A DNA stretch of 40,726 bases, taken from Candidatus Doudnabacteria bacterium RIFCSPHIGHO2_12_FULL_48_16 (GTDB lineage: Bacteria > Patescibacteriota > Doudnabacteria > UBA920 > O2-02-FULL-48-8). A model generated the notes under the pieces. That model was not told where the DNA came from. It searched no databases and saw nothing but the letters and a program-made list of their open reading frames with translations. Each line of letters starts with the position of its first letter. Positions within the stretch are counted from its first letter, which is position 1. Below, piece after piece: positions 1 to 40,726 of this stretch. The stretch lies in assembly GCA_001780035.1 (NCBI GenBank), contig MFEY01000008.1, positions 43,371 to 84,096 on the forward strand, read 5' to 3'. Made by a program: the position numbers and the translations under genes.

Positions 1-753
1 CAATCCTTGCCTACGGACGGGATTTTGATTTATAACGCCGATGACCATAACACGATCGAGGTCTGCCGCGCGGCGGCCTGCCATAAGTTTACATTTGGGA
101 TCAAACACTACGCTGATCTGCAGGCGCTGAATGTTAAAACCGAAAATGCCAAGCAATTTTTCGATATGCACTTAAACGACGAAAAGATCGGTTCATTTGA
201 ATTATTGGTTCCGGGCCAGTTCAACATTGCCAACGCGCTGGCGGCCAGTCTGGCTGCGCTTAAGTTGGGTGCGCCGATTGACGCGATCCAGAAAACTCTG
301 GCACAATTCGCCGGCACATGGCGCCGGTTCGAAGCGGTTGGAAAGCTTGACGGTAAACCTGTTATTTCGGATTATGCTCATCATCCGGCCGGAGTCGAAG
401 CCACTATCAAGGCCGTGGCCGAGTTTTATCCCGGCAAGAAAGTTTTAACCGTATTTCAGCCGCATCATCGCAACCGGACGCAAAAATTATTTGGTGAGTT
501 CGTCTCGTCCTTGTTGGGAGTCGAGGAAGTGATTATTCCGGAAATTTTCGATGTCACGGGCAGGGAACACGGCGAGCGGATCAGTTCGTTTCAACTGGTG
601 GACGAATTGCGTAAGCAAGGCGTTAACGCCTCGTTTGCGCCGGATCTGGCCCAAGCCGGAGAAATGATTAAGCAAAAATCGGCCCAGTTTGACATTATCT
701 TGATGATGGGAGCGGGAGACATCGATTCGTTGGCTAGAAAGTTAGTGAGTTAA
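1..753 (+). CDS. murC: UDP-N-acetylmuramate--L-alanine ligase, C-terminal part (5' end lies outside window)
   Basis: The frame is open from the window edge. Mur-ligase motifs GQFNIANALAA, WRRFE, DYAHHPAGVEATI and FQPHHRNRT are present, and the C-terminus has MGAGDI. Confidence 0.85.
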   Translation, partial: QSLPTDGILIYNADDHNTIEVCRAAACHKFTFGIKHYADLQALNVKTENAKQFFDMHLNDEKIGSFELLVPGQFNIANALAASLAALKLGAPIDAIQKTLAQFAGTWRRFEAVGKLDGKPVISDYAHHPAGVEATIKAVAEFYPGKKVLTVFQPHHRNRTQKLFGEFVSSLLGVEEVIIPEIFDVTGREHGERISSFQLVDELRKQGVNASFAPDLAQAGEMIKQKSAQFDIILMMGAGDIDSLARKLVS

Positions 754-851
754 TAACGCGCAATGCTGAACTTGTTTCAGCATCTCTTCAAGAGACCCCG
801 AATCCCGCCAAAGGGACGGGCAGGCAAGTTCGGGGTTGCGAGAAAGACTTT

Positions 852-1583
852 ATGCAATTCTGGCAACTGGTAAAAATCAATGTTTTGATGCTGTTGCGCA
901 ATCGCACCGGTTTATTTTGGACGATTGTCGTGCCGAGCGGCATTTATTCGGCTTTGTCGATTCTGCCGGTGGGAGCGGTTTTGGGTGAGGTTGAGTATTC
1001 TGCATATTTGTTGCCGGGCGTTATCGCCTTAACCATTATGCAAGGCGGAATTTACAGCCTGGCTTATTGGGTTACCGATTTGCGCGACCGCGGAGTGATT
1101 CGGCAGATCAGCGTTACGCCGCTTAACCGGTTTACCTTGATTCTGAGCCTGCTTACGGCCCGCAGCCTGATTATGTTGTTGCAAGCCCTGGTTTTAACCG
1201 CAATCGGCGTAATTTTTTTTCACGTGGCGATTCCGGGCTCGCTAGCTTGGGCCGCGATTTTTGTGGTTTTGGGCGGATTCGCTTTTTTGCCGATCGGCCT
1301 GCTGATTTCCACCTTTGCCAGAAGTTACGATGCCGCCGCTCCCATAACAACCGCTCTGGGCCTACCGTTTACCTTTTTAGGCAGTGTGTTCTATCCGATT
1401 GATTTATTACCCGGTTATTTGCAGGTCATAGCCAAATACCTGCCGATTACGTTTTTGGCCGACGGCCTGCGTAAGATTTACTTGGGGTCGACCGCCGGCT
1501 TAACCTATGATTTTCTCTGGTTGATCGTCTGGATTGTCGCAATTTTGTTTTTGACCACTTGGCGGTTTCGGGTTGAAGATTAG
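852..1583 (+). CDS. ABC-2 type transporter permease
   Basis: This is a 243-aa polytopic membrane protein with about six hydrophobic spans, laid out like an ABC-2 exporter permease. No ATPase partner is visible in the window. Confidence 0.65.
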   Translation: MQFWQLVKINVLMLLRNRTGLFWTIVVPSGIYSALSILPVGAVLGEVEYSAYLLPGVIALTIMQGGIYSLAYWVTDLRDRGVIRQISVTPLNRFTLILSLLTARSLIMLLQALVLTAIGVIFFHVAIPGSLAWAAIFVVLGGFAFLPIGLLISTFARSYDAAAPITTALGLPFTFLGSVFYPIDLLPGYLQVIAKYLPITFLADGLRKIYLGSTAGLTYDFLWLIVWIVAILFLTTWRFRVED

Positions 1584-1686
1584 TCCCGTTAGAAATTTTA
1601 CATAGCGGGGATATAGCAAAAATTATAGTTTACGCATTGATTATTAATATATATAATTAAGCCACTAATCATTATTTCTAACGGGA
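1584..1686. repeat. Perfect 13-nt inverted repeat bracketing the whole ABC-2/hpf intergenic region
   Basis: TCCCGTTAGAAAT (1584-1596) is the exact reverse complement of ATTTCTAACGGGA (1674-1686). The last A of the right arm is the A of the hpf ATG. The interior is very A+T-rich. Confidence 0.8.
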
Positions 1687-2021
1687 TGAATATCTCAATC
1701 AAAGCAACTCATGTGGACCTGACTCCGTCGGTTAAAGAATATGTGGAAGAAAAAGTCGGCAGCCTGGCGAAATTTATCGATATCATGGAAGCCAAGGTTG
1801 AGCTCAAGCGGGATCAGCATCACCAGACCGGCTTGGTGTTTGGATCGGACATCACTTTGATTATCGGGGGCAAAACCATGCACGCGGAATCCGAAGCCGA
1901 AGATATTTACGCCGCGATTGATTTGTTGGTCCCCAAAATCAAAGACCAGATCGAAAAATTTAAGGATAAAAAAACCAGTCTCTGGCGTCGCGCCGCCCGG
2001 TTGTTCAAGGGAAAAATGTAA
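1686..2021 (+). CDS. hpf: Ribosome hibernation promoting factor / RaiA family (short form)
   Basis: 111 aa. The N-terminus MNISIKATHVDLTPSVKEYVEEKV and the overall length fit the S30AE/HPF/RaiA family. Confidence 0.85.
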   Translation: MNISIKATHVDLTPSVKEYVEEKVGSLAKFIDIMEAKVELKRDQHHQTGLVFGSDITLIIGGKTMHAESEAEDIYAAIDLLVPKIKDQIEKFKDKKTSLWRRAARLFKGKM

Positions 2022-2049
2022 AAAACTCCCTGCCTGCCGACGGGCAGGC

Positions 2050-2077
2050 TTGACAACGTACGAAATTGCTTTAAAAT
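2050..2077 (+). promoter_or_regulatory. Sigma70-like promoter upstream of the decarboxylase gene
   Basis: TTGACA (2050-2055), a 16-nt spacer, then TAAAAT (2072-2077), about 30 nt upstream of the 2106 start. Confidence 0.5.
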
Positions 2078-2105
2078 AACTTCGTAAGTAATTTTTTGAA
2101 CCGAA

Positions 2106-3500
2106 TTGAAGAAATCTAGAAAGAAGAATAAGAAGAAAAATAATTTTCGAAAGTTCTGGAAGTTAGGTATCGAAGAGTATAACACCCAACACTTTGATAT
2201 CAACGACCACGGCGATTTGGTGGCCAAAGAGGGTTACTACCAATATAACATCGTTGATATTATAAAAAAATACGGCACTCCGACCGAGGTCTTTTTTCCA
2301 TATGTGCTTGAGCACAGATTACGGGATTTGACCGATTTGTTTAATGCTTATATCAAGATTCTTAACTATAAAGGAAAGTTCTATTACCACTATGTGATGA
2401 AGGTTAACCAGAACCGGGATTTTGTACTGCCAGCAATTGCCGAAGGCGCACACATAGAAGTTTCCTCCGCCAATGAATTATTCTTGGTTAAACGAATGCT
2501 TGAGCAGGACAAATTTAACCGTAAAATCAGAGTCACTTGTAATGGGCCCAAAACCGAACAGTATATTAAGCTGATTGAAGAATTGCGAAATAAGGGCCTG
2601 ATCGTGGTTCCAATAATCGAAAATCATGAAGAATTAACCCGGCTTAAAAAGTTTCAGGGGGACGTTGGCGTTAGAGTCAATTTGGATATTAAAATTGACG
2701 CGCATTTTGACAAAAAGTTTAATCATTTTGGTTTTTCTGAAGAGGAGTTGCTGAGACTCGGCAAAATTAGAAATTTATCGATTTTACACTATCATATTTC
2801 AACCCAGATAGAAAAAATTCAGGGTTTCATAAAGCCGTTTAAGCGGGCAATCAGCTTGTACGCCAAGCTTAAAGCAAACAATCCAAACCTTGACACAATC
2901 AATTTTGGTGGAGGCTTAGGCGTCCCTTTTGAAAAAAAACGCAAACTATATACAACTAAAAGCCTCGTTAACCAATTAATCAAAACAGCAAAGATTGAAT
3001 CAGATAAACTTGGTATTAAGCATCCAAATCTCGTATCAGAATGGGGGAGCTATGTTACCGCCCCGGCCCAGATTACGGTCTGTAAAGTGTTGGCAGAAAA
3101 AAGTGTTGTCAATAAAGCGGGCCACAAGTGGTATTTTATGGACGGCAGTTTTATCACGCATTTAACAGATACCTGGTCGGTGCGCCGTCAAAAGTGGCAT
3201 ATTATTCCGGCCAATCATTTGAATGGCAAGCGGCTCCAAAAAGTCTGGCTGGCTGGTTCAACTTGCGATGCTGACGATCGCTATACCGCGAGCGGGAGTT
3301 ATACTATGTTGCCTAAATTTAGCGAGGAAGTTTTAGATGTTTACGTAGCCGTTTTTGATACCGGCGCTTATCAAAGTTCGTTGAGTAATAACCATTGTTT
3401 GTTGTCCAAACCAGCTATGGTGGTTTGTCAAAACGGGGAAACCAAATTGGCTCGTAAAAGGCAAAGCGCGGAAGAAATTGGGAAATTGTTTGGGTGGTAA
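2106..3500 (+). CDS. PLP-dependent (alanine-racemase-fold, group IV) decarboxylase, SpeA-like arginine decarboxylase
   Basis: 464 aa. The context HYVMKVNQNRDF resembles the SpeA IKVNQ PLP-lysine motif, and the GGGLGVPF glycine loop is present. The start is TTG and the N-terminus is Lys-rich. The gene sits with DHS-like and agmatinase genes. Confidence 0.7.
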   Translation: MKKSRKKNKKKNNFRKFWKLGIEEYNTQHFDINDHGDLVAKEGYYQYNIVDIIKKYGTPTEVFFPYVLEHRLRDLTDLFNAYIKILNYKGKFYYHYVMKVNQNRDFVLPAIAEGAHIEVSSANELFLVKRMLEQDKFNRKIRVTCNGPKTEQYIKLIEELRNKGLIVVPIIENHEELTRLKKFQGDVGVRVNLDIKIDAHFDKKFNHFGFSEEELLRLGKIRNLSILHYHISTQIEKIQGFIKPFKRAISLYAKLKANNPNLDTINFGGGLGVPFEKKRKLYTTKSLVNQLIKTAKIESDKLGIKHPNLVSEWGSYVTAPAQITVCKVLAEKSVVNKAGHKWYFMDGSFITHLTDTWSVRRQKWHIIPANHLNGKRLQKVWLAGSTCDADDRYTASGSYTMLPKFSEEVLDVYVAVFDTGAYQSSLSNNHCLLSKPAMVVCQNGETKLARKRQSAEEIGKLFGW

Positions 3501-3552
3501 ATTATTAAACTAGAAAGTTTTAAAGTAAGGTATGTCGGCCTTGCTTTTTTGT

Positions 3553-4206
3553 TTATGACAACAAAGTTTTAATGACCGAAAACGCTTGGTCTACTTCTTT
3601 ATTTAAGAAAAGCATATTTAGTTCCCAGCCAATTGATGTAATCTCGATAACACTGATTCCATTCCAGGCCAATGCTTTTAAGACTAAATAATACACGCCA
3701 GGAGTAGTCAGGGTCATTTTTTTTGATAATTTGATGGTGATGGATGATAAATCCTTGACCTTTCTGATTTCTTTTTGATCTCTTAAGATTTGTTCTACAT
3801 CTTTTTCTAGTTCATTATTAACGACAATAATTGATTCAAATAATCCTATCGATATATTAAAGAACGCATCTTTCTTGTTTTCTATCTTTTTTAAAATTTC
3901 TTGATGGATGTTTATAATATCAGGAGAATTGGGAAACATAAATTCGACCAGATTTGAGCGCACGGCCAGATTATTTGAATCCTTTAATATTTCTTCGCAG
4001 GAAACCGGTGGCTTTAATTTTGTTTTGATTCGGCGTAGCGCCATAGCCACCGCCTCCTCAGAAATTTCTTGTAATAGTTTCTCCTCGATTTGAGGACGTA
4101 TTCTTCTGGCTATTCCTGCAATATTGGCCATGTCTTGATACAGTACCTCTGACAAGAAAGGCGAGCGGTCAATTATCTCTTTAGTTATTTCGGATATGGT
4201 TATCAT
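3553..4206 (-). CDS. ACT-domain-like regulatory protein (ACT_7-type), function unknown
   Basis: This is the only convincing minus-strand gene. The likely start is MITISEITKE (ATG at 4206), not the 4272 ORF start. The N-terminal ITKEIIDRSPFLSEVL...NIAGIARRI and C-terminal GVYYLVLKALAWNGISVIEITSI patterns recall ACT_7 proteins, from memory only. Confidence 0.45.
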   Translation of the reverse strand: MITISEITKEIIDRSPFLSEVLYQDMANIAGIARRIRPQIEEKLLQEISEEAVAMALRRIKTKLKPPVSCEEILKDSNNLAVRSNLVEFMFPNSPDIINIHQEILKKIENKKDAFFNISIGLFESIIVVNNELEKDVEQILRDQKEIRKVKDLSSITIKLSKKMTLTTPGVYYLVLKALAWNGISVIEITSIGWELNMLFLNKEVDQAFSVIKTLLS

Positions 4207-4323
4207 GTTAGAATAATAACAGATTGTAACTATTCTGTCAATATTGTTAAAAAAATTGCTAATTAAAGCCAATTCATATATGTTTGACAGTTCGGGAATG
4301 ACTCCCGAGCAAGGAGATTTAGT

Positions 4324-5316
4324 GTGCCGTACATTTATATGTTTGCAGCGATCCTGGCAGCGGCTTTCATGGCCGGTGTCATGGTTAATGACAGGTTGTT
4401 CTTGTCAGCCGGCGACAAGCCGGTTCTGAGCGATCCGATGCAGATGCTTGTAATCTCATCGTTTCTGCCCGCGGTCGCATTGTTGTGGGCTCTTTCCGGA
4501 GGCGGCTTGCCGTCAATCCCGGTTCATTACATGATCGGAGCGTTCTTCGTGGGCACCCTCTGGACGGTCTCAAACGCCGCGTACTTTCAAGTAACGAAGA
4601 TGACCACGGATTTTGATGAGGTGACGACTTGGGACGCCTCGTCCCCAGTCTTCATGGCTCTCATCGGCGTGCCGTTCGGTATCGCTCTGACGCCGCGGTA
4701 TTGGGCGGGGATCCTCGTCGTCACCTGCAGTCTGCTCGCGCTCCGCTATGCGTTCAAGGGGCGCGCGAAGGTCGAGAATGTCCAACTCTATTATGGGCTT
4801 CTCTTTGTGCACCTTGGGGCGCTCACAGGAACCATGTTCGGGTTTGATTACCTGTTGAAGCAACTCGGCCCGGCCCACTATGCGAGTCTGTATGTCCCGT
4901 ACCTGGGCGGCCAGACGGTGGGCTTTCTGGCTCTGCTCTCCGGCAACCTTCGTCAGAATTTCCGGATGGACGGGTCGAAAATCAAACGGCTGTGGTGGGC
5001 ACTTCTGGCAGGCGAAGTGATGTACGTGCTCTCTCTGAGCTGCCTCACGTGGGCCATGAAGGGCTATCCAGGCGCCGTCGTTATGGCACTTGGCGGCTCG
5101 TACCCGTTCATGATCTTTATGGCGGGTCCGGTCCTGCGTCGGGCGAAGTTCTTCCAAAGGTTTGGGGATGTCGAGGTTGCGTTCCCGCCGCACGAAGGCC
5201 AACGCTGGAAGAAGGCGTTGGTTCTGATCGCGAATCTCATCGGATTGGGGCTGCTCGCGCCGCAAGGTGGAACGACCAAGGTCGCTGCGCGTCGCGTCGG
5301 CAGCCGCGTGGCTTAA
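4324..5316 (+). CDS. Polytopic membrane protein, DMT/EamA-like, on a GC-rich foreign cassette
   Basis: GTG start preceded by AAGGAG 8 nt upstream. The 330-aa product is a hydrophobic multi-span protein. Local GC is far above the flanks: spot counts give 67% for nt 4681-4740 and 23% for nt 3781-3840. Confidence 0.6.
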   Translation: MPYIYMFAAILAAAFMAGVMVNDRLFLSAGDKPVLSDPMQMLVISSFLPAVALLWALSGGGLPSIPVHYMIGAFFVGTLWTVSNAAYFQVTKMTTDFDEVTTWDASSPVFMALIGVPFGIALTPRYWAGILVVTCSLLALRYAFKGRAKVENVQLYYGLLFVHLGALTGTMFGFDYLLKQLGPAHYASLYVPYLGGQTVGFLALLSGNLRQNFRMDGSKIKRLWWALLAGEVMYVLSLSCLTWAMKGYPGAVVMALGGSYPFMIFMAGPVLRRAKFFQRFGDVEVAFPPHEGQRWKKALVLIANLIGLGLLAPQGGTTKVAARRVGSRVA

Positions 5317-5349
5317 CGCGCGAACAGAAAACAGAAATACGAAGGAGGA

Positions 5350-5586
5350 ATGTTTATGTCCACGAACGCCCCGGTAGCCAACACTGATCAGAAGCAGAAA
5401 CTTGCGGAGCTCGTCGCCGTGATTATCAACAATCACAGCGCTTTATTGGAACAGACGGCCGTCGTCTGTATCAGAAACCCAAGAATGTTGACAAGAGAAG
5501 TGCACGCAGCTCTTACGAACGTGTACCAGAATGTCGACCCTGAGGCAGAAGAGGACTCTTTGGATCCCGCGCCGGGTCGCGGGTAG
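5350..5586 (+). CDS. Hypothetical 78-aa protein (second gene of the GC-rich cassette)
   Basis: The ATG is preceded by GAAGGAGGAA. A strong terminator hairpin follows. I recognise no motif. Confidence 0.5.
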   Translation: MFMSTNAPVANTDQKQKLAELVAVIINNHSALLEQTAVVCIRNPRMLTREVHAALTNVYQNVDPEAEEDSLDPAPGRG

Positions 5587-5601
5587 TTCAGTCGTTCGTC
5601 C

Positions 5602-5646
5602 CCGGACAGTTTGCAAGTTCGCTTGCACGCTGTCCGGCCCGTTTTT
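5602..5646 (+). terminator. Intrinsic terminator closing the GC-rich cassette
   Basis: CCGGACAG (5602-5609) pairs with CTGTCCGG (5630-5637). An inner GCAAG/CTTGC stem is present, followed by CCCGTTTTT. Confidence 0.7.
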
Positions 5647-5649
5647 CTC

Positions 5650-5658
5650 TGCTATACT
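5650..5658 (+). promoter_or_regulatory. Extended -10 promoter element (TGcTATACT) for the EamA gene
   Basis: TG at 5650-5651 and TATACT at 5653-5658. The ATG at 5672 lies only about 14 nt downstream, which implies a very short leader. Confidence 0.45.
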
Positions 5659-5671
5659 ATATATATATTTT

Positions 5672-6544
5672 ATGCTCAATACGGGAATAATTTTTTCACT
5701 TATAGCATTATTTGGTTGGGGACTAGCTGATTTTTTGATTCAGAAAACCACCAGAAAAATTGGGATTTGGAAGTCCTTATTTTTTATTGGCATCTTTGGT
5801 TTTATCTTTCTCTTGCCCTTCGTTATAGAAGAAATTAAACCCATCCTTTTTCAACCTGGCAGTTTATACCTGCTGATAGTTTTGTCAGTTATAGTTATTA
5901 TTTCTTCACTATTTGATTTGTCAGCGCTCAAGGAAGGAAAAATCGCTATTATTGAGCCTTTGATCGGTATAGAACTTCCGATTACCGTTGGACTAAGTAT
6001 CGTGCTGGGTGGCGAACATTTAAATTTTACGCAAGCCGCATTAGTAGTCCTGACTTTTTTTGGAATTGTTTTGGCCATTACCAAACACCAAAACCACTTG
6101 CATTACCACCGAAGAATTTTTGAAAAAGGGGTAATTTTGGCAGGTGTTGGCGCAGTAGGAATGGGGTTAACTAATTTTTTGGTTGGTCATTCTAGTCAGA
6201 CCATCTCGGCTTTAGCCACAATTTGGTTTGTACATACAACAATGGCTTTGGTCTGTTTAGTCTATTTAATAATGAGTATGCAGGTCAAATCATTGGCTCA
6301 AGATTTTCGAACCTTGCCCGGAATAATTTTTTTGCAAAGTTTTTTCGATAATGCCGGTTGGCTGGCTTTTGCATTTGCCACTACGTTTATTTCAATTTCA
6401 ATTGCTACGACAGTCAGTGAAAGTTATATCATTCTCGGTTTTTTGCTGGGCGTGCTCGTAAACCGCGAAAAATTGCGGACTCATCAGTTTTTGGGAATTA
6501 TTTTAGTGATTTTAAGCATCTTGGGATTGTCAGCAATCAGCTGA
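5672..6544 (+). CDS. EamA/DMT family transporter
   Basis: The likely start is MLNTGIIFSLIALFGWGLADFLIQK. There are about ten TM spans in two EamA-like halves. The longer track ORF (5531) would read through the upstream terminator. Confidence 0.75.
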   Translation: MLNTGIIFSLIALFGWGLADFLIQKTTRKIGIWKSLFFIGIFGFIFLLPFVIEEIKPILFQPGSLYLLIVLSVIVIISSLFDLSALKEGKIAIIEPLIGIELPITVGLSIVLGGEHLNFTQAALVVLTFFGIVLAITKHQNHLHYHRRIFEKGVILAGVGAVGMGLTNFLVGHSSQTISALATIWFVHTTMALVCLVYLIMSMQVKSLAQDFRTLPGIIFLQSFFDNAGWLAFAFATTFISISIATTVSESYIILGFLLGVLVNREKLRTHQFLGIILVILSILGLSAIS

Positions 6545-6616
6545 TAAGTCATTGCATTGTTTTTCCGGAAGTTTTATAATCAAGTTATACATTAAAATAT
6601 TTTTTGAACTAATTTT

Positions 6617-7585
6617 ATGGGAGCAGTAAAAGATTTCATCAAGCATAACTATCGCCATTTTAATTCCGCGGTCGTGGTGGACGCGGCCGAAGCCTATGAC
6701 GCGCATCTAAAAAAAGGCGGAAAAATGTTTTTGGCCATGGGCGGAGCCATGAGCACCGCTGAGCTTGGCATCAGTTTGGCCGAGATGATCCGACAAGATA
6801 AAATCCACGCCGTCTCGTGTTCCGCGAATAATTTGGAAGAGGATATCTTTAACTTGGTGGCGCGCAATCACTACAAGCGCGTGCCGAACTACCGGAATTT
6901 ATCCGATCAGGACGAAGTTGATCTGCTGAACAATCATCTCAACCGCGTGACTGACACTTGTATTCCGGAAGAAGAGGCGATGCGGCGGATTGAACGCCAG
7001 GTCTTGAAATTTTGGCAGAAAGCCGATAAAGCCGGCGAGCGCTATTTACCTTACGAATATATGTATCAGATGATCAGGGCCGGGGTGTTGAAAGAATATT
7101 ACGAGATTGATCCCAAGGATTCCTGGGTTTTGGCTGCCTGTGAAAAAAACATCCCGATTTATACTCCGGGCTGGGAAGATTGCACCCTCGGCAATATTTT
7201 TGTGGCCAATGTCATGCACCAGGAAGTCTCGAACTATCAGGTCGTCAAATCCGGCATGGAGCAGATGGCCCATTTGATCGGGTGGTATAAAGAAAATTCC
7301 AAAGACAATTCAGTTGGATTTTTCCAGATCGCGGGCGGGATTGCCGGTGACTTTCCGATTTGCGTGGTGCCGTTGATTCAGCAGGACTTGCGGGAAGATT
7401 GCAAACTTTGGGGTTACTTTTGCCAAATTTCCGATTCCACGACCTCCTATGGATCATATTCCGGCGCTGTGCCGAATGAAAAGATTACCTGGGGGAAACT
7501 GGATGTCACGACCCCGCGCTTTGTCATTGAATCCGACGCGACTATCGTTGCGCCCCTCATTTTCGCTTATGTGTTAAATCAATGA
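6617..7585 (+). CDS. Deoxyhypusine synthase-like protein (possible homospermidine-synthase-type enzyme)
   Basis: 322 aa. GGKMFLAMGGAMSTAELG and IHAVSCSANNLEEDIFNLV are typical of the DHS family. Confidence 0.85.
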   Translation: MGAVKDFIKHNYRHFNSAVVVDAAEAYDAHLKKGGKMFLAMGGAMSTAELGISLAEMIRQDKIHAVSCSANNLEEDIFNLVARNHYKRVPNYRNLSDQDEVDLLNNHLNRVTDTCIPEEEAMRRIERQVLKFWQKADKAGERYLPYEYMYQMIRAGVLKEYYEIDPKDSWVLAACEKNIPIYTPGWEDCTLGNIFVANVMHQEVSNYQVVKSGMEQMAHLIGWYKENSKDNSVGFFQIAGGIAGDFPICVVPLIQQDLREDCKLWGYFCQISDSTTSYGSYSGAVPNEKITWGKLDVTTPRFVIESDATIVAPLIFAYVLNQ

Positions 7586-8466
7586 AGCAATTTCTGGACT
7601 TACAGAATTTAGGAATGTCCAACCCGCCGACACTTGAGTCAGCGGATGCGGTGATTGTGCCATTTGGCTATGAAGGCACGGTCACTTTTGGACATGGCAC
7701 GGACAAGGGGCCAGAGGGATTAATTGAAGCTTCTCAGCAGGTCGAAACATTTGATGACGAGCTGTTGGATGATATTCAAAACCATATCAAAATCTGGACG
7801 ATTGATCAGCCCGTCTTACCCAAAGATGCCTCCGAAGCATGCTTGGTTTTGAAAAACATAGTTATTGATTTAATCGATAAAAAGAAATTACCCGTCGTGA
7901 TTGGCGGGGAGCATTCGATCAGCTATGGTTTTGCCCAAGCTTTGAATGAAAAATACCAAGATGTTTCAGTTTTGGTTTTTGATTCGCATCTGGATCTTGG
8001 GGATCAATGGTCAGCCCAAGACTTTACTCATGCCGCTTGGCTTAAATATTCCTTGCAGCTGCCGAATATCAAAAAGGCGACTTTGGTCGGTATTCGGAAT
8101 TTCAATAAACTCGAATATAAATACTGGCAGGATAATCCAGAACGCGTAAAAGTGTTTTTATCTAAGGATCGAAAAAATTGGCAGATCGACGAAATCGTCA
8201 ATTCATTAGGCGAAAACGTTTATCTGAGCTTCGATATCGATGCGTTCGATGCGGCGATGATTCCGGCAACCGGGACCCCCGAACCCGGTGGACCGTTCTG
8301 GGATGAAATCTTACCGATCATCCGCGCTGTCGCTGCCAAGAAAAATATCATCGGAATTGATTTGGTAGAACTCGCGCCGATCAAGGATTTGATGGCCCCG
8401 AATTTTATGGCTGCGAAATTACTGATGAAAACGATCTTATATAAGTTTAAAGCGAAAGACATGTAA
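7582..8466 (+). CDS. speB: Agmatinase (arginase/ureohydrolase family)
   Basis: Metal-binding motifs GGEHSISYG, DSHLDL and SFDIDAFDAAMIPATGTPEPGG are present. An ATGA start/stop overlap with the DHS-like gene indicates translational coupling. Confidence 0.9.
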   Translation: MKQFLDLQNLGMSNPPTLESADAVIVPFGYEGTVTFGHGTDKGPEGLIEASQQVETFDDELLDDIQNHIKIWTIDQPVLPKDASEACLVLKNIVIDLIDKKKLPVVIGGEHSISYGFAQALNEKYQDVSVLVFDSHLDLGDQWSAQDFTHAAWLKYSLQLPNIKKATLVGIRNFNKLEYKYWQDNPERVKVFLSKDRKNWQIDEIVNSLGENVYLSFDIDAFDAAMIPATGTPEPGGPFWDEILPIIRAVAAKKNIIGIDLVELAPIKDLMAPNFMAAKLLMKTILYKFKAKDM

Positions 8467-8472
8467 TAGTTT

Positions 8473-8500
8473 GTCACTTTTCTTCTAGAAGAAAAGTGAC
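8473..8500. repeat. Perfect 28-nt palindrome just after the agmatinase stop
   Basis: GTCACTTTTCTTCT / AGAAGAAAAGTGAC form 14-nt arms with no spacer. No downstream U-tract is present. Confidence 0.8.
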
Positions 8501-8512
8501 AGAAAAGAAGTC

Positions 8513-8583
8513 GCAAACTCGCTGGACTCGCGACAAGGACAAATCTAACCGGTTTTTAGTCGCTCGAACAGCAGCGAGTTTGC
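8513..8583. other. 71-nt intergenic element closed by a 12-bp stem (unclassified structured element)
   Basis: GCAAACTCGCTG (8513-8524) pairs with CAGCGAGTTTGC (8572-8583). It is tRNA-sized but is not a tRNA (see rejected list). Confidence 0.4.
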
Positions 8584-8601
8584 ACGGAAACCAAAAACAG
8601 A

Positions 8602-8626
8602 AATGCGCCTTAGGCGTTGTTTTTTT
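8602..8626 (+). terminator. Weak intrinsic terminator
   Basis: A short GCGCC/GGCG(T) hairpin with a 3-nt loop is followed by a T7 run (8620-8626). Confidence 0.4.
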
Positions 8627-8632
8627 GCCAAT

Positions 8633-8661
8633 TTGACAATAATGCTAATAGTTATTATACT
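8633..8661 (+). promoter_or_regulatory. Near-consensus sigma70 promoter for the small ORF at 8708
   Basis: TTGACA (8633-8638), a 17-nt spacer, then TATACT (8656-8661). Confidence 0.6.
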
Positions 8662-8707
8662 CGGGCCAACAGGCCGACTTGGCCGATTCTAAAGGAGGAT
8701 ACCGAGG

Positions 8708-8974
8708 ATGGTTCGACGTTTGTTGGGTAACAGAGAAAAGACCTTTGGCGAGGTCCAGGCAATCATGCGGATGTTCGAAGCCAACACGGATACGTTTCCG
8801 GGTGACCAGAGCTACGATGATTTGCCGTTGGATCGGAAGGTTCAACTGGCCATGCAGTTCTACCAGTGTGAACGGGCGAGACTGCAGAAAGGGAAAATGG
8901 TGTTTGACATGCTGTCGCACCTGGTTCCGCTGATCGTCTCGTTGTTTGCTCTCTGGGTGAGCATGCACAAGTAG
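8708..8974 (+). CDS. Hypothetical 88-aa protein with a C-terminal hydrophobic helix
   Basis: AAAGGAGG lies 8 nt upstream of the ATG. The C-terminus LSHLVPLIVSLFALWVSM is TM-like. The gene is flanked by its own promoter and terminator. Confidence 0.5.
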   Translation: MVRRLLGNREKTFGEVQAIMRMFEANTDTFPGDQSYDDLPLDRKVQLAMQFYQCERARLQKGKMVFDMLSHLVPLIVSLFALWVSMHK

Positions 8975-8999
8975 GGCCAACGAACGAATGAGATTGTGT

Positions 9000-9037
9000 C
9001 GGAGTTCCCGCGAAGGGGACTCCGGCGTTGTTTTTTT
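9000..9037 (+). terminator. Intrinsic terminator
   Basis: CGGAGTTCCC (9000-9009) pairs with GGGGACTCCG (9015-9024) with one mismatch, followed by GCGTTG and a T7 run (9031-9037). Confidence 0.65.
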
Positions 9038-9068
9038 ATCACAATTCCGGTATAATAAGCAAGCATTT

Positions 9069-11645
<2,577 letters not shown>

Positions 11646-11697
11646 GAGCTGACAAATAGAGCCGTTTCCGTCCGCAAACTGCGGATAAAGGGAAAAA

Positions 11698-11723
11698 CCT
11701 CGTGCGATGAGCACGGGGTTTTT
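11698..11723 (+). terminator. Intrinsic terminator after secA
   Basis: CCTCGTGC (11698-11705) pairs with GCACGGGG (11711-11718) with one G-U pair, followed by TTTTT. An A-run precedes the stem. Confidence 0.65.
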
Positions 11724-11826
11724 CTATGCCAAAATCCCGATCTCGAAAAATTAACACTGCTCGTCGAAGGTCGAGGTACGCGGCACCAGAGTCCGCAAGC
11801 TTACAAAAGTTGACACAACACCGAGT

Positions 11827-12087
11827 ATGAAAAACATCACACAAGTGAAGAAAAGCATACGCGAGGAAGTTCGCGGGAAGGTCATGAAGGAGCGAATCCA
11901 AGCGGCAGCCGAAAGTCTGGCAAAAGACCTCGAAGACGATATCGCCGATGAGGTCGGCAACCTGACCGGAAAGCTGACCACTGACTTCATGGACGACGGA
12001 TCAGAGATCGAGTCGGAGCTGACGGGCTACGCATTCGATCAGATCAACGACGCCCTTCTCGGTGCGGTCAAAAGACAACTCAAATGA
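11827..12087 (+). CDS. Hypothetical acidic 86-aa protein (first gene of island)
   Basis: The ORF is followed by an ATGA-overlapped downstream gene. Residues 30-80 are rich in D/E. I recognise no motif. Confidence 0.45.
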   Translation: MKNITQVKKSIREEVRGKVMKERIQAAAESLAKDLEDDIADEVGNLTGKLTTDFMDDGSEIESELTGYAFDQINDALLGAVKRQLK

Positions 12088-12332
12088 CCACGGGTCGAAA
12101 TGCATATTACGAGCTTATGGAACGCTACGGCGGAAACATAAAAAAAGCCTCCAAAGCAGAGTTTCAGCAAGCGGCACAACGAAGCCCTAGCAGTCCGACT
12201 ATCGCACTCTACGAAGCAAGCAGGCAATTCGAGAAAGACTATCCTCGACTGGTCTGCACGGATCGCAAAGGGCTGGGATGCGACGACGAACGGTGCTATT
12301 GCAACGACCCCGACGAGCAACCAAACGTATGA
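12084..12332 (+). CDS. Hypothetical 82-aa protein, Cys-rich C-terminus
   Basis: The start overlaps the previous stop. The C-terminus reads LVCTDRKGLGCDDERCYC. Confidence 0.45.
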   Translation: MTTGRNAYYELMERYGGNIKKASKAEFQQAAQRSPSSPTIALYEASRQFEKDYPRLVCTDRKGLGCDDERCYCNDPDEQPNV

Positions 12333-12520
12333 ACGCAATAACTTACGAGCAAGCGAAGAAAACCTTCACCATAGCATCCGAAGCCATCGCCTTCCTGGTG
12401 ACCCTCGACATGCTAATCCTCTTCGCATCGCTCGCCCAAATTATGGTGGAGGGCCAGACCGGACATTGGAGTCCTTTCTGGCGGGCACAAGCGGATCTGG
12501 TGTTGAGACTCTTCACATGA
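12329..12520 (+). CDS. Hypothetical small membrane protein (63 aa)
   Basis: The ATG at 12329 forms an ATGA overlap with the upstream stop. There is one hydrophobic span, AIAFLVTLDMLILFASLAQIMV. Confidence 0.4.
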   Translation: MNAITYEQAKKTFTIASEAIAFLVTLDMLILFASLAQIMVEGQTGHWSPFWRAQADLVLRLFT

Positions 12521-12840
12521 GAGATCTCAAGCCGACCCGCGCGGTCACCTACCGCAGATACGGAACTCCCGCAGTGATCCTCGAAGGTAAATGGCTTACG
12601 GATCGCTACAAGTTGAGGATAGGTGATCGCATTGAAGTGGAGTTCCTGGACAAAGAAATACGGCTCCGGAAGTCGAACCGGGTCGCTCAGAAAAAGAAAA
12701 TCTCCCCGAAGGGAGATGATCAGCAAATTAATTCTATCAATCCACCTTCGGGCAAGTCAAATAATAATTATGAACAACCAAGTACAACCAACAGCAACGA
12801 GAGTGCGGCCGAGAGAAACAGCGAAGGAAACGACAGATAA
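12517..12840 (+). CDS. SymE/AbrB-fold (SpoVT-AbrB-like) protein
   Basis: The ATG at 12517 forms an ATGA overlap. TPAVILEGKWLTDRYKLRIGDRIEVEF resembles the E. coli SymE core [26 protein letters not shown]. The C-terminal tail is low-complexity. Confidence 0.5.
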   Translation: MRDLKPTRAVTYRRYGTPAVILEGKWLTDRYKLRIGDRIEVEFLDKEIRLRKSNRVAQKKKISPKGDDQQINSINPPSGKSNNNYEQPSTTNSNESAAERNSEGNDR

Positions 12841-14014
12841 CTTCTTCGCCCCGATCGGCAACACCAAGCCCTACTTCAAAGCAGCCTTCCAAGGCTTCGC
12901 GGGTAGCGGCAAAACATACACCGCAGCGCAGGTCGCGGTCGGACTGCACAAGCGGATAGGATCAAAAAAACCGATCGTAATCTTCGACACCGAACAAGCA
13001 TCAAAATTCCTCAAGCCGCTTTTTGCGGAAGCCGGAATCGAAGTGCTCGTCCGCGAATCGAAATCACTGGCCGACCTACGGCAGACGATGGAAAAGATGC
13101 GCTCTGGAATATCAGACATCCTTCTTATCGATTCAATCTCGCATGTATGGGAAGGATTCCTCCAATCCTACGCAGAAAAGGTTCACCGAACACGCCTGGA
13201 ATTCCAGGACTGGGGAATCATTAAGCCAACATGGAAGCGAGAATTCTCCGACCCATTCGTAAGCGATGGGTACCACGCGATCTTCACCGGCCGCGCTGGA
13301 TACGAGTACGACAACGAAAAGAATGCCGACACCGGCAAACGCGAAATCTTCAAGTCCGGAATCAAGATGAAGGTCGAAGGCGAAACCGCCTACGAACCGG
13401 ACATGCTTGTCCTCATGGAGCGCTTCGAAGAAGTGCTTGGAGACGACAAAAAGGTCTGGCGCGAAGCCACGATCATCAAAGACCGTAGCACTCTGCTCGA
13501 CGGCCGGACTTATAAAAATCCGAGCTACGAGAACTTCTCACCAATAGTCGAAGCTCTGCTCACCGATCCGATTCCAAGGGACACAGTAGTGCTTCCGGAA
13601 TCCGACACCGGCCTCCTCTTCCGCACTGAGGAAGAAAAAGCCGAATGGCGCAGAGAGCGCGACAAATGGATGGAGGAGCTGGACGGTCTCCTTATCCGCA
13701 TCGCACCCGGTGCGGTCGGCCGAGACAAGCAGCTAAAGCTCGATCTTCTTGATCGGGTATTCGGAACGACCTCAATGACAGCGATCGGAGAGCTCCGGCC
13801 CGAACGCCTCGCAGAAGGCTACAAGAAGCTGGGTCTCGAAGCCGTGTCGATGGGCATTGCGGAAATTGTAGAACTCCCAGATGGGCGCAAGCGTCTAGTC
13901 TCAAAATTGCCTCCTAATGGCAATGGAAACGGAAATGGGAATGGGCACTCCCATACCGAAGAAAGGTCGAAGCCCGCTCCGGCCCCGGCAAAGAAAGGAG
14001 CTAAGAAAAAATAA
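12770..14014 (+). CDS. AAA_24-type (Sak4-like) phage ATPase, recombination-associated
   Basis: Walker A is FAGSGKTYTAA and Walker B is ILLIDSISHVWE. The C-terminal linker contains (NG)5 and a Lys-rich tail. The start is uncertain: ATG 12770 overlaps the upstream gene by 71 nt, and GTG 12803 is an alternative. Confidence 0.65.
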   Translation: MNNQVQPTATRVRPRETAKETTDNFFAPIGNTKPYFKAAFQGFAGSGKTYTAAQVAVGLHKRIGSKKPIVIFDTEQASKFLKPLFAEAGIEVLVRESKSLADLRQTMEKMRSGISDILLIDSISHVWEGFLQSYAEKVHRTRLEFQDWGIIKPTWKREFSDPFVSDGYHAIFTGRAGYEYDNEKNADTGKREIFKSGIKMKVEGETAYEPDMLVLMERFEEVLGDDKKVWREATIIKDRSTLLDGRTYKNPSYENFSPIVEALLTDPIPRDTVVLPESDTGLLFRTEEEKAEWRRERDKWMEELDGLLIRIAPGAVGRDKQLKLDLLDRVFGTTSMTAIGELRPERLAEGYKKLGLEAVSMGIAEIVELPDGRKRLVSKLPPNGNGNGNGNGHSHTEERSKPAPAPAKKGAKKK

Positions 14015-14023
14015 CCAGCGTTA

Positions 14024-14073
14024 GCTTCCGACTCTGCCCTCATCGCGGAAGCGTGAGGTCAGAGATCGGAAGC
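14024..14073. repeat. Copy 1 of a roughly 50-nt imperfect palindromic hairpin element
   Basis: GCTTCCGA/TCGGAAGC, CTCTG/CAGAG and CCTCA/TGAGG are nested stems. The element is homologous to the one at 14754-14804. Confidence 0.7.
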
Positions 14074-14098
14074 CAACAAAGGACCAAACCAACATCTT

Positions 14099-14473
14099 AT
14101 GGGAATAGACATCTACGCGCGCTGGAAAGACCAGACGCCCAAGCAAAAGAAAAAGCAGATCACTGGCTTCTCGGTGGAGCACGGCAATGTCGGCTATCTG
14201 CGTGAAGCGTATCGGGGGGAGCACTTTGCAACTCGATACCTATGCCGCGAAGCCTTCGGGAAAAGTAACGAAGCAAAAATTCCAGCCAAGCTCCTACGTG
14301 AACGATTACCAAGAGCTCTCAAAGTGGTCGAACAACGAGAGCGGACAATTTATAAGCAAACGGATCAAAAGCAAATCGACAAAGTGAAGCAAAGCTTTGT
14401 GGACTTCGTGGAACTCTGCGAACGGAAAGAGAAAGAAACCGGAGAGCCATGCACGATCGTCGCCAACTACTAG
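14099..14473 (+). CDS. Hypothetical 124-aa phage protein
   Basis: A clean ORF between the two hairpin elements. I recognise no motif. Confidence 0.5.
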   Translation: MGIDIYARWKDQTPKQKKKQITGFSVEHGNVGYLREAYRGEHFATRYLCREAFGKSNEAKIPAKLLRERLPRALKVVEQRERTIYKQTDQKQIDKVKQSFVDFVELCERKEKETGEPCTIVANY

Positions 14474-14475
14474 CT

Positions 14476-14751
14476 ATGAAATACGCATTCAACCTCGAAT
14501 GGAACGAGCTTTCAGAAGAACTAAGGGAAGCAAAAATCCGAGAGTACATCCTCGCAGGAGACAAACGTGACTGCGAAGAATGCGACGGCGTAGGAGAGAT
14601 TCCTACGGCAATGGAGCGAGGCGACATAAAAACCAGCAAGCCATGCAGCCACTGCAGTGGAACCGGCCGAGTCAACCCTGACCCGGACGACCTACACCAG
14701 CAAGAGGAAGCAGAGGAAGACATCCGAATTCACTTCCCGATTTACTTCTAA
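14476..14751 (+). CDS. Small protein with DnaJ-type CxxCxGxG zinc-finger repeats
   Basis: CEECDGVG and CSHCSGTG match the DnaJ cysteine-rich repeat pattern. The ATG is at 14476, directly after the upstream stop. Confidence 0.5.
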   Translation: MKYAFNLEWNELSEELREAKIREYILAGDKRDCEECDGVGEIPTAMERGDIKTSKPCSHCSGTGRVNPDPDDLHQQEEAEEDIRIHFPIYF

Positions 14752-14753
14752 CG

Positions 14754-14804
14754 GCTCTCGATTCTGTCCTGACCGCGAGAGCGTCAGGCCAGAAATCGGG
14801 GAGC
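14754..14804. repeat. Copy 2 of the roughly 50-nt hairpin element
   Basis: This copy aligns position-for-position with 14024-14073 at about three quarters identity. Substitutions in the stem are paired (CCTCA/TGAGG versus CCTGA/TCAGG). Confidence 0.7.
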
Positions 14805-14829
14805 TGTTTCCCTTTCGCCAAACAAAAAC

Positions 14830-15774
14830 ATGGACAACGAAATAACCTCAATAATTCCAAATTCGACTCAAATCCCGCACCTCATTATCCGGGAGTGGAT
14901 GCCACTCCTGAGCGATGTAGAGCTGAGGATTCTTCTTGTCGTTGCAGACCAGACGTTGGGATGGATTGAGGACCCTGAAACAAAACGCCGCAAAGAGAAA
15001 GATTGGATTAGTCAGGGGTTGCTGATGAGGAAAATAAACCGAAGCGATCGAGCCATTCAAAACTCACTCAAGAGATTGGTAGATGATCTGAGGATTATTC
15101 AGGCTCACGACGAAGCGGGTGAACTCCTAGACTCGCCACAAAAACGTATGAAATGCGGAGGAAAAATCTTTTACCGCCTGAGCCTTAAACGGCCTCAACA
15201 ACCCACCCCCGAAATAAGTTCGGGGGCAGAAAAAACCTCAAACTTTTTACCTCCCCCGAAAAATCTTCGTGCGAAAAATTTTCGGGCTACAAAAGAAACC
15301 AGTATTACAAAAGATAAGTCCTTCGGACAAGCAAGCTTGGTCCAAGAATTTAAAAGGGATGTGGACAAGCCTGTGGATAAACCAACCCTACCAACGCGTT
15401 ACTTCTTCGGAAAATTCTCTCAGCTCACCTGGGGCATTCGGCATACTCGGCCGATCTTCGTGAAATTCAAAGACGGCAATCTGCTCAAGCATGCACTCGG
15501 CCACTTAACAGAATTCCAACTTGAGCTGGAGCTCGTGTGGTTTTTGCAAAACAAACGAGAGATGAAGCCGACAATCGGTGCGGCTTTATGCAAAGAAGTC
15601 ATCGAAGATTTTATACAAGCCAGTTTCAAGGAGTACGGATTCTACAACACGCTAGAGCGAACCGCACTGCAGTATAGCAGGCGCGAACCGGAAGAAGTCC
15701 GTGGCGAAACTGCCGCAATGGTCGAAGCGCTGAAGAAATTGAAAGACTCATTTTCAATGAGACAAAGCATATGA
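14830..15774 (+). CDS. Phage replication initiator, RepO-like N-terminal winged-helix
   Basis: IPHLIIREWMPLLSDVELRILLVVADQTLGWIEDP...WISQGLLMRKINRSDRAIQNSLKRL matches the pattern of the lambda O N-terminal domain family. Confidence 0.55.
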   Translation: MDNEITSIIPNSTQIPHLIIREWMPLLSDVELRILLVVADQTLGWIEDPETKRRKEKDWISQGLLMRKINRSDRAIQNSLKRLVDDLRIIQAHDEAGELLDSPQKRMKCGGKIFYRLSLKRPQQPTPEISSGAEKTSNFLPPPKNLRAKNFRATKETSITKDKSFGQASLVQEFKRDVDKPVDKPTLPTRYFFGKFSQLTWGIRHTRPIFVKFKDGNLLKHALGHLTEFQLELELVWFLQNKREMKPTIGAALCKEVIEDFIQASFKEYGFYNTLERTALQYSRREPEEVRGETAAMVEALKKLKDSFSMRQSI

Positions 15775-17006
15775 GACACATCGATTTATTTTCAGGCATC
15801 GGCGGATTCGCTTTGGCGATCGAAAAGGTGTGGCCGAATTCCGATCACATCTTTTGCGACAACGATTCTTACTGTCAAAAATTACTAAAACTAAGATTCC
15901 AAAATTCAAAAATCTATGGCGACATCAAAGAAATCAAATCTATTACCGACTCCGACTGGCTCGGACTACAAAAGCAGGGGCAAAAACAGCAAACAAATAG
16001 GAGTAGACAATTATTTAAAGTCGATATCCTCACAGGAGGATTCCCATGCCAGCCATTCTCTCAAGCTGGAAAAAGACGGGGGACAAGTGATGACCGTTAT
16101 CTCTGGCCGGAAATGCTTCGAATCATTCGACTCACGAATCCGAGATGGGTCATCGCTGAAAACGTGCGTGGGTTACTTACTATGCAAAACGGGTTGGTAT
16201 TCGAACAAGTGTGCGTTGACCTGGAAGCCTCCGGCTACGAAGTCCAGCCGCTTATTATTCCAGCTGTCGCCGTCAACGCTCCGCATCGAAGGGACCGGAT
16301 CTGGTTTATTGCTCACGCCATCAGCGATCCAGCCTATCGAAAGAAAAAAAGCGGAAAGCTATCTAAAGCGCCAAATAAACAGAAACAAGACAGGTCGCAA
16401 TACAGTCCCGCCCGGCAATCTTTACGAGCAACTCTTGGCGGGGGGAGCAACCGATCTAAGGAAGACATCATTATGGCCCGCGCTTTTAGGAACACCGAAA
16501 GCTCAAGACAGTCGAGCAGCAATGAGAGATCGAGGAAAACACAATATGGGGGAACAAGTTCAGGAAGCTATCAACGCGCTACTTCCCACGCCACGGGTAA
16601 GCGAGGTCGAGGGGTCACCAGTAAAGAACGCGGAATTAAAGAATGGGCGATGGAGCAGGATGAATCAAAAGGGCGTGAGATTTGGAGTAAAGGTGAAAGA
16701 CGTGTTGGCAGTATTGCCCACGCCACGAGCGGGGAATCCGGGAAGCAGGCCAAACAAAAAAGGTGGAAAAATTTTGAACGAAGAAATTGGGAAAGGAACT
16801 GGCTTGAAGTTGCAACCGAGCTTTGTGGAATGGATGATGGGCTACCCGCAAAACTGGACGAATTTGAATTATCAAAATCAAGACATCGGATAGAGAGACT
16901 TAAGGCTCTAGGAAATGCAATCGTGCCGCAAGTCGCGGCAAGGATCATGGAAGCGATAAAAAAGACAGAAGAAAACCTTGGCCTCACTCGAAGCATTCGG
17001 AATTGA
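15771..17006 (+). CDS. DNA (cytosine-5)-methyltransferase (frame A); the central region is atypical
   Basis: Motif I is DLFSGIGGF, motif IV is GGFPCQPFSQAGKRRG, motif VI is ENVRGL, motif VIII is APHRRDRIWFIA and motif X is LKALGNAIVPQV. The roughly 170 codons between motifs VIII and X are K/R/S/G/Q/E-rich and poor in hydrophobic residues. Confidence 0.8.
   Translation: MRHIDLFSGIGGFALAIEKVWPNSDHIFCDNDSYCQKLLKLRFQNSKIYGDIKEIKSITDSDWLGLQKQGQKQQTNRSRQLFKVDILTGGFPCQPFSQAGKRRGTSDDRYLWPEMLRIIRLTNPRWVIAENVRGLLTMQNGLVFEQVCVDLEASGYEVQPLIIPAVAVNAPHRRDRIWFIAHAISDPAYRKKKSGKLSKAPNKQKQDRSQYSPARQSLRATLGGGSNRSKEDIIMARAFRNTESSRQSSSNERSRKTQYGGTSSGSYQRATSHATGKRGRGVTSKERGIKEWAMEQDESKGREIWSKGERRVGSIAHATSGESGKQAKQKRWKNFERRNWERNWLEVATELCGMDDGLPAKLDEFELSKSRHRIERLKALGNAIVPQVAARIMEAIKKTEENLGLTRSIRN
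15916..16893 (+). CDS. 325-codon +1-frame ORF nested in the C5-MTase gene (frame B); possible TRD-bearing or overprinted product
   Basis: The ATG sits in an A/T-rich context without a Shine-Dalgarno site, like other starts in this window. The frame has five spaced [LV]L[PLG]TP motifs and a C-terminal FVEWMMGYPQNWT. Its composition is protein-like where frame A is low-complexity. Confidence 0.4.
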   Translation: MATSKKSNLLPTPTGSDYKSRGKNSKQIGVDNYLKSISSQEDSHASHSLKLEKDGGQVMTVISGRKCFESFDSRIRDGSSLKTCVGYLLCKTGWYSNKCALTWKPPATKSSRLLFQLSPSTLRIEGTGSGLLLTPSAIQPIERKKAESYLKRQINRNKTGRNTVPPGNLYEQLLAGGATDLRKTSLWPALLGTPKAQDSRAAMRDRGKHNMGEQVQEAINALLPTPRVSEVEGSPVKNAELKNGRWSRMNQKGVRFGVKVKDVLAVLPTPRAGNPGSRPNKKGGKILNEEIGKGTGLKLQPSFVEWMMGYPQNWTNLNYQNQDIG

Positions 17007-17102
17007 ATGTCCGGATTTTTCGAGTGGGGCTAACCCACTGTTCGCCTGAGGTCGACAGGCGGTCAAGAAAAGATAAAGAAATTATAAAGAAAAGTTAAAG
17101 CT

Positions 17103-17384
17103 ATGGAACAAGATCAGAATTTACTCGAAACGATTCTACGGGCAATCGTCAATCACCCTGAACAGGTGGAAGTGACAAGGCACGTAGACGAGATGGGCGT
17201 GCTCCTCTCGGCGAAGCTTGGCGAGGGCGATGCGGGAATCGTGATCGGCAAAGAAGGACGGGCTATCAAAGCCATCCGTTCGGTCATGAACCTCGTCGGC
17301 CGCAGAAGCAAAGCTCGTGTCAGTGTTCGGCTCAACGTCCCGGATCTGCCTCGCAATGAGGGATCAGAGTCGGCCTCGGCCTAA
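17103..17384 (+). CDS. KH-domain RNA-binding protein (UPF0109/KhpA-like)
   Basis: 93 aa. ILRAIVNHPEQVEV...AGIVIGKEGRAIKAIRSVMN contains the GxxG KH signature (GKEG). Confidence 0.7.
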   Translation: MEQDQNLLETILRAIVNHPEQVEVTRHVDEMGVLLSAKLGEGDAGIVIGKEGRAIKAIRSVMNLVGRRSKARVSVRLNVPDLPRNEGSESASA

Positions 17385-17450
17385 CAACACATCGGCGACC
17401 CCGCCGCTACGAACGGGACAAAGACACAAAACCCGTTAACTTAAACAGCT

Positions 17451-17756
17451 ATGAACCGTACCCAAAAAGGAAAAATCATTGAACAAAAAGCACAGGCCCT
17501 TCTCGCTCAGGATGGCTACTGGATCGAGAAGGCTCGGCGCGCCAAGTTCCAACAGCAAGACCTATTCGGGTGCTGGGACTTGATGGCTGTCGGCAAAAAA
17601 GAGATTCGCTTTATTCAGGTTAGCTCGGAGCGCTTCAGTTCCAGGTCGAGAGCAGACCAAGAGCGAATGCTCGCATTCCCCAGGCCCGTAAATACCACAA
17701 AAGAATACTGGCGGTGGAATGAAAAGACGGACAAGTTCGAAATTATAACGCTATGA
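17451..17756 (+). CDS. Small PD-(D/E)XK-like nuclease (possible Holliday-junction resolvase)
   Basis: 101 aa. The E...QQDLFGCWDLMAV...IRFIQVS layout resembles a restriction-endonuclease-fold core, but the canonical Lys is not obvious. Confidence 0.3.
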   Translation: MNRTQKGKIIEQKAQALLAQDGYWIEKARRAKFQQQDLFGCWDLMAVGKKEIRFIQVSSERFSSRSRADQERMLAFPRPVNTTKEYWRWNEKTDKFEIITL

Positions 17757-18049
17757 AAACCAGACTAGAAACACTCGAGTCGATTCACGACTCATTGCTA
17801 GAAGAAAAAATGCGTCTAGAGATTGCGGTACGCAACCTCGAAGACCGCGGCGACGATGACGTGGTGATCCCTCGCCTGACTCCATTCAACATGGAGGGCC
17901 AAAAGACCAAGAAAGAATTGGTGGCCGAGTACCAGGAGCGGATTGAAAAAGTCGAACACGCCATCTTAACAACTGAAAAATTAATTGAAGAAGAACATGA
18001 CCAGACTCGACAACCCAAAAAAGAATCCGTTGGCACGAAGGAAGAATAG
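17753..18049 (+). CDS. Hypothetical coiled-coil protein (98 aa)
   Basis: An ATGA overlap with the upstream gene. The sequence is charged and heptad-like. Confidence 0.45.
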   Translation: MKTRLETLESIHDSLLEEKMRLEIAVRNLEDRGDDDVVIPRLTPFNMEGQKTKKELVAEYQERIEKVEHAILTTEKLIEEEHDQTRQPKKESVGTKEE

Positions 18050-18211
18050 GCCAAGGCTTATAGGTGGCGCATACATTCCAGCCGACCTTTTGGCCGAAGC
18101 TCAAAAGCGGCGTATTGAAATGGTCGAACGAGAGATCGCAACGCAAACATACCTCGCACTTCCACTTCGAAGACGAGTCTGGATTCGCATCAAACTATTC
18201 TTCATAAACCT

Positions 18212-19483
18212 ATGGAAAAAAATACGAAGGCAATAAAAATTACAGACCTCAAACACCCGGCCTACAACCCGCGGGAGATAAAGCGCGAGGATATCGACGC
18301 ATTAAAACGATCGATTGAAAGATTCGGATTGCGTGGACTCATCACGGTTAACAGCAGCAAGGGACGAGACGGTTTCATTGTCGGTGGCAACATGACTATC
18401 ATGGCTCTCAAGGAGCTGGGATGGGAAACAATACCGAAAGAGAATGTGGATTTGGTAGACATGCCGGAGAAGGAAGAAAAAGCCTTGAGCCTTGCCTTAA
18501 ACAAGATCGCTCAACGGCGCGACTGGAATGACGAGAAGCTGGCTGAACTCATGGTCGAGCTCAACCATTCTGATTTTGACCTGACTCTCACAGGCTTCAA
18601 CGAAGTGGAGATCAGCAACCTCCTCGACAGCCAAATGCTCGAAGAACCGGATGAAGAAGATAAAACTCCCGAAGAAGAATACGAGGAAATAAAAAAACCA
18701 GAGTCAAAATACGGTGAAGTCTACAAGCTCGGCCGACACAGGCTTATGTGCGGAGATGCAACCAAGATCGAAGACATCAAGAAATTACTCGGCACAGTCA
18801 AGGTGGACATGGTCTTTACCGACCCGCCTTACAACGTGGCTCACGTTAGTCACGAAAAACGCGGGAAGTTTCCAACTGAGCAAGGAAAGATTCTCGGCGA
18901 TCAGCAGAGCCAAGAAGACTTCGAAGCCTTCAGCGAAAAAGTATTTGCCAACTACCATGAAATCCTGAAGCCAGGCGCAACGATGTATGTCTGTACGGGC
19001 TATACCAGCTACCCGCTGTGGTACTACGAAATGATGAACGCCGGTTTTGAATTCTCATCGACAATCGTATGGGTTAAACCATCTTTTGCTATTGGCTGGG
19101 GCGACTACAAAAAACAATACGAACAGGTCATGAAAGCGAAGCGGAGTAAAGGCAAGACCAAAGCCCAGCCGCTTATGTATGGGTGGAAGAAGGGAGAGAG
19201 ACACTTCTTCTACGGCGATAACAACGAGAGCGACGTATGGGATATGCCACGCAAAGCGATTACCAAGATGACTCACCCGACCGAGAAACCGGAGTGGCTC
19301 ATTATGCGCGCCATAAAGAACTCAAGCCGAGTCGGTCACGTCGTGGTCGACTTCTTCGGTGGATCAGGAAGCACACTATTCGCGGCAAACAAATTGGAAC
19401 GCACTTGCTATTTGCTTGAACTCGATCCGCGTTGGTGCGACGTGATTCGCAATCGCTGGGAGAAGGTAAAAGTGAAAGGTTAA
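18212..19483 (+). CDS. ParB-like N-terminal domain fused to a DNA methyltransferase (N6-adenine/N4-cytosine, beta class)
   Basis: The N-terminus has PAYNPREI...SIERFGL...ALKELGW (ParB/Srx-like). Motif IV is FTDPPYNV and the C-terminal motif I is VDFFGGSGST. Confidence 0.8.
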   Translation: MEKNTKAIKITDLKHPAYNPREIKREDIDALKRSIERFGLRGLITVNSSKGRDGFIVGGNMTIMALKELGWETIPKENVDLVDMPEKEEKALSLALNKIAQRRDWNDEKLAELMVELNHSDFDLTLTGFNEVEISNLLDSQMLEEPDEEDKTPEEEYEEIKKPESKYGEVYKLGRHRLMCGDATKIEDIKKLLGTVKVDMVFTDPPYNVAHVSHEKRGKFPTEQGKILGDQQSQEDFEAFSEKVFANYHEILKPGATMYVCTGYTSYPLWYYEMMNAGFEFSSTIVWVKPSFAIGWGDYKKQYEQVMKAKRSKGKTKAQPLMYGWKKGERHFFYGDNNESDVWDMPRKAITKMTHPTEKPEWLIMRAIKNSSRVGHVVVDFFGGSGSTLFAANKLERTCYLLELDPRWCDVIRNRWEKVKVKG

Positions 19484-19522
19484 AGAAAAGATAAATAAAT
19501 AATCAAGAAAAAATAAAGCAGT

Positions 19523-20086
19523 ATGACAAAGCCCGCACTCACCACCTCAAAGATGCCAGGAGAAACTGAACAGCAGTACACTGCGTGGCTTTTGTATTGC
19601 GAAGCCGGAAGCCTTCGGAAGACCGAGGGGCTATGGAACAGGGTTGGGCAAACCTTGGGTGAAGCTGGGGTGGAATTTGCCGACCGGCTCGGTAAGAAAC
19701 CAAGTGATACCACCCTAGAAACGTGGTCAAAGAAGTACCGTTGGGTCGAACGGAAAGACCTCAAGCTCACCGAGGACTTGGAAGGTCTCCGTAAAAAGGC
19801 ACAGGAGATCAAACAGAAAAAAGTATTTGTTATCGGCGAAGTCTTCTGGGAAAAGCTACAGGCCCTAAAGAAGCAGATTAAAAAAGGAGAAGGCGCAACG
19901 GTGGATGAGATTAAGAAACTGTGGGAAATGTTCAGAACCGAAATGGGAGAGTCACTCGGCAAGCACGAGCTGAGCATCAACGAAGACGAACAGAAGCCTC
20001 CGACTCCTGAGCAGGAGGAGCTTGGTCAAGCGATCGACGAAACAATCAAAGCCTTCTATGGACGAAAAGGAAAAGCAAAAAAGTAG
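19523..20086 (+). CDS. Putative terminase small subunit
   Basis: The call rests on its position directly upstream of, and overlapping, the large terminase gene. An N-terminal HTH-like segment ETEQQYTAWLLYCEAGSLRK is followed by a coiled-coil region. Confidence 0.45.
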   Translation: MTKPALTTSKMPGETEQQYTAWLLYCEAGSLRKTEGLWNRVGQTLGEAGVEFADRLGKKPSDTTLETWSKKYRWVERKDLKLTEDLEGLRKKAQEIKQKKVFVIGEVFWEKLQALKKQIKKGEGATVDEIKKLWEMFRTEMGESLGKHELSINEDEQKPPTPEQEELGQAIDETIKAFYGRKGKAKK

Positions 20087-21599
20087 CATCCTATATTGGA
20101 TCAAGCAGAACGAAATAAAAAGCGAGAGTGGTGACCCGATCGAGTTCGCCGACCACCGCTTCATGCTGGATATTTATTCCGACCGTACACCAATACAGGT
20201 CATACGCAAAGGGTCGCAGATTGGAGCGAGCACGATGGAAATCCTGCGAGCTGTACATGCTGCGCGCTTTTGGGGCATCAACCAAATTTATACACTCCCA
20301 ACCGTGGATGACGTGGCCGAGTTCGTAAAAAGCAAAGTGAACCGCATCGTAAAAGTGAATCCCTGCATGCTCGAAGGAGTAAGCGGAAAAGACGTAGACT
20401 CGGTCGAGCAAAAACAGGTCGGCAAGTCATTCCTGTTCTTCAAGGGAACCTACACGGAAAAGGAAGCAATCATGCTTACATCCGATCGTAACATCCACGA
20501 TGAGCTCGACAAGTCCAAACCAGAAGTCATTCGAGACTTCACCTCCCGCATGGGCTTCTCAAAAATACGAAGCCAACATTACTTCTCGACCCCAACCATT
20601 CCAGACATGGGCGTCGACAAACTATTCGGACAATCGGATCAGAAACATTGGCGATTCAATTGTCCTCGTTGCAACTACGAGCAGCACATGGATTGGGAAA
20701 AGAACGTCGACCGTGAACGCAGAATATACGTCTGCCAAAAATGCCACGGTGAAATTACATCAAGGCATGTAAACGACACAGGCTGGTGGGAAGCTAGGTA
20801 TCCGGGAGAACCAATAAGCGGCTACTGGATAAGCCAAATGATATGCCCGTGGCGAACTGCTGCCGACTTGCTCACGGAAGAAGCCAACGCCGAAGACCAG
20901 CAATACTTCTACAACTTCGTGCTGGGCCTGCCTTATATAGCATCGGATCAGAAGATTCCGCAGAGTCTATTCCTTCGCAACGTAACGAATGAAGAAGTGG
21001 AAGCATCGGGCTGGAACGTGATGGGAGCGGATACTGGAGACGAAAATCATATTGTTATCGGCAACGCGAAAGGAATATTTTGGATCGGAAAAATTAAAGA
21101 CAGGCCGAACAAGACACGCTGGGAGTACATGGCCGAGCTGATTCAATTCTACGACGTGCGGGTTTGCGTGATTGATGCAATGCCCTGGACGGAAGAAGCA
21201 TTGCGTCTCGCCCGCAAATTCCCGTACCGCGTCTACGTTAATTTCTACAAAGATGACCCGAAGATGTTAGAAGTCGTTCGATGGAATGATGAGAAAGAAG
21301 AAGACGAAAAGCCATTCGAAGAAGAAGTAAAAGTGCTCACCTCCCGCAATCGAATCATCGACGACACAATATCATCCCTCCGCCGAGGAGAAATAAAGTT
21401 TGCCATGAAGTCAGATGACCCAACATTCAAGATGCTCATCGAGCACGCGCAAACAATGTATGCGCGAACTGTCACAAACCAATATGGTCAGGAAAAGCGC
21501 GAATGGGAGTCGACCACTGGCGTCGACCACGCATGGCATGCGCTCCTGTACTGGCATGTCGCTTTCAAAAAGAGACTCAAGTATGAACCAAACAGCTGA
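20058..21599 (+). CDS. Terminase large subunit, GpA-like
   Basis: The ATPase region is RKGSQIGASTMEIL and the zinc ribbon is CPRCNYEQ...CQKCHGE, as in GpA-type terminases. The start could be 20022 or 20058. Confidence 0.7.
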   Translation: MDEKEKQKSSILYWIKQNEIKSESGDPIEFADHRFMLDIYSDRTPIQVIRKGSQIGASTMEILRAVHAARFWGINQIYTLPTVDDVAEFVKSKVNRIVKVNPCMLEGVSGKDVDSVEQKQVGKSFLFFKGTYTEKEAIMLTSDRNIHDELDKSKPEVIRDFTSRMGFSKIRSQHYFSTPTIPDMGVDKLFGQSDQKHWRFNCPRCNYEQHMDWEKNVDRERRIYVCQKCHGEITSRHVNDTGWWEARYPGEPISGYWISQMICPWRTAADLLTEEANAEDQQYFYNFVLGLPYIASDQKIPQSLFLRNVTNEEVEASGWNVMGADTGDENHIVIGNAKGIFWIGKIKDRPNKTRWEYMAELIQFYDVRVCVIDAMPWTEEALRLARKFPYRVYVNFYKDDPKMLEVVRWNDEKEEDEKPFEEEVKVLTSRNRIIDDTISSLRRGEIKFAMKSDDPTFKMLIEHAQTMYARTVTNQYGQEKREWESTTGVDHAWHALLYWHVAFKKRLKYEPNS

Positions 21600-21609
21600 C
21601 AAAAAAATA

Positions 21610-21810
21610 ATGAATTCTACATCGGAAGAACAAGCTCTTCTGCTTGTGGAGATCGCCAAAGACTTGGCAGCCGTCGAGGAGGAGGGCTTCGGTCGTATCG
21701 TGATTGAGGTTAAGAACCACCGGATCGTTAACTGGTGGAAGGTCTCCTCTCGAACTGCACGAGGTTTTTGGCGTAAATTGCGTGGAAGCGTGGATCATTT
21801 GACTTCGTAG
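21610..21810 (+). CDS. Small protein, YezD/DUF2292-like (66 aa)
   Basis: GRIVIEVKNHRIVNWWKVSSR resembles the YezD beta-hairpin motif, from memory only. An alternative start is at 21583. Confidence 0.35.
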   Translation: MNSTSEEQALLLVEIAKDLAAVEEEGFGRIVIEVKNHRIVNWWKVSSRTARGFWRKLRGSVDHLTS

Positions 21811-21848
21811 AAACCTTGGTCAATGTTGTGTTGCGGATGGATGAATGG

Positions 21849-21882
21849 CCTTTAGAAAATCCTTAGAAAATGTTTAGGAAAT
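21849..21882. repeat. Three imperfect tandem roughly 11-nt repeats in a 280-nt non-coding gap
   Basis: CCTTTAGAAAAT, CCTTAGAAAAT and GTTTAGGAAAT, with helical-turn periodicity. Confidence 0.7.
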
Positions 21883-22092
21883 CCTATTGCTCCACGAGCG
21901 AAAATTACTATGCAATGCCAAACTGCCCGCAATCTGATTAACCTTCCAAATACGCAGATTAGCGGAGAATTTTGGCAGGGCATAAAGCCATCCAAGGAAA
22001 ACGGTTCTTGCCCGGTCTTGCACGATTGGATTGCAAGACGGTAAGGGAGGTCGACTGGAGCCGAGGTAAATTAAAAACGCATAAAGGAATTT

Positions 22093-22914
22093 ATGGCAAA
22101 AAAACAATTCGTCATCGGAGCAAGCGCGCTAGCAATTGTCTTCGGTCTCGCTCTCGGCGTAACGAGTGGCTTTACGTTCAGTAAGGGTTCTCCGGTATCG
22201 GCACAAGTCCAACCGGATAATTCTGCTGTAGCGGGCCCTCACACTAACGCCGCAATCGAGTCCATCAAAGCAGAGCTAGACAGCGTCACTCAATACGAAT
22301 CGGCATATGGCTGCTTGACCTTCGGTCGAGGTGGCCAGTCTGAATTCTGCGGAGCATCAAAAGAGCGCGTAGGGACACTAGAGAACAAGCTTACTGAAGA
22401 AGTTCATAAGCTTGAACTTTCCGGTCGTTCATCTGAAGCACTCGCCCAAGTAAAGAGCAACATCGAATCTCTCGCTGAGAGGAAAGCCGATGTTACCTTT
22501 GAGGGCACCTCCGCGAATCCCTACACCAATGCCGTCAAACGTATTGAGCAGTGGCAGGATGACAAAGGGTTCTTGTACATCGTCAACCCAACGAACAACA
22601 CCATTGTTCAATTCGGGCCTGGCCCTGGTAGCAAGATTTCCTTCGAACGCAACGGAAGCAAGAGTCTTCCTCAGTCAGAGCTTAAAGCAATGGCAGAGGA
22701 ATATCTCTCGAAGCATGTTGCAGACTTCGGCTCAGTCAAAGCTAACTTTAGCTTCCGACAGATGTCAAAGCCTGGCAGCGTCAGCTACGCTTTCCGCTGG
22801 GAGGATAAGTCCAAACCTCAGGGTGAGGACGTGACTCCGTTCGTTCAGATCGTCCTGTCGCCGGTGGGTGAGGTCATGAGCTTCAACGACGTGCGTAGCC
22901 TATATTCCAACTAA
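22093..22914 (+). CDS. Membrane-anchored/secreted protein, paralog of 23603-24514
   Basis: The N-terminal anchor is FVIGASALAIVFGLALGV. It shares the motif QYE..YGC....GGQSEFCGASKERV with the downstream paralog. Confidence 0.6.
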   Translation: MAKKQFVIGASALAIVFGLALGVTSGFTFSKGSPVSAQVQPDNSAVAGPHTNAAIESIKAELDSVTQYESAYGCLTFGRGGQSEFCGASKERVGTLENKLTEEVHKLELSGRSSEALAQVKSNIESLAERKADVTFEGTSANPYTNAVKRIEQWQDDKGFLYIVNPTNNTIVQFGPGPGSKISFERNGSKSLPQSELKAMAEEYLSKHVADFGSVKANFSFRQMSKPGSVSYAFRWEDKSKPQGEDVTPFVQIVLSPVGEVMSFNDVRSLYSN

Positions 22915-22920
22915 CACACT

Positions 22921-23460
22921 ATGAAGAAAACACTCTCACGAGTCGCGCCTTTCCTCATGGCTGTTGTCATGTTGGGATCGTTTGCAGGCGTCGCGTCGGC
23001 TCAGACTTACATTCACGCTAACGGTGGTTCGTATTGGTCACAAAGCGGCTCTGGCTGGAACTCGATCAACAATGATGGGTACTGTGTCAGTGGTCGTGGG
23101 CCGTGCGGGTCGAGCCTCTGGTATCTGCAGTGGAATTACAACACGAGCGGATGCGGGGCGGATGCGAATTCGACCTACACAATGGCATCGGTAGTCGGCT
23201 ACAATGGCGACACCTATGCTTGGATCGATAGCTCAACTGGAAATATGTACGGAGCCGATTATCTCGTCACGTACAATTACGCCAGTAGCTACGCCTCCAC
23301 TGTTGATCAAAGTGCGTACTACGAAGCATGGGCAACCATCGCGCTCGATAAGTACCGCACCTCGAACGTCCAACACAGTGACGGCTGGGGTGCCGCATAT
23401 GCCTGCAACGGCGTAAGCGGTCTTCAAGTCGAATTCGACGAGGTCAAACTGGAAATCTAG
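22921..23460 (+). CDS. Secreted Tyr/Trp/Gly/Ser-rich protein
   Basis: The signal peptide is MKKTLSRVAPFLMAVVMLGSFAGVASA-Q. The mature part is rich in aromatic residues with several Cys. Confidence 0.6.
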   Translation: MKKTLSRVAPFLMAVVMLGSFAGVASAQTYIHANGGSYWSQSGSGWNSINNDGYCVSGRGPCGSSLWYLQWNYNTSGCGADANSTYTMASVVGYNGDTYAWIDSSTGNMYGADYLVTYNYASSYASTVDQSAYYEAWATIALDKYRTSNVQHSDGWGAAYACNGVSGLQVEFDEVKLEI

Positions 23461-23509
23461 CTAAGCATCCTGACCGATAGTCAGATCGGCATTTGGAAGC
23501 ATAGCTAAA

Positions 23510-23540
23510 AGGGGCTCCCGCCAATCCGGGGGCCTCTTTA
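23510..23540 (+). terminator. Imperfect GC-rich hairpin, possible terminator
   Basis: AGGGGCTCCCG...CCGGGGGCCTCT followed by TTTA. The stem has mismatches. Confidence 0.35.
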
Positions 23541-23602
23541 GTTATCCACTAGTCAAAACATGACAAAACAGGACAGATAGGGTATACTGAAAACAAGCCG
23601 AA

Positions 23603-24514
23603 ATGAAAGGCCAAATTAATATGCTATTTACTCCAAAACCACAACACACAAAAATCCTTTTAGGAATCTTTGGCATTGCAGCAGTAGCTGGCATTGCCAT
23701 TTTTATTAATGCGAAAACAGGAAGCGAAACTCAAACCGCCGTATCTGACAACAGCCCAAGTGTGAAAGAACTTCAACAAGAGATGTCCCGGATAGCCCAG
23801 TACGAATTTGAACACGGGTGTGTTGAAAAGAACGAGCGAGGTCAGGATGTTTTCTGTGGCGAATCAAAACAAAAGGTAGATGCTGCTGAGGCTAGATATA
23901 ACACTGCAGTAAAAGCATCAACAATGCCAGAGAGTGCAACCGCACAGGCCGATACCGAAGCGATCAAGAAATTTATGGGTGATGCCACCTTCCAGGTGGA
24001 ATATTCCCGTAGCCAATCTCCTGCAAACTTTAGCGTGGGAGTGCTAACAAAACTTTCGGATCAGGGAGATGAGCGTATCGATACGCCACAAGCGTGGAAG
24101 CGGACAGTAAATATTTACAGAGCAACCCAAGATATTGAAGGAACTTGCCAAGTCTACGAATATGAAGTGTATCCAAAAACTCACGATATTGTGGAAGTGC
24201 GCGTAGTCTACCCGGAAAACTACCAAGGCAAATGCACAAAAGGCGATCTGTTCTCTCCTAAGATTCCGGAAGCCAAAATAAAAGAGGTCGGTCAATCGTA
24301 TCTCAAAAATCTTGGACTTGAACAATCGCTTACAGTAACCCCTGTTGACGATATGAGTCGATGGCAATGGAAGTGGCAAGATACGAACTATAAGCTTCCG
24401 GAGGGAGTCGTCGGCAGGTCGGCCGTCGATTCAAAACCAACCGTAAGATTATTTATTTCAAGCGCCGGGAAATTGCTTCAATACAACAACACGGTCGCGC
24501 TATTTGAGAATTAA
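23603..24514 (+). CDS. Membrane-anchored/secreted protein, paralog of 22093-22914
   Basis: TATACT at 23583-23588 lies upstream. The anchor is ILLGIFGIAAVAGIAIFI. The shared motif is QYEFEHGC...RGQDVFCGESKQKV. GC is lower than in the upstream paralog. Confidence 0.6.
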   Translation: MKGQINMLFTPKPQHTKILLGIFGIAAVAGIAIFINAKTGSETQTAVSDNSPSVKELQQEMSRIAQYEFEHGCVEKNERGQDVFCGESKQKVDAAEARYNTAVKASTMPESATAQADTEAIKKFMGDATFQVEYSRSQSPANFSVGVLTKLSDQGDERIDTPQAWKRTVNIYRATQDIEGTCQVYEYEVYPKTHDIVEVRVVYPENYQGKCTKGDLFSPKIPEAKIKEVGQSYLKNLGLEQSLTVTPVDDMSRWQWKWQDTNYKLPEGVVGRSAVDSKPTVRLFISSAGKLLQYNNTVALFEN

Positions 24515-24515
24515 T

Positions 24516-24698
24516 ATGAACAAAAAAATCCCAAAAGATTACCTTACAGCCAAAGAAGCCGCCGCTGTCCTTCGTGTGAGCGAACGGACAATCATGCGAT
24601 ACATTAAAAACAAACGATTGCTCGCCACCAAGATAGGTCAATGGCGAATTAAAAAAGCGGACATTGACCGTCTGGTAAAAGCAAGTAGTAATAAATAA
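24516..24698 (+). CDS. Excisionase-family (MerR-like, HTH_17) DNA-binding protein
   Basis: LTAKEAAAVLRVSERTIMRYIKNKRLLATKIGQWRIKKADIDRL is the classic excisionase-type HTH pattern. Confidence 0.75.
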   Translation: MNKKIPKDYLTAKEAAAVLRVSERTIMRYIKNKRLLATKIGQWRIKKADIDRLVKASSNK

Positions 24699-24702
24699 CT
24701 TT

Positions 24703-25821
24703 ATGACAGATCAACTTTTATCCAACACACCGCCATCACGATTCAGTTTTTTGAAGACAAAGCGTGCCATTGCCATTGGGGTTGGCATGGCAATCATAGC
24801 CGTGGGAGCAATAGCGTGGTACGTCTCTTACAATAGTCAGTTTGCCGCTCCGCAGGCGAATGCGGAACCGGAACAATTTACAATGCCACTGGGTTCTGGC
24901 GACTTTAAAAATCTCACGGCGTTGCTCAAGGAAAAAGGATTCATCAAAAGTGAAACAGGATTCAAAATCGCTTATTTCAAAACAAACGGAATCGGTGTAA
25001 CAGCTACAACCTGCGTGGACTGTTTCGTCCCCGGTGCTTACAAAATCTCCAAGAGTATGACGGCTTGGCAGGTAGCCGAAACTTTCAAAGAGGGGCCTTA
25101 TATGAAATGGGTTGTGATTCCGGAGGGGCTTCGCAAAGAACAGATTGCAGATATTCTCGCCAACCAGCTTGGGTGGAGCGAAGATGTAGAAAGTAAATGG
25201 ATTACCACCTACACATCGATGAACTACGATGAGATTGAAGGATTATATTTTCCAGATACCTACTTGATCCCGGTCGACGAAGAACCGCTGAAGGTGGCCG
25301 ACAGATTGCGTGCAAAGTTTAACGAAAAGCTTCAGCCTTATACCCAGGAGGCTCTCAAACAGAACATCAAATGGACAACGGCACTCAAGCTCGCTTCAAT
25401 CGTGCAAAGAGAAGCGGCTGGCCAAAATGATATGCCACTCATTGCTGGCATTCTGTGGAATCGTCTGCTCAAAGACATGAAGCTTGAAGTCGATGCTACT
25501 GTGCAATATGTTCGAGATGATCAGATTCACTACGGCGAAGCACGGTTCGATAAGCAGCCAGGTAGCTATAACAGCGAAGGCACCTGGTGGACGCCGATCA
25601 AACCAGAAGACAAAGACATTCCCTCGCCTTATAACACCTACCGAAACAAAGGTCTGCCTCCTCACCCGATCGACAACCCTGGTATCGACGCAATCAAAGC
25701 GGTACTTTATCCGGAGGAAACGGAATGCATGTTTTATCTCCACGACGAATCAAAGACCATTCACTGCGCTAAAACCTTCGAGGAACATAAGATAAATATT
25801 GCAACTTATTTAAGTGATTAA
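24703..25821 (+). CDS. mltG: Endolytic murein transglycosylase MltG (YceG-like)
   Basis: An N-terminal TM span is present, along with LASIVQREA, EVDATVQY and YNTYRNKGLPPHPIDNPG. Confidence 0.85.
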   Translation: MTDQLLSNTPPSRFSFLKTKRAIAIGVGMAIIAVGAIAWYVSYNSQFAAPQANAEPEQFTMPLGSGDFKNLTALLKEKGFIKSETGFKIAYFKTNGIGVTATTCVDCFVPGAYKISKSMTAWQVAETFKEGPYMKWVVIPEGLRKEQIADILANQLGWSEDVESKWITTYTSMNYDEIEGLYFPDTYLIPVDEEPLKVADRLRAKFNEKLQPYTQEALKQNIKWTTALKLASIVQREAAGQNDMPLIAGILWNRLLKDMKLEVDATVQYVRDDQIHYGEARFDKQPGSYNSEGTWWTPIKPEDKDIPSPYNTYRNKGLPPHPIDNPGIDAIKAVLYPEETECMFYLHDESKTIHCAKTFEEHKINIATYLSD

Positions 25822-25823
25822 TT

Positions 25824-26489
25824 ATGAATCTTCTCATTGTCGAAGATGACAAAGAAACCCTGAATTTTCTAAAGCCTTCCCTGAAGGCGGAAGGGTTTGT
25901 CGTCGACATAGCAGAAGATGGAGAGGCGGGGTCTTATAAAGCTAAGACCAACGACTATGATCTTGTTATTTTAGATATTGGATTGCCGCGAAAAGATGGA
26001 CGACAAGTGTGCTCCGAGATTCGGTCTGCAGGCAAGACCATGCCCATACTTATACTCTCGATAAAGGGCGAGATTGAGACGAAGGTAGATCTTCTAAGCA
26101 TCGGGGCCGATGACTATATTACAAAGCCGTATTCATATGCTGAATTGGCCGCACGTGTAAAAGCATTAATACGTCGGCCACAGAAAGTGGAAGATGAAAT
26201 TTTGCGCGTAGGCGACATAGAACTTAATCTGCCCAAACGATCTGTCTATCGAGCTGGTAAAAAGGTTCATTTGGCTCCGAAAGAGTTTTTTCTTTTAGAA
26301 TATTTACTCCGTAATCGAGGACGGGTGCTCACACGACAAACGATTCTGGAACATGTTTGGGACATGAATGCCGACTTGTTTACCAATACCGTTGAGACGC
26401 ATGTCACGATTCTCCGACGGAAGCTGAAAGGTAGGAATAAAAACGACTTCATACGGACAGTTTCGGGTACCGGATATGTGATTGATTGA
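25824..26489 (+). CDS. OmpR/PhoB-type response regulator
   Basis: The receiver domain has LLIVEDD, DLVILDIGLP and ILSIKG. The winged helix has LAPKEFFLLEYLLRNRGRVLTRQTILEHVW and IRTVSGTGY. Confidence 0.9.
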   Translation: MNLLIVEDDKETLNFLKPSLKAEGFVVDIAEDGEAGSYKAKTNDYDLVILDIGLPRKDGRQVCSEIRSAGKTMPILILSIKGEIETKVDLLSIGADDYITKPYSYAELAARVKALIRRPQKVEDEILRVGDIELNLPKRSVYRAGKKVHLAPKEFFLLEYLLRNRGRVLTRQTILEHVWDMNADLFTNTVETHVTILRRKLKGRNKNDFIRTVSGTGYVID

Positions 26490-26496
26490 AAATATC

Positions 26497-26505
26497 TGCT
26501 ATAAT
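26497..26505 (+). promoter_or_regulatory. Extended -10 element TGcTATAAT between the response-regulator and kinase genes
   Basis: TG at 26497-26498 and TATAAT at 26500-26505. The same TGCTATAAT 9-mer recurs upstream of the ParB-like gene (37657-37664; TGCTATACT at 5650-5658). Confidence 0.45.
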
Positions 26506-26728
26506 TAATTCACGGGTTCCGTGGTCGAGGAATCCAAATCTTAACGAAATAGCAATAAAACTATGAAAAAAATTATTAAAGAGATACTAACTAACAGAAG
26601 GGTACGCAACAGCTCTGTTTTGATGTCGCTTATTGCAACCGTCATGAGCGTTGGGGCACCGTGGTTTGATCGTTAGTCCACTGGTCTTCTTTTTGAGATT
26701 GGGGAGACGTGCAACCGTCTTTATCTTT

Positions 26729-28141
26729 ATGATCAGACCAGGAGGATTATTTAATAAGATTATACGTTCTCACTCGAATGACGAAGACACCGCCCGCCGA
26801 GAACGCATACTAAATACGCTTTTATTATCCTGTGGCGGTTTATTTGTCGCCTCGTTTTTAATCTCTCTCTACCAGTTTTTCATCCTGCCGCAATATAGAG
26901 GATTGTATCCAGTCTTTTTTCTTTTAATTATTTTTTGGCTAGGTTTTTTATATTGGTTTTCTAGAACAGGTAGACTTAAGATTGCCTCATACTTATTTTT
27001 AGGCTCATTTGCTCTTCTCCCCACGTATGCCATATATCATTGGGGAGCAGATGTTGTTGCTGGTTTGCTGTTCTATATTTTGGTCATAGTCATGTCGGGG
27101 ATACTGCTCGGAAGTCGAGGTGGTCTTATTGCGACAGGCTTTGCAGTTCTTTTTATTAACGTAGTTACCTATCTACAGGTAAATAAAATTATTGATCCAA
27201 TATCTTACTGGAAAGCAAAACCGTTTAATATGAGCGACACCTTTGCTGTGTCGATTATCTTTTCTATCATCGCTATAGTTTCCTGGCTTTCAAGTCATGA
27301 GGTAGAAAAGTCAATTATAAGGGCAAGAAAATCAGAAGCCGATCTCAAGGATGAAAGAGATTCGTTGGAGGTTAAAGTCGATCAGCGCACTAAAGAGCTG
27401 AAGGAGGTTCAGGCGGAGAAGATGTCTCAATTATATCGCTTCGCTGAATTTGGAAGGATTTCCTCCGGCCTTTTTCATGATCTTATTAATCCTCTGAATG
27501 CCGTGTCACTCAACTTGGGAAAGACGGATGGCACAGCGGAGGAAACAAAGCAGTATGTAGGAAACGCAGTACGAGCCGCGAAGAAGCTGGAAGACTTGGT
27601 TGTTGCGGTACGCAAGCAATTGACGCGCGAAGAAACAAAAGCTCTATTTTTGATTGAGCAGGAAATCCGGCACGTCATTGAGGTGCTTTCTCATAAGGCA
27701 GAAAAAGCCAATGTCGAATTGCGCTTCACGCCGAAAAGTGATATCCAAATTTTTGGCGATGCGATAAAATTTAATCAGATCGTGCTCAATCTCGTTGCCA
27801 ACGGCATTGACGCGTGCATGCCACCTACGGCGGAACTGGTGCCAGTAAGCTTGGCCGATCGGTGGGTACGGGTATCTCTGGTGGAAGAACCAGAGGTCAT
27901 CATCATGATCGTGGAGGATAACGGTGTCGGAATACCCGAACACCATATGAGCAAAATCTTCGAGCCGTTTTTTACTACAAAAATAAACGGGCAGGGAATT
28001 GGCATCGGTCTATCAATGGCTAAGCGAATCGTGGAAAAAGACTTCGGAGGCGTACTCATTGCCAAGAGCGAAGCCGGTAGAGGATCATCCTTTAAGGTAT
28101 CTCTACCCATGCATAAACAAGCTATAGAATATGCAGCATAA
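26729..28141 (+). CDS. Sensor histidine kinase
   Basis: A multi-span N-terminal domain and a coiled coil are followed by the H-box FHDLINPLNAV, N-box LNLVANGIDA, G1 DNGVGIP and G2 GIGIGLSMA. The ATG at 26729 is preferred over TTG at 26651. Confidence 0.85.
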   Translation: MIRPGGLFNKIIRSHSNDEDTARRERILNTLLLSCGGLFVASFLISLYQFFILPQYRGLYPVFFLLIIFWLGFLYWFSRTGRLKIASYLFLGSFALLPTYAIYHWGADVVAGLLFYILVIVMSGILLGSRGGLIATGFAVLFINVVTYLQVNKIIDPISYWKAKPFNMSDTFAVSIIFSIIAIVSWLSSHEVEKSIIRARKSEADLKDERDSLEVKVDQRTKELKEVQAEKMSQLYRFAEFGRISSGLFHDLINPLNAVSLNLGKTDGTAEETKQYVGNAVRAAKKLEDLVVAVRKQLTREETKALFLIEQEIRHVIEVLSHKAEKANVELRFTPKSDIQIFGDAIKFNQIVLNLVANGIDACMPPTAELVPVSLADRWVRVSLVEEPEVIIMIVEDNGVGIPEHHMSKIFEPFFTTKINGQGIGIGLSMAKRIVEKDFGGVLIAKSEAGRGSSFKVSLPMHKQAIEYAA

Positions 28142-29498
28142 TCAATTCATCGACAATTTAATTTTAATCTTAGAATCTGGCGAGAATGTCGGAGGTATAA
28201 AGCTGGCGCAGATTGTAAAACGTCTGACCGAGATGGAGGTCGACGAAGGGGGCCCCTACTCCCTGGAACCAAAACAGGGGGCAACTGACATTGGCCTTAA
28301 CTTGGCCGTTGCCTGTTTTCTTGCGCTTCAGGATATCCACCTGCCTAAGCTTGATGCTTTTCTAGAAAAGCATCTCTCAAATATCACAGAACCATTCGAC
28401 AGTGTTATTGACGACAAAACAGTTCGCTCTCTCATTGATAAATATCAAACGCTTATTGGCAGCATCGACAATGAGGATTTGGTCAAACAACCGATTGCCT
28501 ACGACGAGAATGAGCAACGAATTATGGATTTGATACAAAAAAAGATTAACGCACGATTTGAGACCTTCTCTCCCGCTCTAAAGGAACAAGCAAAAGAAGT
28601 AATCGCAAAAACGATCCTTGGTAACCGGGACAAACAAATGCCATTAATGGCCTACTATACAAAAGTCTCACTTGGAAGGAGTGGAGAGGCTATCCCGGAT
28701 GAACTAGTCGCTGACATAGGCGTTGCTAACATTTTTTTCTGGACTGCATTTATCATCTACGATGACTTTTGGGATCGAGATGAAGCGGCCGATCCACGCT
28801 TGCTTCCAATTGCAAATATTTTGGCACGACACTACACAGACTTTTTTATTGTTCTGTCCGACGACAAGGAATTTCGTCCATTCTTTCATGACTTAATGGA
28901 TAAGCTGGATGGTTCAAACGCTTGGGAGATTGAGAATTGCCGAGCCAAAATTGATGGAAATATTTTTTATATTCCAACGACCCTACCGGACTTTGGAGAC
29001 TACGAAAATAAATATCGTCCAGCGTCTGGTCATATTCTTTCTTCTGTTGCCATACTCACGCAATTCGGTAAAGAGCTCAAGACTGAAGACTGGGGGAATA
29101 TCGTTTCGTACTTCAAACACTATTTGATTGCAATGCAATTAAATGACGATGCTCATGACTGGGAAGAAGATCTGCGGCGCGGCCACTTGAGTACCGTGGT
29201 CACACTTCTCCTCAGTGATCTCAAAAAGAGCGGATGGAAAAAAGAAACTATTGATCTTAGTACGGATCTTCCGGAAATCAAAAAAATATTTTGGTTTGTA
29301 ACCATGCCCCAATACATCAAAATAGCATTATCGGAAACGGCAACATCACGAAAAGCTCTTCGTGCAATTTCCATAATCGAAGAACCTGCTCCTCTTGAGC
29401 GAATCGTTTCGATAACAGAGGACGTGGCCTACCAGGCGGAGAGTGAGAGCATCGATTCCGGTGCCATACTCAAGGAATACGCCAATACCCAAGGATAG
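28131..29498 (+). CDS. Class I isoprenoid-synthase-fold (polyprenyl-synthase-like) protein, function unknown
   Basis: There are two Asp-rich motifs, IIYDDFWDRDE and AMQLNDDAHDWEEDLRRGHLST. The second resembles the FQxxDDxxD...GK.T motif of trans-prenyl synthases. The gene overlaps the kinase stop by 11 nt. Confidence 0.45.
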   Translation: MQHNQFIDNLILILESGENVGGIKLAQIVKRLTEMEVDEGGPYSLEPKQGATDIGLNLAVACFLALQDIHLPKLDAFLEKHLSNITEPFDSVIDDKTVRSLIDKYQTLIGSIDNEDLVKQPIAYDENEQRIMDLIQKKINARFETFSPALKEQAKEVIAKTILGNRDKQMPLMAYYTKVSLGRSGEAIPDELVADIGVANIFFWTAFIIYDDFWDRDEAADPRLLPIANILARHYTDFFIVLSDDKEFRPFFHDLMDKLDGSNAWEIENCRAKIDGNIFYIPTTLPDFGDYENKYRPASGHILSSVAILTQFGKELKTEDWGNIVSYFKHYLIAMQLNDDAHDWEEDLRRGHLSTVVTLLLSDLKKSGWKKETIDLSTDLPEIKKIFWFVTMPQYIKIALSETATSRKALRAISIIEEPAPLERIVSITEDVAYQAESESIDSGAILKEYANTQG

Positions 29499-29510
29499 CC
29501 GTAATGACTT

Positions 29511-29535
29511 AAAAAGGGCTCTAAAGCCCCTTTTT
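29511..29535 (+). terminator. Intrinsic terminator (A-run / hairpin / T-run, potentially bidirectional)
   Basis: AAAAAGGGCT CTAA AGCCCCTTTTT. Confidence 0.6.
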
Positions 29536-29627
29536 ATTAGCCCGTGTTTGCCGTTATTTGGCCCCGTAGCGAGTTTTTGATGCTTCTGCGAGTCTTGGGG
29601 AGGGGAGGATCTCCACAAGGGAGAGAC

Positions 29628-29656
29628 TTGCACTTGCCGTCATAATCCGTTATAAT
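29628..29656 (+). promoter_or_regulatory. Sigma70-like promoter of the fic/type I R-M operon
   Basis: TTGCAC (29628-29633), a 17-nt spacer, then TATAAT (29651-29656). It is embedded in 10-nt tandem repeats. Confidence 0.55.
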
Positions 29657-29666
29657 CCGTCATATA
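29641..29666. repeat. 10-nt tandem repeat (2.6 copies) overlapping the -10 region
   Basis: CATAATCCGT TATAATCCGT CATATA. Confidence 0.7.
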
Positions 29667-29694
29667 GACTATAACGTTAAAAGTTAAGCTATTT

Positions 29695-30759
29695 ATGAAC
29701 GACATTACCCGAAAATTTGATCATCGCATTAAAAATCCAGAACCGCACATCGTGGCTCTTTTGGCTGAGATTGATGGTATTCGTGGCGAGTTCAAAGGAG
29801 GCTTAAGAATGACGCCTCAGGCAATTACTAATCTCAAAAGATCAACGCTGATCACTTCTGCCGGTGCATCGACTCGTATTGAGGGTGCAAAGCTGACCGA
29901 TGAGGAAGTCGAGAAGGTCATGCATGGCCTTGCGGTCTCAAAGTTTTCTGATCGTGATTCACAGGAAGTGCAAGGATACTTAGAAACACTTCAAAATGTT
30001 TTTGACAGCTTCCAGACTTTACCACTTCGAGAGAGTGTAATCACTTCGCTTCACAATCAACTTCTGAAATACTCTCACAAGGACGACACACATCGTGGCG
30101 GTTACAAGAAGACAGAAAACACAGTCGGGGTACTTGGACCGGATGGAAAAGTCGCAAAAATAATGTTTGAAACGACACCGGCATTTCTCACTGCAAAGGA
30201 AATGCAGGAACTTGTCGAGTGGACGCAAGACGCGATGGAAAAGAATCGTTTCCACCAGCTTTTAATCATCGCCAATTTTATTGTCGAGTTTTTGAAGATA
30301 CATCCATTTGAAGATGGTAATGGGCGTCTTTCGCGCGTCCTCACAAATCTTTTGCTTCTGCACTCCGGCTACACCTTTATACAGTACGTCTCGCACGAGC
30401 AAATTATTGAGCGTCGTAAAGATGAATATTATATAGCCCTCCGTAAATCACAGGAGACATTCAAGACTGACCACGACACCATTTCGCCTTGGTTGAATTT
30501 CTTTTTGTCTGTCGTGCGAGAGCAAGCAACGAAAGCACTATCGTATTTACAAGAAGAAAAGATTGAGGACACTCTCTCGCCTAAGCAGTATGAAGTGTGG
30601 AAATATATTTCAAATGTTGGAGAGTCAGGTCCTGGCGATATTGTAAAAGAAACCGGCATCGCGCTAGGCACCGTTCGCCAAGCGCTTAGGAGTTTGGTCG
30701 AGCTGGGCAAGATTAAGCGTATTGGCCGTGGCCGTGGTACGAGATACGTAAAAATATAA
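29695..30759 (+). CDS. fic: Fic family protein (class II, N-terminal inhibitory motif) with C-terminal winged HTH
   Basis: The Fic motif is HPFEDGNGRLSRV. The inhibitory (S/T)xxxE(G/N) motif STRIEG lies upstream in the same chain. The C-terminus LGTVRQALRSLVELGKIKRIGRGRGTRY is wHTH-like. Confidence 0.85.
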   Translation: MNDITRKFDHRIKNPEPHIVALLAEIDGIRGEFKGGLRMTPQAITNLKRSTLITSAGASTRIEGAKLTDEEVEKVMHGLAVSKFSDRDSQEVQGYLETLQNVFDSFQTLPLRESVITSLHNQLLKYSHKDDTHRGGYKKTENTVGVLGPDGKVAKIMFETTPAFLTAKEMQELVEWTQDAMEKNRFHQLLIIANFIVEFLKIHPFEDGNGRLSRVLTNLLLLHSGYTFIQYVSHEQIIERRKDEYYIALRKSQETFKTDHDTISPWLNFFLSVVREQATKALSYLQEEKIEDTLSPKQYEVWKYISNVGESGPGDIVKETGIALGTVRQALRSLVELGKIKRIGRGRGTRYVKI

Positions 30760-30763
30760 TTTT

Positions 30764-31675
30764 ATGGCACTATTCAAAATTAACGGCACAACCGTCAAAA
30801 AAATAACCGCAAAAGACCTCGATCTAGAGAGGAATTTGCAAGTGCTTTTCGAAGCCAACCTTGATGAGCTTTTAAATATTAGTTTCCTTGCCCACGAATA
30901 TTCAACTAGCTCTGGTGGACGCATTGATACTCTTGGCGTAGATAAAGACGGTGCACCTTGCATTATCGAGTATAAAAAGAATCAAAACGATAGCGTTATT
31001 AATCAAGGGCTTTCATATTTGTATTGGTTATTGGATCACAAAGCAGACTTTGAAAAAGTGTGCGCCGATAAGAAATTGGAGGTGGCCATTGATTGGGATT
31101 CTCCTCGTGTGATTTGCATAGCAGAAAACTACAACAAATTCGATCTCGATACAGTGAATATCTTGCCAATCAATGTGGAACTTTGGCGGTATCGCATTTA
31201 TGACGAAAATATTCTTTTCTTAGAGCCGGAAAATTTTCAAAAAGTAAAAGTATCAACGACTGGTATCGTGCGCAGAGCAAAACAGGACAAAGAGCGACAG
31301 CCGGTATTACAAAAGAATTACACGCTTGATCACCATACGCGAAAGGCCTCAGATGAAATTAAAACTCTCTTCCAAAAAGTTCGAGAGTATATTCTTTCCA
31401 TTGACGAAGCGATTAAGGAGGACCCTAAAAAGCTCTACATAGCTTATAAGTTGGCAACTAATTTTGTTGATATTGAAGTACGAAGCAAGGACCTAAAGAT
31501 TTTTCTCAATGTGGAAAGTGGCAAACTTAATGATACGTCCGGCATAGCCCGGGATCTCACAAAGCCAAAGACTGGCCATTGGGGTAATGGTGATTATGAG
31601 GTCAAATTGGAAAACGAAAGCAATCTGGACGCTGTTTTTGCTTTGATCAAGCAAAGCTACGACCTCAACAAATAA
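30764..31675 (+). CDS. PD-(D/E)XK (NucS/DUF91-like) N-terminal domain protein with DUF5655-like C-terminus
   Basis: GRIDTLGVDKDGAPCIIEYKK is a typical D...E.K nuclease core. The gap to fic is 4 nt and the gap to hsdM is 1 nt. Confidence 0.55.
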   Translation: MALFKINGTTVKKITAKDLDLERNLQVLFEANLDELLNISFLAHEYSTSSGGRIDTLGVDKDGAPCIIEYKKNQNDSVINQGLSYLYWLLDHKADFEKVCADKKLEVAIDWDSPRVICIAENYNKFDLDTVNILPINVELWRYRIYDENILFLEPENFQKVKVSTTGIVRRAKQDKERQPVLQKNYTLDHHTRKASDEIKTLFQKVREYILSIDEAIKEDPKKLYIAYKLATNFVDIEVRSKDLKIFLNVESGKLNDTSGIARDLTKPKTGHWGNGDYEVKLENESNLDAVFALIKQSYDLNK

Positions 31676-31676
31676 T

Positions 31677-33263
31677 ATGAGTAAAGACTATTCACAATTG
31701 AATGTAACCAAAGAGCAAGAGCGTGCGGAATTGCATCGTGCTATTTGGCAGATCGCCAATGACTTGCGCGGAAGCGTAGATGGTTGGGATTTCAAGCAGT
31801 ACGTACTCGGTATACTCTTTTATCGTTTCATTAGTGAAAATTTGACCAGCTATATAAATGCTGATGAACGCCGTGCGGGTAAAAAAGATTTTGACTACGC
31901 TACACTTTCCAACAAAGAAGCAGAATTCGGTAGAGCTGATACCGTCAAAGAAAAAGGTTTTTATATTTTGCCAAGTGAGCTTTTTGTGAATGTCAGGAAA
32001 AATGCTCGCAATGACGCCAACCTCAACGAAACCCTTACAGCCGTTTTTCGTAATATTGAAAATTCTGCGAAAGGCGCAAACAGCGAAGATGATATCAAAG
32101 GCTTGTTTGATGACCTTGATGTCAACTCTAATAAATTAGGAAGTACGGTAGAAAAACGAAACCATAAACTCACGAAGCTGTTTGAATCCATCGGTGATCT
32201 TCGCTTGGGTAACTACTCCGACAATACCATAGACGCTTTCGGCGATGCGTATGAGTTCCTCATGACCATGTACGCTTCAAACGCAGGCAAGTCCGGAGGC
32301 GAGTTTTACACCCCACAGGAAGTCAGCGAACTTTTGGCGGAAATCACCACTGTTGGCAAAAAAGAAGTGAACAAGGTGTATGACCCGGCTTGTGGTTCTG
32401 GTTCGTTACTTCTCAAATTTGCCAAGGTACTCGGCAAAGAAAATGTTCGGCAGGGCTTTTTCGGGCAGGAGATCAACCTCACCACCTACAATCTCTGCCG
32501 TATCAATATGTTCCTGCACGACATCAACTACAATAATTTTGATATTGCTCACGGCGATACACTCGTTGACCCGAAACACTGGGATGATGAACCGTTTGAC
32601 GCAATCGTTTCCAATCCGCCATATTCTATTCACTGGGAGGGCGACGCCAATCCGCTTCTTATTAACGATCCGCGTTTTTCACCGGCGGGAGTGCTTGCTC
32701 CAAAGAGTAAGGCTGACCTCGCTTTTACTATGCACATGCTTAGCTGGCTTTCTACCAGTGGCACGGCCGCGATCGTTGAATTCCCGGGCGTCCTCTATCG
32801 TGGTGGTGCAGAGCAGAAGATTCGTAAATACTTGATAGACAACAACTATGTCGATGCGGTTATCCAGCTACCGCCCGATCTCTTTTTTGGTACTACTATT
32901 GCCACTTGCATCATCGTGCTTAAAAAGAGCAAGAAAGATAATAAAACACTTTTTATCGATGCCTCTGCTGAGTTTGCTCGTGGTGGCAACAAGAATAAAT
33001 TGAGCGAGACGAATCGCTTAAAGATTTTGGAAGCATTCAGCACTCGTAAAGACGCAAAGTATTTTGCCAAGCTCGTGGACAATAAAGCCATTGCTGAGAA
33101 TGACTACAATATTGCCGTTTCAAGCTATGTCGTGGCAGAAGACACTCGCGAGGTGGTAGACATTACTGAGCTGAATACGAGAATAGCTGGCATCGTCACA
33201 CGGCAACAGGAACTCCGCACCTCGATTGATGACATTGTGGCTGATATTGAAGGAACAAAATAA
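31677..33263 (+). CDS. hsdM: Type I restriction-modification methyltransferase subunit
   Basis: The N-terminal HsdM_N pattern is LHRAIWQIANDLRGSVDGWDFKQYVLGILFYRFIS. Motif I is DPACGSGSLL and motif IV is SNPPYS. Confidence 0.95.
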   Translation: MSKDYSQLNVTKEQERAELHRAIWQIANDLRGSVDGWDFKQYVLGILFYRFISENLTSYINADERRAGKKDFDYATLSNKEAEFGRADTVKEKGFYILPSELFVNVRKNARNDANLNETLTAVFRNIENSAKGANSEDDIKGLFDDLDVNSNKLGSTVEKRNHKLTKLFESIGDLRLGNYSDNTIDAFGDAYEFLMTMYASNAGKSGGEFYTPQEVSELLAEITTVGKKEVNKVYDPACGSGSLLLKFAKVLGKENVRQGFFGQEINLTTYNLCRINMFLHDINYNNFDIAHGDTLVDPKHWDDEPFDAIVSNPPYSIHWEGDANPLLINDPRFSPAGVLAPKSKADLAFTMHMLSWLSTSGTAAIVEFPGVLYRGGAEQKIRKYLIDNNYVDAVIQLPPDLFFGTTIATCIIVLKKSKKDNKTLFIDASAEFARGGNKNKLSETNRLKILEAFSTRKDAKYFAKLVDNKAIAENDYNIAVSSYVVAEDTREVVDITELNTRIAGIVTRQQELRTSIDDIVADIEGTK

Positions 33264-33264
33264 T

Positions 33265-34554
33265 ATGACTAAACCTATAAGCAAAATTGAACAGTTAATT
33301 GCCAAGCTCTGCCCGAATGGGGTTGAGTTTAAGGAGTTGGGAGAACTTGGCGAGTTTTATGGCGGGCTGACTGGTAAAAGCAAAGATGATTTTAGTAATG
33401 GTAACGCAAAATTCGTTACCTACATGAACATATATTCCAACATCGCAGTCAATACCGATATCAATGTCTTTGTAAAAGTAGGTAAAGACGAAAACCAAAA
33501 CAGGATCGAGTATGGTGATGTGTTATTTACGGGCTCATCAGAAACACCGGACGAGTGTGGAATGTCCTCTGTTTTAACAAAGAAAATTAATGAGTCACTG
33601 TATCTAAATAGTTTCTCTTTTGGCTTTCGCCTGAATGATAAGGATTTATTGTTGCCTGAGTTTTCTAAGTATTTATTTAGGGATGAACAGATGAGGAAAC
33701 AGATTGCAAAAACTGCCAGTGGAGTGACGAGATTTAATGTCTCAAAAAAGCGTTTTGCAAAAATTAAAATACCCCTACCACCACTTGCGGTGCAAGAAAA
33801 TATTGTCAAAACTCTTAATAGTTTTACAGAGCTGGAAGCAGAGCTGGAAGCAGAGCTGGAAGCAGAGCTGGAAGCAAGAAAGAAGCAGTATGAACATTAT
33901 CGCTCACAGCTTTTGACGTTTAAGGACGGAACCGAGAGAGAGAGAGAGAGAGAGAGAGTAAGGTGGGCGGCGATATCGGAGATCTGTATGCCGACGAATA
34001 ACATTAAATGGAAAGAAACCAAAAAAACTTATCACTACATCGATCTGACGTCCGTTAGTCGAGAAAATCACATGATTACTGAAACTATAGAAATAAACGC
34101 AGAAAACGCTCCAAGTCGAGCGCAAAAAATCGTTGAAAAAGACGATGTGATTTTTGCGACCACGCGTCCAACCTTGCGACGTTTTGCAATAATCGGTGAT
34201 GACTATGCTAGTGAAGTAGCAAGTACTGGCTATTGTGTTTTACGTGCCAATACTTCCCAAGTACTACCGAAGTGGATTTACTATAATATTTCTGCTTTAG
34301 CTTTCAATGAATATGTCGAAAAAAATCAGGAGGGTTCAGCGTACCCATCAATTTCTGATACGAAGGTAAAGGCGTTTAAAATTCCAGTTCCAGCAATTTC
34401 CGAACAAGAGCGCATCGTTTCGATATTAGATAAGTTCGAATCACTCGTGAACGATATTTCCATTGGCTTACCGGCCGAGATTGCCGCGCGCTGGTCGCAA
34501 TACGAATACTACCGAGGCAAGCTGTTAACTTTCAACGAATATGTCCCAGCATAA
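33265..34554 (+). CDS. hsdS: Type I restriction-modification specificity subunit
   Basis: Two TRD halves are separated by the central conserved region KKQYEHYRSQLLTF. The C-terminal conserved region is QYEYYRGKLLTF. The gene contains simple-sequence repeats (SSRs); see the repeat entries. Confidence 0.9.
   Translation: MTKPISKIEQLIAKLCPNGVEFKELGELGEFYGGLTGKSKDDFSNGNAKFVTYMNIYSNIAVNTDINVFVKVGKDENQNRIEYGDVLFTGSSETPDECGMSSVLTKKINESLYLNSFSFGFRLNDKDLLLPEFSKYLFRDEQMRKQIAKTASGVTRFNVSKKRFAKIKIPLPPLAVQENIVKTLNSFTELEAELEAELEAELEARKKQYEHYRSQLLTFKDGTERERERERVRWAAISEICMPTNNIKWKETKKTYHYIDLTSVSRENHMITETIEINAENAPSRAQKIVEKDDVIFATTRPTLRRFAIIGDDYASEVASTGYCVLRANTSQVLPKWIYYNISALAFNEYVEKNQEGSAYPSISDTKVKAFKIPVPAISEQERIVSILDKFESLVNDISIGLPAEIAARWSQYEYYRGKLLTFNEYVPA
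33829..33876 (+). repeat. Four perfect tandem copies of the 12-nt unit GAGCTGGAAGCA inside hsdS (encodes (ELEA)x4)
   Basis: Read directly from the sequence: 33829-33840, 33841-33852, 33853-33864 and 33865-33876. The repeats lie just upstream of the central conserved region. Confidence 0.95.
33934..33958 (+). repeat. (GA)12 dinucleotide tract inside hsdS (encodes ERERERER)
   Basis: Read directly from the sequence. The tract lies just after the central conserved region, at the entry to TRD2. Confidence 0.95.
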
Positions 34555-37500
34555 TAAATACAATTTAGTCGCAGAGAATCCTCAAAGCACCGTCGTCGCG
34601 GAATATTCGCCAGACGGTCATCGTGTTGCACACTACCAAAGTGAGGCGGATTTGGAACGGGTATTTATAGAACAACTTGCAACGCAAGCATATGAGTATC
34701 TACCTATCACCTCCGAGGCCGATCTGACATTAAACCTCCGTCTGCAACTGGAGAAGCTTAATGGTTTTACATTCACCGATACCGAGTGGGACCGTTTCTT
34801 TACAGGTGAGCTTGCCAACCCGAATCAAAGCGTTGAAGAAAAGACAGCAACTATTCAAGAAGACCACATCAAGAACCTGACGCGCGAGGACGGTACGGTA
34901 AAAAATGTATACCTCCTCAAAAAGGACAATATTCACGATAATAGTCTGCAGGTGATCAATCAATACGCGACGGATGAGGGACAGCGCGCCAACCGCTATG
35001 ACGTGACGGTACTGGTAAACGGCTTGCCGTTGGTGCATATAGAACTTAAGCGCCGCGGGGTTGCTATTCAGGAAGCCTTCAATCAGATCAATCGTTATCA
35101 GCGTGAAAGCTTCTTTGCTTCCGCAGGACTTTTTGAATACGTGCAACTGTTTATTATTTCAAACGGCACACACACAAAGTATTACAGCAATACGACACGT
35201 AAAGAGCATATCAAAGAAGTCAGTACCGGTACGGCGAAAAAAGGTAAGCGAGCAAGCAATAGTTTTGAGTTTACGAGTTGGTGGGCAGATGCTACCAACC
35301 GACCCATTACAGACTTAATGGACTTTGCCAAAACTTTTTTTGCGAAGCACACACTTTTGAATATTTTGACCCGCTACTGCGTGTTTACTACCGACAAACA
35401 GCTCTTGGTGATGCGACCGTATCAGATAGTGGCAACAGAGCGAATACTGAGTCGCATCGAAGTAAGTACAAACTATAAAAAGCTCGGCACGGTAGAGGCT
35501 GGCGGGTATATTTGGCACACGACGGGATCAGGAAAAACCTTGACCAGCTTCAAGACTGCACAGTTGGTGAGTAAATTGCCGTATGTAGATAAGGTGGTTT
35601 TTATTGTTGACCGTAAGGATTTGGACTATCAGACGATGCGAGAATACGACAAGTTTGAAAAAGGTGCGGCCAATAGCAATACGAGTACGGCGATTTTGAA
35701 GCGTCAGCTAGAGAATCCGAACGCGCGCATCATCATCACAACTATTCAGAAACTCGATCGTTTTATTGGACGGAATTCTGGTCATACAATTTTTGATGGT
35801 CATGTCGTGCTTATCTTTGACGAATGTCATCGTTCACAGTTTGGCGATATGCACGCCGCTATTACCAAGACATTTAAGAGCTACCATCTCTTTGGATTTA
35901 CCGGCACCCCGATTTTTGCGATGAATGCATCATCGGGTGGCCGACTCGATTTGAAGACCACTGAGCAAGCTTTTGGTGAAAAACTGCACACATACACTAT
36001 TGTGGATGCTATCGCTGATAAAAATGTTTTGCCGTTTAAGGTTGATTATGTTTCTACCGTCCATGAAGCTGAGAATATTGAAGATAAGAAAGTGAGCGAT
36101 ATTGATCGTGAAGCAGTGCTCGCCTCACCCGAACGATTGGCAAATATTGTTGGCTACATTCGTGAGCATTTTGATCAAAAGACCAAGCGCAATAGTTTTT
36201 ATAAGTTGAAAGACCGGAGGCTCGCTGGCTTTAACTCAATTTTTGCAGTTTCATCTATTGATGCGGCAAAGAAATATTACGCCGAATTCAAAAAACAACT
36301 TGCGGACGTGCCAAGTGACAAGCGTCTAAAGGTAGCAACTATCTATAGTTTTGGAGTGAACGACGAGGATGCGGATGGAATGATAGATGAAAATTCAGAG
36401 GATACGACAGGACTCGATGTGAGCTCGAGGGATTTCCTAGACGCCGCTATCACTGATTACAATGCGATGTTTGGGACATCCTACAATACCTCATCTGATA
36501 AGTTTCAGAATTACTATAAAGATGTCAGTCAGCGGGTAAAGGATAGAGAGATCGATATTCTTATCGTGGTCAATATGTTCTTGACTGGCTTTGATGCAAC
36601 GACTCTTAATACACTTTGGGTAGATAAAAATTTGCGATTGCACGGCTTGCTTCAAGCATTTTCGCGTACGAATCGTATTTTAAACAGCGTGAAGACATTC
36701 GGAAATATTGTTTGTTTCCGCAATCTAGAAAAAGCAACCAATGAATCCATTGCGCTTTTTGGTGACAAAGAAGCGAGTGGCATTGTACTCTTGAAATCAT
36801 ATGCCGAGTATTACCACGGATATGAAGATGGCGATAAAGAGATACGTGGCTATGCAAGCTTTGTCGCAGAGCTTTTAGAAAAGTTCCCCGTTGGAGAAAG
36901 AATTATTGGGGAGCAGAACCAAAAAGATTTTATCAAGCTTTATAGCGCGATCTTGCGCGTGCGTAATATTTTAACGACCTTTGATGAGTTTACTGGGAAT
37001 GAGATCTTGTCCGAGCGAGACATTCAAGATTATCACAGTGCATACATTGACCTTTACAATGATTTTCGTAAAGGCGCGGAGGATGCCAAGGAAAACATCA
37101 ACGATGACTTAGTGTTTGAAATGGAGCTTATTAAACAGGTAGAGATAAATATCGACTACGTGTTAGGGCTCATCAAAAAATACCACCAAGATCACAACAA
37201 GAATCGTGAACTTTTGATTGATATTAATAAAGCCATAGACTCAAGTGTTGAGCTCCGTAACAAAAAAGATCTCATCAACCAGTTTATATCGTCGCTCGAT
37301 ATACAGTCTGTGGTTGATGACGATTGGCAGAAGTTTGTCGAAGGAAAAAAGGTTGAAGAACTTGAACAAATTATTGCGAGCGAAAGTCTTGATCACGATG
37401 CGACGTACATGTTTGTACGAAATGCGTTCCGTGATGGTAACTTGGCAACGACTGGTACGGCAATCACTAAGGTTCTGCCGCCGGTATCTCGATTTTCTCC

Positions 37501-37606
37501 GACCGGTGAGCGTACCCAAAAACGTGAAAGTGTTCTAAGTAAACTGACGAGCTTCTTTGAGAGGTTCTTCGATATTTCGGGTGGCAGATTTCCGGGTCAA
37601 AAGTGA
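34541..37606 (+). CDS. hsdR: Type I restriction endonuclease subunit R
   Basis: The N-terminal nuclease region has VLVNGLPLVHIELKRRG. The helicase motifs are TGSGKTLTS and FDECHRSQ. The length is 1021 aa and the gene overlaps hsdS by 14 nt. Confidence 0.95.
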   Translation: MSQHNKYNLVAENPQSTVVAEYSPDGHRVAHYQSEADLERVFIEQLATQAYEYLPITSEADLTLNLRLQLEKLNGFTFTDTEWDRFFTGELANPNQSVEEKTATIQEDHIKNLTREDGTVKNVYLLKKDNIHDNSLQVINQYATDEGQRANRYDVTVLVNGLPLVHIELKRRGVAIQEAFNQINRYQRESFFASAGLFEYVQLFIISNGTHTKYYSNTTRKEHIKEVSTGTAKKGKRASNSFEFTSWWADATNRPITDLMDFAKTFFAKHTLLNILTRYCVFTTDKQLLVMRPYQIVATERILSRIEVSTNYKKLGTVEAGGYIWHTTGSGKTLTSFKTAQLVSKLPYVDKVVFIVDRKDLDYQTMREYDKFEKGAANSNTSTAILKRQLENPNARIIITTIQKLDRFIGRNSGHTIFDGHVVLIFDECHRSQFGDMHAAITKTFKSYHLFGFTGTPIFAMNASSGGRLDLKTTEQAFGEKLHTYTIVDAIADKNVLPFKVDYVSTVHEAENIEDKKVSDIDREAVLASPERLANIVGYIREHFDQKTKRNSFYKLKDRRLAGFNSIFAVSSIDAAKKYYAEFKKQLADVPSDKRLKVATIYSFGVNDEDADGMIDENSEDTTGLDVSSRDFLDAAITDYNAMFGTSYNTSSDKFQNYYKDVSQRVKDREIDILIVVNMFLTGFDATTLNTLWVDKNLRLHGLLQAFSRTNRILNSVKTFGNIVCFRNLEKATNESIALFGDKEASGIVLLKSYAEYYHGYEDGDKEIRGYASFVAELLEKFPVGERIIGEQNQKDFIKLYSAILRVRNILTTFDEFTGNEILSERDIQDYHSAYIDLYNDFRKGAEDAKENINDDLVFEMELIKQVEINIDYVLGLIKKYHQDHNKNRELLIDINKAIDSSVELRNKKDLINQFISSLDIQSVVDDDWQKFVEGKKVEELEQIIASESLDHDATYMFVRNAFRDGNLATTGTAITKVLPPVSRFSPTGERTQKRESVLSKLTSFFERFFDISGGRFPGQK

Positions 37607-37656
37607 TAGGGCGTATGTCCGGCCGAAAATGCATATCGAAAAATTTTCAAATATTT

Positions 37657-37664
37657 GCTATAAT
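37657..37664 (+). promoter_or_regulatory. Extended -10 element TGcTATAAT upstream of the ParB-like gene
   Basis: TG at 37657-37658 and TATAAT at 37659-37664. The ATG at 37679 lies about 15 nt downstream. Confidence 0.5.
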
Positions 37665-37678
37665 ATAAATAAGAACAT

Positions 37679-39085
37679 ATGGCAAAAACAGTAGCAAAAC
37701 CTAATTACGATCAATGGCCTCGGGAGAAAGTAAAAATCACCGATCTTTTTCTTGATTCAAAAAATATTCGGTTGGATGGTGGCGCGAACCTTTCACAGGG
37801 TGCTTTAATCAACGACCTATTTTCCAATGAAGACGCTATGCAGGTTTTGAAAAGCATAGCCGTTAATGGCTTTTTCCCTGACGAGATTCCTGTCACGGTA
37901 AAAGAGGATAAAAAATTCACGGTTTTAGAAGGTAACAGACGCGTAGCGGCTGTTAAGGCATTATTGAGACCAGAGATTGTTCCATCTAAAGAATCTGCGA
38001 TCAAAGAGATATTAAAATCAGCTGTTACAGTTTCAGATGAGCGTGAGGTGGTAGTGGCGCCAGACCGAGATTCGGCTATGATTTTTTTGGCGAATAAACA
38101 TACGCTGAATACAAAGCGAAGATGGAGGCCGCTGAGGCAGGCTTATTTCTACAGGGCTGAGCTGGATCGGGGTAAGACTGTTCAAAATCTAAGGGATGAT
38201 TATCCAACTGTCGACATTGGCAAATTTTTGCGATTGTTGAATGTTCACAAAATAGCGAAATCCATTAAATACGACTCGGAGACAATCGCCAAAAAGGTGC
38301 ATAATGAAAAAAGTTTTCCAGCGTCCACAATCGAGAGGTTGTACGAAGACAAGCGGGTGAGGGATTTCTTAGGCTTTGATTTCGACGGGGATGGAGAAGT
38401 AAAAATCAACATCGATAAAAAAGAATTTGAAAAAGGATTCAAGAAGGTCGTTGAAGATGTTGTTGAAAAGAATGTGGATTCGCGTGCCTTAAACGCGGAA
38501 AAAGACAGGAAAGCATACCTCGACAATTTTCCGAAATCGGACATACCAAGTAAAACCAAGGGCGACAAAGTCGTTACGAGTAAGGATTTCACTGAGGCTA
38601 GTTTGGCTTACACGCATAAAAGGACAAAGCTCGCTCCAAAAGATGTGAAGTTTTCGTTGTCGGCACCAGCAGTGAAAAGAATGCTGATCGAGTTGCAAGG
38701 CATCGATTACCATAAATTTCCAAATGCCACGCATGATCTACTCCGGAGTTTTCTAGAGTGTGCTCTCAAGGCTTATTTTGATCATTGCGGTAATTCAATA
38801 AAACCAGTTAAGGGTAAGAATTATGTCTTTCTCGATGATGTTTTGAAAGCTTTTAAAAGCGAGATGGACACCGATAAAAATACCCAGCTTTCACAGGTCA
38901 CGCAAAAAATAATCAGTGACACAACGATGATTTCGTATTCGGCGCAAGCCATGAATGCGACAAATCATAATCCTAGCGTTTTTGCGACCGATAAAGAGGT
39001 TGAGGAAGCTTGGGATGCAATGGAAAAAATGTTCCGTTACATTCTTGATCCTAAGCCAAAACAAAATGCAAAAAATAACCCATAA
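37679..39085 (+). CDS. ParB/Srx-fold N-terminal domain protein (468 aa), function unknown
   Basis: ITDLFLDSKNIRL and TVLEGNRRVAAVKAL correspond to the ParB N-terminal domain boxes (GxRR arginine patch). I do not recognise the remaining 350 or so aa. Confidence 0.6.
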   Translation: MAKTVAKPNYDQWPREKVKITDLFLDSKNIRLDGGANLSQGALINDLFSNEDAMQVLKSIAVNGFFPDEIPVTVKEDKKFTVLEGNRRVAAVKALLRPEIVPSKESAIKEILKSAVTVSDEREVVVAPDRDSAMIFLANKHTLNTKRRWRPLRQAYFYRAELDRGKTVQNLRDDYPTVDIGKFLRLLNVHKIAKSIKYDSETIAKKVHNEKSFPASTIERLYEDKRVRDFLGFDFDGDGEVKINIDKKEFEKGFKKVVEDVVEKNVDSRALNAEKDRKAYLDNFPKSDIPSKTKGDKVVTSKDFTEASLAYTHKRTKLAPKDVKFSLSAPAVKRMLIELQGIDYHKFPNATHDLLRSFLECALKAYFDHCGNSIKPVKGKNYVFLDDVLKAFKSEMDTDKNTQLSQVTQKIISDTTMISYSAQAMNATNHNPSVFATDKEVEEAWDAMEKMFRYILDPKPKQNAKNNP

Positions 39086-39914
39086 AAGAAATCAGAAGTT
39101 CCATTATAGTCCATTGAGATACCCTGGTGGCAAGACTTTTCTGTTTCCATTTTTTGATAATGTAATAAAAGAAAATGGATTAGAAAAAGTCACTTATGTT
39201 GAACCGTTTGCTGGTGGTGCCGGAGCGGCCCTAGCCCTGCTTTTTTTGGAGAAGGTTGATCACATTGTTATTAACGACCTTGATAAGGCAATCTACTCGT
39301 TTTGGAGATCGGCAATTTTCGATTCAGCAAAATTTATAAAAAAGATACATTCGACACCTATTACAATAAAGGAGTGGAAGAAACAGAAAGCGATTTATAG
39401 CGATGCACGAGCTCCACGATTTGAGCGTGGTTTTGCCACCTTTTTCCTCAACAGGACAAACGTATCTGGCATTCTGGATGGTGGGCCTATCGGCGGCGTA
39501 AAACAAAAAGGTAATTATAAAATCGATGCCAGATTCAATAAGGAAAGACTTGCCGAAAGGATTCATCAGTTGTCTCTCTATAAAAACCGTATATCAGTTT
39601 TCAATAGGGACGGGCTCGATCTTATTAAAGATTATTTGAACAAGAAAAACACCTTTATATACCTTGATCCTCCATATTTTGAAAAAGGCGCAACCCTGTA
39701 TTTGAACCACTACAAAAAAGACAACCATGAGGCCTTGGCAAACCAGCTCAATAAAAATGCCGATGCTTTTTGGCTACTAACTTACGATAATAAAAAAGAA
39801 ATTAAATCTTTATACCCCGACCGGCGCATCATCAACTTCACTTTGAATTACAACGCATATGAATCCCGAAAGGGTAGAGAAGTTATGATCCTGTCTGATG
39901 CGTTAGCTGGATAG
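39066..39914 (+). CDS. Dam-family (D12 class) N6-adenine DNA methyltransferase
   Basis: LRYPGGK, EPFAGGAGAAL (motif I) and YLDPPY (motif IV) are present. The ATG at 39066 overlaps the ParB-like gene by 20 nt. Confidence 0.8.
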   Translation: MQKITHKRNQKFHYSPLRYPGGKTFLFPFFDNVIKENGLEKVTYVEPFAGGAGAALALLFLEKVDHIVINDLDKAIYSFWRSAIFDSAKFIKKIHSTPITIKEWKKQKAIYSDARAPRFERGFATFFLNRTNVSGILDGGPIGGVKQKGNYKIDARFNKERLAERIHQLSLYKNRISVFNRDGLDLIKDYLNKKNTFIYLDPPYFEKGATLYLNHYKKDNHEALANQLNKNADAFWLLTYDNKKEIKSLYPDRRIINFTLNYNAYESRKGREVMILSDALAG

Positions 39915-39937
39915 TACAGAAAATAGCTATTGAATTT

Positions 39938-40264
39938 ATGAAACTCGGCATTATATTACAATCAAATAAACCCGAACATGTGTGGAATACGTTCCGCCTT
40001 GGGATCACCACACTTAAGGCAGGTCATCAAGCAGAAATCTTTTTGATGAGCGAGGGCTCAGAACTCGATTCTATTCCCGACAGCAAGGATTTTGATATTT
40101 CCGTAAAAGTATCTGAATTCAAAGAATTAAAAGGTGGGATATACGCCTGCGGCAGTTGCTTGAAGGTGCGTGGTAAGGGAGAGAGTAAAATCTGCCCTAT
40201 TTCTACAATGTCCGACTTGCTCAAAATGATTGAGAGTTCAGACAAAGTTTTAGTGTTTGGCTAA
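39938..40264 (+). CDS. DsrE/DsrF-like family protein
   Basis: 108 aa. MKLGIILQSNKPEHVWNTFRLG...IYACGSCLKVRG fits the DsrE-fold small-protein pattern. Confidence 0.55.
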   Translation: MKLGIILQSNKPEHVWNTFRLGITTLKAGHQAEIFLMSEGSELDSIPDSKDFDISVKVSEFKELKGGIYACGSCLKVRGKGESKICPISTMSDLLKMIESSDKVLVFG

Positions 40265-40273
40265 CTTAAAAAT

Positions 40274-40726
40274 ATGAAAAGGCTTATTTTCACAATTTTC
40301 GCGGCAATCGTCATTGGCTCATTTGCTCCAAATGTGAATGCCCAAATGATGAGTAATTTTTCCAATACTCAAGTTGATTGGAACGAGGTCGTTGAGCACA
40401 CTGCCCGTGAAGAACAGGAGGGCAAAGAGCTTTGGAATAAACTGCAAGCAAAAGAAGTTGTTTGTGCCGACCTAAACGATGAGCAATATGGCGTGCTCGG
40501 AGAATACTTTATGGGGACTATGTCCGGTGAGTCGCACGCCACCATGAACGCCATGATGATTCAGGCACATGGCGAAGACGGCGAGGAACAGATTCATGTT
40601 GTCATGGGCAAACGACTCTCTGGTTGCAATACGTCAGCGGCATTTCCTGCCATAAGCGGTGGCTGGATGCCGATGATGAATATGATGTGGGGAGGGTGGT
40701 CGTCTCCCTTTGGCAGTAATAATTTA
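40274..40726 (+). CDS. Secreted Met-rich protein (3' end outside window)
   Basis: This ORF is not in the supplied track because it has no stop in the window. The ATG is at 40274 and the signal peptide is MKRLIFTIFAAIVIGSFAPNVNA-Q. The frame is open through 40726. Met-rich stretches include HATMNAMMIQAHG and GGWMPMMNMMWGGW. Confidence 0.6.
   Translation, partial: MKRLIFTIFAAIVIGSFAPNVNAQMMSNFSNTQVDWNEVVEHTAREEQEGKELWNKLQAKEVVCADLNDEQYGVLGEYFMGTMSGESHATMNAMMIQAHGEDGEEQIHVVMGKRLSGCNTSAAFPAISGGWMPMMNMMWGGWSSPFGSNNL

Follow-up and report, generated by a model that had tools for sequence, protein, structure and literature searches.

What supplies target recognition in a C5-cytosine DNA methyltransferase gene whose centre does not read as a recognition domain, and what is the second long reading frame that lies open on the same strand within it? 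This question is posed by a locus in a window of 40,726 nucleotides (the whole stretch of DNA that was analysed), where a 411-aa ORF, frame A, encloses a 325-aa ORF in the +1 frame, frame B, both as first described; frame B spans 79% of frame A. The original prediction, read from the letters alone, placed the missing target-recognition domain (TRD) in frame B and offered dual coding, recoding or a split enzyme as explanations. It listed five [LV]L[PLG]TP motifs in frame B, four of which are where it put them (15940, 16306, 16579 and 16711), while the third begins at 16483 and not at 16480; the A7 tract and FVEWMMGYPQNWT of frame B (16822-16860) were correctly placed. No Shine–Dalgarno sequence is visible for frame B when the sequence is read directly. 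The features of the locus are as follows, in coordinates of the window.

15771..17006, plus strand: frame A ORF, 411 aa, the alpha-like subunit; filler interrupts its C5-cytosine methyltransferase large domain
15771..16340, plus strand: N-terminal catalytic part of frame A, with motifs I, IV, VI and VIII
15783-15809, plus strand: frame A motif I, DLFSGIGGF
16035-16061, plus strand: frame A motif IV, GGFPCQPFS
16158-16166, plus strand: frame A motif VI, ENV
16287-16298, plus strand: frame A motif VIII, RRDR
16331..16805, plus strand: frame A filler, about frame A residues 188-345, K/R/S/G/E-rich, unconserved and stop-free; its DNA also encodes the repeat region of frame B
16894..17006, plus strand: C-terminal part coded in frame A only, containing motif X
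16899-16934, plus strand: frame A motif X, LKALGNAIVPQV, with LGNAIVPQV at 16908-16934 and GNA at 16911-16919
15916..16893, plus strand: frame B ORF (beta-like subunit), 325 aa, +1 relative to frame A and wholly nested in it
15916..15918, plus strand: frame B start codon, made by the frame A motif III codons TAT-GGC (..IYGDI..)
15940, plus strand: N-terminal LLxTP-type repeat of frame B
16078..16320, plus strand: N-terminal core of frame B (frame B residues 55-135), overprinted on frame A motifs IV-VIII, with the sequence ..MTVISGRKC..GSSLKT..WYSNKCALTWK..RLLFQLSPS..GSGLLLTP
16306..16797, plus strand: frame B variable region, with LLxTP repeats at 16306, 16483, 16579 and 16711
16344..16350, plus strand: A7 tract, read in both frames (RKKK in frame A, ERKKA in frame B)
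16798..16860, plus strand: motif IX-like end of frame B, TGLKLQPSFVEWMMGYPQNWT; frame A reads these bases as ..LCGMDDGLPAKLD

The methylase encoded by frame A

The assignment of C5-methyltransferase motifs I, IV, VI, VIII and X to frame A was borne out by a PF00145 match that covers residues 1-398 (E=9e-49). In alignments of 51 and 65 sequences, the motif residues show little or no variation, G381 and N382 of motif X are invariant in the alignment of related loci, and the N-terminal part of frame A is 36-66% identical across these loci. A Foldseek search with frame A matched M.HhaI (E=4e-11) over about 185 columns, which correspond to the large domain only. The AF2 model of frame A likewise comprises a confident N-terminal large domain and a C-terminal helix, with pLDDT of about 30 for residues 193-367.

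Frame A similarity extends into the filler in only two of 84 loci. Among close relatives, substitutions follow the frame A pattern again in the C-terminal part that is coded in frame A only (0.314 at codon position 3). Between motifs VIII and X, the frame A polypeptide has neither a conserved variable region (TRD) nor motif IX. The central region of frame A is not a TRD: it is unconserved, evolves in the codon phase of frame B and is predicted to be disordered.

Openness of the two frames and selection on them

Related loci were gathered by similarity to frame B, so the openness of frame B in this set is partly an effect of sampling, whereas that of frame A is not. Frame B is open and in the +1 frame in 83 of the 84 loci; those with this nesting include phages of Paenibacillus, Bacteroides and Lactobacillus as well as isolate phage genomes from different studies, and every one of the 84 loci with a frame B homologue also carries the catalytic block of frame A. 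Stop codons counted over 80 loci number 0 for frame A, 15 for frame B and 607 for the third frame in the central region, and 3, 2 and 688, respectively, in the N-terminal overlap. The 15 central stops in frame B come from only five loci with long centres, and in the cases checked frame B ends well before the C-terminal block of frame A. Within the window alone, 13 stops interrupt the third sense frame in the central region and another 7 in the N-terminal overlap, and 2-8 occur in the antisense frames; across the loci, the third and antisense frames are rich in stops.

A caveat raised at the outset, that the region is poor in T and stops may be scarce for this reason, is right as to composition (16% T in 16321-16840; the window also contains open antisense ORFs, 81-141 aa long), yet this is not enough to explain the open frames, as the stop-rich third frame indicates. 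When codons were shuffled synonymously so that the frame B protein was kept, 271 stops were expected in the frame A filler against 0 observed (76 loci, 28.7 kb); for frame B, synonymous-codon shuffling gave 187 stops expected against 1 observed in the catalytic overlap. The openness of both frames is far beyond chance, and T-poor composition does not account for it.

Suppression of synonymous variation, which the original prediction had named as a check on the overlap, was also found: the identity of third positions, taken at four-fold residues that are themselves identical, rises from 0.32 in the parts coded in frame A only to 0.53 in the overlap. Third positions of frame A are 93-100% invariant at six of seven conserved codons among residues 160-168 (P164, 84%), which lie under RLLFQLxPS of frame B, and again at residues 355-363, under WMMGYPxxW; DDG in frame A is forced by TGG-ATG-ATG-GG in frame B. 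Over the N-terminal core of frame B, +1-frame identity reaches 0.446 against 0.306 expected from conservation of frame A alone (z=82). In the central 475 nt of four close relatives, in which the genes are identical in length and free of indels, 43 nucleotide differences produce 41 changes in frame A and 4 in frame B, with substitution rates of 0.323 at A1/B3 positions versus 0.026 at A3/B2 positions. The variable region of frame B is under strong purifying selection in frame B, and both frames are kept by selection.

The apparent exceptions among the loci are mostly accounted for, those of L004 and L070 excepted. L045 proved on inspection to be no exception, L043 looks like an indel at a G-run, and L055 has a TGA at an invariant Gly that fits genetic code 25. 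In L004, frame B is intact and a stop cuts into frame A just ahead of the catalytic Cys, which hints that frame B might sometimes act without frame A.

The frame B family and its single-chain relatives

Frame B matches phrog_1008 (E=2.5e-23; frame B residues 38-319 on profile positions 40-283 of 329), which PHROGs labels 'DNA methyltransferase', and the homologue search proposed for it returned more than 300 proteins (best E=1e-158). In the library searched, the family amounts to 33,820 cluster representatives, 15,136 of them at E<=1e-10, and at least 385 loci occur in IMG/VR. Pfam holds no model for the family, and a PDB sequence search with the frame B profile gave no match even at E<=10. 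The 'g50 internal gene' of Paenibacillus larvae phages (e.g. REDBUD_51) is a frame B homologue with the same +1 nesting in a methylase gene. Both this name and the phrog_1008 label are annotation only; a genomics paper on P. larvae phages yielded no analysis or function for the 'g50 internal gene', and the literature that was searched contained no earlier description of the nested gene in phages.

The number of LLxTP repeats differs between frame B homologues, many of which begin M-x-T-S-..-LLPTP. The start codon of frame B is kept in the four close relatives, and Tyr49 of frame A, present in 44 of 65 loci, is encoded by TAT in 77% of these.

An example of a methylase with LLPTP repeats in a single chain is gp71 of Mycobacterium phage IrishSherpFalk (MK016496). 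Its catalytic block is like that of frame A (32% identity over frame A residues 1-225), and it shares the LLPTP repeats, an EWMMGWP motif IX and motif X in the same order, but all of these parts lie in one reading frame, unlike in the A/B locus. Using hhalign, the C-terminal half of frame B was aligned with the in-frame variable region and motif IX of gp71 at a probability of 98.4% (E=1e-14); gp71 residues 196-358 pair with the frame B variable region, and ARLNPAFPEWMMGWPTGW of gp71 pairs with the motif IX-like end. Frame B ends in LKLQPSFVEWMMGYPQNWT, which is motif IX-like, and motifs I-VIII and X all lie in frame A. When the motif IX end of frame B was joined to motif X of frame A, the PF00145 score of this fragment rose from 14.3 to 24.3 bits and the match extended to profile positions 283-324. 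The gp71 alignment, the frame B homologues, the nesting in 83 of 84 loci and a frame A centre that is not a TRD together uphold the claim that the recognition-domain information lies in the other frame.

In single-chain mycobacteriophage relatives, the +1 frame over motifs IV-VIII contains 39 stops versus 48 expected, which is not significant (these genomes are GC-rich). An overprinted N-terminal core was considered for these relatives and set aside, as the hhalign value of 95% may merely reflect conservation of frame A. Single-frame relatives were also sought with an A-B-A chimera in a collection of 5.8 billion proteins, where the best 120 matches were all of frame A or frame B type; of the matches with '100% coverage' that might have been single-frame enzymes, 16 were inspected and all 16 proved to be frame A products with a similar filler.

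AF2 modelling of frame B alone (58-sequence alignment) gave a mean pLDDT of 59.6 and a pTM of 0.26, and owing to this low confidence the model was left out of the fold search. With such a model and no PDB match, the fold of frame B and its docking to frame A are predictions only. The N-terminal core of frame B is without counterpart in canonical methylases.

A candidate two-subunit enzyme and its precedents

From these sequence comparisons, we consider it probable that the locus encodes two polypeptides from one stretch of DNA, which together make up a single heterodimeric C5-cytosine DNA methyltransferase. Frame A (alpha) would supply the large catalytic domain, with motifs I-VIII in its N-terminal part and motif X in its C-terminal part, and its motif VIII side would be joined to motif X by about 160 residues of unconstrained, disordered filler, present solely because frame B is encoded in these bases. 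Frame B (beta) would start at the ATG inside motif III of frame A, dock onto frame A through its N-terminal core, hold all of the variable (target-recognition) region in the form of short LLPTP-type repeats, and end with motif IX just before motif X of frame A. Both proteins would be made and would bind each other, and only the complex would methylate DNA; for synthesis, association and complex-only activity, we draw on the experimentally characterised M.EcoHK31I.

With an alpha chain of 309 aa and a beta chain of 176 aa, M.EcoHK31I falls within the size range of the frame A/B family (e.g. Lc-Nu, 286 and 182 aa), and it, rather than the initially suggested M.AquI, is the closest precedent. This E. 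coli enzyme, a C5 methyltransferase with YGGCCR as its recognition sequence (Lee, Kam and Shaw 1995; Fung et al. 2006), is a heterodimer whose beta chain has its whole coding sequence inside that of alpha, read in a different frame. Activity depends on both chains, and beta associates less strongly with alpha when residues are deleted from its N-terminus (PMC2836561, PMC3404938). By this published description, the two systems are alike in that the second polypeptide lies wholly inside the first gene in another frame, and the control of association with alpha by the beta N-terminus fits a docking role for the frame B core, which, by analogy, probably docks onto frame A. They differ in that beta is much larger here (325 aa) and has the whole repeat-type variable region, and in that the region of alpha between motifs VIII and X is here unconstrained filler; whereas the literature puts the predicted TRD of M.EcoHK31I in alpha, the homologue of the gp71 variable region lies in frame B. 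M.EcoHK31I is moreover an E. coli enzyme, whereas the present locus is in a phage, and a tblastn search of frame B against plasmids gave 8 matches, none from E. coli.

M.AquI is also a C5 methylase that is naturally divided into two assembling polypeptides (PMC3404938), but the cut there is linear and the ORFs are consecutive, with motifs I-VIII along with a portion of the variable region in alpha and the remainder and motifs IX and X in beta. In the present locus, by contrast, motif X is in frame A, downstream of the frame B stop, and the second ORF is fully nested. The type of architecture is itself known; the apparent novelty lies in how large the family is and in a nested frame that holds the entire variable region.

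Three other readings of the locus were weighed. That it is an artefact or a pseudogene, with homopolymer or assembly indels splitting an ordinary gene and a second frame arising from T-poor composition, has next to no probability: the low T content (16%), the open antisense ORFs of 81-141 aa and the apparent indel at a G-run in L043 would fit such an origin, yet 83 of 84 independent loci, drawn from different studies and including isolate phage genomes, share the two-frame layout, four close relatives have genes of identical length without indels, the third and antisense frames are stop-rich across loci, and the synonymous-site and codon-phase signals reflect selection in both frames. The comparative data effectively refute this reading, and a sequencing error as the source of the two frames is not supported. 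It is also very improbable that recoding yields a single A-B-A chain, through a +1 shift after motif VIII (for example, by slippage at A7) and a -1 shift after motif IX. The A7 tract does sit just past motif VIII, an in-silico chimera of this kind has the canonical motif order and the higher-scoring motif IX and X fragment (24.3 bits versus 14.3 for frame A alone), and single-chain relatives with the same motif order, such as gp71, exist. However, the whole-protein PF00145 score, which had been proposed as a comparison, hardly moves with the chimera (168.0 vs 167.1). Recoding would require neither openness of frame A between the shift sites, where 0 stops are found against 271 expected in 76 loci, nor openness or conservation of frame B upstream of the first shift, yet frame B has both and owns the conserved N-terminus M-x-T-S..LLPTP. 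The A7 tract is an A6 tract in the close relative L120, where both ORFs are intact, the run is broken in P0001 and P0124, and more distant relatives lack it; it is probably incidental, and the idea of slippage at this site finds no support. As already remarked in the original prediction, there is no obvious site for a return shift, and a conserved slippery site for it was not seen.

Less improbable, but still unlikely, is the combination of a frame B that is real but unrelated to the methylase, serving independently in DNA binding, regulation or anti-defence after an origin by overprinting, and a frame A that methylates alone, either with relaxed specificity or lacking a TRD. Consistent with such independence, the N-terminal core of frame B is conserved on its own account and has no canonical methylase counterpart, L004 keeps frame B intact with frame A broken before the catalytic Cys, and the frame B model is not a confident globular domain. 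Set against this are the homology of the C-terminal half of frame B to a variable region and motif IX that lie covalently within a single-chain enzyme, the lack of conserved sequence between motifs VIII and X of frame A, and the presence of the frame A catalytic block in all 84 loci with a frame B homologue. In M.HhaI and M.HaeIII, specific DNA contacts are made by the small domain (PMC3404938), and the alpha chain of M.EcoHK31I is inactive alone (PMC2836561).

The two-subunit methylase would reside in a phage with several other methylases, where its role is likely the protection of phage DNA from host restriction. The putative M.EcoHK31I-like nested architecture is very widespread in phages, and it is quite possible, as we tentatively propose, that a very large, unannotated phage family has the nested-frame methylase as its standard architecture, with an expandable LLPTP-repeat recognition module in the nested chain and a docking domain overprinted de novo on motifs IV-VIII. 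If so, purifying selection would act simultaneously on two sense frames of about 1 kb of DNA, few same-strand overlapping gene pairs in dsDNA phages would be longer or more deeply conserved, and specificity, through the number of repeats in frame B, would be free to change while the catalytic chain need only avoid stop codons. Because gene callers bar long same-strand overlaps, one of the two proteins is dropped or called 'hypothetical' in very many phage and metagenome annotations, with frame A products annotated as complete methylases although they have no recognition domain; prediction of specificity from frame A alone would fail for the family, as the determinants lie in frame B. As an instance of dual coding, the locus is unusually clean and deeply sampled, comprising a part coded in frame A only, a part coded in frame B only with passive frame A filler, and a truly dual part, and may be useful for testing overlapping-gene detection and for studying new protein parts that arise by overprinting. 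It would also give context to M.EcoHK31I, which is used as a naturally split scaffold for targeted methylation.

Two overlapping ORFs in a phage methylase locus

The window comes from a phage genome. Two long sense ORFs of its + strand, termed frames A and B, have about 1 kb in common.

Selected features of the window
14830-15774: O-like replication initiator, directly upstream of frame A
15771-17006, + strand: frame A ORF, 411 aa
15916-16893, + strand: frame B ORF, 325 aa, +1 relative to A
18212-19483: ParB-N and methylase fusion (phrog_498, E=3e-122)
20022-21599: large terminase
31677-33263: protein matching methylase families (phrog_6380, phrog_13671) and phrog_2713 (unknown function)

Frame A encodes a C5-cytosine DNA methyltransferase (PF00145, E=9e-49; also phrog_363 and phrog_116), with motifs I, IV (GGFPCQPFS), VI (ENV) and VIII (RRDR) in residues 1-190 and motif X (LGNAIVPQV) close to the C-terminus. 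A Pfam search with frame B gave no match; residues 38-319 match phrog_1008 ("DNA methyltransferase", E=2.5e-23). The motif positions in the original prediction are correct apart from LLGTP, which lies at 16483 rather than 16480, a 3-nt slip. The ParB-N fusion and the 31677-33263 protein indicate that the C5 enzyme is not the only methylase of the phage: there is at least one more, and probably there are two.

The start of frame A overlaps the stop of the replication-initiator gene in an ATGA (15771-15774), which suggests translational coupling; no Shine-Dalgarno sequence is visible at the A or B start. Just downstream of the methylase, 17103-17384 encodes a 93-aa KH (KhpA/B-type) protein, syntenic in the related loci L118-L121. 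A KH protein also follows the methylase, at a distance of a few genes, on the contig of the database protein P0014, which carries a Cpn60 chaperonin gene as well.

Conservation of the nested frame

Frame B is a real, widespread family that is always nested in the same way. More than 300 homologues, hardly any of them with a Pfam domain, occur in a large protein collection (E-values down to 1e-158), and a profile search covering 1.84 billion cluster representatives returned 33,820 at E<=1e-3, 15,136 at 1e-10 and 3,035 at 1e-30. Among isolate phage genomes, tblastn places B within genes annotated as methylases, in Bacteroides phages and in 54 records of Paenibacillus larvae phages. Some of the Paenibacillus records already list the homologue as "g50 internal gene"; the same nested ORF occurs in Lactobacillus phage Lc-Nu ORF40. 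We retrieved 80 IMG/VR loci by similarity to B and mapped B together with the N-terminal block, central part and C-terminal block of A using tblastn. The +1 offset of B from both A blocks holds in 83 of 84 loci, and wherever the gene is complete the A ORF encloses the entire B ORF. B is conserved over its full length among the mapped loci; the central 155 residues of A have tblastn matches in the two closest loci alone. The called ORFs of P0014 and P0019 start as frame A (MRHxDLFSGIGGF, motif I) and run into frame B without motif IV, which could reflect natural fusion or deletion, or an assembly indel.

Selection acts on both frames, as the stop codons show. Over 28.7 kb of central region in the 80 loci there are 607 stops in the third sense frame, 176-327 in the antisense frames, 15 in frame B and 0 in frame A; over 33.9 kb of N-terminal overlap the counts are 688 (third frame), 2 (B) and 3 (A). 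The openness of B in these counts is partly due to how the loci were found, whereas that of A, where its sequence is unconserved, is not a product of B-based collection. The 15 central stops in B are confined to five loci with long central regions; in those long-centre loci whose ORF ends were compared, B terminates well before the A C-terminal block. Shuffling synonymous codons, a control that keeps codon composition but not dinucleotide context, predicted 271 stops in the central part of A when the B protein was kept (0 observed), and 187 stops in B over the catalytic overlap when the A protein was kept (1 observed). Two antisense ORFs on the - strand, 16571-16996 (141 aa) and 16636-16881 (81 aa), are uninterrupted in the T-poor part of the window; given the antisense stops across related loci, they look like by-products of composition.

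Synonymous sites were compared in a 65-locus codon alignment of A, which is imperfect where divergent loci are gapped. Where a four-fold residue is identical, identity at the third position is 0.318 and 0.322 in the two parts that code for A alone, versus 0.528 across motifs IV-VIII. Third positions are 93-100% invariant at six of seven conserved codons in A residues 160-168 (P164, 84%), under RLLFQLxPS of B, and at six conserved codons in residues 355-363, under WMMGYPxxW. Identity in the +1 frame over A residues 86-187 is 0.446, against 0.306 expected from conservation of A alone (z=82); the A-only controls give 0.235 (0.226 expected) and 0.239 (0.230 expected).

Substitution rates by codon phase in four closely related loci of equal gene length (window, L118, L120, L121)
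Region: A1/B3; A2/B1; A3/B2
A-only N: 0.076; 0.031; 0.228
Central: 0.323; 0.073; 0.026
A-only C: 0.073; 0.105; 0.314

The A-only ends have the normal third-position excess of frame A. The central pattern is that of DNA which codes in frame B alone: the 43 nucleotides that differ there between the window and L118 replace 41 of 158 A residues but only 4 of 157 B residues. Together, these data define three regimes, namely A-only, truly dual, and B-coding with A merely kept stop-free. The truly dual part comprises the N-terminal core of B over motifs IV-VIII and the B motif IX over "DDGLP" of A, whose conserved "DDG" is forced by the non-degenerate TGG-ATG-ATG-GG of B.

Several loci appear to depart from this layout. 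L055 (IMGVR_UViG_3300029288_000382) has an in-frame TGA in A at 2524-2526, precisely where TGGFPCQ has its second, almost invariant Gly, and a second TGA where A would otherwise end; its B ORF ends at TAG. The pattern agrees with genetic code 25 (TGA=Gly, known from SR1/Gracilibacteria), so this phage may use the code of a recoded host instead of containing a pseudogene. L004 (3171-3176) and L070 (about 2494-2499), two divergent loci, both have six extra nucleotides (TAA-CCA and TAA-TCA) that separate GGFP from CQPFS in motif IV and put a stop in A shortly ahead of the catalytic Cys. B is intact in L004 (399 aa); in L070 it has a TAA, and an HNH-like ORF (CKSCHHEWH) replaces motifs I-III. The insertion could be a mobile-element footprint, a regulated stop or decay.

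Assignment of the two proteins and alternative readings

An AF2 model of A (51-sequence alignment) is confident for an N-terminal Rossmann-type domain and a C-terminal helix, with pLDDT ~30 for residues 193-367, and Foldseek matches it to M.HhaI and M.HaeIII across ~185 columns only, corresponding to the large domain. B alone was modelled poorly, and its profile found no sequence relative in the PDB. B ends in TGLKLQPSFVEWMMGYPQNWT; joining this to the motif X fragment of A lifted the PF00145 match from 14.3 to 24.3 bits and widened it to profile positions 283-324, consistent with a putative motif IX. The single-chain methylase gp71 of Mycobacterium phage IrishSherpFalk has the catalytic block, three LLPTP repeats, ARLNPAFPEWMMGWPTGW and IIGNGVVPQ all in one frame, and hhalign (probability 98.4%, E=1e-14) pairs gp71 residues 196-358 with the second half of B, which runs from GLLxTP to the C-terminus. 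The alignment and the PF00145 gain indicate that the C-terminal half of B is the variable region of the family plus motif IX. A would then correspond to the large domain, and B to the small domain plus an N-terminal core of its own.

Among single-chain relatives (L087-L117, mycobacteriophages), the LLPTP and motif IX segments are in differing frames in different phages. In L108 (439-1681), frame 0 stops after motif VIII and a +1 ORF has an N-terminus resembling that of B as well as LLPTP repeats, EWMMGWP and GNGVVP. Switching of the recognition module between frames seems to recur in this superfamily.

The original prediction allowed for dual coding, a split enzyme or recoding, the last by slippage at the A7 tract (16344-16350). 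A chain running from A into B and back into A is disfavoured: it would not need A to be open through the filler (the central part of A between motifs VIII and X, whose DNA encodes the LLxTP repeats of B), nor B to be open or conserved upstream of motif VIII, yet all of this is found. L120 has A6 instead of the A7 tract, and the run is interrupted in other relatives; B has its own conserved start, made by the motif III codons TAT-GGC of A (44 loci have Tyr at residue 49, and 77% of them encode it by TAT). The comparative data exclude a sequencing artefact or pseudogene. A function of B unrelated to the methylase is unlikely, since B is homologous to a recognition region that in gp71 is covalently linked to the rest of the enzyme, and A is without any such region.

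The best-supported reading of these sequences is that A and B would form a heterodimeric methylase. The precedent for the nested layout is M.EcoHK31I of E. coli, the single characterized enzyme with such an architecture. As summarized in PMC2836561 (citing Lee et al. 1995 and Fung et al. 2006) and PMC3404938, its activity needs both chains, and progressive N-terminal deletions of beta reduce alpha-beta association. By analogy, the N-terminal core of B, overprinted on motifs IV-VIII, may be the docking part. M.EcoHK31I, compared here by description, is said to have its "TRD in alpha", a possible difference from the present locus, where the variable region is in the nested B. No earlier description was found in the literature searched, within which the scale and phylogenetic breadth of this nested-frame family appear new, as does the placement of the whole variable region, in addition to motif IX, in the nested chain, with filler as its counterpart in the large chain.
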